This document shows positions 1 through 48,605 of a stretch of 48,605 nt of DNA, piece by piece; the stretch's first letter is position 1; every line of letters starts with the position of its first letter. The notes under the pieces were generated by a model. That model searched no databases and was not told the DNA's origin. It saw nothing but the letters and a program-made list of their open reading frames with translations. The stretch comes from a virus (Duplodnaviria > Heunggongvirae > Uroviricota > Caudoviricetes), in IMG/VR virus record IMGVR_UViG_3300037400_006466, positions 236,098-284,702 of that record; one strand, 5' to 3'. Both the position numbers and the translations under genes were made by a program.

Positions 1-1194
1 GGACCCGTTGTTTGACTTGGTTATTGTCTCATAGTTCCACAGATTTCTGTTATCACTGGTCAGCTTTGTGACACTATCCCATCCCTCTGATTCAACTGTC
101 ACACCACTTGTCAGAGGGGATGCCAGATAGTGCTCCACTATGGACTCCAGAGAAGCTCCGTCTCTTCCCTTAATGGTTGACTTGTATGTCCATACATTAT
201 CCACCAATGAGTATACATATCCGTTCAAGGTATTAAGATAGAAGTCACCGCTCTCCGCTCCTGGAGCTGTGGAATTGGATGGCTCCCCTTCCCCGGAGAA
301 CCATACTGAACCTTTCTGACCTGACCATATTATGGACCTCACTGTAGTGGAGACTGAGGTGTCTGACACATCACAGTCAGAAGAGGCTATCAGATAAAGC
401 TGTCCGAAAGCCCCTGTGTCTGTATTGTTTATATTGAGCCACAGTATATCCCCTGCTTTGCATGACAGGCCTTCCTCACCTGACTGTTTGCTCAACGTAT
501 AGCTGTCCCCTACGGAAATTCCCTCTACAGCCTGACTTGTAAGATTTCTGTCTCCCCAATATATGGACGATTTGTTGGCTAAAGCCCTTATGACTTTATC
601 AGCGTTGGATTTGACCTGTGACTCCAGAGCTTTGTCAGAAAAGAATGAATCATCAACCTCCTCATAAGGAACCCATTGGAGCTTTCCAGGAACATAGTCT
701 GTGCTGTCCCATACAATATCATCAGAACCCACATACTTGAGATACGTTCCCTCTTCCAGACTTCTATCTCCACCGTATCTTACTATATCATCCACAAAAT
801 AGGCTCTCTGGGGATCAAAGTCCTCAGCGTCCCATACGTTCTGAAGAATGAATCTCCAGCTCAGACTGTTGTATACCACCAAAGGAGATGACACTGTCCT
901 TAATCTGAGAAACAGGTCATAAGTCACAAGAGTTCCTGAAGGAACATCAGGGGCCAGGTAATGAACATCCTGCGCAAGTATTCTTCCTATTATGGATTCA
1001 TCTGTGCTCTGTATGGTCTCAGTTCCATAAAAGACACCTTTGTCATGAGGATAATCTCTCACATCCCTGACAAGTATGTAATCCCCTACTTGTGGAATCC
1101 TACTTCCATTAGCTATGGTGTATCTGTTCTCTTCTCCCAGTGTAGGCACTGATTCCCAGTTTATGAATGTTCCTCTGAAGTTCCTTAATTCCAT
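1..1194 (-). CDS. Phage tail fibre / host-specificity-like protein (runs off the window start; missing from the ORF track)
   Basis: Hand translation: ATG at 1194 with GGAG RBS at 1206-1209, open for 398 codons to position 1. Contains WFSGEGEPSNSTAPGAESGDFYLNTLNGYVY...W...IKGRDG and SIVEHYLASPLTSGVTVESEGW...NLWNYETI, repeat types typical of phage tail/antireceptor proteins. Confidence 0.75.
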   Translation of the reverse strand, partial: MELRNFRGTFINWESVPTLGEENRYTIANGSRIPQVGDYILVRDVRDYPHDKGVFYGTETIQSTDESIIGRILAQDVHYLAPDVPSGTLVTYDLFLRLRTVSSPLVVYNSLSWRFILQNVWDAEDFDPQRAYFVDDIVRYGGDRSLEEGTYLKYVGSDDIVWDSTDYVPGKLQWVPYEEVDDSFFSDKALESQVKSNADKVIRALANKSSIYWGDRNLTSQAVEGISVGDSYTLSKQSGEEGLSCKAGDILWLNINNTDTGAFGQLYLIASSDCDVSDTSVSTTVRSIIWSGQKGSVWFSGEGEPSNSTAPGAESGDFYLNTLNGYVYSLVDNVWTYKSTIKGRDGASLESIVEHYLASPLTSGVTVESEGWDSVTKLTSDNRNLWNYETITKSNNGS

Positions 1195-1240
1195 AAATGA
1201 TGCGTCTCCTAAGTAAAATTAGTCCTTATAGAATTTTGGC

Positions 1241-1270
1241 AAAAAAAGAACCCTCTTGAAAGAGGGTTCT
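1241..1270 (-). terminator. Rho-independent terminator
   Basis: 10-bp stem AGAACCCTCT/AGAGGGTTCT, 4-nt loop, then a T7 run on the minus strand, just after the 1290 stop. Confidence 0.8.
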
Positions 1271-1289
1271 AGTAAAGATATCAGAAGAT

Positions 1290-2819
1290 TTAACCTTGAG
1301 AAGTAGTATCCTTAACCACTTCTATTGACTCAGAAAGTACAAGATCTTTATAATGGGTTTCTGCGTCTACAGCCCATATCCAATCCTGTCCTCCTGGAGG
1401 TGTTATCAAACTACCAGTGATGGTTATTCCGGATACTGCACCAAGGGTTTCAGTTACAGTGCTTCCATTCATGGTGACATAATTGGCAGAGGTGACAGAA
1501 ATGTCATTTAATGTCTCAACATTTGCATCTGTTGTAGCACTTCCTACAATATGAATGACTTTCTCTTCATCTGTTTCCAAGTCTGTTTCAGAAATGTACT
1601 GATGGAATGTACAAGTGGTTTCAGATGTAGGAATAACACTGTTTATCTTAGCATCATTGACCTTGTACCAGTCAAGATGAATGCCTAAAAGAGCTTCTGA
1701 CACATCACCATCTGAAAGACTCTGAACACCATTAAGTGCAACAGAACTAAGATTGGTATCCAAAGGCACTGAAACAATCTCTGGAAGCTCACCAACATCA
1801 CAGACAATTGTAATGGGGTCATAATTAAATTCCCCATTATAAGGATTAAATTTAACAGTTCCTTGATATTGATTTTTGAAGTTATTGTATATTGATCCAT
1901 TCACGTGGAATACAATTGGGAAATAAATGGCTCCTACAAATTCAATATCTGGAACTTCAGTATGATTTCTCAAATAAATGTGCACTACATCGTGAGGATG
2001 ATCTTCAAGCCATTGAGCAATTTCTGCTGTAGCATCATCATCTTCTGGACTAGGAACAGAGTCATGATCACCTATCATTAAAACACTCTCTCTAGACCAC
2101 CCATCTCTGTATCCAAAGTACAGAATATTTTCTTCACCATAATCATCACCAGAAGATGCCTCTCCAACTATCTTGAAAGAAGACACAGTACTTGGAATAT
2201 AGATACGGAAATCAGTAGGATTGCTAAAAGTCCAATCGTGCCTATCAAACCAGGAGTGAATGAAATACAAAGATTTCCACTGGGTCAACCCTTCTGGCAA
2301 ACGAACTGATTTTGAAAACTGGAATCCACAGCCATCTAATCCACCTGAGTCTAGAGTATATGATTCCGTTGCATCTTCTATTGTTCTCTTTTCATAAAAA
2401 GAATGTCCATCAAGGTCATAATAATAGCCCCAGTCAGAATATGGTTCATAGTTAGGATCTGCTTGCTGTCTGGCTTTTAGCTCTGCTTCCAAAGCATCAT
2501 GCTCTGCTTCCGATGCTTGTCCATCTACAAAATACATTGTTACATTACTGTTTATATTTGTTCTTCCATCCTCAAAAGCAAGGGACTGAATCTCATGTCT
2601 ACAGGTATCTCCTACAGTAGAGGTACCTATTAAATTTAAAGATGCATTTTTTCCAATCCAAATGGATTTTGGACTACCATATACCTTAGCGTCTCCATCT
2701 GATGTAGGAATTGTTACTGCTGAACTTGTAGTAACTGGAGTGATTCCCAACTCTGCTGGTGAAAAAGTAAAAGTATTAGGATCTTTATCTGTAATACTTA
2801 TAGGATAACTAATGCTCAT
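1290..2819 (-). CDS. Putative virion adhesin/fibre-associated protein with degenerate LRR-like N-terminal domain
   Basis: 509 aa. N-terminal part is paralogous to 20959..22221 and 22224..23900 (WIGK..SLAFEDG..LPEG..IYIPSTV..NHTEVP). C-terminal ~110 aa nearly duplicates 3666..4166. Confidence 0.5.
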   Translation of the reverse strand: MSISYPISITDKDPNTFTFSPAELGITPVTTSSAVTIPTSDGDAKVYGSPKSIWIGKNASLNLIGTSTVGDTCRHEIQSLAFEDGRTNINSNVTMYFVDGQASEAEHDALEAELKARQQADPNYEPYSDWGYYYDLDGHSFYEKRTIEDATESYTLDSGGLDGCGFQFSKSVRLPEGLTQWKSLYFIHSWFDRHDWTFSNPTDFRIYIPSTVSSFKIVGEASSGDDYGEENILYFGYRDGWSRESVLMIGDHDSVPSPEDDDATAEIAQWLEDHPHDVVHIYLRNHTEVPDIEFVGAIYFPIVFHVNGSIYNNFKNQYQGTVKFNPYNGEFNYDPITIVCDVGELPEIVSVPLDTNLSSVALNGVQSLSDGDVSEALLGIHLDWYKVNDAKINSVIPTSETTCTFHQYISETDLETDEEKVIHIVGSATTDANVETLNDISVTSANYVTMNGSTVTETLGAVSGITITGSLITPPGGQDWIWAVDAETHYKDLVLSESIEVVKDTTSQG

Positions 2820-2828
2820 ATTATCTCC

Positions 2829-3644
2829 TTATTGTGCGTTATAATCTACAATTACATTACTACTATATTGTGAAGTAGGAACAATCTCTACAAAATCAAC
2901 AATCTCAGATGGAAACCTTGTTTCTGAATTCCCTGTTGCTACGTTGAGAACAAGAGGTGGCTTATTTATAAGGTCATCATATTTTCCAGTTGTTGCAACT
3001 GTTGATAACTTTGATTTCTCTGCATAATTGCTGAGTGTGCTATATGTAACAAATCCCCTATTGCCCACATATTGAGCAACCTGTCCAGCTTGAGCATAAC
3101 CTCTGGTCATAACATTCCAATTAACATAAGAAGGACTTAAAGCCTTAGAATAAGAAGAACATGATACATTTGATATAATCTTAGTACACTCAGAGTCTTC
3201 ATAAAGAATGCCACTTATATCAACATAGTCACAGTTATTTAATGAAGCTGTACTAGAGTTTATAGTCATGCTATAGATATAGTTAGAAGCAGTAATGCTA
3301 ACACGATTTGTTAGTGCTGGGTTGGTTGATTGATCTTTCTGTAAAGCATATACAAAGTATACAGTAGAGTTATATCTTTCTCCATTCTTTTTCAACTCAA
3401 ACTTTAACATTGGGTATACATTGGATGCATTACTATAATTACTGTTCCAAACTATTGAACAATATTTCAGCTCCCATTTGTCACCACCAACATTCTGCAA
3501 TGCATCATAAACCTGGTCACCTGTAACAAATCCAGTTTCGCCATCAGCTATTGAAGTTGCTGTACTTGGAACTTTTGAATTTATATACTCTTTCATCTTA
3601 CTGGTATAAGATATCAATCCTTGTTTATCAAGATATTTTTCCAT
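2829..3644 (-). CDS. Tail-fibre-like protein, KYLDxxGL N-terminal family
   Basis: 271 aa; starts MEKYLDKQGLISYTSKMKEYI; contains STVATTGKYDDLINKP, a phage fibre motif. Confidence 0.55.
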   Translation of the reverse strand: MEKYLDKQGLISYTSKMKEYINSKVPSTATSIADGETGFVTGDQVYDALQNVGGDKWELKYCSIVWNSNYSNASNVYPMLKFELKKNGERYNSTVYFVYALQKDQSTNPALTNRVSITASNYIYSMTINSSTASLNNCDYVDISGILYEDSECTKIISNVSCSSYSKALSPSYVNWNVMTRGYAQAGQVAQYVGNRGFVTYSTLSNYAEKSKLSTVATTGKYDDLINKPPLVLNVATGNSETRFPSEIVDFVEIVPTSQYSSNVIVDYNAQ

Positions 3645-3665
3645 CTATTATTCTCCTTATTAATC

Positions 3666-4166
3666 TTATCCTTGATGAGTATCCCCACCAGCATCTGCCA
3701 AGAAAGACTCTGAAATAGAAATACCTTTATAGGTGATATTCATATTAACATATTCAGCATCATCATAACTCATGTCCCCTGTAATGTTTATGCCAGATAC
3801 TGCACCAAGAGTCTCAGTTATGGTATTTCCACTCATTGTTACATAATTGGCAGAAGAGACTGTTATGATAGGATATGGTTCCTCTGTTTCTCTATCAATC
3901 TTTACATCTCCTGCAATGTGAATTATCTTGTTTTCATCAGTTTCCAAATCTGTCTCAGAAATATACTGATGGAAATCATAAGTATTTTCTGATGTAGCTT
4001 CAACACTGTTTATCTTCTCACCATTAACCTTATACCAATCAATATGAATACCAGCCATTACTTCTTTTATATCAATTTCTGAAAGTGCAGAACACTTGGA
4101 ATTAATATATTCCTTCATCTTATTGGTATAGGTAATTAAACCGTTTTTATCCAAAAACTTTTCCAT
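3666..4166 (-). CDS. Fibre-associated protein, KYLDxxGL family
   Basis: 166 aa; starts MEKFLDKNGLITYTNKMKEYI; GIHIDWYKVN...HQYISETDLETDE...SANYVTM...TETLGAVSGI module shared with 1290..2819. Confidence 0.55.
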   Translation of the reverse strand: MEKFLDKNGLITYTNKMKEYINSKCSALSEIDIKEVMAGIHIDWYKVNGEKINSVEATSENTYDFHQYISETDLETDENKIIHIAGDVKIDRETEEPYPIITVSSANYVTMSGNTITETLGAVSGINITGDMSYDDAEYVNMNITYKGISISESFLADAGGDTHQG

Positions 4167-4181
4167 ATATGTTCTCCTTCA

Positions 4182-4367
4182 TCAGCTGCCTTGAGATGCG
4201 CTTACCCAAGCATAAGATACACTTCCACTATTCACAGTTATCTGCAAAGTGTATGTTCCGTCAGTTGTAGGGGGTTCAGGAACTCTTTCCTCAACAAAGT
4301 CCTTGATATATTCCTTGGTCTTTTTTGAGTAAAGGGCCAATCCCTTCTTATCCAAAAACTTTTCCAT
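4182..4367 (-). CDS. Small fibre-associated protein, KYLDxxGL family
   Basis: 61 aa with GGAG RBS; MEKFLDKKGLALYSKKTKEYI plus C-terminal PPTTDGTYTLQITVNSGSVSYAW, a motif common at phage fibre ends. Confidence 0.6.
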   Translation of the reverse strand: MEKFLDKKGLALYSKKTKEYIKDFVEERVPEPPTTDGTYTLQITVNSGSVSYAWVSASQGS

Positions 4368-4572
4368 ATATATTCTCCTTCTAAATTTTTCTATAAAAAA
4401 GCTCTATATTAATTAGTGAAAAACGATTATACCACTCATTCTGGGAGTATTATGTGTCTATGAAGGTGATATCTATAAGAGAAATATTGACAAAAGAGCC
4501 ATGAGGGAATCGGACTTTATTTATCTTAAATGAAATTTCTTTATAGTCTTTTCAAAATATTTCTATAAAAAG

Positions 4573-4645
4573 AGCACCAGACGGGTAACGCTCCCGCTAA
4601 TAGAGGTTTTGCAGACCCCCCTGTTTTCTTATTCAGCACTGGTGC
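4573..4645 (-). tRNA. tRNA-Cys(GCA)
   Basis: Acceptor GCACCAG/CTGGTGC, U73, anticodon loop CT-GCA-AA; non-canonical T-loop AGCGTTA. Confidence 0.85.
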
Positions 4646-4647
4646 TA

Positions 4648-4735
4648 TGAGGACTAGAGGAATCGAACCACTCGTCAGCCACCTACCTTATTTCATAGAC
4701 GGATGATTTACAGTCACCTGGCAGGAATAGCCCCC
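4648..4735 (-). tRNA. Atypical D-armless tRNA-Tyr(GTA)-like gene
   Basis: Acceptor GGGGGCT/AGTCCTC, A73, anticodon arm GGTGA-CTGTAAA-TCATC, T-loop TTCGATT; only 10 nt where the D-arm belongs; 29-nt variable region. Confidence 0.7.
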
Positions 4736-4752
4736 CCCCTATAATTCAAATA

Positions 4753-4834
4753 TGGGCAGTATAGGAATCGAACCTACCGTGGTATAACCAACGCGTTTAC
4801 AGCGCGCTCCCTTGCCAACTGGGGTCACCTGCCC
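4753..4834 (-). tRNA. tRNA-Tyr(GTA)
   Basis: Full cloverleaf with class II variable arm; loop CT-GTA-AA; T-loop TTCGATT. Confidence 0.9.
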
Positions 4835-4948
4835 TAAAAAAGTAGACGCTCGCATTAACCTATTTTATATCTTCCCCGGCGTCTAGGAAGAAACCCTGTA
4901 AAGTTGGGTGTGCCACTTGTACTTGGTGGTGACGCTATTATATACTTT

Positions 4949-5020
4949 TAGCTAGGACTGGAGTCGAACCAGTGAATACAGATTTTCAGTCTGCTATGTT
5001 ACCAGCTACATTACCTAGCC
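4949..5020 (-). tRNA. tRNA-Phe(GAA)
   Basis: Acceptor GGCTAGG/CCTAGCT, loop CT-GAA-AA, T-loop TTCGACT. Confidence 0.92.
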
Positions 5021-5028
5021 ATATATTT

Positions 5029-5120
5029 CGGATGGTGCAAGATTCGAACTCGCGTGTCAGGTCTTAGCTGACAGACTGGTTTTCAAGACCAGCGGGTTAT
5101 GACCACTTCCCTAACCATCC
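5029..5120 (-). tRNA. tRNA-Ser(TGA)
   Basis: Acceptor GGATGGT/ACCATCC, G73, loop CT-TGA-AA, long variable arm. Confidence 0.92.
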
Positions 5121-5125
5121 AAGTT

Positions 5126-5209
5126 CAGAGAGTGAGGGTGCCGACCTCTCTTGTCCTTTTGGGACTCTGACCTTCCAAATCAGCGTGTTTGCCGTTCCAC
5201 CAACTCTCT
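5126..5209 (-). tRNA. tRNA-Ser(GGA)
   Basis: Acceptor AGAGAGT/ACTCTCT, G73, loop TT-GGA-AG, variable arm; non-canonical T-loop TCGGCAC. Confidence 0.8.
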
Positions 5210-5217
5210 ATTTTTTA

Positions 5218-5288
5218 CAGGAGATACCCGAGTCGAACAGGTCTCTGGAAGTTTGGAGCTTCCCAGTCTACCGATAACCTAATCTCCC
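5218..5288 (-). tRNA. tRNA-Trp(CCA)
   Basis: Acceptor GGGAGAT/ATCTCCT, G73, anticodon arm GGAAG-CTCCAAA-CTTCC. Confidence 0.92.
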
Positions 5289-5296
5289 ATTTGTAT

Positions 5297-5326
5297 AAAA
5301 AAGAACCCTTCCATTTCTGGAAGGGT
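5297..5326 (-). terminator. Attenuator terminator upstream of the UNN-tRNA operon
   Basis: ACCCTTCCA-GAAA-TGGAAGGGT followed by TCTTTTTT, ending 9 nt before tRNA-Trp; its 5' arm can instead pair with leader segment 5382-5392. Confidence 0.85.
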
Positions 5327-5352
5327 CAGAATCAAAAGGAGGAGTGTTTCTC

Positions 5353-5439
5353 TTAACTTCGATACACACCTACAAGAACTTCCCTTCCAGAAGAGCTGAA
5401 ACATGAGTAAAAGCAATAGGACCAAAAGTTCTTTTTCAT
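5353..5439 (-). CDS. Leader peptide (28 aa) MKKNFWSYCFYSCFSSSGREVLVGVYRS
   Basis: GGAG RBS 9 nt before ATG; codons 5-14 are TTT TGG TCC TAT TGC TTT TAC TCA TGT TTC; contains TTCTGGAAGGG (5382-5392), a perfect 11-nt complement of terminator arm 5315-5325. Confidence 0.85.
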   Translation of the reverse strand: MKKNFWSYCFYSCFSSSGREVLVGVYRS

Positions 5440-5490
5440 TTGTGTTTTCTCCATTAAGATTACATAATTAGTATAAGCTTCACAATACCA

Positions 5491-5519
5491 ATATTACAAA
5501 ATATTTTTGTTTTTGTCAA
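5491..5519 (-). promoter_or_regulatory. Sigma70-type promoter for leader/tRNA operon
   Basis: TTGACA-17 nt-TAATAT on the minus strand, downstream of a terminator at ~5529-5561. Confidence 0.75.
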
Positions 5520-5581
5520 TACTTATGCAAAAAAAAAAATCCACAGAAAAATCTGTGGATTATAAGGAATCTATGTCAATT

Positions 5582-6367
5582 TTATATGTCACCGAAGCAA
5601 CACATATTTTCCATCAGGGTCTTGACTCCCTGAATGACATTATCCTGCTCTTCCTTTGTCGGAAGTGGAGAAAGCTTGTACCAAGCGAGGATGGTAGGCA
5701 TCACTCTTCCGCAATTATCACCCTGGACATTAAGCTGGTAGCAACCTGGGAAGTCTTTTTTATCCACATTTTTGAGGAACTGAACTTCCTTGGCCACATC
5801 TTTTCTGGAATGACCATTGTTCAGCAGACACTTGACGTGGGCATTGATTACCTGATTGAACTCTGTATCATATCCGTTTACGATTCTCTGGTAATCATCA
5901 TCGTCCTCATCCACTCCCCAGAATCCGCCTAACATAAACTCAACACCGCCGTCCTTCTTGACTCTTGAAATGAACTCATCAAGGGAGACTCCGCCTGCCT
6001 CTGTTCCACCACCGTTATCTTCCAGGTGATAGATGTAGATTCCTATACCCTCTACATTCGGGTTATCACCTGCGCCCTCTGGTCCATAGAATGAAGCGCT
6101 GTCAAAGTATCCTGTTGCAGGAAGGTAAGGATCCTCTCCATCACAGGCATCATCGAATCCCTCTGAATAATAGCTGAATCCCTCGATTACTTCTCTCAGT
6201 CTGCTAAAGAAGTTCTGCCATTCAATGGCATATTTGCCGTTTCTCTTTTTGAGTTCATCTGCATACTTCTCAGCAGCAGGAGTGGCCTCTTCCTTGTCCC
6301 TCTGTGCCTGGAAAGCAGCAACCTCATCCCTATCCTCAAGTGGAGTTGATTCCTTGTATTTCTTCAT
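5582..6367 (-). CDS. Acidic hypothetical protein (possible internal head protein)
   Basis: 261 aa, D/E/G-rich, starts MKKYKES; no recognisable catalytic motif. Confidence 0.6.
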   Translation of the reverse strand: MKKYKESTPLEDRDEVAAFQAQRDKEEATPAAEKYADELKKRNGKYAIEWQNFFSRLREVIEGFSYYSEGFDDACDGEDPYLPATGYFDSASFYGPEGAGDNPNVEGIGIYIYHLEDNGGGTEAGGVSLDEFISRVKKDGGVEFMLGGFWGVDEDDDDYQRIVNGYDTEFNQVINAHVKCLLNNGHSRKDVAKEVQFLKNVDKKDFPGCYQLNVQGDNCGRVMPTILAWYKLSPLPTKEEQDNVIQGVKTLMENMCCFGDI

Positions 6368-6391
6368 TATTATACCTCTTTATAATATTAG

Positions 6392-7186
6392 TTATTTCAA
6401 TGTATTATTTCTACCCCAGGAATCCTTGGGGAGATTATTTTCTTCTTGTGCCAAATCAGACAGATACTTACCACCATGTTCCCTGAGATACTTGATGTTG
6501 GCTATACCCACTCTGTTCTTCAAGGGAGCATTGAGAAGCTTGTTTCCGGTCTTGTAAAGGAACTCCTCAAAATTATCAGAGGCCTCAGTTCCCTTCTCAT
6601 AGTTGACGTTGGAGTCTATGATGATGAAATTGGATGGTCCGAAATATTCCTGGAACTTACCTATGTTGGCCTGAACCATCTCCCACATCTTCCTCACCAT
6701 GTTGGGGTCAAGGCTTCTGGGTCTCATCTGATTCCTCTTGAGGGCAGTCTCCACAGTGGTGTTGACGAAGACCATTGAGGTGTCATATCCGTATGATCTA
6801 AGAGCATCGGACTGTCTCTTTATCTTCTCAAAATCCTTGCCTGTTCCGTCTATGATGAGAGGAAGCATGGAGTTTATCCAATAGGACTCCCTTGTCTCTG
6901 TGAGCTGGATTGCCCTCTGCCTTATCTCCATCTGTCTCTCATACATGGCCTCATCACTCATATCCACTATCATGGGAAGGCCAGCCTTCTTCAGACCTAT
7001 CTCAAAGAGGATGTCTGTATTGACGAGCATGGCTCCTGAGAAAGATATGTTTGACCTGTTGAATCCGAACATATTGTTGGCCACGAAGGACTTCCCTGAA
7101 CCAGGACCACCTGCCATGAATACTGCCTTGAAAAGATTCTTATCGTTTATAGATTCATTGTATCTCATTATCTCATATTCCAACAA
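6392..7186 (-). CDS. P-loop kinase, zeta-toxin/AAA_33-like
   Basis: KAVFMAGGPGSGKS Walker A, LIIDGTG Walker B, VFVNTTVETALKRN..R..R lid. True start may be MRYNES at 7168. Confidence 0.8.
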   Translation of the reverse strand: MLEYEIMRYNESINDKNLFKAVFMAGGPGSGKSFVANNMFGFNRSNISFSGAMLVNTDILFEIGLKKAGLPMIVDMSDEAMYERQMEIRQRAIQLTETRESYWINSMLPLIIDGTGKDFEKIKRQSDALRSYGYDTSMVFVNTTVETALKRNQMRPRSLDPNMVRKMWEMVQANIGKFQEYFGPSNFIIIDSNVNYEKGTEASDNFEEFLYKTGNKLLNAPLKNRVGIANIKYLREHGGKYLSDLAQEENNLPKDSWGRNNTLK

Positions 7187-7228
7187 ATAGTTAGTTGGAG
7201 ATAAAGGGACTCTATGGAGTATCCAAGT

Positions 7229-7256
7229 AAAAAAAATCCACCATTTAAGGTGGATT
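7229..7256 (-). terminator. Rho-independent terminator ending the radical SAM operon
   Basis: AATCCACC/GGTGGATT stem followed by a T run on the minus strand. Confidence 0.75.
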
Positions 7257-7259
7257 CCA

Positions 7260-7634
7260 TCAATTGTCCTTAGTGATGGGCTTCAAAAGCCCGTAGAGCT
7301 GTTGCCATTTATGATATTCTTCTCTAGATTCAAATATTCCTTCTGAACCTAAGAAAGTTGTTCCTTTGTTATGAAAATCAAAATTATTTTTTAAATAAAA
7401 ATACAAGCAATTTAATCTGAATCCACATTCAGAATATTCAATACAAGCTCTCTTAGCTAACTCTTTAAAGTCCTTTATTTGATCTAAATTGTAATTTAGT
7501 AAATTTGTTGATGCTTCTGCGCAATTGGCCACATTAAAAATCCGAGATACCATATTTTGTTCTTCTATACTAGTATATATTACAAAATTTTTGGTCATCA
7601 AGGGATAATCTTTCTTTAAATCAGCTTTTATCAT
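7260..7634 (-). CDS. CXXX-system accessory-like protein (third paralog)
   Basis: Start MIKADL overlaps the radical SAM 3' end; helical pattern (TSIEEQNMV...LKNNF) weakly resembles 10466 and 10738. Confidence 0.45.
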   Translation of the reverse strand: MIKADLKKDYPLMTKNFVIYTSIEEQNMVSRIFNVANCAEASTNLLNYNLDQIKDFKELAKRACIEYSECGFRLNCLYFYLKNNFDFHNKGTTFLGSEGIFESREEYHKWQQLYGLLKPITKDN

Positions 7635-8808
7635 TCTTTTTCCTTTGCTGTTCTTCAAAGAGTTCTCTATATTTTAGAGCCCATTTATACTGAAGTTTAG
7701 TTATCTCACAAATGTGTGTTGTCCTTATGAAATCTCCGTATTCTGCGTAGCATCCTCCGATGCAATAAGGACACCCAGACTCATATTCACAATCCAAACA
7801 TTTCTCGTCTCTTGTGCAATTAGCTCTTATAGCTCCATGGGTGACTGTAGCAAAATTCTGTCTATTATAAAATCCATTATTTATATCACCAACGCACATG
7901 ACTCCATCTGACTGCTGTGTATGAGGAAGCCACCTGAAGCAGGGATATATTCTACCATCTATACTTAAACAGGGCATACATCCAGATCCACATCTTCCTT
8001 TATTAAGGAAATCAGGGTCATCCTTAGGTTTTCCTATCCTAAAGATATTAGGGTCTATCATGGACCAATACATCTCAGAAGAATGGTCAAGAACATAATA
8101 GCAGCACTTTTCAAGCTGTTTATCCAATTCTTTATAGTCTTCTTCAGTACAACCAGTATCTTCCATAATGAAGTTCTGGCTTATATATTTAAGTCCAAGA
8201 ACCTCATGCATCCATTTCAATGAATCATAAAGATAAGGGATGGAGCTTCTGGCACAAGTGGCTTTTGTACTTAGGGAGTTCTCTGGAAACCATTTTTTAT
8301 ACCAAGGCCACCACTTAAGTATAGTGGACATAGACCCTGTACCATCAGGATATACTCTATTCATGTCATGGATTTCAGGGCATCCATCAATAGAAACTCC
8401 TAGACTTAAATAGATACTCCATTTTTCACAGAACTTCCTCACATCCTCTCTTTCAAAGAGAGTACCGTTGGAGGATATGGAGGCTCTCCATCCTTTTTTC
8501 CTGAATCTATCACTAGTAATATACTTGTAATTAACGTAATTAAGTATTTTATCCAAAAGTTCTGGATTGATTAAAGAATCACCGCCTATAAAATCTATAA
8601 TAAGACCATCTTGTAAAAATTCTTTATCTTCTATTTGAAGAACATCCTCTTCATTAAAAATTAAATCTATGAATTTATAACAAGATTCTAAATCAATAGA
8701 TTTAGGTTTCTTATTTATCTCATAGCAGTATTTGCATCTGAGGTTACAGTCCTCTGTGGTATTTATTGTGCAATTCAGGCCCTCTGCCTGAGTTCTATCC
8801 ATTATCAT
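7621..8808 (-). CDS. Radical SAM/SPASM peptide maturase, CXXX-repeat target family
   Basis: CNLRCKYC motif, DFIGGD, ISSNGTL, VSIDG..HD.NR; SPASM cysteines CGSG...IYPC...CLDCEYESGCPYCIGGC...C; adjacent to a CxxxC-repeat protein. Confidence 0.9.
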   Translation of the reverse strand: MIMDRTQAEGLNCTINTTEDCNLRCKYCYEINKKPKSIDLESCYKFIDLIFNEEDVLQIEDKEFLQDGLIIDFIGGDSLINPELLDKILNYVNYKYITSDRFRKKGWRASISSNGTLFEREDVRKFCEKWSIYLSLGVSIDGCPEIHDMNRVYPDGTGSMSTILKWWPWYKKWFPENSLSTKATCARSSIPYLYDSLKWMHEVLGLKYISQNFIMEDTGCTEEDYKELDKQLEKCCYYVLDHSSEMYWSMIDPNIFRIGKPKDDPDFLNKGRCGSGCMPCLSIDGRIYPCFRWLPHTQQSDGVMCVGDINNGFYNRQNFATVTHGAIRANCTRDEKCLDCEYESGCPYCIGGCYAEYGDFIRTTHICEITKLQYKWALKYRELFEEQQRKKNDKS

Positions 8809-8825
8809 TTTTTTAATTATCTCAC

Positions 8826-10448
8826 TTATGATATGTTTTTTAAATCAAATCTAATTCTAGCGCTGGAGTCAGAAGAATTAACACAAGATCCTGCACAGGT
8901 AGTAGTACAATAGGAATCACAAGTACTTTGACACTTTTTTTCACAATTAATGTTTATGCAAGACCCTGTGCAATCACTGCATCCGCCATCTGCATCGTCT
9001 TTACAAGAGCTCTTACATCCTGTTGAGCATTCTTCTTGGCATCCCCCCTTACAAGAGTCACAGTCTGTTTTGCAGTTGACTCCTGTACAAGATGAGTGAC
9101 ATCCTGTACATGATGCTAAACACTCCTTGCATTTTTCAGTATTGGTATCACATCCTGTATTACATTGTAATTTACACTTTCCTTTACAAGTACTGCCATC
9201 CTCACAATTACCAGTGCAGTCGGTTAAGCAAGAAGTACATTGATTAGTACAAACCTTACAGGTATTTCCAGAACCAGTACAAGTTCCAGAACAATAGCTT
9301 ACACAGGAAGTACACTGAGAATTACAATAAGTTGAAAAACAAGAATTTTGACAAGTTCCATTGCATCCTGTAGCACCACCATAACAAGCATTACAAGTAG
9401 AAGAATTATTCCCACACTTAGCGGAGCATGCTGTAGTATAACAAGTGCCAGTGCAATAATTGCAAGTAGTTGAATCTGTCTCCCCTTCATAGGAATCAAT
9501 ATTAGAGCTTCCTGAGGGCTCTTCATCATCCTCTGGTGTGGGCTTTTTATCTGCACCACCTCCTGAGTCCCCATCCATATCGCTGTTTCTGTAGCAACCT
9601 CCGTCGCATTCATAGGTGCATGCAGTATCTGTACAATTTCCAGTGCAACGACCTTGACATCCTCCAGTGCACCGTCCTGTGCATGCACTACAAGCTGATG
9701 TATAACATCCACCGTCGCATCCCCCACCACAAGTATCTCCACAAGATACGGTGCATCCTCCGCCACAATCAACTGAACAATCCCTACAAGTTACAGTTCC
9801 CCTAGTTTCATTCCCAGCTCCCTGAGAAGAACCAGTCCCTGAGCCAGGAGAAGTAGGCTTAGAATTAGGTAATGTTCCAAGGCCGGAAGGAGTGGCACTG
9901 GTTGGAGGTTCAATGGTCCCATATCCAGGAGGAGCTACGGATGTATCCCCAGAGGAATCAGACTGGTCTCCAGTAGCATTTGACGTTGTAGTTCCATAGC
10001 CTGTGCAACCGCTTGCGCAAGAATAATCACATTTTGTTTTACAAGATATGTTATCGCAAGAACTCTTACATTCAATGATACAAGACCCAGTACACGTTAA
10101 TATACATCCTTGAGAACATCTCAGTCCATTTTCTATATCATTAGCAGCTTGAAAAAATAGGTTTATAGAATCAATGACAGACTCATCATTTTCGTTAGTT
10201 ATTACTGAAAGAGAATTATTGTAATCTATAGCTTGATTATTATAAGTTAAAGCAGACACAATAGTCTTTAAAGGATCCTTATCTTCTTTTTCAATATACT
10301 CCGTAAAAGATAAATCGCCGGTAGATAGATTATCCCATCCTCTAGAGGTCCTGACTTCTTTTATTCTATTGAATAAAGAATTTAAAGTTTCTTTTTTTAT
10401 TTCTTCGTGCAAAGATATAAAATTTTTATTGTCTGCCTTACTTGCCAT
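8826..10448 (-). CDS. Giant Cys-rich CxxxC-repeat protein (radical SAM target)
   Basis: 540 aa, ~73 Cys by hand count in three blocks (10, 17, 46) separated by S/T/G/P- and D/E-rich linkers; ~110-aa Cys-free N-terminal domain. Confidence 0.85.
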   Translation of the reverse strand: MASKADNKNFISLHEEIKKETLNSLFNRIKEVRTSRGWDNLSTGDLSFTEYIEKEDKDPLKTIVSALTYNNQAIDYNNSLSVITNENDESVIDSINLFFQAANDIENGLRCSQGCILTCTGSCIIECKSSCDNISCKTKCDYSCASGCTGYGTTTSNATGDQSDSSGDTSVAPPGYGTIEPPTSATPSGLGTLPNSKPTSPGSGTGSSQGAGNETRGTVTCRDCSVDCGGGCTVSCGDTCGGGCDGGCYTSACSACTGRCTGGCQGRCTGNCTDTACTYECDGGCYRNSDMDGDSGGGADKKPTPEDDEEPSGSSNIDSYEGETDSTTCNYCTGTCYTTACSAKCGNNSSTCNACYGGATGCNGTCQNSCFSTYCNSQCTSCVSYCSGTCTGSGNTCKVCTNQCTSCLTDCTGNCEDGSTCKGKCKLQCNTGCDTNTEKCKECLASCTGCHSSCTGVNCKTDCDSCKGGCQEECSTGCKSSCKDDADGGCSDCTGSCININCEKKCQSTCDSYCTTTCAGSCVNSSDSSARIRFDLKNIS

Positions 10449-10465
10449 AATAACAAAACCAAACC

Positions 10466-10729
10466 TTATTCTATAATTATATGTTCACCATCAAACATAA
10501 AATCATAATCAATTTTATATTTTTCTGATAATTCTTTTCTTAACTTATGGAGAGATACTTTTGCGCTTATCAATACCTCACAAACACCAGATAGAAATTC
10601 TGACATCTGTTTTTCAGTCAAAAGGCTGAATCCCGGATTTCTATCCAGCATTTCATTAGCAGTATTTATAGTCTGAAAGCATATTCTCAAATCCAACATA
10701 TCTTTTTCATCAATATCAAGTCTTTTCAT
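10466..10729 (-). CDS. CXXX-repeat system accessory protein-like
   Basis: 87 aa; length, position and ...LSEKYKIDYDFMFDGEHIIIE end resemble the ~90-aa proteins of CXXX-repeat radical SAM systems. Confidence 0.55.
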   Translation of the reverse strand: MKRLDIDEKDMLDLRICFQTINTANEMLDRNPGFSLLTEKQMSEFLSGVCEVLISAKVSLHKLRKELSEKYKIDYDFMFDGEHIIIE

Positions 10730-10737
10730 AAAAAAAT

Positions 10738-11013
10738 TTATTCTCCATAGAAAAGAACGCCGTCATCGTATCCTACAGCATAATTTACATTATACTTCTT
10801 GGATATGTTGCATCTCCAAAGATGCTCCAGAACCTTTCCATCAGCAAAAGACTGACATACGTCATTATAGAAAGACTGAGCCTTTTCCTTGCTGAAAGTG
10901 GTAGGAAGCGGACTTGTGATGATACCCATAGCGTTGTTCAATGCAGTAATCCATTCAACTGCGTCTCTTTTCTCTTCCTCAGTTAATTCAATTGAAAGAT
11001 AATTTCTAGCCAT
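10738..11013 (-). CDS. CXXX-repeat system accessory protein-like
   Basis: 91 aa; LTEEEK...AL...W..ISKKYNV pattern; paralog of 10466..10729. Confidence 0.6.
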   Translation of the reverse strand: MARNYLSIELTEEEKRDAVEWITALNNAMGIITSPLPTTFSKEKAQSFYNDVCQSFADGKVLEHLWRCNISKKYNVNYAVGYDDGVLFYGE

Positions 11014-11077
11014 TTTAAAGCACTCCTATATTTATATTTAGTTGTTTTATGGTCTTAACTAAAAGCAATACACATTC

Positions 11078-12064
11078 TTATTCCTTCAGATTATCGAGCA
11101 TATACCTCATAAGCTTAATCATATTCCCCTTTGTGTCCACACCCATCATCTGACCGAAATTGTTGTATCTGATGGCGGCATCCATGAGTCTTTCCACCAT
11201 TTCCTTGTCTTTCTGAACATATTTCAGCTTGGCATACTCCACATAAAGGGCAAATGAATCTGGGGATATCTGTATACCCCTCTTGAGGCAATTCTCACAG
11301 CTCTCCATGTCCCCTACGTTATAATAGGCGACTGCAGCCCTTCTTGCTGCATCCGCCCTCTCATATGCAGTTATGGAATGGTCATTGGGCTCGCTGATTA
11401 TACTGACGAACTCATTCACACTTTGAGCAAAGGTGTCCACGTTCTTGGACAGCCACAGTGCATAATAATATCTTGACATCTGATTGGGATATTCCTTGAG
11501 CCTTTCCTCAAACATAGGGTTATACCAATCCCTGGGCTTTGAGGTATCAGGGAAATGATGCACTGTGAACTTGTCTGTGAGGTCAAGTATCCTGTCTGAA
11601 GTTATCTCATCAAGGTCATCCCTCCATATCTCCTCATGGATGGGATACTTCCAATACCATTTTGGGGAGTTCTCCACCATCCAGGTGTTCACCTGGTCCT
11701 GAAGATGAGCATCAGGATTGTCCTGTGACAGATGGAACTTAGCCTGCGTATACTTACCTACAATCCAGTTATCCTCGATTATCTTTCTCCAACCCTTCTC
11801 TATGGTCTCATCAAGGTCTATGAACAAAATTACATCAGTATCCTCAGGAATGAACTTCATGGAGTCATTTCTTGCCCAGTCCCATCTGAACTTATCATAG
11901 GTCTTCTGGTGAATGTCCACTCCTTCTTTCTTGAACAGCTCAACAGTGTCATCTGTTGATCCTGTATCAAGGACTGCCAGATAATCAGCCTCCCTCATGG
12001 AATCAACCCATTGTTTTACGTGTTTAGACTCATTCTTGCATATCGTACAGACACAAATCTTCAT
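11078..12064 (-). CDS. Glycosyltransferase family 2 with C-terminal TPR
   Basis: KNESKHV...VLDTGSTDDT...ARN...FIDLDE (DxD) motif and TPR-like helices; paralog of 12091..13080. Confidence 0.85.
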   Translation of the reverse strand: MKICVCTICKNESKHVKQWVDSMREADYLAVLDTGSTDDTVELFKKEGVDIHQKTYDKFRWDWARNDSMKFIPEDTDVILFIDLDETIEKGWRKIIEDNWIVGKYTQAKFHLSQDNPDAHLQDQVNTWMVENSPKWYWKYPIHEEIWRDDLDEITSDRILDLTDKFTVHHFPDTSKPRDWYNPMFEERLKEYPNQMSRYYYALWLSKNVDTFAQSVNEFVSIISEPNDHSITAYERADAARRAAVAYYNVGDMESCENCLKRGIQISPDSFALYVEYAKLKYVQKDKEMVERLMDAAIRYNNFGQMMGVDTKGNMIKLMRYMLDNLKE

Positions 12065-12090
12065 ATGTCATTCCTTCTGTCTTTTGTTCT

Positions 12091-13080
12091 TTAAGACTTA
12101 TCCAGTTCCTCTAACATTTCATTCTTAAGATGGGTTAGATTTTCTTCCACATTATCTTTGATGAACCAACCAAAATCCTTATATTCTATGGCTTTGTTCA
12201 TAAGATATTCAACAGACTTTCTGTCCTTCTGAATGCATTTCAACTTAGCATATTCTACATATAAAATTGATGAAGTCGGTGATATTACAAGTCCTCTTTT
12301 CAAGCAGTTCTCACAACTTACATCATCCCCAATATAGTGATAAATTATTGCTGCTCTTCTTGCTGCTTCTGCCCTTTCATACTTGGTTATGGAACGGTCA
12401 TTAGGCTCACAGATTATCTTGACAAACTCATTACAGGCCTGCAACTGTGTGTTTGGGTTTTGATCCAACCACATTGCATAATAATATCTGGACATCTGAT
12501 TGGGATTTTCTTTAACCCTTTCTTCAATCAAAGGATTGTACCAATCTCTTGGTTTTGATGTATCTGGAAAGTGATGAACAACAAATTTGTCTCTTAAGTC
12601 AAGTATTCTGTCAGGTGTAATCTCATTTATATCGTCTCTGAAAATTTCCTCCCAAATAGGATATCTCCAGTACCACTTTGGACTGTTCTCTATCATCCAA
12701 GTGTTGACTTCACTGTTCAATCCACTTTCAGGATTGTCCTGAGAAAGCTTGTATTTGGCTTGAGTATGCTTACCAATTATCCAATTGTCCTCAATTATCT
12801 TTCTCCATCCAGGCTCAAGAGTTTCATCCAAGTCCACAAAAGTGACTACATCAGCATCTTTTGGTATGAACTTCATTGAATCATTTCTGGCCACATCCCA
12901 TCTGAACCTGTCATAAGATGTCTGATTGACCTCAATTCCTTCTTTTCTAAACAGGTCAACAGTGTCATCAGTGGAGCCAGTATCCAATACAGCCAGATAA
13001 TCAGCCTCTCTCATGGAATCAACCCACTGCTTCACGTGTTTAGACTCATTTTTGCATATGGTACAGACACATATCTTCAT
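12091..13080 (-). CDS. Glycosyltransferase family 2 with C-terminal TPR
   Basis: Start MKICV at 13080; first 41 aa identical to the 11078 protein; FVDLDE motif. Confidence 0.85.
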   Translation of the reverse strand: MKICVCTICKNESKHVKQWVDSMREADYLAVLDTGSTDDTVDLFRKEGIEVNQTSYDRFRWDVARNDSMKFIPKDADVVTFVDLDETLEPGWRKIIEDNWIIGKHTQAKYKLSQDNPESGLNSEVNTWMIENSPKWYWRYPIWEEIFRDDINEITPDRILDLRDKFVVHHFPDTSKPRDWYNPLIEERVKENPNQMSRYYYAMWLDQNPNTQLQACNEFVKIICEPNDRSITKYERAEAARRAAIIYHYIGDDVSCENCLKRGLVISPTSSILYVEYAKLKCIQKDRKSVEYLMNKAIEYKDFGWFIKDNVEENLTHLKNEMLEELDKS

Positions 13081-13149
13081 ATGATTATCTCCCTTATACA
13101 TATAATATAAAAAAATACCCCACAAATGTGAGGTATTTTAAAAAATCCA

Positions 13150-13327
13150 CCTTTTACCGATTACCTTGATGTAACCGTGTTCGACATCTTACCAGGTAGT
13201 GGATTGGAGAACGCTGGGACCAGTCGCGACTGTACCACTAACACTTTCTCACCTATGGTTCATGGACTGAGCATCATCCTAACCATTCTCAGGCCTGTCA
13301 CCATGCTCGGCTTTTACCTGAGTCCCT
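13150..13327 (-). ncRNA. Candidate structured RNA in the tRNA-Glu 3' trailer
   Basis: GC-richer ORF-free stretch; pairings CTCAGGT/GCCTGAG crossing GAGCAT/ATGCTC, GGACT/AGTCC, ATGGTT/AACCAT, CAGTCGCGACTG palindrome. Confidence 0.35.
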
Positions 13328-13400
13328 TAGTCTATAAAGGATTTGAACCTTTGTGACCAGACTGAGAATCTGGCATCCTGGGCCACTAGATGAATAGACC
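13328..13400 (-). tRNA. tRNA-Glu(CTC)
   Basis: Acceptor GGTCTAT/ATAGACT; arm CCAGA-TTCTCAG-TCTGG; T-loop TTCAAAT. Confidence 0.9.
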
Positions 13401-13408
13401 ATTTTATT

Positions 13409-13486
13409 TAGCCCGTGGGGGATTCGAACCCCGATCCTTTTTGCCTTGAAAGGGCAATGTCCGCAAACCAAATAGACGAACGGGCC
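13409..13486 (-). tRNA. tRNA-Glu(TTC)
   Basis: Acceptor GGCCCGT/ACGGGCT; arm TTGCC-CTTTCAA-GGCAA; T-loop TTCGAAT. Confidence 0.9.
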
Positions 13487-13499
13487 ATTTACACTTATA

Positions 13500-13958
13500 T
13501 TATAAGCCAATTTCTCTGATATTGTCAATATCTCCAGAAGAAAGTTTCCCTAATCTCTTGAAGATATATTTCTTGTTGATTTCAATGGTATGAGTTAGGA
13601 CAACATAGGAAGGCTTTGAGAATCCGGAATGTACCCAATCCTCAATAGGACACTTCTCCCAATAACTGTCTGTATCATACCTCTTGGAAGTACATTTCAG
13701 ACAAGTGACAGAATCCCCATTATCTCTGACCACAATGACAGGTCTTGACTTGAAGATATCCTCATTGTCTGTAAATGCCACATAAGCCTTATAGACCTCA
13801 TACTTCCTGTAGTTGAAGTCAAGCCTATTACAGAGAATCAGATTCCTCTCCACCTCTGCTTTGGTGTATTCGTAATCAGAATCATCATCCTTGTAGTGCT
13901 TATTGTTCTGATATCTGTTATTGGAATAATTCTTGTTATACTTGCTATAAGAACCCAT
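13500..13958 (-). CDS. PemK/MazF-like endoribonuclease
   Basis: YEVYKAYVAFTD...KSRPVIVV...CLKCTS...IEDW..SGFSKPSYV...RLGKLS..D: PemK-fold signature, after an N/Y/K-rich N-terminal extension. Confidence 0.75.
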   Translation of the reverse strand: MGSYSKYNKNYSNNRYQNNKHYKDDDSDYEYTKAEVERNLILCNRLDFNYRKYEVYKAYVAFTDNEDIFKSRPVIVVRDNGDSVTCLKCTSKRYDTDSYWEKCPIEDWVHSGFSKPSYVVLTHTIEINKKYIFKRLGKLSSGDIDNIREIGL

Positions 13959-14203
13959 CAGTCATCCCACTCACCTTTGACTACGGTAACTCCATGTTCA
14001 TTGGGGCTGCCACAGGAAGGAAGTGAATCAATCTTAAGGTCAAAAGCAGCTTCTGTGAATCTCTCTTTATCACCGAACTCAGTCTCACAGACTGAAAGAG
14101 CTTCGGATAACTTGAGCCCACATTTCTCCTGCAGATTCACAAGCATCTCTTTCTCTGTCATTCCTTTGTTCTGTGATTCTTTAAGTGCTTCAAGTACTTT
14201 CAT
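13958..14203 (-). CDS. Small acidic protein, possible antitoxin partner
   Basis: 81 aa; stop overlaps the PemK-like start; first gene after a consensus promoter. Confidence 0.5.
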   Translation of the reverse strand: MKVLEALKESQNKGMTEKEMLVNLQEKCGLKLSEALSVCETEFGDKERFTEAAFDLKIDSLPSCGSPNEHGVTVVKGEWDD

Positions 14204-14232
14204 GGATTTGCTTAATCTCCTCTATCGTCTAT

Positions 14233-14262
14233 ATTATAACACTCTTTCCTGTTTCTTGTCAA
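14233..14262 (-). promoter_or_regulatory. Sigma70-type promoter
   Basis: TTGACA-18 nt-TATAAT (TGT just before the -10). Confidence 0.8.
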
Positions 14263-14307
14263 TAGGCTATAATTCTTTTATTCTTTAAGAATTAGTCTTA
14301 AAGAAAC

Positions 14308-14331
14308 AAAAGGAGCCTGAATCAGGCTCCT
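14308..14331 (-). terminator. Intrinsic terminator-like hairpin
   Basis: AGGAGCCTGA/TCAGGCTCCT inverted repeat followed by Ts on the minus strand. Confidence 0.65.
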
Positions 14332-14365
14332 CGATGATTCACTGAAAAGAACCTACTATCACCTA

Positions 14366-15052
14366 TTATACAATTGGCACAAGATAGGTTGAAATTCCAG
14401 AAACTCCCAAACTGGATTTTGTAACTGTCAAGTATCCATCGTAAGCAGCAGTAAAAGAAGCATTGACATAAGGAACCACATCATTTCCTACTTTATTTAC
14501 AATAACAGTTCCAGGTATTCCGTTTTCACTTCCTGGTGTTGTGACTGTTCTGACATCAGTTTGTGTGGTGATAACTCTGAAAGCATTTCCCACTGTTGAA
14601 CCTAGAAGTAAACAATATCTGACTCCTGACTTTATTTGATAAATGTCACTATAAACAGTTGGTGGGTCAGTAACTTGATATTCCCAGTTTGATCCATTTA
14701 TGGCTCCATTTGTCCAATCTGATTCAACTGGAAACATCTTAGTTGGAATGTTACCTATAACTGTTTTGAAGTCTTCAAGATGCTCATTTCCAGTAATGCT
14801 TCCACCTCTGTTAGAAATGGATTGTTTGAAAGCTGTTTCTAAGAGTTGTATTCTGTTGTCGAGTGAAGATTCAGTACTTTTAGCACTTACTAATCCACTT
14901 TTACGTTCTGAGAACATGGACTCTAAATATGTTGGATAACTGTCCAGTGTTGCGTCACTTGGAATGACAACGTTTTCACTCTTAGACTCTATCATTGATT
15001 TGATGCTGGATTTAGCTGACTGTATTCTTTCTAGTTCTGTATCTATAGGCAT
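14366..15052 (-). CDS. Fibre-associated protein with two AKxxIKxxI...VP repeats
   Basis: 228 aa; ELERIQSAKSSIKSMIESK..VVIPSDATLDSYP present twice in degenerate form; C-terminal domain paralogous to 15065..15730. Confidence 0.55.
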   Translation of the reverse strand: MPIDTELERIQSAKSSIKSMIESKSENVVIPSDATLDSYPTYLESMFSERKSGLVSAKSTESSLDNRIQLLETAFKQSISNRGGSITGNEHLEDFKTVIGNIPTKMFPVESDWTNGAINGSNWEYQVTDPPTVYSDIYQIKSGVRYCLLLGSTVGNAFRVITTQTDVRTVTTPGSENGIPGTVIVNKVGNDVVPYVNASFTAAYDGYLTVTKSSLGVSGISTYLVPIV

Positions 15053-15064
15053 ATATCACACCTC

Positions 15065-15730
15065 TCAATATAAGGCTACAAGATAGACTGGTATTCCATC
15101 TGTACTGTTATTATCTTTCATTACTGCAAGATATCCTGAAAATGGAGCAGCAAATATGGTATTGTCATAAGATGATGGAGCAGTACTACTTCCATAAAGT
15201 TTGGTTCCAGAAATACTGCCAGACGATAGAGTAGAAGGATCAGTCTGACAAGCAGATATCATGAAGTGACTTCCTGTTGTAGCTCCCAGTGAACAGAAGT
15301 AGGTAACTCCATTTTCTATCTCATAAATGTCAGTTCTATAATTTGTTCCTGAATCATAAGTACAGACACCATCAGTATCTATTGATACACTTGTTATGTT
15401 TGACTTGGCTGGAACCATTGAGAATGGTATTCCAGATATCAAAGAAGGATAGTCTTCTATTTCAGCAGAAGAAGGTACTGTAACTCCTCTTTTCTCAAGA
15501 GCCGTTTTTATAGCAGATTTTTCTGAAGCTATTAAATTTGTTTTGGTCTGAATGCTGTCTTCAACAACAGACAGCTCAGTTTCAATATCATCACAAGCAT
15601 CAGATATGTGAGATGCATACGTTCCTAACAGATCATTTTCAGATACTGGAGTATATTTATTTTCATCCAGTAGCTTTTTCATGTCTTCCTTTGCTTTCTT
15701 TATCCTCAAGGTATCTGATATCAGTGACAT
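15065..15730 (-). CDS. Fibre-associated protein, paralog of 14366..15052
   Basis: Start MSLISD; SEKSAIKTALEKRGVTVPSSAEIEDYPSLI motif; shared DIY.I..GV.Y...LG.T.G..F...QTD...F.A...GYL.V.K..GI..YLV domain. Confidence 0.55.
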   Translation of the reverse strand: MSLISDTLRIKKAKEDMKKLLDENKYTPVSENDLLGTYASHISDACDDIETELSVVEDSIQTKTNLIASEKSAIKTALEKRGVTVPSSAEIEDYPSLISGIPFSMVPAKSNITSVSIDTDGVCTYDSGTNYRTDIYEIENGVTYFCSLGATTGSHFMISACQTDPSTLSSGSISGTKLYGSSTAPSSYDNTIFAAPFSGYLAVMKDNNSTDGIPVYLVALY

Positions 15731-15735
15731 AATTT

Positions 15736-16728
15736 TCAATCCTTTAGTTCTTCTATATGTTTTATCCAATCAGAAAATGTTATTCTTTCTAACATAAGTC
15801 CTTCTTGGAAAAATCTATTTCTTATTCCAGCTACTATCTGCAGCTGTATATCCTTGTCTGTTTTGTCAAACAAGTACTTAAATTCCTTCCAGTATTTCTT
15901 GAATCTCTTTTCAGTGGGTTCAAGGTACTCTTTTCCTTCTTCACTCCACCATCTGTCTTGGTTAAAGGAATAGTAAGCATCATATATCATACTGACAGCA
16001 TAGAACTTAGCATCAGACTCCATCCCTCTGTCCATGAACTCATTAATGAGAGCAGTGTTTGAGTCCAGCATATTGACATATGTCTTGTTCAAGTACAAAG
16101 GATCATGTCTGCAAACTGACTCGTCTCTCCAACGCCACAAATAGAAAGGAACTGAACAATATCTGCCTCTTGACTCCTCTTTAAGAAGCTTTTGACAAAG
16201 ACAATTGAAATAACTGTCCTCATGGATTGTCAGAGAATTGTTCCATCTGATATTGTTGTTTATCAAATACTTTCTTCTATGAACCTTTCCATGAACAAAT
16301 GTGACATCACGCTCTCTGTTTATGTAAACAACTTCCTTTGTTTTTGGATTTCTGGTTTCTTCAGTAAAAACTGATACCAGTTCATCAAAGCCACCATTCA
16401 AATCCATTTCTCTCATTATAATCCAGAGTCCACATACGTTACAGAACATATCATCTGCATCACAGAACATGACATAATCTGCCGTAGCTTTGTCCAAGCA
16501 CGCATTTCTGGTAGCACTTACTCCATTGTGCTCACAAAGATAATATTCTATCTTGAATGGATACCCATTTATCAAATTGTCAGACAAGTGAACATCAGTT
16601 CCATCATTACAGATGATTACTCCAATCTCACTAAAGTCAACATTTTGCTGAATCATGATAGAATCAAGTAACGGTTTGATAATATCATCAGTTTCTTTAT
16701 ACTGTGGAACAAGAATTTGAAGTTTCAT
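15736..16728 (-). CDS. Glycosyltransferase family 2
   Basis: ILVPQYKE...ICNDGTD...GVSATRN..LD.ATADYVMFCDADD. Confidence 0.9.
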   Translation of the reverse strand: MKLQILVPQYKETDDIIKPLLDSIMIQQNVDFSEIGVIICNDGTDVHLSDNLINGYPFKIEYYLCEHNGVSATRNACLDKATADYVMFCDADDMFCNVCGLWIIMREMDLNGGFDELVSVFTEETRNPKTKEVVYINRERDVTFVHGKVHRRKYLINNNIRWNNSLTIHEDSYFNCLCQKLLKEESRGRYCSVPFYLWRWRDESVCRHDPLYLNKTYVNMLDSNTALINEFMDRGMESDAKFYAVSMIYDAYYSFNQDRWWSEEGKEYLEPTEKRFKKYWKEFKYLFDKTDKDIQLQIVAGIRNRFFQEGLMLERITFSDWIKHIEELKD

Positions 16729-16774
16729 TTAATCATTTTCCTTTAAAACATAAATTTATATATTTATTATAAAC

Positions 16775-18394
16775 TCAATATCCTACTATTTGGGTCTTGA
16801 AATAAGACCAATTTTGGCTGGATTGGTAAAAAGAAACTCTACTGACAGGAACACATATAGATCCTGTATTTGATGTGATTCCTGTGCCTTCAAAAGCCTT
16901 GGATGAACGTAAGCTACAAGTATCAGTGCCTATGTATATTATACTAAGATTGCTACAGCTTTTAAAGGCATTACTCCCTATAGATGTACAACAAGGTAGT
17001 GATATACTAGTAAGTGCTTGACAATCATAGAAAGTCGAATTAGAAACAATTTGACAAACAGGCAAGGACACACTAGAGAGAGCATAACAATCTTTGAAAG
17101 CTTGCTGGTAAAGTGAAGTACAAGCAGGAAGATTTACTTCTGGCAAAGATGTACACCCATTAAAAGCACCCTGACCTACTGAAGTGCATAAAGGAAGGGA
17201 TACTGCTGTTAAAGATGTACACCCAGAAAAAGCACCCGTACCTACTGAAGTACATGAAGGAAGGGACACTTCTGTTAAAGATGTACACCCATTAAAAGCA
17301 TATCCATCAATACAAGAACAAACTGGTAAAGAAACATCTAAAAGACTACTACATTTATAAAATGTGTTATATCCAATATAAGTACAGACTGGGAATGAAA
17401 CTCTTGTAAGAGAAGAACATTGATAAAAAGCTGAACCGTAAATTCCTTCACAAGATGGCAATGATACTTCAACAAGATGAGAACAATCACTAAAAGCATA
17501 GTACCCAATTGAAGTGCACAATGGAAGTGAAATCTGTGATAAAGATGTACACCTAGAAAAAGCACACATACCTACTGAAGTACATGAAGGAAGGGACACT
17601 TCTGTTAAAGATGTACAACAAGCAAAAGCACTATTTCCAACCTGAGATGCATTAGGGAAGTATGCTTCTGACAAAGATGAACAGTAATAAAATGCTGCTT
17701 CATCTAAAAATGTACAGTTTGGAAAACTAGCTGTTTTCAAAGAATAGCAACTAGAGAAGGCTCCCTTTTCTATTCTGCTACAAGAAGGAAATGAAATTTC
17801 GGATAAAGAAGAACACCAGAAAAAAGCAGAACTTTTTATTTCAGTACAAGCAGGAAAATTAACTGTTCTAAGTTTAGAGCATCTACAAAAAGCTGAACTT
17901 CCTATTGTAGAACAAAGAGGAAAAGAAGCCTCACTCAAAGAAGAACAGGAAAAAAAAGCACTACTATTTATAATATTACAAACAGGAAAAAAAGCAGAAC
18001 TAAGAGAATAACAAAACATAAAAGCCTCAGGTCCTATTGAAGTGCATTCTGGAAACGAAACTTCAATAAGATTTCCACAATTTCCAAAAGCACTTAATGG
18101 CACTTCTTTGATCTTGGTCAATTCTGCTCTTTTTAAAGTAGAACACCCCATAAATAGTCCTTCTTTTAAAGAAGAAATTGAACTCTTATCTAAATAGAAT
18201 GATGACTCTTTATATCTATTAAAAAAAGCTGAAGCAAGCGCATCGGTTCCTTGTGGAGCTTCTAACTGTGATATGTATGAGGAAAAACTAGATAAAGGAA
18301 GATTTTCAGGAGCGTCAATCCCTTCATGTGACAATATATTTTTAATTGCTACTTTTGCGTTTTTTAATCTTAGAAATTCACTAGTAATTGACAT
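16775..18394 (-). CDS. BspA-type leucine-rich repeat (LRR_5) protein
   Basis: About 20 tandem 22-aa repeats of type SLTEVSLPxCTSIGxxAFxxCx; N-terminal RLKNAKVAIKNIL..EGI.AP motif. Confidence 0.9.
   Translation of the reverse strand: MSITSEFLRLKNAKVAIKNILSHEGIDAPENLPLSSFSSYISQLEAPQGTDALASAFFNRYKESSFYLDKSSISSLKEGLFMGCSTLKRAELTKIKEVPLSAFGNCGNLIEVSFPECTSIGPEAFMFCYSLSSAFFPVCNIINSSAFFSCSSLSEASFPLCSTIGSSAFCRCSKLRTVNFPACTEIKSSAFFWCSSLSEISFPSCSRIEKGAFSSCYSLKTASFPNCTFLDEAAFYYCSSLSEAYFPNASQVGNSAFACCTSLTEVSLPSCTSVGMCAFSRCTSLSQISLPLCTSIGYYAFSDCSHLVEVSLPSCEGIYGSAFYQCSSLTRVSFPVCTYIGYNTFYKCSSLLDVSLPVCSCIDGYAFNGCTSLTEVSLPSCTSVGTGAFSGCTSLTAVSLPLCTSVGQGAFNGCTSLPEVNLPACTSLYQQAFKDCYALSSVSLPVCQIVSNSTFYDCQALTSISLPCCTSIGSNAFKSCSNLSIIYIGTDTCSLRSSKAFEGTGITSNTGSICVPVSRVSFYQSSQNWSYFKTQIVGY
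17239..17617. repeat. Exact 49-bp direct repeat inside the LRR gene (17239-17287 and 17569-17617)
   Basis: tacctactgaagtacatgaaggaagggacacttctgttaaagatgtaca occurs twice, 330 bp (five 66-bp units) apart. Confidence 0.9.
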
Positions 18395-18413
18395 TTAAAA
18401 ATATCTCCTATTA

Positions 18414-20087
18414 TTAATATCCTATAATCTGATTCTTAAAGTAAGACCAGTAAGTTGATGCTTTATAAGATTCTACATATTCTGATGGAACAAAAATGGA
18501 TCCTTTGCTACTAGTAATCTGTGTACTGTAAAAGACATATGAAGTATTTATAGAGCAATTTGACATTCCAACATATATTGTACTTAAAGAATCACAGTTT
18601 CTAAAAGCATAGATTCCTATATATGTACAATTTGGAAGTGATATACTTGTTAATTTAGAACAATATGCAAAAGCAGAGGATCCAATTGCGTTACACTTTG
18701 GAAGGTATATGTCAGTAAGAGAATAACAACTTGCAAAAGCACTCATTTCTATTGAAACGCATTCTGGCAAAGAGACACTGGTAAGAGAACTACAAGAATA
18801 AAATGTGTAAGTTTTTATTGTTGTACACATTGAAAAAGATATGTTTGCAAGACTGCTACAGTTATAAAAAGCACCTAGTCCTATAGTTGTACAAGTAGGA
18901 AGGATGGCTTCACTAAGTCTATAACAATCATTAAAAGCATAGTTTGCTATATTTGTACATTTTGGAAATGATATTGTTGTTAAGTAAGAGCAATCATAGA
19001 AAGCGTTTGCACCTATTGTTTCACACTCTGGGAATATTGCAGTATTAAGTGATATGCATCTTGTAAAAGTACCTGTCTCAATTGTTGTACACTTTGGAAA
19101 TTCTGCAGCCTTAAGAGCACTGCATCCATAGAATGCTGAATATCCTATATATGTACACTCAGGAAACGACACTTCAGAAAGATTAAAGCAGCCCTGAAAG
19201 GCTGAACTACTTATAGATATACAATTAGAAAATGATGCTACAGTAAGAGACCCGCATCCTGAAAATGCATATGCTCCTATGTGAGTACAATTAGGAAAAA
19301 ATGCAGAAGAAATACCAGTTCTTCCAAAAGCTCTTCCAATAGAAGTACAAAGTGGAGCTGAAACCTCTGTGAGACTGCTGCATTGATAAAAAAGATTGTC
19401 TGTAATGGTCAACACTTTTGGAAGATATACTCTAGTGAGTGCACGGCAATTTGAAAAAACTCCTTGACCAAATTCAGAACAATTTGGAAATGACACTTCA
19501 GTAAGAGAACTACAGTAATTGAAGGCTAATTCATTAACAAGAGAACAAGAAGGAAAATAAACTGAAGATAAGTTAAAACAATATGCAAATGCTCCAAGTC
19601 CTATTGATGAGCATTTAGGAAAATAAGCTTCAGACAAAGTCCTACACTGCCAAAAAGCACTTGTATCTATTTGTGTACACTCTGGAAAAGATGCATTATT
19701 AAGAGAATAGCAGTATGCAAAAGCATTACTACCAATAGTATTACATGATGGCATGCTTATAGAACTGAGACTACTGCACTGATAAAAAGCAAAGTTTTCA
19801 ATGCTTGTACATGCTGGAAATGAAACCTCTTTCAGTGAACTGAATCCTCTGAAACATTGTTCTGGCAAGGTTTCCATAGTTGAATTTTCATAAGATTCTA
19901 TGGTTCCTTCAATCAGTTCCTTTACATAGAAAGGATCATGAGTCCAGGAAGATAAAATGTTTGATATATCATCAAGATGAGTATCATCTGAAACTGTAAG
20001 TCCTTTACTTAACAGAACTTCTTTTAAGTCATTTTCTATATTCAACAGTCTTGTCTGCTGTGAAATAAGAGAACTATTCAAAGACAT
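18414..20087 (-). CDS. BspA-type leucine-rich repeat (LRR_5) protein
   Basis: About 20 repeats of SLxEVSFPxCTxIGxxAFxxCx; N-terminal RLLNIENDLKEVLLSKGLTV; C-terminal IFVPSEYVESYKASTYWSYFKNQIIGY cap. Confidence 0.9.
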   Translation of the reverse strand: MSLNSSLISQQTRLLNIENDLKEVLLSKGLTVSDDTHLDDISNILSSWTHDPFYVKELIEGTIESYENSTMETLPEQCFRGFSSLKEVSFPACTSIENFAFYQCSSLSSISMPSCNTIGSNAFAYCYSLNNASFPECTQIDTSAFWQCRTLSEAYFPKCSSIGLGAFAYCFNLSSVYFPSCSLVNELAFNYCSSLTEVSFPNCSEFGQGVFSNCRALTRVYLPKVLTITDNLFYQCSSLTEVSAPLCTSIGRAFGRTGISSAFFPNCTHIGAYAFSGCGSLTVASFSNCISISSSAFQGCFNLSEVSFPECTYIGYSAFYGCSALKAAEFPKCTTIETGTFTRCISLNTAIFPECETIGANAFYDCSYLTTISFPKCTNIANYAFNDCYRLSEAILPTCTTIGLGAFYNCSSLANISFSMCTTIKTYTFYSCSSLTSVSLPECVSIEMSAFASCYSLTDIYLPKCNAIGSSAFAYCSKLTSISLPNCTYIGIYAFRNCDSLSTIYVGMSNCSINTSYVFYSTQITSSKGSIFVPSEYVESYKASTYWSYFKNQIIGY

Positions 20088-20100
20088 TAATTACTCCTCT

Positions 20101-20256
20101 TTAACAGGATTCCATCATTTTTACAGAATTGTTCCATAGAATCATTGCATCTCCAACATCTTCAGATGTCAATAATTCTATCTCTTCATCAGAGAGCTCC
20201 TCCAATGAATCTAGACTCACAAGTTCTTTACCTTCAATTACCTTGGCCATGATCAT
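20101..20256 (-). CDS. Small acidic protein (51 aa)
   Basis: Hand translation MIMAKVIEGKELVSLDSLEELSDEEIELLTSEDVGDAMILWNNSVKMMESC; AAGGA RBS; fills the gap between neighbours. Confidence 0.6.
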   Translation of the reverse strand: MIMAKVIEGKELVSLDSLEELSDEEIELLTSEDVGDAMILWNNSVKMMESC

Positions 20257-20263
20257 TCAATCC

Positions 20264-20941
20264 TTAAATTGTAGCTAAAACTGACTCCACTGTGTCCATC
20301 ACAGTTTGCATTACAGCAACCTGATTGTTCACATAAGTATAGACCTGACTTCCTGAGGTCAACCCAGAGTCAGATTCTGAAATTCCATTGGATGTATTTA
20401 AGTATTTGGAATCTAACTTACGAACATATTCATGTTGGGTATCCTTAATATAGATCTGAATATTATGGATGACTTCTCCACGTTTCTCATCAGTACGGTC
20501 AGACCACTCATATGGATCTTCATCCTTAGTCCCAAAAACACTGTATGTGCTGTTACCGTCAACCGAATATTGGAAGTAAAACAACTTGGTATTCTCATCA
20601 GCCGGATCTAGCTGGCCTAATGAATAAATAGTCCTTGTGCCACTGCTATAATTTAACTTTACATTCTCATAAACTACCCCATCAAAGATGATGGTATAAT
20701 CATAAATATCATTTTCTTTGTTTGTCTTGAAGAACTCAAAATCAGCGCCATTTTCACCGGCATAATCATAAAAAACCTGGCTATTCTTATTATAGACTTC
20801 TTGATAAGAGGAGACATAGCAAGGCAATTCTGACTTACTGATTAATCCTTTTTTAAACTCACAACTTGGATTCAAAAACTTCATAAGATTGGAATTGTAG
20901 TGAATCAATCCATTTGTATCTAAAAAAGCTTTATCTGACAT
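20264..20941 (-). CDS. Fibre-associated protein, KYLDxxGL family
   Basis: MSDKAFLDTNGLIHY; VRKLDSKYL fibre motif; GLTSGSQVYTYV resembles GFVTGDQVYDAL in 2829..3644. Confidence 0.5.
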   Translation of the reverse strand: MSDKAFLDTNGLIHYNSNLMKFLNPSCEFKKGLISKSELPCYVSSYQEVYNKNSQVFYDYAGENGADFEFFKTNKENDIYDYTIIFDGVVYENVKLNYSSGTRTIYSLGQLDPADENTKLFYFQYSVDGNSTYSVFGTKDEDPYEWSDRTDEKRGEVIHNIQIYIKDTQHEYVRKLDSKYLNTSNGISESDSGLTSGSQVYTYVNNQVAVMQTVMDTVESVLATI

Positions 20942-20958
20942 AATCTCTCTCTCCTATT

Positions 20959-22221
20959 TTATAACCCTATAACAACACTAGGACTAGGGTCTATAATCCC
21001 ACTGGTCACTGAAGCCCCTCGGAATGAAAAGGTTGTCTCCTTATCATCACTATCTTTTACACTTAAATAAGAAGATACATTTTCATTTCCAACTTTTACA
21101 TTGTCAACCAGGGCATAATATTTAGCGGATATTATAGGTCCAGGCCCATCATCAGATGATGATCTAGTGAAATCTATATATTTGACTTGGTTCTGGTCAT
21201 TGGATAAAACTTTAATAGTTCCAATAAAAACACTTTTTCCAAGGTCCTCATCATATTTACGATAGTATGATAGAACCTCTAAAGATGGAATATTGAAAAT
21301 GTCATCTATCTGAGAATTTTCCAGAGGATTTACTTCTATGTCCAATGAACTGGTTCCAAGAGCCTCAGCAACTTTAGCAGAAAATCCAGACCCTGTCTTT
21401 ATCTTTGCTAAATAGACTCCATTAGAATTAGCTTTCTCTTCACTTTCAAAACCAAGTTGTTTAAAAACAGTTTCATTGACAAATATCTTAACATTAAACA
21501 AAATGTCATTTCCACTTCTTGTGTAGTTAGGAGGAGAAGTATGATCTAACAAATATATCTCAACAGTTCCTTTATCAGAGTTCAAATCAAAGAACTCATC
21601 TGAATTACCACGGCCATGGCTAACTGCAATCTGGTTTGTTGAGCTTGCTTCTCCACCTAAGAGTGTGAAGTTGTCAACTGTCTTTGGTAATATAACTCTA
21701 CAAGTCCATGAATCCAGCCCATATGATTTAAGATCAAAAGGAGCCTCTAAAGTGACTCCTGGAAAGGTACTGACTCCTTCAGGAATTCTAATGGAAGTAT
21801 TGATATTAAAAGGGAACCTAGGAATGGTATCGTCACTGAGTTCAGTGAACTCACTAAGTTCTCTTTCGTCCAGAATTGTATAATCACTTGATCCTCCTTC
21901 TCCTTCTTCATATAAGGAGACAAAGATGTTTTTAAAATCACGTCTACCATTCTCAAATGCCAGAGAAGATATTTGGAATGAGGTAGAGTCACTCTTAAGA
22001 ATTCCAATTTTTACAGAGTCAACATCTTTTCCAATCCAAAGGGAATCATTCAAAGAATCAGGACCCCATCCCCCTGTTCCTACTTCAGTGTGTGAAGAAT
22101 CGTACCCTCTCAATGGAAAGAAATTAGATCCTACCCATACTGGATAAAGTCCTTCTTTTTCTGCATCAAAAGGATAAAATAAATCTTTATTATTATCTAT
22201 TGGAAAACGTTTCATAGCCAT
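20959..22221 (-). CDS. Paralog of the 1290..2819 N-terminal domain
   Basis: SLWIGKD..ISSLAFENG..SIRIPEGV..FPG..RVILPKTV..IYLLDHTSPP. Confidence 0.5.
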   Translation of the reverse strand: MAMKRFPIDNNKDLFYPFDAEKEGLYPVWVGSNFFPLRGYDSSHTEVGTGGWGPDSLNDSLWIGKDVDSVKIGILKSDSTSFQISSLAFENGRRDFKNIFVSLYEEGEGGSSDYTILDERELSEFTELSDDTIPRFPFNINTSIRIPEGVSTFPGVTLEAPFDLKSYGLDSWTCRVILPKTVDNFTLLGGEASSTNQIAVSHGRGNSDEFFDLNSDKGTVEIYLLDHTSPPNYTRSGNDILFNVKIFVNETVFKQLGFESEEKANSNGVYLAKIKTGSGFSAKVAEALGTSSLDIEVNPLENSQIDDIFNIPSLEVLSYYRKYDEDLGKSVFIGTIKVLSNDQNQVKYIDFTRSSSDDGPGPIISAKYYALVDNVKVGNENVSSYLSVKDSDDKETTFSFRGASVTSGIIDPSPSVVIGL

Positions 22222-22223
22222 AT

Positions 22224-23900
22224 TTATAACCTACCTTCTGAATCTGAATTGCCAGTCATTTCAAATTCAAATGACATTGTGTCATCATATCCTATTACTA
22301 CTTTTGTGCTAAAGTCTTTTGGCTCTAGGAATGCAAAATCTATTTTGTCTAAATCTGAAATTTTTGTCACTGTTTCTAGTAATTCTGACAACTGGTCAGA
22401 GTATGGAACATATTCTTTTTTTATAATCTTTTTTGTTTCAAAAGAAGGTGATCCAAGATATATCTCTAAGGTATGAGTTTCAGAGTTTGTAAGAGGAGTC
22501 ATGCTAAGAATAACTATACTAAATCCAGAAAGAGCATTGAATATAAGTCCAAGGTTTTTCTCCTCAAAAGTTACAAATTCATTTGGATCTTCCACACTGG
22601 CATCAAGATAGCCATGAAAACTCAGTCCATCCCATATTACTGTTATATCTTTATTTGCTATTTTATTTACAATTTCTTCTGGAGCTTTCCCATCAAAGTC
22701 TAAATATACACCATTAGGATACATGATTGTTCCACCTGGCACACTGGTCTCACTAGTCACAGGATCTATATGATTGAAAATTCCTGATGGTTCAACGTAA
22801 AAGTTTCCTTCTGATGGTGTATGTACCACAACTGATACTACTGGAACGTCAGCTTCTTTTGTTTCAAATAGCTTTGTTTCAAACATTGACTCTGAAACAA
22901 TGTCAGTAATCTTACTAGGTATTACTGTCTCTTTTGTAGTGGTTTCAGCTTCAATTGGATAATAGGTAATCCAACTTCCTTCAGAATTAAGACTATCACT
23001 GTAAATGTCTTTTGGAACATAGACTTTAATCAATCCAGAAGATGAAGAGAATGTCTGCTGTGCTGATTCAGAAGCTGTAATGACAGGAAGTTCACTGTGA
23101 TTAAAACAATAGAACTCTACAGAAGCATGAGGTCCTCTCAAAAGATTTTTGAAAGGGGAATTTGACACTCCGTTAGACTCACTTGAATTCAAATATGTAA
23201 CATACTCAGAAAGTCCAAACTTGTTGCTTACATTATGTCCAAAAGGATTTATAGAAGTATCTGAAATCTCAAAGCCTGTAATTGTAGATGGTAAGTAAAT
23301 CCTTATTTTATAAGATGTTAAGGATCCATTTTCATCATACCATTCTTCTGGAAATCCAGTAACTTGATGGCTTATGTTTTCAGAACTAGCCAGGCGTATC
23401 GGTGAACACAAGTTAATTCCAGGAAAGCTTGTACATCCATCTGGAAGTTTCATTGAGTCAGAAACATAGAAAGGAAGTGGATCACTGCCGTTGAGGGTGA
23501 TTGCATTGTTTGTATCTATGCCATCGTGGGTTAAAGGAGTGACTCGTATCTTACTTAAATCAATGCCATCTTGAAAAGAAATAGATGAAAATTCAGGATG
23601 CGCTCCAGTGGCTTTAAAATAATACATCGTCATTCCTATGATATCTTTTCCAAACCATGCATTGGTTAAAGACATAAAAGCGCCTTCATCCCAACTATTG
23701 TTAGATGAATCCCAGCCATAGCATGCTATTATTGTATAATCACTTGGTTCTGATGAGCCAGGAGCAGTTGACGATGCATTTATATATACAGGATGTAGTG
23801 GTGTTGAAAGTCCACTTAAAACATCTTCTTGATGTTCATTTTCTATTGGAAAGAAAATTTCGTGTTGAATTTCGTCTTGTGATACCATTTGTTTCTCCAA
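22224..23900 (-). CDS. Paralog of the 1290..2819 N-terminal domain plus fibre-like modules
   Basis: WFGKD..SISFQDG..MKLPDGC..FPG..IRIYLPSTI..FNHSELP; KKIIKKEYVP; C-terminal IDFAFLEP...VVIGY. Confidence 0.5.
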   Translation of the reverse strand: MEKQMVSQDEIQHEIFFPIENEHQEDVLSGLSTPLHPVYINASSTAPGSSEPSDYTIIACYGWDSSNNSWDEGAFMSLTNAWFGKDIIGMTMYYFKATGAHPEFSSISFQDGIDLSKIRVTPLTHDGIDTNNAITLNGSDPLPFYVSDSMKLPDGCTSFPGINLCSPIRLASSENISHQVTGFPEEWYDENGSLTSYKIRIYLPSTITGFEISDTSINPFGHNVSNKFGLSEYVTYLNSSESNGVSNSPFKNLLRGPHASVEFYCFNHSELPVITASESAQQTFSSSSGLIKVYVPKDIYSDSLNSEGSWITYYPIEAETTTKETVIPSKITDIVSESMFETKLFETKEADVPVVSVVVHTPSEGNFYVEPSGIFNHIDPVTSETSVPGGTIMYPNGVYLDFDGKAPEEIVNKIANKDITVIWDGLSFHGYLDASVEDPNEFVTFEEKNLGLIFNALSGFSIVILSMTPLTNSETHTLEIYLGSPSFETKKIIKKEYVPYSDQLSELLETVTKISDLDKIDFAFLEPKDFSTKVVIGYDDTMSFEFEMTGNSDSEGRL

Positions 23901-23927
23901 ATTTCAAAAATTAAATAATATAAAAAT

Positions 23928-24230
23928 TTACTTGGGGTTTCCGCCGCCGCCACCAGAGCCTGATTCATCTATTTCTACTGACTCTTCTGTATTGTAGCCT
24001 ACAACAACCATACCACTGATGTTAGAAACATTAGATGTTGTTGGATCCACAATAGCAAAATCAATGGTGTCTGGTTTAAACACATTTGTAGTTATTTCTT
24101 CAGTTTCAGTTGAAGGCTCAAAATAATCTTTCTTAAAATTATTTATTGATTCTTCATTTGATGAAGCTACATATTCCTTAATCCTTTGATCATAAAGAGT
24201 AAGTCCTTGAATGTCTAAAAATTTTTTCAT
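23928..24230 (-). CDS. Small KYLDxxGL-family protein
   Basis: MKKFLDIQGLTLYDQRIKEYV; IDFAIVDP...VVVGY module shared with 22224..23900. Confidence 0.6.
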   Translation of the reverse strand: MKKFLDIQGLTLYDQRIKEYVASSNEESINNFKKDYFEPSTETEEITTNVFKPDTIDFAIVDPTTSNVSNISGMVVVGYNTEESVEIDESGSGGGGGNPK

Positions 24231-24314
24231 TAGATTAATCCCTATAAAGTATGATACTTAATTAGTATTTTGTTTAAAAACAAATAACAATAGAGTGAAT
24301 GATATACTAACAAT

Positions 24315-24342
24315 AAAAAGCCCTTCCATTTTCAGAAGGGCT
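24315..24342 (-). terminator. Rho-independent terminator
   Basis: AGCCCTTC/GAAGGGCT stem plus T run on the minus strand. Confidence 0.7.
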
Positions 24343-24405
24343 ATTATCCAAGAAGGTGTATTTCTTAATTTCCCATTTCTAAGCTCCATCATTGACTTGT
24401 GTCAC

Positions 24406-24888
24406 TTATTTGGTTCCTGATTCTGGTACTGATAAGGAAGCACCATCTATCTGTAAATGCTGTCCTAAAACAGTCATACTGACTGAACATGTTCCAGTAC
24501 CAAAGTTTTTGTTAAACACCTTCAGATTACTGAATGCGCCTGAAACCTCCTCATAAGGGCTTTCAATGTGTTGGTGATTGGACCCCAAAGTTCCATACTT
24601 AAATGTGTATGTTGGCACTCCATCTGTCATAAGGCATCGTAGCTCTGCAGCTCTGGTTGCACCATTCTGAGTCACATAAACATATCCTACAAAAAGATTA
24701 AGTAGACCTGTATAATAATCTTCCATTACACTAAAAGCAACCTCATCAGTATGCTCCGCATCATAGACAGGTTCTATGACAATACTGGTGTCAAACAGAC
24801 TCTTCACAAAAGAATCCTCTATGGCTTCTGGTTTCATGCTGTTCATCAAAAAATTCAATCCTGCATAATCTAAATATTTATCACTCAT
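24406..24888 (-). CDS. KYLDxxGL-family protein
   Basis: 160 aa; MSDKYLDYAGLNFLMNSMK...AIEDSFVKSLF. Confidence 0.55.
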   Translation of the reverse strand: MSDKYLDYAGLNFLMNSMKPEAIEDSFVKSLFDTSIVIEPVYDAEHTDEVAFSVMEDYYTGLLNLFVGYVYVTQNGATRAAELRCLMTDGVPTYTFKYGTLGSNHQHIESPYEEVSGAFSNLKVFNKNFGTGTCSVSMTVLGQHLQIDGASLSVPESGTK

Positions 24889-24902
24889 CTGTTTTTACCT
24901 CC

Positions 24903-27023
24903 TTACATAGCTATTTGCATAGTTCCTGTAGCAAAGATACAAGCAGTCATTATAGGAGCATTACTGACATCAATTCTCATAGTATAGGCATTTGAATCAC
25001 CCTCAGACAAAGTCACATTGATAGTATCCGCAGAGTAAGAAGCTCTTTGGTCATCTGTTCCTTGATTAACTGCATTCATGAAATCAGCTTCAGTAGTATT
25101 GGAATAAAGGTTATCCAGGTCTGAACTGTCACCTTTCATCCAGTAGACAGTATCACTTCCTTCGAACTTTCTCAGATAAAGCGCGTAGTTTTCCTCAATA
25201 CTATTATCATCTTGTAGCAGCAAGTATCCATAATAGAAAATTTCATCTCCAGACTTAATTACAGAGAGATAATTGTCCACGACCTTAGGGCTGTTCATCA
25301 GAATGTAGAGATCTTGGTCTGAAATTGCTTCTATATCAACTTCAGTCTCTTTCTCGAGCTCCTGGACTCTGGACTGAAGGGATGATATTGTATCCATGAG
25401 CTCTGTGAAATCAGGGAGCTCAGGCTTATTCTTAAGGTCATCGTAAGAAATATCAAGATAGTCTGGATTGATTTGAGGACTGCTGTTATGTATCTTCAAA
25501 TTGTAGGTGCTCCCAGCCTGAACATCATTGTCCTGGAAATAGAATCCCAGAACATGCTGACTTTGGGTATCAATGGATATGACATGAAGGTCACCTATGA
25601 CAGTCGTAGGAGTAATCTGACCAGGATCGAAAGGAATCTCAATGGAGTCTCCATCCACTGGGAACTTGACATCATAGTCATTGCCTTTCCATGTTATCTT
25701 AACTGTCTCACCTAACAGAGGGTATATGACATCATCCTGACCTAAAGATGCTATAGCCAAGAAGGGATATTTATTATTATCACTGTCTGTCTCAATCGCA
25801 GGGTTAACAAATAAGGTCTTACTGTTATTAAAATCAGTGAATGCCTCCCCGTTTGAATCAAGACCATAATTTATATCCAGAATAACATTGTCCTTGTTTG
25901 TCAGGATACTTCTATACTTGGAAGGCATGTACTCATCATCCAACACCTTCTTGTCAGTACGCACCAGATCCAATGAAATATGCTGCAAGCTCCTGTCATC
26001 TGATTTGTCTCTAACTCCATTATCAAACGAAATGAGTCCTGGAAATGTTGCATCTGTTGCTAAAACTATACATGGCCATTCATTGGTAGAACCATCTGGC
26101 TTTGAAACATTCATGCTTTCTGGAGCTTCAAATCCTTCAGGAACGAAGATTGCAGTATGTCCTGTAAGATTTTCACTTGAAACTTCAGAAACTTTCCATG
26201 TTCCATTTACCTCACTCCCATTAACTGTAATGGTCTGTTCCTGACCATCTGTAATGAGCTGAGTCAGACTTGTTCCCAATTGGGGGTCTGAGAACCAGAA
26301 AGGAGTTCTCATATCGAGATGAATAGATTTAACTACTGCAGTATAGGACTTTGAGGGGTCTGATGCATCTGTTATGACCAGTGTCTGGTCCTCAATCGAA
26401 TCAGTAAGGAAAGCAAAGGCACATGATGCGGAATCACCATCCTCAAGTTCTTTTCCGTATTCAGGGTCAAACTGAGCCATGGCAAATGGAAGACCATTGT
26501 CAACAAGGTCTCCGTCTATTGAAGGAGCATAGTTCATTATTAAGTCAGAGCCCATGAGTATCCTGTCAAAGTTTCCTATGGAGAGTAGCTTCTTTCCCCA
26601 TAGGCCCTCAAGCTTGACAGGGACATTCTCATATAAAGTGCCCTTATAAAGGACATTATAGGACTGACCTTCCTCAAGTACCTGGTATTCCCCTTCAGTT
26701 ACAAAGTCTACTGCACTTACAGGACCTAATCCTCCACCCTGCCCGGTTGCAGTATAAATGGCGGGTAAAATCTCAACTTTGACACCTGTTTTCTCCAAAC
26801 CTACTGGCTTGTCCTTGAGGTCATCGTATGACCCTGTACCTGCCACTGATGACAAGATTACTGTACCTTCCTCAACTGGAAGCTCTGTTTTCCCAGCCTT
26901 GATTGACTGTATTGCATCCACTGAGGAGGTATGACTGTTCACGAGGTCTGTGACCCAAGTCTTCAGCTTGGAATCATAATAGCTCAGGCCTGTGAAGTCG
27001 ATATACTTTTTGGTATCTGGCAT
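24903..27023 (-). CDS. Large tail-fibre-like protein, KYLDxxGL family
   Basis: 706 aa; KKYIDFTGLSYYDSKLKTWV; SVAGTGSYDDLKDKP and SYDDLKNKP fibre repeats; KKVLDDEYMP. Confidence 0.6.
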   Translation of the reverse strand: MPDTKKYIDFTGLSYYDSKLKTWVTDLVNSHTSSVDAIQSIKAGKTELPVEEGTVILSSVAGTGSYDDLKDKPVGLEKTGVKVEILPAIYTATGQGGGLGPVSAVDFVTEGEYQVLEEGQSYNVLYKGTLYENVPVKLEGLWGKKLLSIGNFDRILMGSDLIMNYAPSIDGDLVDNGLPFAMAQFDPEYGKELEDGDSASCAFAFLTDSIEDQTLVITDASDPSKSYTAVVKSIHLDMRTPFWFSDPQLGTSLTQLITDGQEQTITVNGSEVNGTWKVSEVSSENLTGHTAIFVPEGFEAPESMNVSKPDGSTNEWPCIVLATDATFPGLISFDNGVRDKSDDRSLQHISLDLVRTDKKVLDDEYMPSKYRSILTNKDNVILDINYGLDSNGEAFTDFNNSKTLFVNPAIETDSDNNKYPFLAIASLGQDDVIYPLLGETVKITWKGNDYDVKFPVDGDSIEIPFDPGQITPTTVIGDLHVISIDTQSQHVLGFYFQDNDVQAGSTYNLKIHNSSPQINPDYLDISYDDLKNKPELPDFTELMDTISSLQSRVQELEKETEVDIEAISDQDLYILMNSPKVVDNYLSVIKSGDEIFYYGYLLLQDDNSIEENYALYLRKFEGSDTVYWMKGDSSDLDNLYSNTTEADFMNAVNQGTDDQRASYSADTINVTLSEGDSNAYTMRIDVSNAPIMTACIFATGTMQIAM

Positions 27024-27137
27024 ATATTCTCCTTTAAAAGTAATTAAGACGATAGACTACTTAATTAGTCAATTCCTTCCTAAGGATTAATAATCAGAGG
27101 ATTCCTTTTCAAGATAGAATATCTTATTGACAGGCAT

Positions 27138-27167
27138 AAAAATAACCCTCCTGACAAGGAGGGTTAT
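27138..27167 (-). terminator. Rho-independent terminator
   Basis: 11-bp stem ATAACCCTCCT/AGGAGGGTTAT plus T run; a second hairpin follows at ~27177-27204. Confidence 0.75.
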
Positions 27168-27292
27168 AATGCATAAAAAAAATGGTGTCAATTACTGACA
27201 CCATAAAGAAAAATCAGATGCAAAACATATGCTATGCAACATATTTTCAATCTATTTCCATTCATCAAAAATAGATGTTTATTTAGTAAATA

Positions 27293-27520
27293 TCAGTCCC
27301 TCTTTTTACCGAACAGATCTCTTGCATCCTGGACCAGATTAAGGATTTTGAATACAATTATCCAAAGGATAAGAACTACAAATCCAATAACAAACTGACC
27401 CTAGAAAGGAGCAGTCACCCACCACCATGACCATGTTATCTGACCGATAAGTTTCAGCACAACAAACACTATAAGTAATGCATCACAAAGACAGAGACCA
27501 CTTCCAAGAAGAAAAGTCAT
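27293..27520 (-). pseudogene. Small two-helix membrane protein interrupted by an in-frame TAG (27401-27403)
   Basis: MTFLLGSGLCLCDALLIVFVVLKLIGQITWSWWVVTAPF*GQFVIGFVVLILW...; matches the common phage motif IVFIVLKL.G.I.WSWWWV..P.W, with TAG where Trp (TGG) is expected. Confidence 0.6.
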
Positions 27521-27547
27521 TCACATTACCTCACTTATAATTCATTT

Positions 27548-27622
27548 TGAACTGGGGGAGATTCGAACTCACCGACAACCTGATTAAAAGTCAAGTGCTA
27601 CTTCCAACTGAGCTACCAGTCC
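27548..27622 (-). tRNA. tRNA-Lys(TTT)
   Basis: Acceptor GGACTGG/CCAGTTC; loop CT-TTT-AA; T-loop TTCGAAT. Confidence 0.92.
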
Positions 27623-27629
27623 ATTACTT

Positions 27630-27700
27630 CTGGGATGGGAGGAGTTGAACCACCAAGTAGGGCACCAAAAACCCTTGTGTTACCATTACACTACATCCCA
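27630..27700 (-). tRNA. tRNA-Gln(TTG)
   Basis: Acceptor TGGGATG/CATCCCA, G73; loop TT-TTG-GT. Confidence 0.9.
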
Positions 27701-27706
27701 ATATAG

Positions 27707-27786
27707 TGACCGCAGAGGGATTCGAACCCCCATTTTCAGCTCCTATTACTCTTATCTGATTAGAAGTCAGATGAGGCTATGCGGCC
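27707..27786 (-). tRNA. Atypical D-armless tRNA-Arg(TCT)-like gene
   Basis: Acceptor GGCCGCA/TGCGGTC; 8-nt connector TAGCCTCA instead of a D-arm; arm TCTGA-CTTCTAA-TCAGA; ~23-nt variable region; T-loop TTCGAAT. Confidence 0.7.
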
Positions 27787-27788
27787 AT

Positions 27789-28460
27789 TTACTCCCACCA
27801 GTCTTTGCTGATGTTCTCCTTTCTTCTCTTTTCCTGGGATTCAGTGAGAAGATGGGTGCAGTTATATCTCCATATGCTCCCAAGGGTCTTGTCCTTGAAA
27901 TTGGCGGAAGTCTCCAGATATCTCCTATATTCAGGATTCCATCCGTATGATTCCTCAAGTCTGTTGCTGATATCCTCTATGGCCTCAGCGAAGATACTGA
28001 ACGGAATATTGAACTTGTATCCCCTGAACTCTGTATAGAAATCGTCAGCATCAGAATCCTCTATAATCTTCACTTCCTTGTCAAGAAGCTGGAACTCCTT
28101 GTTGTCATCCTGCTGATAATAGCAGAACAGAGTCCTATCATCCTTGACTATTCCGAAAATGAATGACTCCTGGTCATACTTCTCAGCACCGAAGATATAC
28201 TTGGCATAATCAAGATTGATATTGGAAATAAGAACAGGATGCTCCTCATTACCATACTTACCTTTCAGCATCCTCCAAGATAATCTCTGCTCTTTAAGGT
28301 CAGCCTTGAAGTCCTTGTATCTTTCAGCATTTTCCCTATCTGAGTACTTCACACCCATAGGATTCTCAGGAGTACCTATGGCAAATGTGAAGATGTTTCT
28401 CTTCACACCATAAAGGGTCTTCTTCAGCTTTGTAAGTCTGGATGTCTCTGATATTCTCAT
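27789..28460 (-). CDS. Hypothetical phage protein
   Basis: Start MRISET with GGAG RBS; FAIGTPENPMG...GKYGNEE...YDQESFIF pattern; function not recognised. Confidence 0.6.
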   Translation of the reverse strand: MRISETSRLTKLKKTLYGVKRNIFTFAIGTPENPMGVKYSDRENAERYKDFKADLKEQRLSWRMLKGKYGNEEHPVLISNINLDYAKYIFGAEKYDQESFIFGIVKDDRTLFCYYQQDDNKEFQLLDKEVKIIEDSDADDFYTEFRGYKFNIPFSIFAEAIEDISNRLEESYGWNPEYRRYLETSANFKDKTLGSIWRYNCTHLLTESQEKRRKENISKDWWE

Positions 28461-28624
28461 TCTCTGTCTCTCCATATATAATATAATGCAGAAGAACAGG
28501 TATGCATCACTGAACAGCACCTTAAACACATATGATACTATACCTGTACTTCCTGGAAGTACAGAAGAAGGTTCATTATCCAACTGCACTTCTTTTAATA
28601 AAAGGTAATCAGCTCTCATAGATT

Positions 28625-28866
28625 ACCCGGGGCAGAGACACTTGGCGTCTCTTCTATGAGAGCCTTTTCCAAGACAGTAACCATTCAGGGAAGGCAGGCC
28701 TCGTTATCAGCCTATCCCAAATGATACTCATGAGCCAACAATGAGTGTCTTACCCATTATCCGTACTCCACCTACACACAGGTAGGTAATCTTGGCAGGA
28801 TTTCAGTTCTCCTGCCTGAACACTTATTTCGAGGGCCAACTTTTAAGTCTTGGTCACCAGACTTGA
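28625..28866 (-). ncRNA. Candidate structured RNA after tRNA-Ser(GCT)
   Basis: Hairpins AAGTCT/AGACTT, GGCAGGA/TCCTGCC, ACCTAC/GTAGGT, ACTCAT/ATGAGT; no convincing ORF. Confidence 0.35.
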
Positions 28867-28951
28867 CGGAGCGAGCAGGAATCGAACCTGCACAGCTTTT
28901 AAGGGCTGGACGCCTTAGCAGGGCGTTGAGATACCATTACTCCATCGCTCC
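28867..28951 (-). tRNA. tRNA-Ser(GCT)
   Basis: Acceptor GGAGCGA/TCGCTCC, G73; arm ACGCC-CTGCTAA-GGCGT; variable arm. Confidence 0.92.
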
Positions 28952-29257
28952 TTATTTCCATCCATGAGAGTAGTGATGATTTCTCTTATGAATAAATCTG
29001 TTTGGAACTCTTACCTTGAGTTCTTCATTAACTTCTTCACACTGACTATCAACAGCATTTTGAAATGACCTCAAATCAAGTTCATCAAGATACATTTCAT
29101 AACCTCTGCACATACCACAAGAACAATGAACCTTGTTCTTGGAGTACTGATTATCATTGTCATACCAATCAAAAAAGTAGATATGCTTTGAAATCTGTTT
29201 CTTCTTGGCAATGTGAGATTCAGCTACAGACCTGAGATACTCTCTTGTTCTCTTCAT
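28952..29257 (-). CDS. Small basic protein with HCSCxxC motif
   Basis: 101 aa; R/K-rich N-terminus, YSKNKVHCSCGMC, His-rich C-terminus. Confidence 0.65.
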   Translation of the reverse strand: MKRTREYLRSVAESHIAKKKQISKHIYFFDWYDNDNQYSKNKVHCSCGMCRGYEMYLDELDLRSFQNAVDSQCEEVNEELKVRVPNRFIHKRNHHYSHGWK

Positions 29258-29264
29258 TTTTGTT

Positions 29265-29350
29265 CTCCTAAAATACCACCTGTGACAGACAGGAAAACCT
29301 TTAATCTATCACAGGCTCAGTATCTTAGGAACAGATTCAATGTCTCTCAT
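29265..29350 (-). promoter_or_regulatory. uORF (29309-29350, MRDIESVPKILSL) with a hairpin sequestering the downstream RBS
   Basis: GAGGAG RBS before the uORF; TTCCTAAGATAC (29320-29331) pairs over 12 bp with GTATTTTAGGAG (29265-29276), the RBS of 28952..29257; nested 10-bp CCTGTGATAG/CTGTCACAGG. Confidence 0.6.
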
Positions 29351-29445
29351 TGAAATCTCCTCATAGGACATAGATTATAGTGCTGAATGTCCGAAGCACT
29401 TCTCTGGACTAATTCAGGAAATCAAGCCAATAGAATTATTGGCCT

Positions 29446-30345
29446 CTAATCTAATATAATATTATTTTTTATATAATTCCAAGTTAATTGCTCTTTATTT
29501 AGAACAAAAACTTTTATATTATTCTGACTTTCTACCAATTTTATCTTATCTAAATCACTCATTCCAAATCTAGGATTCTCATTTTCAATTAAATAATCAT
29601 TTTTAGGGTCAAAATAAATATTGTAATCTGGTAAATAAATATCTGGATAATATCTATGTTCCTTATTATCTATTGGAGATATCCATTTAAAATAGCTAGG
29701 CTTCTCCCATTTAATATTATTTTTATCTAAGTCCTTAACAAGAGCTTCTTCATAGGAAGAGCCTAATAAAACTCCTTTATACCAAACCTTTCTACCAGTA
29801 TGCCAACCTCCAAAATTATTTTCTTTAGCAAATTTAGATAACTTTTTCTTAGATTCCTCTGAATGAGGATGCCCTTTATATTTTATTCTATTTGGATTAT
29901 TTATACAATATTTTTCATGGTTTGTTTTAGCTTCTTTAGTCTTAAAAACTCTTCCACAATATTGACAAAGCCCCTCACAATAATGATTCTGATTAGAACT
30001 ACCACACACAGAACTCAAATGAACTTTTCTGTGTGCCTGTAATTTGCGTCTTGATATAAATACTTCTCCACAAATATTGCATTTCCAATTACCAAAGCCA
30101 TAATGTGTATGTTCTTTTTTAGGGCATATATTTATATGTTGTCTAAATGCTATAGACCCTAATATAATTTCTCCACAGTACTCACAGGTATAAGACTTTT
30201 TTAACCCTTTAGTACCATCATGCTTTTGAGTCTTTTTTCCTGCATATTGAGAAGCACAATGCCTTGAACAAAAAATTCCTTTTCCAAAAGAACCATCATG
30301 TTTTTTTCCACAGTTTTTACATATCAACTTATTATTCTCATTCAT
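29446..30345 (-). CDS. Free-standing homing-endonuclease-like protein (zinc fingers + NUMOD3 + PD-(D/E)XK)
   Basis: Several CxxC...H/C fingers, GHPHSEESKKKLS (NUMOD3-like), SSYE...HRYYPDIYLPDYNIYFDPK. Confidence 0.75.
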   Translation of the reverse strand: MNENNKLICKNCGKKHDGSFGKGIFCSRHCASQYAGKKTQKHDGTKGLKKSYTCEYCGEIILGSIAFRQHINICPKKEHTHYGFGNWKCNICGEVFISRRKLQAHRKVHLSSVCGSSNQNHYCEGLCQYCGRVFKTKEAKTNHEKYCINNPNRIKYKGHPHSEESKKKLSKFAKENNFGGWHTGRKVWYKGVLLGSSYEEALVKDLDKNNIKWEKPSYFKWISPIDNKEHRYYPDIYLPDYNIYFDPKNDYLIENENPRFGMSDLDKIKLVESQNNIKVFVLNKEQLTWNYIKNNIILD

Positions 30346-30394
30346 AGATATATAATTAGTTGAACCATTTAACAAAAGTGGGTAATAATTTTAT

Positions 30395-30466
30395 AGCTTG
30401 CTGAAGGAATCGAACCCTCATCTTCGGAGTACAAAACCGAAATAATAGCCTTTATACTAAGCAAGC
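30395..30466 (-). tRNA. tRNA-Thr(TGT)
   Basis: Acceptor GCTTGCT/AGCAAGC; loop TT-TGT-AC; U31:U39 mismatch; T-loop TTCGATT. Confidence 0.85.
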
Positions 30467-30469
30467 AGG

Positions 30470-30682
30470 TCACTGTGACTTAGATATAGAATACCAAGTC
30501 ACATTTCTATTCAGTTCCAGTTCAGAGGAATCTATGCTTCCATATTTCTCTCTGACTCTGTACCAAGTATCATCACCTCTGAAAGTGACCTTACTTCCTA
30601 TCTTCAAGTCTCTGTCCAACCAACAGACCTGATAGGTACCAGGACTGTCAATTTTCTCTACCTTATATTGTGTATAGGTCAT
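30470..30682 (-). CDS. Hypothetical protein
   Basis: 70 aa; coupled to the upstream gene; no motif recognised. Confidence 0.6.
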   Translation of the reverse strand: MTYTQYKVEKIDSPGTYQVCWLDRDLKIGSKVTFRGDDTWYRVREKYGSIDSSELELNRNVTWYSISKSQ

Positions 30683-30686
30683 AAAG

Positions 30687-30929
30687 TCATCCCCTTGTAA
30701 TAAGTTCCTTCAGGGCCTCTTCCTCTGTCAATCTGTAATGACCATGTATGAATCCGCAATTAGGATTATAGAGCCAAGAACAATATGTCTCATTGTTCTC
30801 CATTCCTATTACAACATAGTCATTCTCTCTCTTTCTGAGAGCTCCTATGACAGTGAATCTCTCAGGAAGATATGTAGCGTTGACTGCAAATGGCTGTGCG
30901 ACAGATACATTAATAGTCTCAGGATTCAT
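30687..30929 (-). CDS. Hypothetical protein
   Basis: 80 aa with GGAG RBS. Confidence 0.6.
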   Translation of the reverse strand: MNPETINVSVAQPFAVNATYLPERFTVIGALRKRENDYVVIGMENNETYCSWLYNPNCGFIHGHYRLTEEEALKELITRG

Positions 30930-30962
30930 CTTTTCTTTCTCCTTATGTATTTAGAAGAAAAT

Positions 30963-31430
30963 TCAAATATATTTTCTCCAAGTTTTTGGGATTCTGGAAT
31001 AGTTATACATTTTGCATAAAGAATGGTCAAGACCAAATGGAATGAGCTGAAAGGTATCAAAAGGAATAGATGAGGATGAATATACCTGACAACTTTCTCT
31101 TTCAACTATTCTCTTATTTGTATTTGAACGAATGTAAATAGGATAGTAGTATCCCGGTGTTTCATCATATTTAATTAATTTTCCGTCTCTAATGTCATCA
31201 ATACTTCTACCAATATATTTTACATCTCCACCATTTATAAGAGCTTTTTCAAATTCAATTTTAAAGAGCTCTGCTTCTGCTTTTTTAATAAGACTTGATA
31301 GCCTTCTTCTACCTTCAAGCCATTTTTTTACATCATCTTTATCTGAAGTAATACCTGCATTTACATTTTCTCTAACTAACTTGATACTTTCTTTAATAAG
31401 ATTTACAAAAACTAAAGATTTCTCTGTCAT
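30963..31430 (-). CDS. Hypothetical protein
   Basis: 155 aa with GAGG RBS, downstream of a sigma70 promoter. Confidence 0.6.
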   Translation of the reverse strand: MTEKSLVFVNLIKESIKLVRENVNAGITSDKDDVKKWLEGRRRLSSLIKKAEAELFKIEFEKALINGGDVKYIGRSIDDIRDGKLIKYDETPGYYYPIYIRSNTNKRIVERESCQVYSSSSIPFDTFQLIPFGLDHSLCKMYNYSRIPKTWRKYI

Positions 31431-31453
31431 TCTTTTTTCTCCTCTATATCTTC

Positions 31454-31482
31454 ATAATAACAGATATCAGAAAAAATGTCAA
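31454..31482 (-). promoter_or_regulatory. Sigma70-type promoter
   Basis: TTGACA-17 nt-TATTAT. Confidence 0.7.
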
Positions 31483-31490
31483 TAGGATTA

Positions 31491-31562
31491 AGCACCATAT
31501 CAGAATCGAACTGATACCAAAAGCTTGGAGGGCTCTTATACTAACCATTATACGAATGATGC
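31491..31562 (-). tRNA. tRNA-Gly(TCC)
   Basis: Acceptor GCATCAT/ATGGTGC, U73; loop CC-TCC-AA. Confidence 0.9.
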
Positions 31563-31570
31563 ATTGTTTA

Positions 31571-31642
31571 AGCCACATAAGGGAGTTGAACCCTTATCCT
31601 CAGACTGGCAGTCTATTATAATAGCCGTTATACGAATGTGGC
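31571..31642 (-). tRNA. tRNA-Gly(GCC)
   Basis: Acceptor GCCACAT/ATGTGGC, U73; loop CT-GCC-AG. Confidence 0.9.
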
Positions 31643-31648
31643 ATTTTA

Positions 31649-31751
31649 CAGGCCCTAGAGGAATCGAACCTCTGTCTACCACTGCTGCGTTGTTCTGTAC
31701 ATAAAACTGAAATTGCTCCAGTTTCCGGATCCGCCACTGAACTAAGGACCT
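31649..31751 (-). tRNA. tRNA-like gene with anticodon arm replaced by a ~50-nt insert
   Basis: Acceptor AGGTCCT/AGGGCCT, D-arm GTTC-AGTGGC-GGAT, perfect T-arm AGAGG-TTCGATT-CCTCT; no 7-nt anticodon loop with U33. Confidence 0.6.
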
Positions 31752-31758
31752 ATTTGAG

Positions 31759-31830
31759 GGGGACTGGGCGGACTCGAACCACCACTAAGAGTTCCACAGA
31801 CTCCTGTGCTACCTTTACACCACAGTTCCC
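31759..31830 (-). tRNA. tRNA-His(GTG)
   Basis: G-1:C73 pair; arm GGAGT-CTGTGGA-ACTCT; T-loop TTCGAGT. Confidence 0.92.
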
Positions 31831-31834
31831 AATT

Positions 31835-31990
31835 CTGAGATTCCCATGCCATCCTATGATTAAGACCTCTCCTGTTTCCAGGTATCGCATTAAGCGGCGG
31901 TCACATGGTCTAACGTTGCCCTCTCAGGAGGCTCGATTCCTAGCCAGAATTTGCTCCACTGCCCGTTCCGTGGACGAACAAATAAATAAA
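31835..31990 (-). ncRNA. Candidate GC-rich structured RNA
   Basis: TCCAC/GTGGA, CCTG-GAAA-CAGG (GNRA loop), GACC/GGTC; ORF-free spacer. Confidence 0.3.
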
Positions 31991-32010
31991 GATGATCTAA
32001 AAAGACTATC

Positions 32011-32382
32011 TTATTTCAACTTCTTGTAATTGAACATATAGGTCTCACCAACTGTGAACTTCTCCTTTGTTTTTCCATACAAAATGGAATATGGTTTTAC
32101 CTCTACATTCTTATTGACTATTGGAGCTCTATAGAACTCATACAGGATATATCCGTTGTAATCCTCATTGGCAGATACACAAAGATATCCATGATAACCA
32201 ATCTCATCATTCTTATCAGGTAAGACTGAGAACTCAATGCTGTCACCTACTGAAAGGTCAAGACCTATTAGGAAACAGTCAATTGTCCAATTCTCACCAC
32301 CATCATCACTGAATCTTACAGTTCTGAAATCTGTAAGATACTCACCCTTCAACTTGGGAATTTCAATACCGTTAACTTTCAT
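32011..32382 (-). CDS. Hypothetical protein
   Basis: 123 aa with AGGAG RBS. Confidence 0.65.
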   Translation of the reverse strand: MKVNGIEIPKLKGEYLTDFRTVRFSDDGGENWTIDCFLIGLDLSVGDSIEFSVLPDKNDEIGYHGYLCVSANEDYNGYILYEFYRAPIVNKNVEVKPYSILYGKTKEKFTVGETYMFNYKKLK

Positions 32383-32439
32383 TCAATTTCTCCTTTGGCC
32401 TACCTATTGTAGCACCCACAACGATTAGAAATATTTTAA

Positions 32440-32659
32440 TACGCCAGGCTCCAAGTGGATTGCAGTCCACTTGGATTTTAAACTGGTACGGGTCCGTGGC
32501 TGAGAAGATTTAACTAGCTGCTGCCTCTTTTCCTTTCTGCAAAAAGGTACTTAAGAACCCAGATAAGTTTCTTCACACTACAAGGCACTTTGTAAGTAAT
32601 CTTACAGTTACCAAGTGATTTTAAGCCTGTATACACTGGCAGACCACTCCTACCTGCGA
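32440..32659 (-). ncRNA. Candidate structured RNA
   Basis: CAGGC/GCCTG closing helix, perfect 10-bp TCCAAGTGGA/TCCACTTGGA hairpin, TGTAAG/CTTACA, CCTTT/AAAGG. Confidence 0.35.
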
Positions 32660-32754
32660 CTACTCAGTGATGGAGTTGAACCCTTCTTCTCCGCCCTATT
32701 GTCGTTGCTTGGCAACTATCGTTGGGCGGTATGAACCCATTCACCAACTGAATA
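32660..32754 (-). tRNA. tRNA-like gene with Sec-like acceptor/D-arm geometry and an expanded anticodon loop
   Basis: 8-bp acceptor TATTCAGT/ACTGAGTA, G73, 5-bp D-stem with 4-nt TGGG loop, 6-bp CCGCCC/GGGCGG stem enclosing 27 nt, T-loop TTCAACT (weak T-stem). Confidence 0.5.
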
Positions 32755-32799
32755 TCGGAGTTTGCAACCTCCCTGAAAGCCTACGTCTAAGCTTTCTAA

Positions 32800-32872
32800 T
32801 GGACAATATCGGTTCTGCCCCGGTTCCTGGAGTTTGCAAAACTCCCATGCTAACTATTAACACCAATCGCCC
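32800..32872 (-). tRNA. tRNA-Ala(TGC)
   Basis: G3:U70 in GGGCGAT/ATTGTCC; arm GGAGT-TTTGCAA-ACTCC; non-canonical T-loop GGCAGAA. Confidence 0.85.
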
Positions 32873-32876
32873 TTAA

Positions 32877-33030
32877 TTATATTTTAAATTCCAAGCTTTA
32901 ATTTTCTCTAAAAGCTCTTGATATGTCATATCACATTTTGAACCTTTAGAAGAATTATCTGAGTGCCTAAGAAGTCTACAATTGGCAGGATGACTAATCC
33001 ATATATAAATTTTCTTTAATTTAAAGTTTC
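32877..33030 (-). pseudogene. Remnant C-terminus of an HNH-type endonuclease
   Basis: Start-less frame IWISHPANCRLLRHSDNSSKGSKCDMTYQELLEKIKS*, resembling the ISHPAN..L.H..N..K..K..IT.EELL end of phage HNH proteins. Confidence 0.45.
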
Positions 33031-33159
33031 TTCTAATCTAACAAGTCCTTCAAACTCATCAAATTTATCTAAAATCTCCTTTGGTGGAGGATAGATACCT
33101 CTTTCTAAAAACCAAACAATTGCTGAAAATTTATCTTTGAATTCTGGAATTGCCTTCAT
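33016..33159 (-). CDS. Small hypothetical protein (47 aa)
   Basis: Start MKAIPEF with AGGAG RBS; the longer track ORF overlaps tRNA-Arg. Confidence 0.55.
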   Translation of the reverse strand: MKAIPEFKDKFSAIVWFLERGIYPPPKEILDKFDEFEGLVRLEETLN

Positions 33160-33177
33160 ATTTCTCCTATAAGTATC

Positions 33178-33249
33178 TGACCTCAGAAGGAGTTGAACCC
33201 TCATTTTATGGTTCGTAGCCATATGTCCTATCCATTGGACGATGAAGCC
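33178..33249 (-). tRNA. tRNA-Arg(ACG)
   Basis: Acceptor GGCTTCA/TGAGGTC; arm TATGG-CTACGAA-CCATA. Confidence 0.9.
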
Positions 33250-33253
33250 ATTA

Positions 33254-33326
33254 TAGGTATGATTGGACTTGCACCAATAACATCTGCCTTATGAGAGCAG
33301 CGTTCAGCTATTTGAACTTCATACCT
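33254..33326 (-). tRNA. tRNA with CAT anticodon (elongator Met or Ile2)
   Basis: Acceptor AGGTATG/CATACCT; arm CTGCT-CTCATAA-GGCAG; T-loop TGCAAGT. Confidence 0.85.
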
Positions 33327-33331
33327 GTTTT

Positions 33332-33404
33332 TGAGCCGTGTAGGTACTGCCCCTACTTAAGCTGGTTTAAGAGACCAGTGCATCAACTTTTCTGCCAACA
33401 GCCC
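33332..33404 (-). tRNA. tRNA-Lys(CTT)
   Basis: Acceptor GGGCTGT/ACGGCTC; arm CTGGT-CTCTTAA-ACCAG; T-loop GGCAGTA. Confidence 0.85.
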
Positions 33405-33405
33405 A

Positions 33406-33591
33406 TTAAATTCTATATCCTTGAGATAACTTTTCTTTGATTTCATCGTATCTTGGGTCATTATTTAAAAGATTCTTTGCTTTATAGAAATCTCCTTCTG
33501 CTTCCAGTAGTGCTTTCTTACAAATGAGAATATCCCTTTTAGTTTCTTTATGTAATAATTTTATGTTTACAAAAAGTTCTTCTCTTGTCAT
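33406..33591 (-). CDS. EF-Ts N-terminal (UBA-like) domain protein
   Basis: IKLLHKETKRDILICKKALLEAEGDFYKAKNLL resembles EF-Ts VKELR..TG...MDCKKAL.EA.GD...A...L. Confidence 0.65.
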   Translation of the reverse strand: MTREELFVNIKLLHKETKRDILICKKALLEAEGDFYKAKNLLNNDPRYDEIKEKLSQGYRI

Positions 33592-33650
33592 AGTCGAACC
33601 TACCTCCAAGGATTAAAAACCCCTTGTATCAGCCAATTTACTAACAGCCC
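33592..33650 (-). pseudogene. 3'-truncated tRNA-Lys(TTT)-like gene
   Basis: GGGCTGT 5' acceptor identical to tRNA-Lys(CTT), D-arm, loop TT-TTT-AA and GGTTCGAC, then the sequence runs into the ATG of 33406..33591 with no 3' T-stem or acceptor. Confidence 0.6.
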
Positions 33651-33659
33651 GTTATAAAT

Positions 33660-33830
33660 GTCAAAAATACTGGGCTGATCCCTCAACCTTCTTCAGATTC
33701 TCATTCAGGTTTGTCACCACAGGGTGTCTCTTCCAACACTCAAACCCCAGTTTATTGGCCCACCTTTACAGTCCTTTAAGTTCCCTTAAAACTCTTAGGA
33801 TTCGCACTGGGTAAAATGTGTTCCTTAAGG
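33660..33830 (-). ncRNA. Candidate structured RNA with GNRA tetraloops
   Basis: CCCAGT/ACTGGG, TTTAAG-GGAA-CTTAAA, GGTTTG/CAAACC, GGTTGA-GGGA-TCAGCC. Confidence 0.4.
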
Positions 33831-33886
33831 TCTCAGTCTCTCTGTCTGAGAAAGGGCTCTTTCAGAAACTTGAGACCTCGTTATTT

Positions 33887-33959
33887 TAGGCTCCCTTGGA
33901 ATCGGACCAAGAACCTCCTGTGTATCAGACAGGTGCTCTCCCCATTGAGCTAGAAGCCT
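33887..33959 (-). tRNA. tRNA-Ile(GAT)
   Basis: Acceptor AGGCTTC/GGAGCCT; arm CCTGT-CTGATAC-ACAGG. Confidence 0.9.
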
Positions 33960-33967
33960 GATTTTAA

Positions 33968-34039
33968 TGACCCCTAATGGAATTGCACCACTGACATTCT
34001 GCGTGTAAAACAGACGTTCTTCTACTGAACTAAGGAGCC
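33968..34039 (-). tRNA. tRNA-Val(TAC)
   Basis: Acceptor GGCTCCT/AGGGGTC; loop TT-TAC-AC; T-loop TGCAATT. Confidence 0.88.
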
Positions 34040-34050
34040 ATATCATTTTT

Positions 34051-34122
34051 TGATTCCACAAGGAGTCGAACCTTGACCAAAAGTTTAGGAAACTCTTATT
34101 CTATCCATTAAACTATGGAATC
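34051..34122 (-). tRNA. tRNA-Arg(CCT)
   Basis: Acceptor GATTCCA/TGGAATC; loop TT-CCT-AA; T-loop TTCGACT. Confidence 0.9.
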
Positions 34123-34128
34123 AATATT

Positions 34129-34212
34129 TGGCCCCGGAGGGACTTGAACCCTCAATGCCTTTCGGACGCTGGTTCCTAAGACCAGTGGCTATGCCAATTC
34201 GCCTACAGAGCC
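34129..34212 (-). tRNA. tRNA-Leu(TAG)
   Basis: Arm CTGGT-CTTAGGA-ACCAG; variable arm; T-loop TTCAAGT. Confidence 0.92.
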
Positions 34213-34371
34213 CTATAAAAAATAGGGTCTTCTAAAAAACCTATATGCTATTCACTTTTCCACGGATAAGTGTCAACATAGGCTCAAAAACTGGACACCT
34301 TATTACCCAAGGGAGAAGTCAGCTACTTTTCTTCCTTCCTATTTTTCAAGGTAAAGGGTAGTTTATTTTTA

Positions 34372-34446
34372 TTGCAGGGGTGGGAGTCGAACCCACAAAA
34401 TACCTTGGTTATGAGCCAAGTGACTTTCCTATTGGTCTACCCTGCT
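34372..34446 (-). tRNA. Initiator-like tRNA-Met(CAT)
   Basis: 1:72 mismatch (A:A), A11:U24 pair, loop CT-CAT-AA; anticodon stem CTTGG/CCAAG has only two of the three G:C pairs. Confidence 0.8.
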
Positions 34447-34456
34447 ATTCTAAAAA

Positions 34457-34539
34457 TACTGGAAATGGGACTCGAACCCATACGTCCATACAGACAACAG
34501 ATTTTGAGTCTATCGCGTCTACCATTCCGCCACTCCAGC
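34457..34539 (-). tRNA. tRNA-Leu(CAA)
   Basis: GCTGGAG acceptor, D-arm GCGGAATGGTAGACGC, loop CT-CAA-AA, variable arm. Confidence 0.92.
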
Positions 34540-34544
34540 GAGTT

Positions 34545-34615
34545 CTGCCCCACATGGAATTGCACCACGATGTCAAGTACCAGAAGCTTGTGTCCTACTA
34601 TTGAACGATAGGGCA
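34545..34615 (-). tRNA. tRNA-Gln(CTG)
   Basis: Acceptor TGCCCTA/TGGGGCA, G73; loop TT-CTG-GT; T-loop TGCAATT. Confidence 0.85.
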
Positions 34616-34754
34616 ATTTAAAGAAAAGTAAGTTTAGAAAAAAGTGTTACGGCGCCACCTAGTCGAAAACAGATACAAGTATAGGTATCTGTCTGTTGAT
34701 GGCTGAAAAGACTCAACTTACATAACTTGTTCCTCACAAGTTGTCTTTTACATT

Positions 34755-34826
34755 CTGCCCGTGTAAGAATTGAACTTACCTGAAACGGTTTAACAGACCG
34801 CCGCCTGACCACTAGGCTAACGGGCA
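34755..34826 (-). tRNA. tRNA-Asn(GTT)
   Basis: Acceptor TGCCCGT/ACGGGCA, G73; loop CT-GTT-AA. Confidence 0.9.
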
Positions 34827-35259
34827 ATGATATATGTTATAACAAAATAACATTCAAAAATGGGGGCGGTCGATAGAATGACTTCTTCCTATCTGTAACA
34901 CATTGGATTATTTACCGCCAAGTTTAACAACCTATCGTCCAATTCCACTTGAACTACACAGCTTCACCAATGTCACCAGATTCCTAAGTACCAGTATTCC
35001 TAATACCTGTGGAATGTAAGGTATTTCAGAACTTGATACCAAACTTTCAATATAAAAGATATGGAAGATGTTCTCTCTTGAACTAATGTCCTTTTCCATT
35101 ACTGGACGGCTTTAAATCGCTCAGCCATACCAGAGCTCTTCACTCTGATATCTTCTTCCATAATATAACAAGTCAATATCAGTCAGATAACAACCTTGAT
35201 AGGATAACAACTCTGACTATGCCTTATGAATGACGTCTTCCATAAGGTCTGATTCCTAT

Positions 35260-35331
35260 TCAGCCTGGAGGGATTTGAACCCCCGGCCTGGTCGTCCCAA
35301 GCGACCCGTGCTACCACTGCACTACAGACTG
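35260..35331 (-). tRNA. tRNA-Pro(TGG)
   Basis: C1:G72 acceptor CAGTCTG/CAGGCTG; arm GGTCG-CTTGGGA-CGACC. Confidence 0.92.
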
Positions 35332-35341
35332 ATTTTTTCTA

Positions 35342-36064
35342 TCAATATGAAGGAAGTTTCCTTTCATACCTTTCTTTTTCTGGATAATATTTATTTATCC
35401 ATCTTCTTACTTGGGTATGTGACATACCCAAATCTTTGGAAGCTTTTGTTACCCAACCGAACTTTGTAGTATCTATTGAATCAAAATACTTTTTTCTTTC
35501 CTCTAACAAAGCCTGCTTTTGTAAGCTTCTTTTAGCTTCCTCTACCTCTTTATCTAATTTTTTCTTCTTTGATGATTCACAATCTCTATTAGCAAAAGTC
35601 TCTGTTTGACTATGACAATTAGGACATAACCACCTAAGATTACTCAATCTATTATCATTGTTAATACCATTTATATGGTCTAACTGAAGAATTAAGGGCT
35701 TTCCATTATAAAATCCTTCATTTCCACATATCTGGCATTTATAAGGAAGAAGATTTCCATTTAATATTCTTTTTTTAAGAATAGTTTTAGCATGAGTGCT
35801 GTTTTCACAGAAAACTTCCTCATCGGAAAACTGCCTTTCCCATTTATTACTCTGTATTGTTTCTTTTTGAAAGAGTTTGCTTCTTTCTTCCAATTTAGAA
35901 GCTTCTTCTTTCAAATCATACTCTTCTATAATTTTTCTTAGAGTAACTATATTCTTATAATTCTTGAAACCAAGAGTTTCTAAGCATTTCTTCCATGTAT
36001 TTGAAGATTCAATTGCTAACTTGATTTCTTCTCTTGAGAAGTCATACATTTTACTTCTACTCAT
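35342..36064 (-). CDS. HNH homing endonuclease
   Basis: CQICG...KPLILQLDHINGINNDNRLSNLRWLCPNCHSQT. Confidence 0.9.
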   Translation of the reverse strand: MSRSKMYDFSREEIKLAIESSNTWKKCLETLGFKNYKNIVTLRKIIEEYDLKEEASKLEERSKLFQKETIQSNKWERQFSDEEVFCENSTHAKTILKKRILNGNLLPYKCQICGNEGFYNGKPLILQLDHINGINNDNRLSNLRWLCPNCHSQTETFANRDCESSKKKKLDKEVEEAKRSLQKQALLEERKKYFDSIDTTKFGWVTKASKDLGMSHTQVRRWINKYYPEKERYERKLPSY

Positions 36065-36422
36065 ATTTGAACCTACCATTCCTATTACTACTATAATTAG
36101 TATAACATAGTTCAAGTAAGTTTGGTAAATTATTTACAAAATGAATGGTGAGCAATCTCTCCTTTGTACTTCAGGGCTTATACTCTTGAATCAGACTGGT
36201 CTTGGCCATCAAAGTCTGTAAAGGTTACCATTATGCCTTTGTTCTTAAAATGACATATCTTTCATTGGAAATCCCTTACCTCATGAAGAAAGGAATGATA
36301 CCTGGCCGAGCCTCTTGCCCAATTGCTTCAGTCTAACCTCAGCATCCCAAACATGATAGATTTGTGAGAATCCACCAATAGTACAAGGTCTCACTTTCCT
36401 TGTATAGAAAGATACATCTTAT

Positions 36423-36498
36423 TGGCATTGAAGGACTTGAACCTTCTTATCTCACTCCCCCATATACTGGGGGTGCTTCACCATCAAAGCTTAATGCC
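36423..36498 (-). tRNA. Atypical tRNA-like gene (TAT centred in a non-canonical loop)
   Basis: 6-bp acceptor GGCATT/AATGCC, good D- and T-arms, CCCCC-AGTATAT-GGGGG arm lacking U33. Confidence 0.5.
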
Positions 36499-36504
36499 AT
36501 TTTA

Positions 36505-36742
36505 ACATCATCTGATGGTTGCCTCCAGTCAGATATGTCCCAGTGCAGTTAGAAACACATAGGCAACTGCCAAACATTCCTGCACATATCAGCAATCCAT
36601 AGGACTTTACTGATATAATGTTTCTCACTCTAACGTAGGCTCTTTCGACTTAGGGTAACCTACTCCCCGCCAGTGTAATACCACTATACTACCCGAATCA
36701 CTTGTGAGCTATCGGGCTGAGAATCGAACTCAGGTTTCTAGC
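36505..36742 (-). ncRNA. Circularly permuted tRNA-like gene fused to a pseudoknotted extension
   Basis: Transcript order: 3' half (36742-36709), 10-nt linker, 5' half (36698-36669), ~165-nt structured tail. The halves pair in acceptor (TCGGG/CCCGA) and anticodon stem (CTGGC/GCTAG). Confidence 0.6.
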
Positions 36743-36744
36743 TT

Positions 36745-36819
36745 TGAGGACACCCAGGATTTGAACCTGTATCTCTGACCAAAGGGGCCAGCGTTCTGTC
36801 CAGTTGAACTACATTCCTC
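36745..36819 (-). pseudogene. Degenerate tRNA (CTT centred in loop CCCTTTG)
   Basis: Canonical D-arm and T-loop; acceptor only 5 bp; anticodon loop lacks U33 and purine 37. Confidence 0.5.
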
Positions 36820-36851
36820 TGAGAGCCATTCATGACTGACTCCCTTTATTA

Positions 36852-36925
36852 CACCCGCGACGAGTGCTGCCCTCGCTATTTCCACCTTGACAGGGTGGCG
36901 ACTCTGCTTGTTTGTCCTCACGGGT
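36852..36925 (-). tRNA. tRNA-Asp(GTC)
   Basis: Acceptor ACCCGTG/CGCGGGT, G73; arm CCACC-CTGTCAA-GGTGG; T-loop GGCAGCA. Confidence 0.85.
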
Positions 36926-37150
36926 AAGAATGATACTTTTTATTTACCCAGACACCAGGCTGAAAGTATCAAACCTCATGTGTCCGCACAAGTTCCACCT
37001 TTATCAAGTAAGGAGGAGTAGAAAGGAAAATCAAGTGGAACTTGCAGGTTCCAAATTGAAAAATATGAGATTCTGAAGAATTGCACTTCAGGGCCGACCA
37101 ACTTCCACTAAGACCTGCACTAGCTGAATCTCGATGTCACAGATGGATTA

Positions 37151-37224
37151 AAGTTCAGAGAGGGACTTGAACCCCCATTTTAGTTTTCCACTCTAGGTCT
37201 ATCTGCCATTGAATTATCTGAACT
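37151..37224 (-). pseudogene. Degenerate tRNA-like gene with 8-bp acceptor and collapsed anticodon stem
   Basis: AGTTCAGA/TCTGAACT acceptor, T-arm GGGGG-TTCAAGT-CCCTC; only 3-bp TAG/CTA in the anticodon region. Confidence 0.5.
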
Positions 37225-37276
37225 CTGTGACGATAAGAGGAGGTGATGTCTATGATGATTACACCACAAACACATT

Positions 37277-37352
37277 TCGGAGTCTAAGGAATCGAACCTT
37301 ACTATACCAACTTATAAGGATGGGCGACTGCTACCAGCTTCGTTTGACTCCG
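37277..37352 (-). tRNA. tRNA-Ile(TAT)
   Basis: Acceptor CGGAGTC/GACTCCG, A73; loop CT-TAT-AA; T-arm TAAGG-TTCGATT-CCTTA. Confidence 0.8.
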
Positions 37353-37355
37353 CAT

Positions 37356-38078
37356 TTATTCTAGTATTTTACTTTTCAGATGTTCAAGAAATGAACACTT
37401 ATCTTCTTTTGAAAGTTTTTTATATTCAGACCATCTAATTATAGACAAACAAGTCCATCCTTCCTTTTCAAGGATCTCAAATCTTTCTTTGTCTCTTAAT
37501 TGATAGTCTTTTCCATTTATGTCCTTTTGATAATGTTGCTCACCATTTACTTCAAAATAAATCTTTTTGTCAGGCCATGCAAAATCTAGATAAAATCTAT
37601 TTACTCTAAAGTTGTGTTCATAATCTGTAAAAGTATCTAACCATTCCATAAAGTATTGCTCATCATATGGTGTTTGACTTCTATCAATGTTCCACCTACT
37701 CTTACCATTAGAGTAATTTTCTTTTTGAGTTGCTGATATTTTTTCTCTAGATTCTTTTGTTTGTGGATGTGATTTAACCTGTTCTTTATTAGGATTTAAA
37801 TCACAGTACTTTTCATGAAGAGTACAACTATGTTTATACTCAAAAAATCTGTTACAGAACTTACAATGGTATTCACCTTTTGTATGTTTATGACCATAAA
37901 ATCCTGTGGTTTTATAGTTTCTTTCTCCTCTAGGACCTTTGTGAATCCAAGATTTTATGTCTTGTCTGTTAGGATTAGAGTAACAAAGTCTTTCATGATT
38001 AATTAAAGAATTGTGATTTTTACATTCCTTTCCACAAAAGGAACAAATAAAATTGGTTTCTTGAAATTGAATTTTCAT
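37356..38078 (-). CDS. Free-standing endonuclease, zinc fingers + NUMOD3 + Vsr/DUF559-like domain
   Basis: CSFCGK..HERLCYSNPNR, CKFCNR..HEKYCDLNPNK, SHPQTKESREKIS, FYLDFAWPDKKIYFEVNGEQHY..RD..R...L...GW. Confidence 0.8.
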   Translation of the reverse strand: MKIQFQETNFICSFCGKECKNHNSLINHERLCYSNPNRQDIKSWIHKGPRGERNYKTTGFYGHKHTKGEYHCKFCNRFFEYKHSCTLHEKYCDLNPNKEQVKSHPQTKESREKISATQKENYSNGKSRWNIDRSQTPYDEQYFMEWLDTFTDYEHNFRVNRFYLDFAWPDKKIYFEVNGEQHYQKDINGKDYQLRDKERFEILEKEGWTCLSIIRWSEYKKLSKEDKCSFLEHLKSKILE

Positions 38079-38686
38079 TATTTGCCTCTATTTTGTTGAA
38101 TTATGGTTGCCGCCATATATGTAAATTAGTATAAATAGTTTGAAGTTAGAAATAAAGGAGGCAATTTCTTCAATTTCAACAAGCGGCAACTTGATGTCCT
38201 TCAAACTGTGATTAACAAAAACATGAGGCTTTCACTTGCTGTTCCAGCATTGACATCATAAGAAGAAAACCACTTAACAAGTATGAATGTCTTACTGGTC
38301 AATATCTATATCAAAGAGGGGATGTTTTAGGCTAAATTTTAAACTACACTTCCATCATCAAAACTCCATCCAAGTATCACTGTTTCAGATACCAGACTTC
38401 ACATTGTTTCTCCTGAAGTGAGACAGCTCTCAACCTTGACTCCGCAGAGTCTATCATAATCATCAGTTGCCTGCATGTGTAACCTTGTAGGAAACATCCA
38501 TATGGAAGAACTGTTCTAGACTATGTACGCTCCTTCTTCCCAAGAGACTGACCTAAGCCAGTTTCCATACTCTTCAATAATCCAAAATCTCATTTACCTA
38601 CTCAACCATCCAGGACTCATGTCCTATGTCTTTCGGTTCCTGTTTCCTTCGCTAGTAACTATAAAAATCCTTTTCCTTACAATCCT

Positions 38687-38715
38687 AATATAACATATTA
38701 GGAACTTCTTGTCAA
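38687..38715 (-). promoter_or_regulatory. Sigma70-type promoter
   Basis: TTGACA-17 nt-TATATT. Confidence 0.65.
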
Positions 38716-38791
38716 TATCTTTTCAGATATTTTTTTTCTTTTTCAAGAGGTGACTTTCACTTCTCTGTGTCTCTCACCTCTTGACAATAAT

Positions 38792-38820
38792 ATAATACAA
38801 TATTCTCTGATTTTTGTCAA
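38792..38820 (-). promoter_or_regulatory. Sigma70-type promoter (extended -10)
   Basis: TTGACA-17 nt-TATTAT with TG immediately before the -10. Confidence 0.7.
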
Positions 38821-39038
38821 CACCCTAAATAAAAAAAAGAACCAAAGATTTTATCTTCGGTTCTTCCTTGTTACCTTTTAGGTCTTATAGGGCCAACTTC
38901 CTATGAAGCCTCCCCTGGATTACAAGAAAGAACCACAAGCCCTGGCTTGGGGGCCTGTATACTTGTATTGAGCATATCAATGTGTCTTCCCTGCAATTTA
39001 ATCATGTCTTAATTAGTGTAACTTTTTAAAAAGGTAAA

Positions 39039-39758
39039 TTACACATAAACCTTATCATCATAGAATGTCACCTTGTCAAACGCCAAATCATAAATCTGTG
39101 TATAAAGACAATACCATTCATAATCATCAGATACCCCTTTCCAGAACTGATGCAGGTGTCCGAAAAAGTGCTTCTTGAATGAACCCTCATTCTCCTTTAT
39201 CTCATATTTGAGCTGACTTATCATCCTTTCAGTAGAATCATTCACCGTGTCAGTAGTTCCCAATACAGTCTGTACCAGCTCTGTATCAGCAGTATGGGTG
39301 AGAAGATAGTCAAATTTCCAGTTGTTCTTCTTTAGATTCTCTATGGCATTGCTATAATCGCTCATAGTGGGCTGTTCCTGAGGCCACCATGATACATAGG
39401 GAGTTCTCCAATGCTTGTCTATGGAAAGTGCCCCTCCGAATACAAGGAACTTCTTACCTTCTATCTCATACATCTCGCCTCTAATAAGGTGATAGATGTT
39501 ATCTGCTATCTTATGAGCTCTACCACCATATATCTTAACAATAGGGAAAGTGTCAATAACATTATATCCCTCATGATTCCCATCAATCCAAAGCTGGATA
39601 CATTCAGGATTATTTTTTAAATATCGTTTAAGATGCTCAGAAGTCCAGCACCAGCCCCAATCTCCTAATACAATGAGAATATCCTCTTTTGATAGACTCC
39701 TTATGAATTGTTCCCTTTCATCCCATGTCCCATGGATATCACCGGTTATGTACAGCAT
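39039..39758 (-). CDS. Calcineurin-like metallophosphoesterase
   Basis: YITGDIHG, VLGDWG, IDGNHE, LLTHT, FFGHLH motifs; start MLYIT. Confidence 0.9.
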   Translation of the reverse strand: MLYITGDIHGTWDEREQFIRSLSKEDILIVLGDWGWCWTSEHLKRYLKNNPECIQLWIDGNHEGYNVIDTFPIVKIYGGRAHKIADNIYHLIRGEMYEIEGKKFLVFGGALSIDKHWRTPYVSWWPQEQPTMSDYSNAIENLKKNNWKFDYLLTHTADTELVQTVLGTTDTVNDSTERMISQLKYEIKENEGSFKKHFFGHLHQFWKGVSDDYEWYCLYTQIYDLAFDKVTFYDDKVYV

Positions 39759-39769
39759 ACCTATAATAT

Positions 39770-39801
39770 AAAAAGAAAAGAGGTCATTAATGACCTCTTT
39801 T
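39770..39801. terminator. Bidirectional terminator, near-duplicate of 42220-42249
   Basis: aaaaagaaaagaggtcattaatgacctctttt versus aaaaagaaaagaggccacacggcctctttt. Confidence 0.7.
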
Positions 39802-39820
39802 AAAAATTCAGATTGATTTA

Positions 39821-39985
39821 TCAGTAATTGGAATAGTTGTTCCAACCAGGGAAGTACTCATCAATGAACTTCTCCTCATCTGCGAACCTCAGCTCCTTTA
39901 TCATCTCATCTGTAAGCTTGAACTCAAACAGGGCATACCCCACATCAAAGATAAGAGCCTCAAGGTCACCAGTAATGTAAATCAT
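39821..39985 (-). CDS. 54-aa chimeric/duplicated mini-gene
   Basis: MIYITGDLEALIFDVGYALFEFKLTDEMIKELRFADEEKFIDEYFPGWNNYSNY; ATGA overlap with 39982..40506; homologous to the C-terminus of 42271..42705. Confidence 0.65.
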   Translation of the reverse strand: MIYITGDLEALIFDVGYALFEFKLTDEMIKELRFADEEKFIDEYFPGWNNYSNY

Positions 39986-40506
39986 GTCTGTTCCTTATAG
40001 GGATGCCCATCTACCCATTCTTTAGCACCCCAGTTCTCTTCGGTCCAATCTAGAAACAATTCTCCGCTTGGGCTTCCGTATATGTTATGAGGTTTGAAGT
40101 TCTCCCTTTCCTCTTCTGAGAACTGCATATACAGATCTTCCAGGTCAGATTTTCTCCGATTCTCATATTTTTCATTTTCTTTGGGTTCAATTCCGTCGAA
40201 CTGCCAATAAATGTAGTCATTCACCCAGGGCTGAGGATACTTGTATATGCAGTAACCTACCCACCTCTCGTCCTCAAACTCTGGGATATTTTCCTTAACC
40301 CAATTCTTAGGAGCTGTGATTACAAGGCTTATCGCCATGTCTATACAGACCACCTTGATGCAGAGCTTATTCTCTTTGGCATAGGCATCAAGGTCCTTTA
40401 TCCAGTTCTCACCTGAATGCTTATCACTCCCGAAGTCATACCATTCATCAAAGAACTTGGGATACTGATGCCAGTCATTGACCTCAAAACAGATTATATC
40501 TTTCAT
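39982..40506 (-). CDS. Hypothetical protein
   Basis: Start MKDII with GGAGG RBS; aromatic/acidic. Confidence 0.65.
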   Translation of the reverse strand: MKDIICFEVNDWHQYPKFFDEWYDFGSDKHSGENWIKDLDAYAKENKLCIKVVCIDMAISLVITAPKNWVKENIPEFEDERWVGYCIYKYPQPWVNDYIYWQFDGIEPKENEKYENRRKSDLEDLYMQFSEEERENFKPHNIYGSPSGELFLDWTEENWGAKEWVDGHPYKEQT

Positions 40507-40638
40507 TTTGCTTCCTCCATAACACCAACTGGCTCCCACTCACTTATCTTTCCACCATCATAACTGAAAAGATACCAGACAATACCCTCATCATCTATGT
40601 GAATGTTGGTAAAGTCCTCTATATCATTTTCATACGAG

Positions 40639-41001
40639 TCAGATATTGTTATCTGAAATTTCTTCATTTTTCAGTTCCCTTTTAAGTGCCTGTCTTATCT
40701 TCTTGTGCTTACTGGACTTGAGATTATATCCTCTACTTCCATAGTTCTGGTTCTTCGGATACTCCTGCCAGTGACCGATATCATTTGTCAGTTTGTCAGG
40801 ATGGACTGTCTCTCTTTGAGCTGTCCATTCCACCATCTTGAAGTTAGGATTGGCCTTGTTGTGAACTGCACAGAGAGACAGACTAGGGTCCTCTTTGTAA
40901 GACAGTTCATATCTTCCGTTAATTGAATGGTTCCTATATAACCTTCTTCTTCTCAGGTCCTTCACTCTGTTCTGTTCCAGTCTGAAATCCTTTGTTCTCA
41001 T
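40639..41001 (-). CDS. Basic (R/K-rich) hypothetical protein
   Basis: Start MRTKDF with GAGG RBS. Confidence 0.55.
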   Translation of the reverse strand: MRTKDFRLEQNRVKDLRRRRLYRNHSINGRYELSYKEDPSLSLCAVHNKANPNFKMVEWTAQRETVHPDKLTNDIGHWQEYPKNQNYGSRGYNLKSSKHKKIRQALKRELKNEEISDNNI

Positions 41002-41197
41002 TCTTAACCTCATTCGGATTTTTCTCTGCCCATACTTGAAGTCCATCCATATAAGACAATTTTATAGACTGACAATCTTCCTTTTTGAATTGCTTTAATT
41101 CAGATTCCACATCTTCTTTCAGATGAGGATACTTATTGTATGCCTGTGTACGGGTCAGCTTTGTCTTCTGTCCCTCTATCCAAAATTCAGTCTTCAT
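40934..41197 (-). CDS. Hypothetical protein
   Basis: Start MKTEF; overlaps the next gene by ~70 nt. Confidence 0.5.
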   Translation of the reverse strand: MKTEFWIEGQKTKLTRTQAYNKYPHLKEDVESELKQFKKEDCQSIKLSYMDGLQVWAEKNPNEVKNENKGFQTGTEQSEGPEKKKVI

Positions 41198-41199
41198 AC

Positions 41200-41544
41200 T
41201 TAATCCTCTGTCTCCCTTATCCACTTATTGGTGCACTCTATATACATGGAATGGCTTTCCCTTGTTATCTCTCTGTTATCCACCACTGGACTCGGCCATT
41301 CGAAAGCTCTCAGACCTCCGTTCCATGTGCAGTAAAAGAACTCAAACATCAGTGCAAAAGGAAGAATCATCACATACACGGGTATCCTTGCCCTTATGTA
41401 GAGTCTGTATGATGGCATTCCGCCTGACTTATCCTCTTCCATATACAGGAATCTGGCACAGAATATTCTTGACCTTGTATGGCTTTTCTTATACCCCATG
41501 AGTCTGTTGACAAAGTTCTGTGACAGCCTTATTCTCTTCTTCAT
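41200..41544 (-). CDS. Hypothetical protein with a hydrophobic segment
   Basis: 114 aa; ATGA coupling with the upstream gene. Confidence 0.6.
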   Translation of the reverse strand: MKKRIRLSQNFVNRLMGYKKSHTRSRIFCARFLYMEEDKSGGMPSYRLYIRARIPVYVMILPFALMFEFFYCTWNGGLRAFEWPSPVVDNREITRESHSMYIECTNKWIRETED

Positions 41545-41816
41545 CTGTCTGACTCATCATCCTTGAAATGTATGACCATGCTGCATGCCTGAACAATAAT
41601 CTCAGTGAAAAGAGCCAATCCTATCACAAGACTGGCAACCCGCCCTCCTGCGAAAGCATATGTGAGGATATCAAGAGCGGCTATGACACCGAGACATATC
41701 CATCCCACCATTATCTTCGTTGAATCCTCTACCTTCTTGTTGAAGGCAAAGCAGGCAAACACAGTAAAACTCACCATAATCAAAGATGTGAAAATCCAAC
41801 TTAACATATTATCCAT
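41541..41816 (-). CDS. Small three-helix membrane protein
   Basis: 91 aa; three hydrophobic stretches; AGGAG RBS. Confidence 0.65.
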   Translation of the reverse strand: MDNMLSWIFTSLIMVSFTVFACFAFNKKVEDSTKIMVGWICLGVIAALDILTYAFAGGRVASLVIGLALFTEIIVQACSMVIHFKDDESDR

Positions 41817-41827
41817 ATAATCTCTCC

Positions 41828-42133
41828 TTATCTATGCAATGCAAAGACGAATCTTCCAGGTCTCTTGTATATCTCATCAAACATCTGCTCATCACAGGCA
41901 AATCCTGTTCCGTCAAGATATACCTCAGCATAATAGATATCCCCCTTATGGTCATAAAGCTCTGAGTAATAGACCATATGGTTATATCTGCTGTATATAC
42001 CACTCCAGTCAACGCAGGATTCTGAGTATGCCCTTCTCTTGTAATCCATGAGCTCCTTCTTGGAAAGGTCCTTGAATGAACATACCCACTCTCCTGACTT
42101 GTTCTTCTCAGTCACCATAACTCTTATTCCCAT
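41828..42133 (-). CDS. Hypothetical protein
   Basis: 101 aa; GGAGG RBS; first gene after promoter 42157-42185. Confidence 0.65.
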   Translation of the reverse strand: MGIRVMVTEKNKSGEWVCSFKDLSKKELMDYKRRAYSESCVDWSGIYSRYNHMVYYSELYDHKGDIYYAEVYLDGTGFACDEQMFDEIYKRPGRFVFALHR

Positions 42134-42156
42134 AGGATGTCCTCCCTACATGAATC

Positions 42157-42185
42157 ATATTATCATATGACTGACTTAATGTCAA
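42157..42185 (-). promoter_or_regulatory. Sigma70-type promoter
   Basis: TTGACA-17 nt-TAATAT. Confidence 0.7.
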
Positions 42186-42270
42186 TAGCCCTGATGAAAA
42201 ATATCCACGCATCTAATATAAAAAGAAAAGAGGCCACACGGCCTCTTTTATCAAGGATAAATCTGTATAA

Positions 42271-42705
42271 TCAATACCCTGAGTAGCTGTTCCACCCTGG
42301 AAAATATTCTTCAATGTACTTATCCTCATATGCAGCTCTCAGCTCCCTTACCATATCCTTTGTGAGGATGAACTCAAAGGTGTCAAATCCCACATCAAAC
42401 ATGATTGCCTCAGGGTCACCTGTGAGTCCGTCACCCTCAAGGGACACAACACAATCCTCTGCCATCTGAGGCTCAGATACCTCAAGCTTTCTTACCCACC
42501 TCTGGGGAGCTCTCCTGTAAAAGACATAAAGCACATCATTGTCATACATGGAGCCTTCACAAGGCATCTCCACCATCTTGGCTCCCTCTCCTCCGAAAAC
42601 GAACTGACCGTTCTCAGACCTGATGAAATCATCCACGAAAGGTGAATTGTAGAACTCTCTGAAAGAACACTCAGCCAACACTTTTCTGCTGTTATCTGAC
42701 CTCAT
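42271..42705 (-). CDS. Acidic hypothetical protein
   Basis: Start MRSDN with AGGAG RBS; C-terminus duplicated at 39821..39985. Confidence 0.65.
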   Translation of the reverse strand: MRSDNSRKVLAECSFREFYNSPFVDDFIRSENGQFVFGGEGAKMVEMPCEGSMYDNDVLYVFYRRAPQRWVRKLEVSEPQMAEDCVVSLEGDGLTGDPEAIMFDVGFDTFEFILTKDMVRELRAAYEDKYIEEYFPGWNSYSGY

Positions 42706-42827
42706 ATAATTATCTCCTATATCTTGATGATACCCCATTTTCCCTCATATGTCAAGTATCATAAGCGGATATCATGCGATAATTAGTTATTATGAGTATA
42801 CAAAAAAAAGAAGTCCACAAGGACTTC

Positions 42828-43469
42828 TTATCTGGTCTTGAATGAAAATATGAAATTGTCTGAAGGACTCTTGAACTCCTTGGGATTGAGGTCTATCTTC
42901 ATGGGAACAGGAACATATACTGAGCTCTCAGTCTTTATAGGCTGGATGCTCTTGCTCCTTATGGTGACATCATACCCTGATTCATCAAGATATCTGATTA
43001 TCTCCTCCAATGAATAGTTCTCAATGGATTGGGAGGTGGTGTAATTGTCTGAGAGCCTTACAGGGACTATGTTGTCTATGCTGAGAGAGGGGGAATCTGG
43101 AACCACAAATAAGTCGTTGACCTTACCTGAGGGATTGAGGAATATCAGACAGAAACAGAAGGTAAGTGCTGCTGAGCATATCGGCAGTAAAACCTTTTTA
43201 CTGACAATCTTATGAAGTTTCTGTAACCAGGTATGCTTCTCCTTATTGAGAACATTGGCATTGAGATATCTCATGACTCTGTTCTGAGACAACCCTATTG
43301 AGTCATCACTGATGACAGATTCCTTCACCTTCTCATGGAGACCCTTGATGGCGTTATATCTGAGCCTGCAGGCATCACACCACTCAAGATGTTCCTCTAT
43401 CTGAGCCTTCCATGGGTCGCTCAACTCACCGTCTATATATGAACTTAAAATCTGGTCATCAACACACAT
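42828..43469 (-). CDS. Zinc-finger (zf-HC2) membrane anti-sigma factor
   Basis: MCVDDQILSSYIDGEL...IEEHLEWCDACR (HxxxCxxC), a single TM helix at ~93-111 and a periplasmic tail. Confidence 0.85.
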   Translation of the reverse strand: MCVDDQILSSYIDGELSDPWKAQIEEHLEWCDACRLRYNAIKGLHEKVKESVISDDSIGLSQNRVMRYLNANVLNKEKHTWLQKLHKIVSKKVLLPICSAALTFCFCLIFLNPSGKVNDLFVVPDSPSLSIDNIVPVRLSDNYTTSQSIENYSLEEIIRYLDESGYDVTIRSKSIQPIKTESSVYVPVPMKIDLNPKEFKSPSDNFIFSFKTR

Positions 43470-43566
43470 AATTAAATACCTCTATATGGATAACAATCTC
43501 ATAGACCGTAAGTTACAAAAAAAGAGGTCTTTTCAGACCTCTTATTTTTCTATGAATGGGTTGGAA

Positions 43567-44109
43567 TCAGGGCCACTCTCCAAGAGGCTTATTTACATTT
43601 TCCTCTTTTCTGATAGGAGCTGTTGAGAAGTGAGCTCCATTGTACTCCATCTCGAAAACCTCTCTGGCAATGTCTTCTGTAAGTCCTGTGTAAAGTCCGT
43701 AATAATCGGATGTATCATCATTCGGGAACTGAATGACTTCAGGGTTGAAGTTGATGAAGATGTGAGGAACACCTGCGAAGTCAACTGCTTCCTTGATTTC
43801 AGCAACTCTTGGATTACCTTCAAAGAGGTCCTTGAGGTCCTGGAAATCATCATGGTCAGCTGCTCCCTTAAGCTTAATGACATTCTTGACCTTCACATTG
43901 CCAAAGGTGTGATACTTTGGAAGAAGATTATTCAGAGCTCTGAACTTCTTCTCATTGGAAACATAAATCCAGATTTCCTTCTTATCATCTGTGTCATAAA
44001 GCTGACCCACTTCAATGTCTGGGTCTTCATTGAAAAGAGCTTCCAGCTGTCTCCAATAGGTTATCCAAGGAGGTGATAACTTGAAATTTTTCTTAACAGT
44101 TTCTGCCAT
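43567..44109 (-). CDS. Conserved-looking phage hypothetical protein
   Basis: 180 aa; KLSPPW..Y...L.ALF..DPDI...FGNV..K...EVIQF.NDD..DY.GL; function unknown. Confidence 0.65.
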   Translation of the reverse strand: MAETVKKNFKLSPPWITYWRQLEALFNEDPDIEVGQLYDTDDKKEIWIYVSNEKKFRALNNLLPKYHTFGNVKVKNVIKLKGAADHDDFQDLKDLFEGNPRVAEIKEAVDFAGVPHIFINFNPEVIQFPNDDTSDYYGLYTGLTEDIAREVFEMEYNGAHFSTAPIRKEENVNKPLGEWP

Positions 44110-44175
44110 TTATTTAATTTCTCCTATATATAGAATATACAAAATTAGTCTTGATTACAATACTCTAAAAATAAT

Positions 44176-44634
44176 CTATTTTTCTTCTGCGTATCTGTCA
44201 CCGCCCAAATGGACGTCAAAGCTCTTGTCGTCATCACCCCACTTGAAGATGAACTCTGTCTCAACATCATCCCCATCACGGCACCAGAGTCTTGAATCCT
44301 CCCTCACTGCCTGGGCAATCAGATTGACCCCGCTGTGGAACTCATTACCATGCTTGACAAGATTGATGTAATAGTCATACATACTCTTGGTCTTGCACTT
44401 GATGACCACATCAGCTATTCTGATTCCACACCATCTCATGTCAACTCCGACCCAATAGGTCCAGTTGCCCTCACAACCTTCCTGAAATCCATGAAGATTG
44501 GCATAACCACCTATTGATTTCTGGTCTGCATTAACATATTCATCACAGATATGATTTACCCAGTGATTCTCCTCAGTACTGCTGAGTATCACCTTGTTCT
44601 TGGACTTTCTGCTGAACATTTTCTTTAAGCACAT
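44176..44634 (-). CDS. Hypothetical protein
   Basis: 152 aa with AAGG RBS. Confidence 0.6.
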   Translation of the reverse strand: MCLKKMFSRKSKNKVILSSTEENHWVNHICDEYVNADQKSIGGYANLHGFQEGCEGNWTYWVGVDMRWCGIRIADVVIKCKTKSMYDYYINLVKHGNEFHSGVNLIAQAVREDSRLWCRDGDDVETEFIFKWGDDDKSFDVHLGGDRYAEEK

Positions 44635-44662
44635 ATTTTTTATTTTCCTTATATAAAGTTAG

Positions 44663-45904
44663 TCACAGGTAACTATTCTCTGAAGTAACCACATAATAGT
44701 ATATATTGGAAGTATATACACCACCATACATCAACAGATTAGCATTTATTTCTGATTCTGTCAAGTCACCGAAATCTATCTGCACTTCGCCATTGAAAAC
44801 AATGGAATAGCTTGTGTTTCCCTCTCTGTCCAACAGACTTGTCTGAGAGCTTGTGAAATCTATATAATGAGCAGGTTTCTTTCCATTACTTGAATCTGTT
44901 CCATCAAATGTTCCAACCACAACTCCATCTTTAAGAACATTTAATGTGTAAGGTATGCCTTGTGTGGTTACCCTGTTTCTGAGAACAAAGCCGTTTGAAT
45001 TAGAGGTCTTGGAGTTGTCACTGGCTGATAAGTAAACATAAACCTTGTCTTTCCAACTGAACTTGGCCTTTGATGCACAATAGAAAGACATATTAGCTAT
45101 GACTTCCTTACCCTCATGGTTTCTGACTGTATCAAGTATATCAAGGTTTCTTGCTTGAACTGTTGGATTGACAAACAGAGATACAAGACTGTACTGAGGC
45201 TTATCTTCTCCATAATATCCCTTCAAAGTCATTGTATAATGACCTGAGTGATTTGGATTGGTACAACCGTTTTCCTCACAATGCCATTCGATTGTGAAAG
45301 TTGTGAAGTAATCATCCTTCTCTGACAGATGCTGTAAAGCTGTAGGTGTCAGTTCATCCATACAGACAATCAGGTCAGCATGAAATCTGTCTATTGTCTT
45401 TATTGTACCTGCTGCGTCAACAGGTACTGCACTACCAGAAGAAGATACAGGTGGTGTGATGTATGACATTGAACCAGTCAGCTTTGTATTGATAAGTCTT
45501 TCAGTTGTCTCTACTCTGACACCATTTGAACCTCTGTTATAGTCAGTATCGCTCCCACTTTTGATTCTGCATCTTGGTCTCATGGCCAAATAGTATTCTC
45601 TGTATTTGGATGGGTCTGACTGGGAAGTGAATCTTCCGTCTGTAGAGATTGTGAAACAGAGTTTATGGTCACAAGACATGACACCGAAGTTACCGAGAGT
45701 GTTGATTGTACTGTAGGTTCCCTTGATAGGGTCACCTAAGCTCTTGTCTTGTGTCCATGTCTTCGTATAGTTAGGAAGATAATATGTATCCTCAAGATTG
45801 ATGTTGTCCGTCATTCTTGTGGAGTGCATGAACCAGACTTGTTCTGCACCGAAAAGTAAAGGAGAACACAAAAGAATTATCAGAAGTATCAGTACTCTTT
45901 TCAT
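44663..45904 (-). CDS. Secreted protein, putative tip/adhesin-like member of the pilin-like cluster
   Basis: Signal peptide MKRVLILLIILLCSPLLFG; 413 aa, beta-rich; ends GGVYTSNIYYYVV. Confidence 0.55.
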   Translation of the reverse strand: MKRVLILLIILLCSPLLFGAEQVWFMHSTRMTDNINLEDTYYLPNYTKTWTQDKSLGDPIKGTYSTINTLGNFGVMSCDHKLCFTISTDGRFTSQSDPSKYREYYLAMRPRCRIKSGSDTDYNRGSNGVRVETTERLINTKLTGSMSYITPPVSSSGSAVPVDAAGTIKTIDRFHADLIVCMDELTPTALQHLSEKDDYFTTFTIEWHCEENGCTNPNHSGHYTMTLKGYYGEDKPQYSLVSLFVNPTVQARNLDILDTVRNHEGKEVIANMSFYCASKAKFSWKDKVYVYLSASDNSKTSNSNGFVLRNRVTTQGIPYTLNVLKDGVVVGTFDGTDSSNGKKPAHYIDFTSSQTSLLDREGNTSYSIVFNGEVQIDFGDLTESEINANLLMYGGVYTSNIYYYVVTSENSYL

Positions 45905-46479
45905 TGCAGGCTCTCCAATACTAAAGTGACGGTCGAATTATAAAGTCCAGCATCCTGTACTTCAGTGCAGAGTCTGAAATAGAGTCCAGCGTTCTGCAGC
46001 ATCAGAATACCATGGATTTCATCAAAATTCAGAACTGAGCTGTCAGGATTGGAAGTGCAATAGACAGTATGCTGAATCATTGTGGAATCCCTTAAAACAG
46101 AATATACTGTACAAAGTTCATAATCATAGACAAGATTATGATTTGTGGTATTTACAAGTTTATCATGGGTGATTGTCAGTCTGTAATCTGAACTTGAGGA
46201 AATCAGAGAGAAATTGGCAATCAGAAGTCCTGGAACAGTTTTTGGATTCTGTGTGGGGGCAATGAGATACCTGAAATTGTTTGTCACATCATTTATATTC
46301 AGATTAAGTCCTTTACCTTCATTGAGACTTGTATAATAGAATCCAGACAGTTCAAGTTCAAAGACCTCATTTATGTGAGCGACTATCTCTTGATTTGAAG
46401 CCGCATAATTAAGTTCTTTCCAAGCAAACAATGAGAAAGTTACAAATAGAATTATAATTGAAACTAAGACTTTCTTCAT
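45901..46479 (-). CDS. Secreted pilin-like subunit
   Basis: Signal peptide ...FSLFA; ends AGLYNSTVTLVLESLQ. Confidence 0.55.
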   Translation of the reverse strand: MKKVLVSIIILFVTFSLFAWKELNYAASNQEIVAHINEVFELELSGFYYTSLNEGKGLNLNINDVTNNFRYLIAPTQNPKTVPGLLIANFSLISSSSDYRLTITHDKLVNTTNHNLVYDYELCTVYSVLRDSTMIQHTVYCTSNPDSSVLNFDEIHGILMLQNAGLYFRLCTEVQDAGLYNSTVTLVLESLQ

Positions 46480-47069
46480 ACTGGACTGAACTCCACTGTC
46501 ACATAACTGACATAATCGAAATTGCCTGCAGTATCCTCATCATATTCCTGAATATAAAGCGTACAGTATCCTGCCTTTGGCTGATCCCTCTGTACATTCT
46601 CATTGTAAATGAATGAAGCTGAATTGACAATGAAGGAAGAGGCACCGGAAGAACCTTGCCTGTATCCCGGATAAGATGAACTTCCTGTAGTCGCTGTGTT
46701 AAAATCATGTGTCTTGACAGTCACTCCATCTGTCATCTTTAATGTATGTCTAGGAATATAATAGGTTCCATTGGAGAATGCCTGAAGCGGTGTAATTGTG
46801 AATGAAATGGTTACATCCATATTCTTGTCACCGGACAGCTCCCAATTGAAGATAGTCACTTCACCTGTAGTTGGATCACCTGACAAATATATATCACCTG
46901 AATGATAAATTCTGTCTGCTTCTGTAGAATAGGTCTCTCTCCAAACCTTGAAGACAACCGGAGATTCCTGTTCCTCAAAGTATCCGTTTATATATACATA
47001 TCCAGTAGTTGAGGTAGCAAAGAGATTAAAAGATATCAATAGAAACAGAACAATTAAAATCTTTTTCAT
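46476..47069 (-). CDS. Secreted pilin-like subunit
   Basis: Signal peptide ...FNLFA; ends AGNFDYVSYVTVEFSPV. Confidence 0.55.
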   Translation of the reverse strand: MKKILIVLFLLISFNLFATSTTGYVYINGYFEEQESPVVFKVWRETYSTEADRIYHSGDIYLSGDPTTGEVTIFNWELSGDKNMDVTISFTITPLQAFSNGTYYIPRHTLKMTDGVTVKTHDFNTATTGSSSYPGYRQGSSGASSFIVNSASFIYNENVQRDQPKAGYCTLYIQEYDEDTAGNFDYVSYVTVEFSPV

Positions 47070-47596
47070 TCTGAAATCCTCGCTATTGTCACTGTTGAGG
47101 TATAGTCACCAATCAGCATCTCATCTAGGTCTGTAAGAACCGCATCCAAGTAAATATTGGCTGTGGTCTCACCTGAACCGATTACAGAAAAGGTAAGGGC
47201 CTTTGAATTGTCAGCTTCATTTGGGTCTACATCAAGAATAACCGGGAAGCCACTTCCATAAGTAATATATAAAGAATAAGGATGCTCTTCAGATGTCAGC
47301 TGGCTTTCCATTGGAGTAGCTGAGAACTCCAGCTTATGAGTACCCTTTACGTTTGTTGTGTATTTAATCAGACAGACATTGTAGGGAGTGGTATTGACTG
47401 GATAGATTTCCTTAAGGTATCTATCATTCAAGTCCTGTGGCAAGGAACCGGAACCACTGTACTGAAGAACCTGTATGGTTGTTGTCTTTATGTTGGAGAT
47501 AACCCAGTGTACATTGAACTGGAGATTTTCTGAAGAAGCATAAATATATGAGAGAGCCATAACAAACAACATCAGAATTGTCAATACTTTTTTCAT
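47066..47596 (-). CDS. Secreted pilin-like subunit
   Basis: Signal peptide MKKVLTILMLFVMALSYIYA; ends IGDYTSTVTIARISE. Confidence 0.55.
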   Translation of the reverse strand: MKKVLTILMLFVMALSYIYASSENLQFNVHWVISNIKTTTIQVLQYSGSGSLPQDLNDRYLKEIYPVNTTPYNVCLIKYTTNVKGTHKLEFSATPMESQLTSEEHPYSLYITYGSGFPVILDVDPNEADNSKALTFSVIGSGETTANIYLDAVLTDLDEMLIGDYTSTVTIARISE

Positions 47597-47721
47597 ATAT
47601 TTCTCCAACATTTGTAAAAAAATTTATATGTACAAGAAAAATTTAAGGGCCATAATCCAACTTCTTGATTAAATTATGGCCCTTATAAAACGCAGGTTCT
47701 TATAAGAACCTTATTCAGTGA

Positions 47722-48402
47722 TTAGACAGCAGAAGTAACTGTGAGAATGATATGTGCTTCATAAGCACCAGCTTCAGCATTAAGGTTTGTATTCCACTCG
47801 ACATCGAAAGTTCCAAGCTCAACAACCTTATCAGTCAGGTTAGCTGTAATCTTCTTTCCATTGTAATGTGTGGTAAGAGCATTAGCAGAAGCAGTGGGAC
47901 CGATATTGGTCAGATTCTTAGTTTCTGTGACATCAGGAGTTCCGGAAACAACTGTGAATTTCTGGTCAGCAGTGCGGTTAGCATTATCAAAAGCAATTGC
48001 CTGACCAACAACAGGTGTAACAAGAACCAGGTCAGTAGCTGTAACTGTCAGAACATAATTGTCCTTAGTTCTGCTATCAGAAACCTGATTGATTGCGAAT
48101 CCAACAGTAACTGTGCTATTAGCAGTCTCTGTAAGAGCAGTGTTGAGAGCATCTGTAAGAACAGCCGCTGTAAAATCATTAGCAGTTGAATTAACTGCAT
48201 TTACGACATTAGCATTAACACCAGAAGTGGTAGCAAGCTGGAACTTCGGCCACTCTTCCTTGATTGTGGTGGTAATGTTAATCTGAGCTGTTCCGTTTGA
48301 GGAAGTATTTGCATCTGCATACCCGTCAAGACCAGGATCAACTGCAAAAACACCAGCGAGGACAACTGCCATCATTAAAATTGCGATAAGAAATTTCTTC
48401 AT
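47722..48402 (-). CDS. Secreted putative major pilin-like subunit
   Basis: Signal peptide MKKFLIAILMMAVVLAGVFA; T/A/N/V-rich; ends AGAYEAHIILTVTSAV; strong RBS; followed by a hairpin at ~47645-47684. Confidence 0.6.
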   Translation of the reverse strand: MKKFLIAILMMAVVLAGVFAVDPGLDGYADANTSSNGTAQINITTTIKEEWPKFQLATTSGVNANVVNAVNSTANDFTAAVLTDALNTALTETANSTVTVGFAINQVSDSRTKDNYVLTVTATDLVLVTPVVGQAIAFDNANRTADQKFTVVSGTPDVTETKNLTNIGPTASANALTTHYNGKKITANLTDKVVELGTFDVEWNTNLNAEAGAYEAHIILTVTSAV

Positions 48403-48428
48403 TATTTTTTCTCCTATAGGTTTTAAAT

Positions 48429-48605
48429 TCAATTTGTGATATAGCTCATGGTGATATTTGATATATACTCACCAGGGGCTAAACCTTCTGTTTTCTTCCA
48501 TGTTGCTGTGAAGAAAGCTAGATTTATATTCTCAATTGGCTTACCCGACGAATAGGCCAAGTGAAAAGATATTCCATTTCCTTCGGGAGCATAGGTCACT
48601 TGTAA
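48429..48605 (-). CDS. 3' end of a sixth pilin-like gene (5' part outside the window)
   Basis: Open 59-codon frame LQVTYAPEG...FTATWKKTEGLAPGEYISNITMSYITN* with the same GxYxSxITxxY terminal strand. Confidence 0.6.
   Translation of the reverse strand, partial: LQVTYAPEGNGISFHLAYSSGKPIENINLAFFTATWKKTEGLAPGEYISNITMSYITN

Follow-up and report, generated by a model that had tools for sequence, protein, structure and literature searches.

The 28-codon open reading frame (ORF) and the alternative RNA helices that precede a cassette of six tRNA genes in a giant rumen phage (genome of ~285 kb; 284.7 kb) are likely to form a ribosome-mediated, leader-peptide transcription attenuator, which would gate the cassette by sensing how fast the cassette's own codons are decoded. 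The tRNAs would probably be made only when ribosomes slow on the cognate codons. The locus lies within a stretch of 48,605 nt of this genome that was analysed as a whole and is referred to here as the window. An initial annotation of the region had read it as an attenuator of the trp/phe type operating through the operon's own cognate codons, and this reading is supported by computational tests of geometry, conservation and linkage, all of which it passed. To our knowledge, the regulation of phage tRNA genes is largely unknown, and these tRNAs are usually regarded as constitutive supplements to the host pool.

The leader ORF and its codon run

The ORF is short, preceded by a Shine-Dalgarno (SD) sequence and marked by a run of codons that match the downstream tRNAs:

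5449..5452, minus strand: SD sequence GGAG, invariant; 9 nt 5' of the ATG at 5439 here and 8-9 nt in relatives
5353..5439, minus strand: leader ORF, 28 codons plus stop; start, frame and stop kept in relatives
5398..5427, minus strand: regulatory run, codons 5-14; ten consecutive Phe/Trp/Ser(UCN)/Tyr/Cys codons, all cognate to the downstream tRNAs

The 28-codon ORF of the initial annotation (5439-5353) was recovered with its SD sequence 9 nt upstream of the ATG. The start is placed at 5439 because the next ATG upstream, at 5454, does not share the reading frame in two related contigs, L029 and L030. A 33-residue extended version of the ORF is absent from the recorded gene calls. Codons 5-14 read TTT TGG TCC TAT TGC TTT TAC TCA TGT TTC and are followed by AGC TCT TCT. 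These are the ten U-starting codons (FWSYCFYSCF) noticed at the outset; they include both codons each of Phe, Tyr and Cys. The cognate tRNA of the AGC codon is encoded elsewhere in the genome, a point against the attenuator model. A mixed run of at least ten cognate codons occurs once in the 284.7-kb genome, searched in six frames, and in none of 20 simulated genomes, with an expectation by chance of ~2e-5 per leader. We infer that the ORF is translated.

The tRNA cassette

The genes downstream of the leader are arranged in the order of transcription as follows:

5217..5289, minus strand: tRNA-Trp (CCA)
5125..5210, minus strand: tRNA-Ser (GGA); called at a relaxed threshold only in the window and at the default threshold in relatives
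5028..5121, minus strand: tRNA-Ser (TGA)
4948..5021, minus strand: tRNA-Phe (GAA)
4753..4834, minus strand: tRNA-Tyr (GTA); 100% identity in every relative that holds tRNA-Tyr
4646..4752, minus strand: degenerate Tyr-like remnant with a GTA anticodon arm; no ARAGORN or Rfam tRNA call
4572..4645, minus strand: tRNA-Cys (GCA), final cassette gene, with a T-run behind it

Seven tRNA genes had been proposed. ARAGORN calls six (Trp-CCA, Ser-GGA, Ser-TGA, Phe-GAA, Tyr-GTA and Cys-GCA), all of them for U-starting codons, while the second Tyr gene (4752-4646) is called by neither ARAGORN nor Rfam; a genuine second Tyr gene occupies the matching position in L028. The tRNA-Ser (GGA) is 98-100% identical to the relatives' copies that are called at the default threshold. 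In the ARAGORN drawings all six tRNAs carry A36-A37.

Terminator, antiterminator and alternative folds

The leader contains the segments of a three-helix switch, in which segment 1 can occupy sequence abutting segment 2, segment 2 can pair with segment 3, and segments 3 and 4 form the terminator:

5425..5433, minus strand: segment 1, 5' strand of the anti-antiterminator helix (codons 3-5); pairs with 5382-5374
5382..5392, minus strand: segment 2, antiterminator arm; repeats the terminator 3' arm, with an invariant core GGAAGGG
5374..5382, minus strand: 3' strand of the segment 1 helix; abuts segment 2 directly
5340..5371, minus strand: interior hairpin with the stop codon in its loop; retained in relatives, where pairs are shifted or of the wobble type
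5304..5327, minus strand: terminator hairpin, segments 3 and 4; 10-bp GC-rich stem
5297..5303, minus strand: terminator T-run CTTTTTT, 8 nt upstream of tRNA-Trp

The terminator proposed at 5297-5326 is present, with a stem at 5327-5304 and a T-run reaching 5297, and the hairpin alone has a predicted stability of -16.5 kcal/mol. The proposed 11-nt antiterminator (5382-5392 with 5315-5325) is equally exact: 5392-5382 complements the terminator 5' arm together with the first three loop bases, and when the 133-nt leader was shuffled 20,000 times, a complement of this length arose in only 3 cases (p ~1.5e-4). The proposed helix of 1:2 type (5433-5425 with 5382-5374) has 9 bp, one of them G-U, and a helix of 9-10 bp appears at this place in the nascent-chain folds of all variants.

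Folding of the leader gave the two mutually exclusive forms that the initial annotation had expected, terminator and antiterminator, at nearly equal predicted energy. The full leader with 25 nt of additional 5' sequence is predicted to adopt the antiterminator form; when these 25 nt are left out, the terminator form is predicted or lies within 0.3 to 4 kcal/mol.

The effect of a ribosome was modelled by assigning it a footprint of +12 nt from the A site and folding only the RNA 3' of it. This scheme replaced a ribosome-masked minimum free energy folding that allowed pairs across the ribosome and yielded physically impossible structures. With the A site on any of codons 1-13, segment 2 captures all seven core bases of segment 3 in the modelled fold of each of four variants; with the A site at codon 16 or beyond, the arm is masked and 0 of the 7 are paired with segment 2. 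For each of the four variants the model geometry places the switch point between codons 13 and 16, and the end of the codon run coincides with the point at which a stalled ribosome begins to cover the antiterminator arm. A stall on the Ser codons 15-17 would mask segment 2, which counts against the attenuator model.

Promoter and boundaries of the transcription unit

The leader is delimited on its 5' side by the following elements:

5538..5561, minus strand: intrinsic terminator with T-run at the end of the preceding gene, which encodes a 261-aa protein
5491..5519, minus strand: sigma70-type promoter TTGACA-17-TAATAT; shared by the window, L031 and L030 and missing from L024 and L029
5464..5481, minus strand: conserved block with ACTAATTA; 5' limit of conservation in all relatives

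In this phage the upstream terminator sets the cassette apart as a separate transcription unit. The promoter of the initial annotation is present, but only in three of the five leader contigs. The ACTAATTA block may be a phage-specific promoter element. No promoter-like site was found on the coding strand between 5297 and 4572, an interval that covers the gap between terminator and tRNAs and the tRNA block itself. Since the terminator also lies 8 nt from the first tRNA, the tRNAs should be made only by read-through. Among the approximately eleven tRNA clusters of the window, a screen for an ATG-led ORF and a terminator returned a comparable leader before this one only, which counts against the attenuator model. 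The single strong terminator directly 5' of a tRNA in the window is the one before tRNA-Trp.

Conservation and mobility of the leader-cassette module

A search anchored on tRNA-Ser-GGA, and therefore blind to the leader, recovered four more rumen metagenome contigs. In these the leader stands directly before Trp, Ser-GGA, Ser-TGA, Phe, Tyr and Cys, or before the portion of this set that is retained: L030 ends just after Trp, and L031 is without Tyr. Leader and cassette are also present in L024, which was located through a neighbouring protein at 47% identity. The leader is linked to the same tRNA set in five contigs representing at least four genomic contexts. Across contigs the leader is 84-98% identical, the Trp, Ser-TGA, Phe and Cys tRNAs 60-73% and the flanks ~52%. 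It is difficult to explain without a dedicated regulatory module that the leader is nearly unchanged while the tRNA genes behind it have been exchanged for versions of such low identity, that the kinds and order of the tRNAs are kept, and that the unit occupies different genomic positions in different relatives.

The SD sequence, start, frame and stop of the ORF are invariant in the five loci, and no indels fall inside the ORF among the relatives, with indels found on both sides of it. Codons 1-21 contain seven changes, five at third positions and four synonymous. The codon run itself shows a single replacement, Phe to Tyr at codon 10 of L030, and Tyr too is cognate to the cassette. Codons 22-28 contain six changes, each of which alters the peptide. 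The nucleotide segments of the alternative helices are almost invariant. The antiterminator extends over 11 bp in four loci; in L024, where the top terminator pair is T-A instead of A-T by eye, it consists of 7 contiguous pairs and 3 further ones. A variant from an RNA run has, judging by 30 nt of its sequence, an antiterminator shrunk to the extent of that in L024.

The initial annotation had looked to related phages for a UNN-rich ORF before the same tRNAs and for covariation of the stems. The ORF was found, and with it both the UNN bias and the antiterminator pairing are kept, the latter reduced in L024. Covariation was not: in the alignment of five sequences no pair is altered on both sides, because the helices are nearly invariant among them, and conservation and energetics are thus what the structure rests on. 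Contigs bearing the leader also occur in metatranscriptome runs from two studies; two RNA contigs end at 5351 and 5344 and thus short of 5297, although transcript ends cannot be read from contig ends.

Where the upstream 261-aa protein has a relative at 43-65% identity (L020, L021, L023, L075 and L077), protein genes occupy the place of the cassette, and the same holds for the relatives at 34% (L026 and L027), which argues that the cassette is mobile; its complete absence from several relatives indicates that it is dispensable. A distant relative of 258 kb (G001) has three tRNAs and no UNN cluster.

Database and literature searches

Neither BLASTN of the region nor TBLASTN of the leader peptide gave a match among 50,697 phage records. 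IMG/VR was scanned with proteins encoded nearby, with the anticodon arm of tRNA-Trp, with two words from the leader and with a tRNA-Tyr word, and no related cassette was returned; six matches (five in one scan and one in another) were due to chance and lacked tRNAs and leader. The tRNA-Tyr word had no match in prokaryotic contigs. The invariant 18-mer of segment 2 matched 42 such contigs, many of Lachnospiraceae, where ~17 are expected by chance. Approximately half of these matches fall in one conserved protein-coding gene, almost all in Lachnospiraceae and related Clostridia; the others are scattered, without leader context and in line with chance, and 0 of the 42 are leaders. Apart from tRNA, no Rfam family matched the leader convincingly within 4300-5800. 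A literature search for codon-matched leader-peptide attenuation of tRNA genes found no published precedent, in agreement with the initial annotation, which had known of no described attenuator of a tRNA operon acting through its own cognate codons.

Proposed mechanism

Transcription would start from the host-type promoter, the conserved ACTAATTA block or both. On a leader without a ribosome, segment 1 would pair just 3' of segment 2, the terminator would form and RNA polymerase would halt 8 nt upstream of tRNA-Trp. When the run is read smoothly, the ribosome would be on segment 2 while segments 3 and 4 emerge, and the terminator would again form. A ribosome awaiting Phe, Trp, Ser(UCN), Tyr or Cys tRNA within codons 5-13 would instead hold segment 1 and leave segment 2 free to pair with the nascent terminator 5' arm, giving read-through into the tRNA genes. 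The new tRNAs, once charged, would speed decoding and switch the cassette off again, a negative autoregulation. The direction of the switch is likewise inferred. The model presupposes coupling of transcription and translation, and the timing would fail if ribosomes of the host do not closely trail RNA polymerase.

As to the physiological trigger, ms2i6A37 hypomodification, anticodon nucleases and uncharged tRNA are guesses. Amino-acid starvation is unlikely as the purpose because extra tRNA gives no relief from it. In E. coli the A36-A37 class of tRNAs depends on MiaA/MiaB for ms2i6A37 modification. A wider and doubtful reading is that the cassette is an inducible rescue for the A36-A37, U-codon class, turned on when this class fails and moving between phages as a self-contained unit; the leader would then gauge loss, cleavage or hypomodification of the whole class during infection or host defence.

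Alternative explanations

The conserved SD sequence, start, frame and stop would also be expected of a functional 28-residue aromatic-rich peptide, either a precursor peptide or a small protein that is toxic or resides in a membrane, with the hairpin as its terminator and the tRNA match incidental or a matter of codon supply. With Lys-Lys at its N-terminus and hydrophobic aromatic residues next, the product is reminiscent of small membrane peptides, and radical-SAM peptide-modifying genes lie nearby in the phage. This explanation is nevertheless very unlikely: the hydrophobic stretch lacks the length needed to cross a membrane, the search of the 50,697 phage records gave no similar peptide, and selection on a peptide does not fit a C-terminus in which six of six changes alter the product while the helix-forming nucleotides are invariant. 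It would, in addition, leave the duplicate of the terminator arm inside the ORF (p ~1.5e-4) without a role and the tRNAs silent, there being no room for a promoter between terminator and tRNAs. A chance arrangement, in which the hairpin is a constitutively leaky terminator or a processing signal and the ORF an untranslated T-periodic stretch, can draw on the lack of covariation and of a conserved promoter. It is highly improbable in view of the retained frame, SD sequence and stop, of a codon run unique in the genome and absent from the simulated ones, and of a leader conserved at 84-98% next to diverged tRNAs and unrelated flanks.

The same architecture would serve a translation-dependent attenuator in which the nascent peptide itself or a general stress on translation (TnaC/Erm-type, drug or toxin sensors), and not tRNA supply, causes the stall. 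In the model any slowing within codons 5-13 gives read-through, and aromatic-rich nascent chains are able to contact the exit tunnel. Such a device gives no reason to expect a run that matches exactly the five amino acids of the downstream tRNAs, with both codons of Phe, Tyr and Cys, an agreement that is expected under tRNA sensing; the tolerated replacement of Phe by Tyr at codon 10 in L030 similarly argues against it, and we regard it as unlikely. Sensing of tRNA supply through the cognate codons is the preferred explanation.

Significance

If tRNA sensing is correct, the phage would monitor in real time how much decoding capacity is available and produce tRNAs when they are needed, under direct negative feedback. 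This bears on the reasons for which phages carry tRNAs, namely codon-usage mismatch, host shut-off and escape from tRNA-targeting defences. It would bring tRNA genes, as a new class of target, under the textbook mechanism of leader-peptide attenuation, and would provide a compact natural sensor for specific tRNA supply that is usable as a reporter.

Comparison with known attenuators

T-box riboswitches also respond to tRNA status by terminator/antiterminator attenuation. In contrast to the phage leader, they bind uncharged tRNA directly, work without translation and contain both a specifier loop and the conserved T-box sequence; an Rfam scan of 4300-5800 gave no T-box match at E up to 1. A Phe-rich leader before the E. 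coli tRNA-Phe genes pheU/pheV was considered as a precedent and rejected, the K-12 sequence having a promoter only, with no leader ORF or terminator.

The enterobacterial amino-acid operons are controlled by the attenuators trpL, pheL, hisL and leuL and by the multivalent thr and ilvGMEDA leaders. The phage leader shares with them a short SD-led ORF, a regulatory codon run, mutually exclusive 1:2, 2:3 and 3:4 helices and a terminator before the regulated genes, and with the thr and ilv leaders the joint sensing of several amino acids. In contrast, it is phage-borne, its run samples five U-codon amino acids one to three times each instead of repeating one, and its stop codon lies 27 nt past segment 2 and not just before it. 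Its targets are tRNAs and not biosynthetic enzymes, so that the output feeds back on the decoding that is sensed. The E. coli pheST attenuator (pheM) is similar in that a leader peptide controls a component of the translation apparatus through cognate codons, although its target is a synthetase and a single amino acid is sensed.

Organization of the leader and the tRNA cassette

The window represents the final 48.6 kb of a 284.7-kb IMG/VR virus record (40% G+C; completeness estimate 96%). The stretch or its close relatives were found in bovine, sheep and goat gut metagenomes, which points to a large rumen phage. Two neighbouring proteins of ~550 aa (16775–20087, minus strand) display BspA-type leucine-rich repeats (Pfam LRR_5, E 6e-81 and 1e-102), which are typical of gut-associated bacteria and their phages. 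ARAGORN identifies 27 tRNA genes in the genome, 26 of them inside the window and all on the minus strand. One group of these, the cassette at 5289–4572, is preceded by a short leader organized as follows.

Elements of the leader region
5582, minus strand: end of the preceding 261-aa gene
5561–5538, minus strand: terminator belonging to the preceding 261-aa gene
5519–5491, minus strand: sigma70-type promoter, TTGACA-17-TAATAT
5452–5449, minus strand: Shine-Dalgarno sequence (SD), GGAG
5439–5353, minus strand: leader ORF of 28 codons, ATG at 5439, stop codon 5355–5353
5327–5304, minus strand: leader terminator, 10-bp hairpin with a GAAA loop, then CTTTTTT to 5297
5289, minus strand: start of tRNA-Trp

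The initial annotation had described a sigma70-type promoter upstream of a 28-codon uORF, ten successive U-starting codons followed by AGC TCT TCT, an intrinsic terminator upstream of the tRNAs and an 11-nt leader complement of the terminator 5' arm, and all these elements are recovered here. Codons 5–14 of the ORF (the run) encode Phe Trp Ser Tyr Cys Phe Tyr Ser Cys Phe, with both codons used for each of Phe, Tyr and Cys, and segment 5392–5382 is the exact complement of 5325–5315. Promoter-like sites were not seen on the same strand between the terminator and the cassette end. An invariant CUCCUCCUUUUGAU stretch (5331–5344, minus strand), flanked by the leader stop codon on one side and the terminator on the other, is similar to the 3' tail of 16S rRNA that carries the anti-Shine-Dalgarno sequence, and might base-pair with the GGAG of the leader itself.

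At its default settings ARAGORN calls Trp-CCA, Ser-TGA, Phe-GAA, Tyr-GTA and Cys-GCA; Ser-GGA requires a relaxed threshold here, and its near-identical counterparts in relatives pass the default one. Of the seven cognate tRNA genes proposed initially these six stand, while the second Tyr gene (4752–4646) retains a GTA anticodon arm yet is recognised by neither ARAGORN nor Rfam, so that the cassette consists of six tRNA genes and a remnant. All six display A36-A37 in the ARAGORN drawings. Among the tRNA clusters of the window, a strong upstream terminator or a codon-matched ORF is present at this cassette only.

The 113-nt spacer between tRNA-Phe and tRNA-Tyr (4835–4947, minus strand) contains a 7-bp long-loop hairpin followed by a T-run immediately before tRNA-Tyr, a duplicate of the hairpin 3' arm near the spacer 5' end, and no ATG. 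It may represent a second switch that lacks an ORF, or an element for processing, and is also present in relative L029, where the hairpin is imperfect. Upstream of a Leu-TAG, Arg-CCT, Val-TAC, Ile-GAT cluster, at 34241–34279 (minus strand), lies an ORF of 12 codons (Met Leu Thr Leu Ile Arg Gly Lys Val Asn Ser Ile), together with a weak hairpin with T-run (-3.9 kcal/mol). Six of its 12 residues are amino acids of the following tRNAs, although some codons are not readable by those anticodons; as it has no SD, it ranks far below the cassette leader as a candidate for this design. Four stretches adjoining called tRNA genes (27702–27790, 33251–33400, 34540–34620 and 31643–31757, minus strand) display T-arm GGTTCGAATCC-type motifs and acceptor-like ends without an ARAGORN call, and may be tRNAs with insertions or unusual arms.

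The whole genome was scanned in six frames for runs of the eleven codons read by the cassette tRNAs. Four runs of at least ten codons were found, three being monotonous TCN repeats and the leader's the sole mixed one; 20 simulated genomes contained none. Given the trinucleotide frequencies, a 130-nt leader would contain such a run with a probability of ~2e-5, and shuffling the upstream 133 nt 20,000 times gave an 11-nt complement in 3 cases. With ~28 tRNAs in the genome, eight of which read U-starting codons, simple combinatorics gives 28 in 376,740 for a cassette of six U-reading tRNAs, making a chance origin of this composition improbable.

Relatives and conservation of the leader

DNA and single-protein searches of phage collections returned nothing close to the cassette region. 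The neighbouring 261-aa protein has homologues, one of which (47% identical) lies on the 286.9-kb contig L024, where ~1.1 kb downstream a Trp, Ser-GGA, Ser-TGA, Phe, Phe, Tyr, Cys set is preceded by an almost identical leader. To avoid selection on the leader, metagenome contigs were also scanned with the tRNA-Ser-GGA anticodon arm, and all four matches (L028–L031) carry the leader immediately upstream of tRNA-Trp, with the tRNA order of the window as far as each contig extends or retains genes. The L030 contig stops after tRNA-Trp, and L031 is the window's phage after a deletion of the Tyr gene; some lineages have two copies of Phe or Tyr. The expectation of a UNN-rich leader before the same tRNAs in relatives is borne out in these contigs. 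Each lineage has its own upstream context: the 261-aa gene followed by its terminator and promoter, a gene of 95 aa, an unrelated gene, or Glu tRNAs with another promoter. At the corresponding place beside other relatives of the 261-aa gene the cassette is missing. Leader and tRNAs therefore appear to move as one unit.

Leader identity between lineages is 84–98%, against ~52%, no better than random, for the 130 nt upstream. Only 8 nt beyond the leader, tRNA-Trp is 65–73% identical between most lineages, the two closest pairs reaching 84% and 99%; the Ser-TGA, Phe and Cys tRNAs are 60–68% identical, tRNA-Ser-GGA 98–100% and tRNA-Tyr 100%. The cassette (4572–5460, compared with L024, L028, L029 and L030) is accordingly a mosaic, in which leader, Ser-GGA and Tyr are 84–100% identical and Trp, Ser-TGA, Phe and Cys are replaced by 60–73%-identical versions with unchanged anticodons and order. 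A conserved leader beside diverged tRNAs shows that tRNA genes were exchanged for other versions of the same specificity while the leader was retained.

Substitutions in the ORF were counted from leader alignment A2. Codons 1–21 contain seven changes, five at third positions and four synonymous. The sole replacement in the run exchanges Phe at codon 10 for Tyr, also a member of the cognate set, and the TTC to TTT change at codon 14 is read by the same tRNA. All six changes in codons 22–28 alter the peptide. The ORF is free of indels, which occur (1–2 nt) immediately before the ATG and immediately after the stop; in L029 and L030 one such indel shifts the ATG at 5454, further upstream, out of the reading frame, thus fixing the start at 5439. 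The SD, most of the run, segment 5392–5382 with its 3' neighbour, CUCCUCCUUUUGAU, and the core CCCTTCC of the terminator 5' arm together with the 3' arm are invariant. Judged from these substitutions, the pattern is that of a translated regulatory leader and not of a conserved small protein.

Predicted alternative RNA structures and ribosome position

Segment 1 (5433–5425) pairs with 5382–5374, segment 2 is the antiterminator arm (5392–5382), and segments 3 and 4 are the 5' and 3' arms of the terminator hairpin. The predicted leader fold (-48.9 kcal/mol) is more stable than shuffles (z = -2.4). Folding of the nascent chain gives a 9–10-bp helix between codons 3–5 and the stretch abutting segment 2, with three segment 2 bases additionally paired within its loop, then an interior hairpin with the stop codon in its loop, then the 2:3 helix once segment 3 is out (three of four variants, without ribosome), and finally the terminator in the full-length RNA. 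The 1:2 helix, the 2:3 antiterminator and the terminator proposed initially thus all form in predicted folds. The isolated 2:3 duplex has -19.2 kcal/mol (-13.3 in L024), the terminator hairpin -15 to -17 and the 1:2 duplex -8 to -10 kcal/mol; at full length the terminator and antiterminator states are 0.3 to 4 kcal/mol apart, as expected of a switch.

In the five-sequence alignment 90–95% of cells are paired, versus 45–63% with the partners slid. The stem covariation sought was not found, no pair having changed on both sides because the helices barely vary. The top terminator pair is A-T in the window and T-A in L024, a change that preserves the terminator but leaves the antiterminator with four fewer of its 11 pairs.

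The effect of a ribosome was modelled by folding only the RNA 3' of it, with the A site stepped codon by codon, a footprint to 12 nt downstream, and the RNA ending before segment 4 emerges. With the A site on codons 1–13, all seven segment 3 core bases pair with segment 2 in all four variants, including L024; six pair at codon 14, three or four at codon 15 and none from codon 16 on. The run therefore spans the positions at which a stalled ribosome leaves the antiterminator free, and stops where stalling would start to cover it. An undelayed ribosome would cover segment 2 during the ~65 nt of transcription from the 1:2 helix to the T-run, a timing that we infer.

Possible expression and promoter

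The leader (5344–5519) is present on two metatranscriptome contigs from separate bovine studies (runs X20 and X21), one matching at 100% over 133 nt and the other showing four differences over 169 nt. These end at 5344 and 5351 without loose ends, and a DNA contig continues. On a third RNA contig, tRNA-Trp is linked to a variant terminator, and a third terminator-loop variant lies on an RNA-run contig. Since assembled contigs are uninformative about transcript ends and may stem from DNA carry-over, they give no more than a hint that the leader is expressed. The host-type promoter is present in three of five loci only, and a block containing ACTAATTA is common to all five. ACTAATTA (5465–5472, minus strand, and 40 other sites) occurs 41 times in the 285-kb genome versus ~25 expected, many copies lying 20–60 nt upstream of an SD and start codon, and marks the 5' limit of leader conservation in all relatives; it may be a phage-specific promoter element.

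Proposed switch logic and comparison with known attenuators

As the regulated genes are the tRNAs reading the regulatory codons, the simplest logic is that of a homeostat: slow decoding of the cognate codons would open the gate and the new tRNAs would close it. Amino-acid starvation would open the gate too, but extra tRNA is no help there, and the selected signal is therefore more likely shortage or damage of the cassette-type tRNAs themselves, caused for example by defences that target tRNAs, by host shut-off, or by a codon usage poorly matched to a particular host. In E. coli, tRNAs of the A36-A37 class carry ms2i6A37, the loss of which derepresses the trp and phe attenuators, and the initial proposal that the leader may report on this class is an attractive hypothesis.

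The E. coli tRNA-Phe genes, considered as a precedent, lack such a leader. Full-text literature searches on phage or tRNA operons and attenuation yielded no account of tRNA genes under the control of such an attenuator. Apart from stem covariation, the arrangement displays every sequence-level feature of a leader-peptide attenuator and, in an Rfam scan, none of those of a T-box; the mechanism is known, while the target class (tRNA genes) and the feedback logic would be new.
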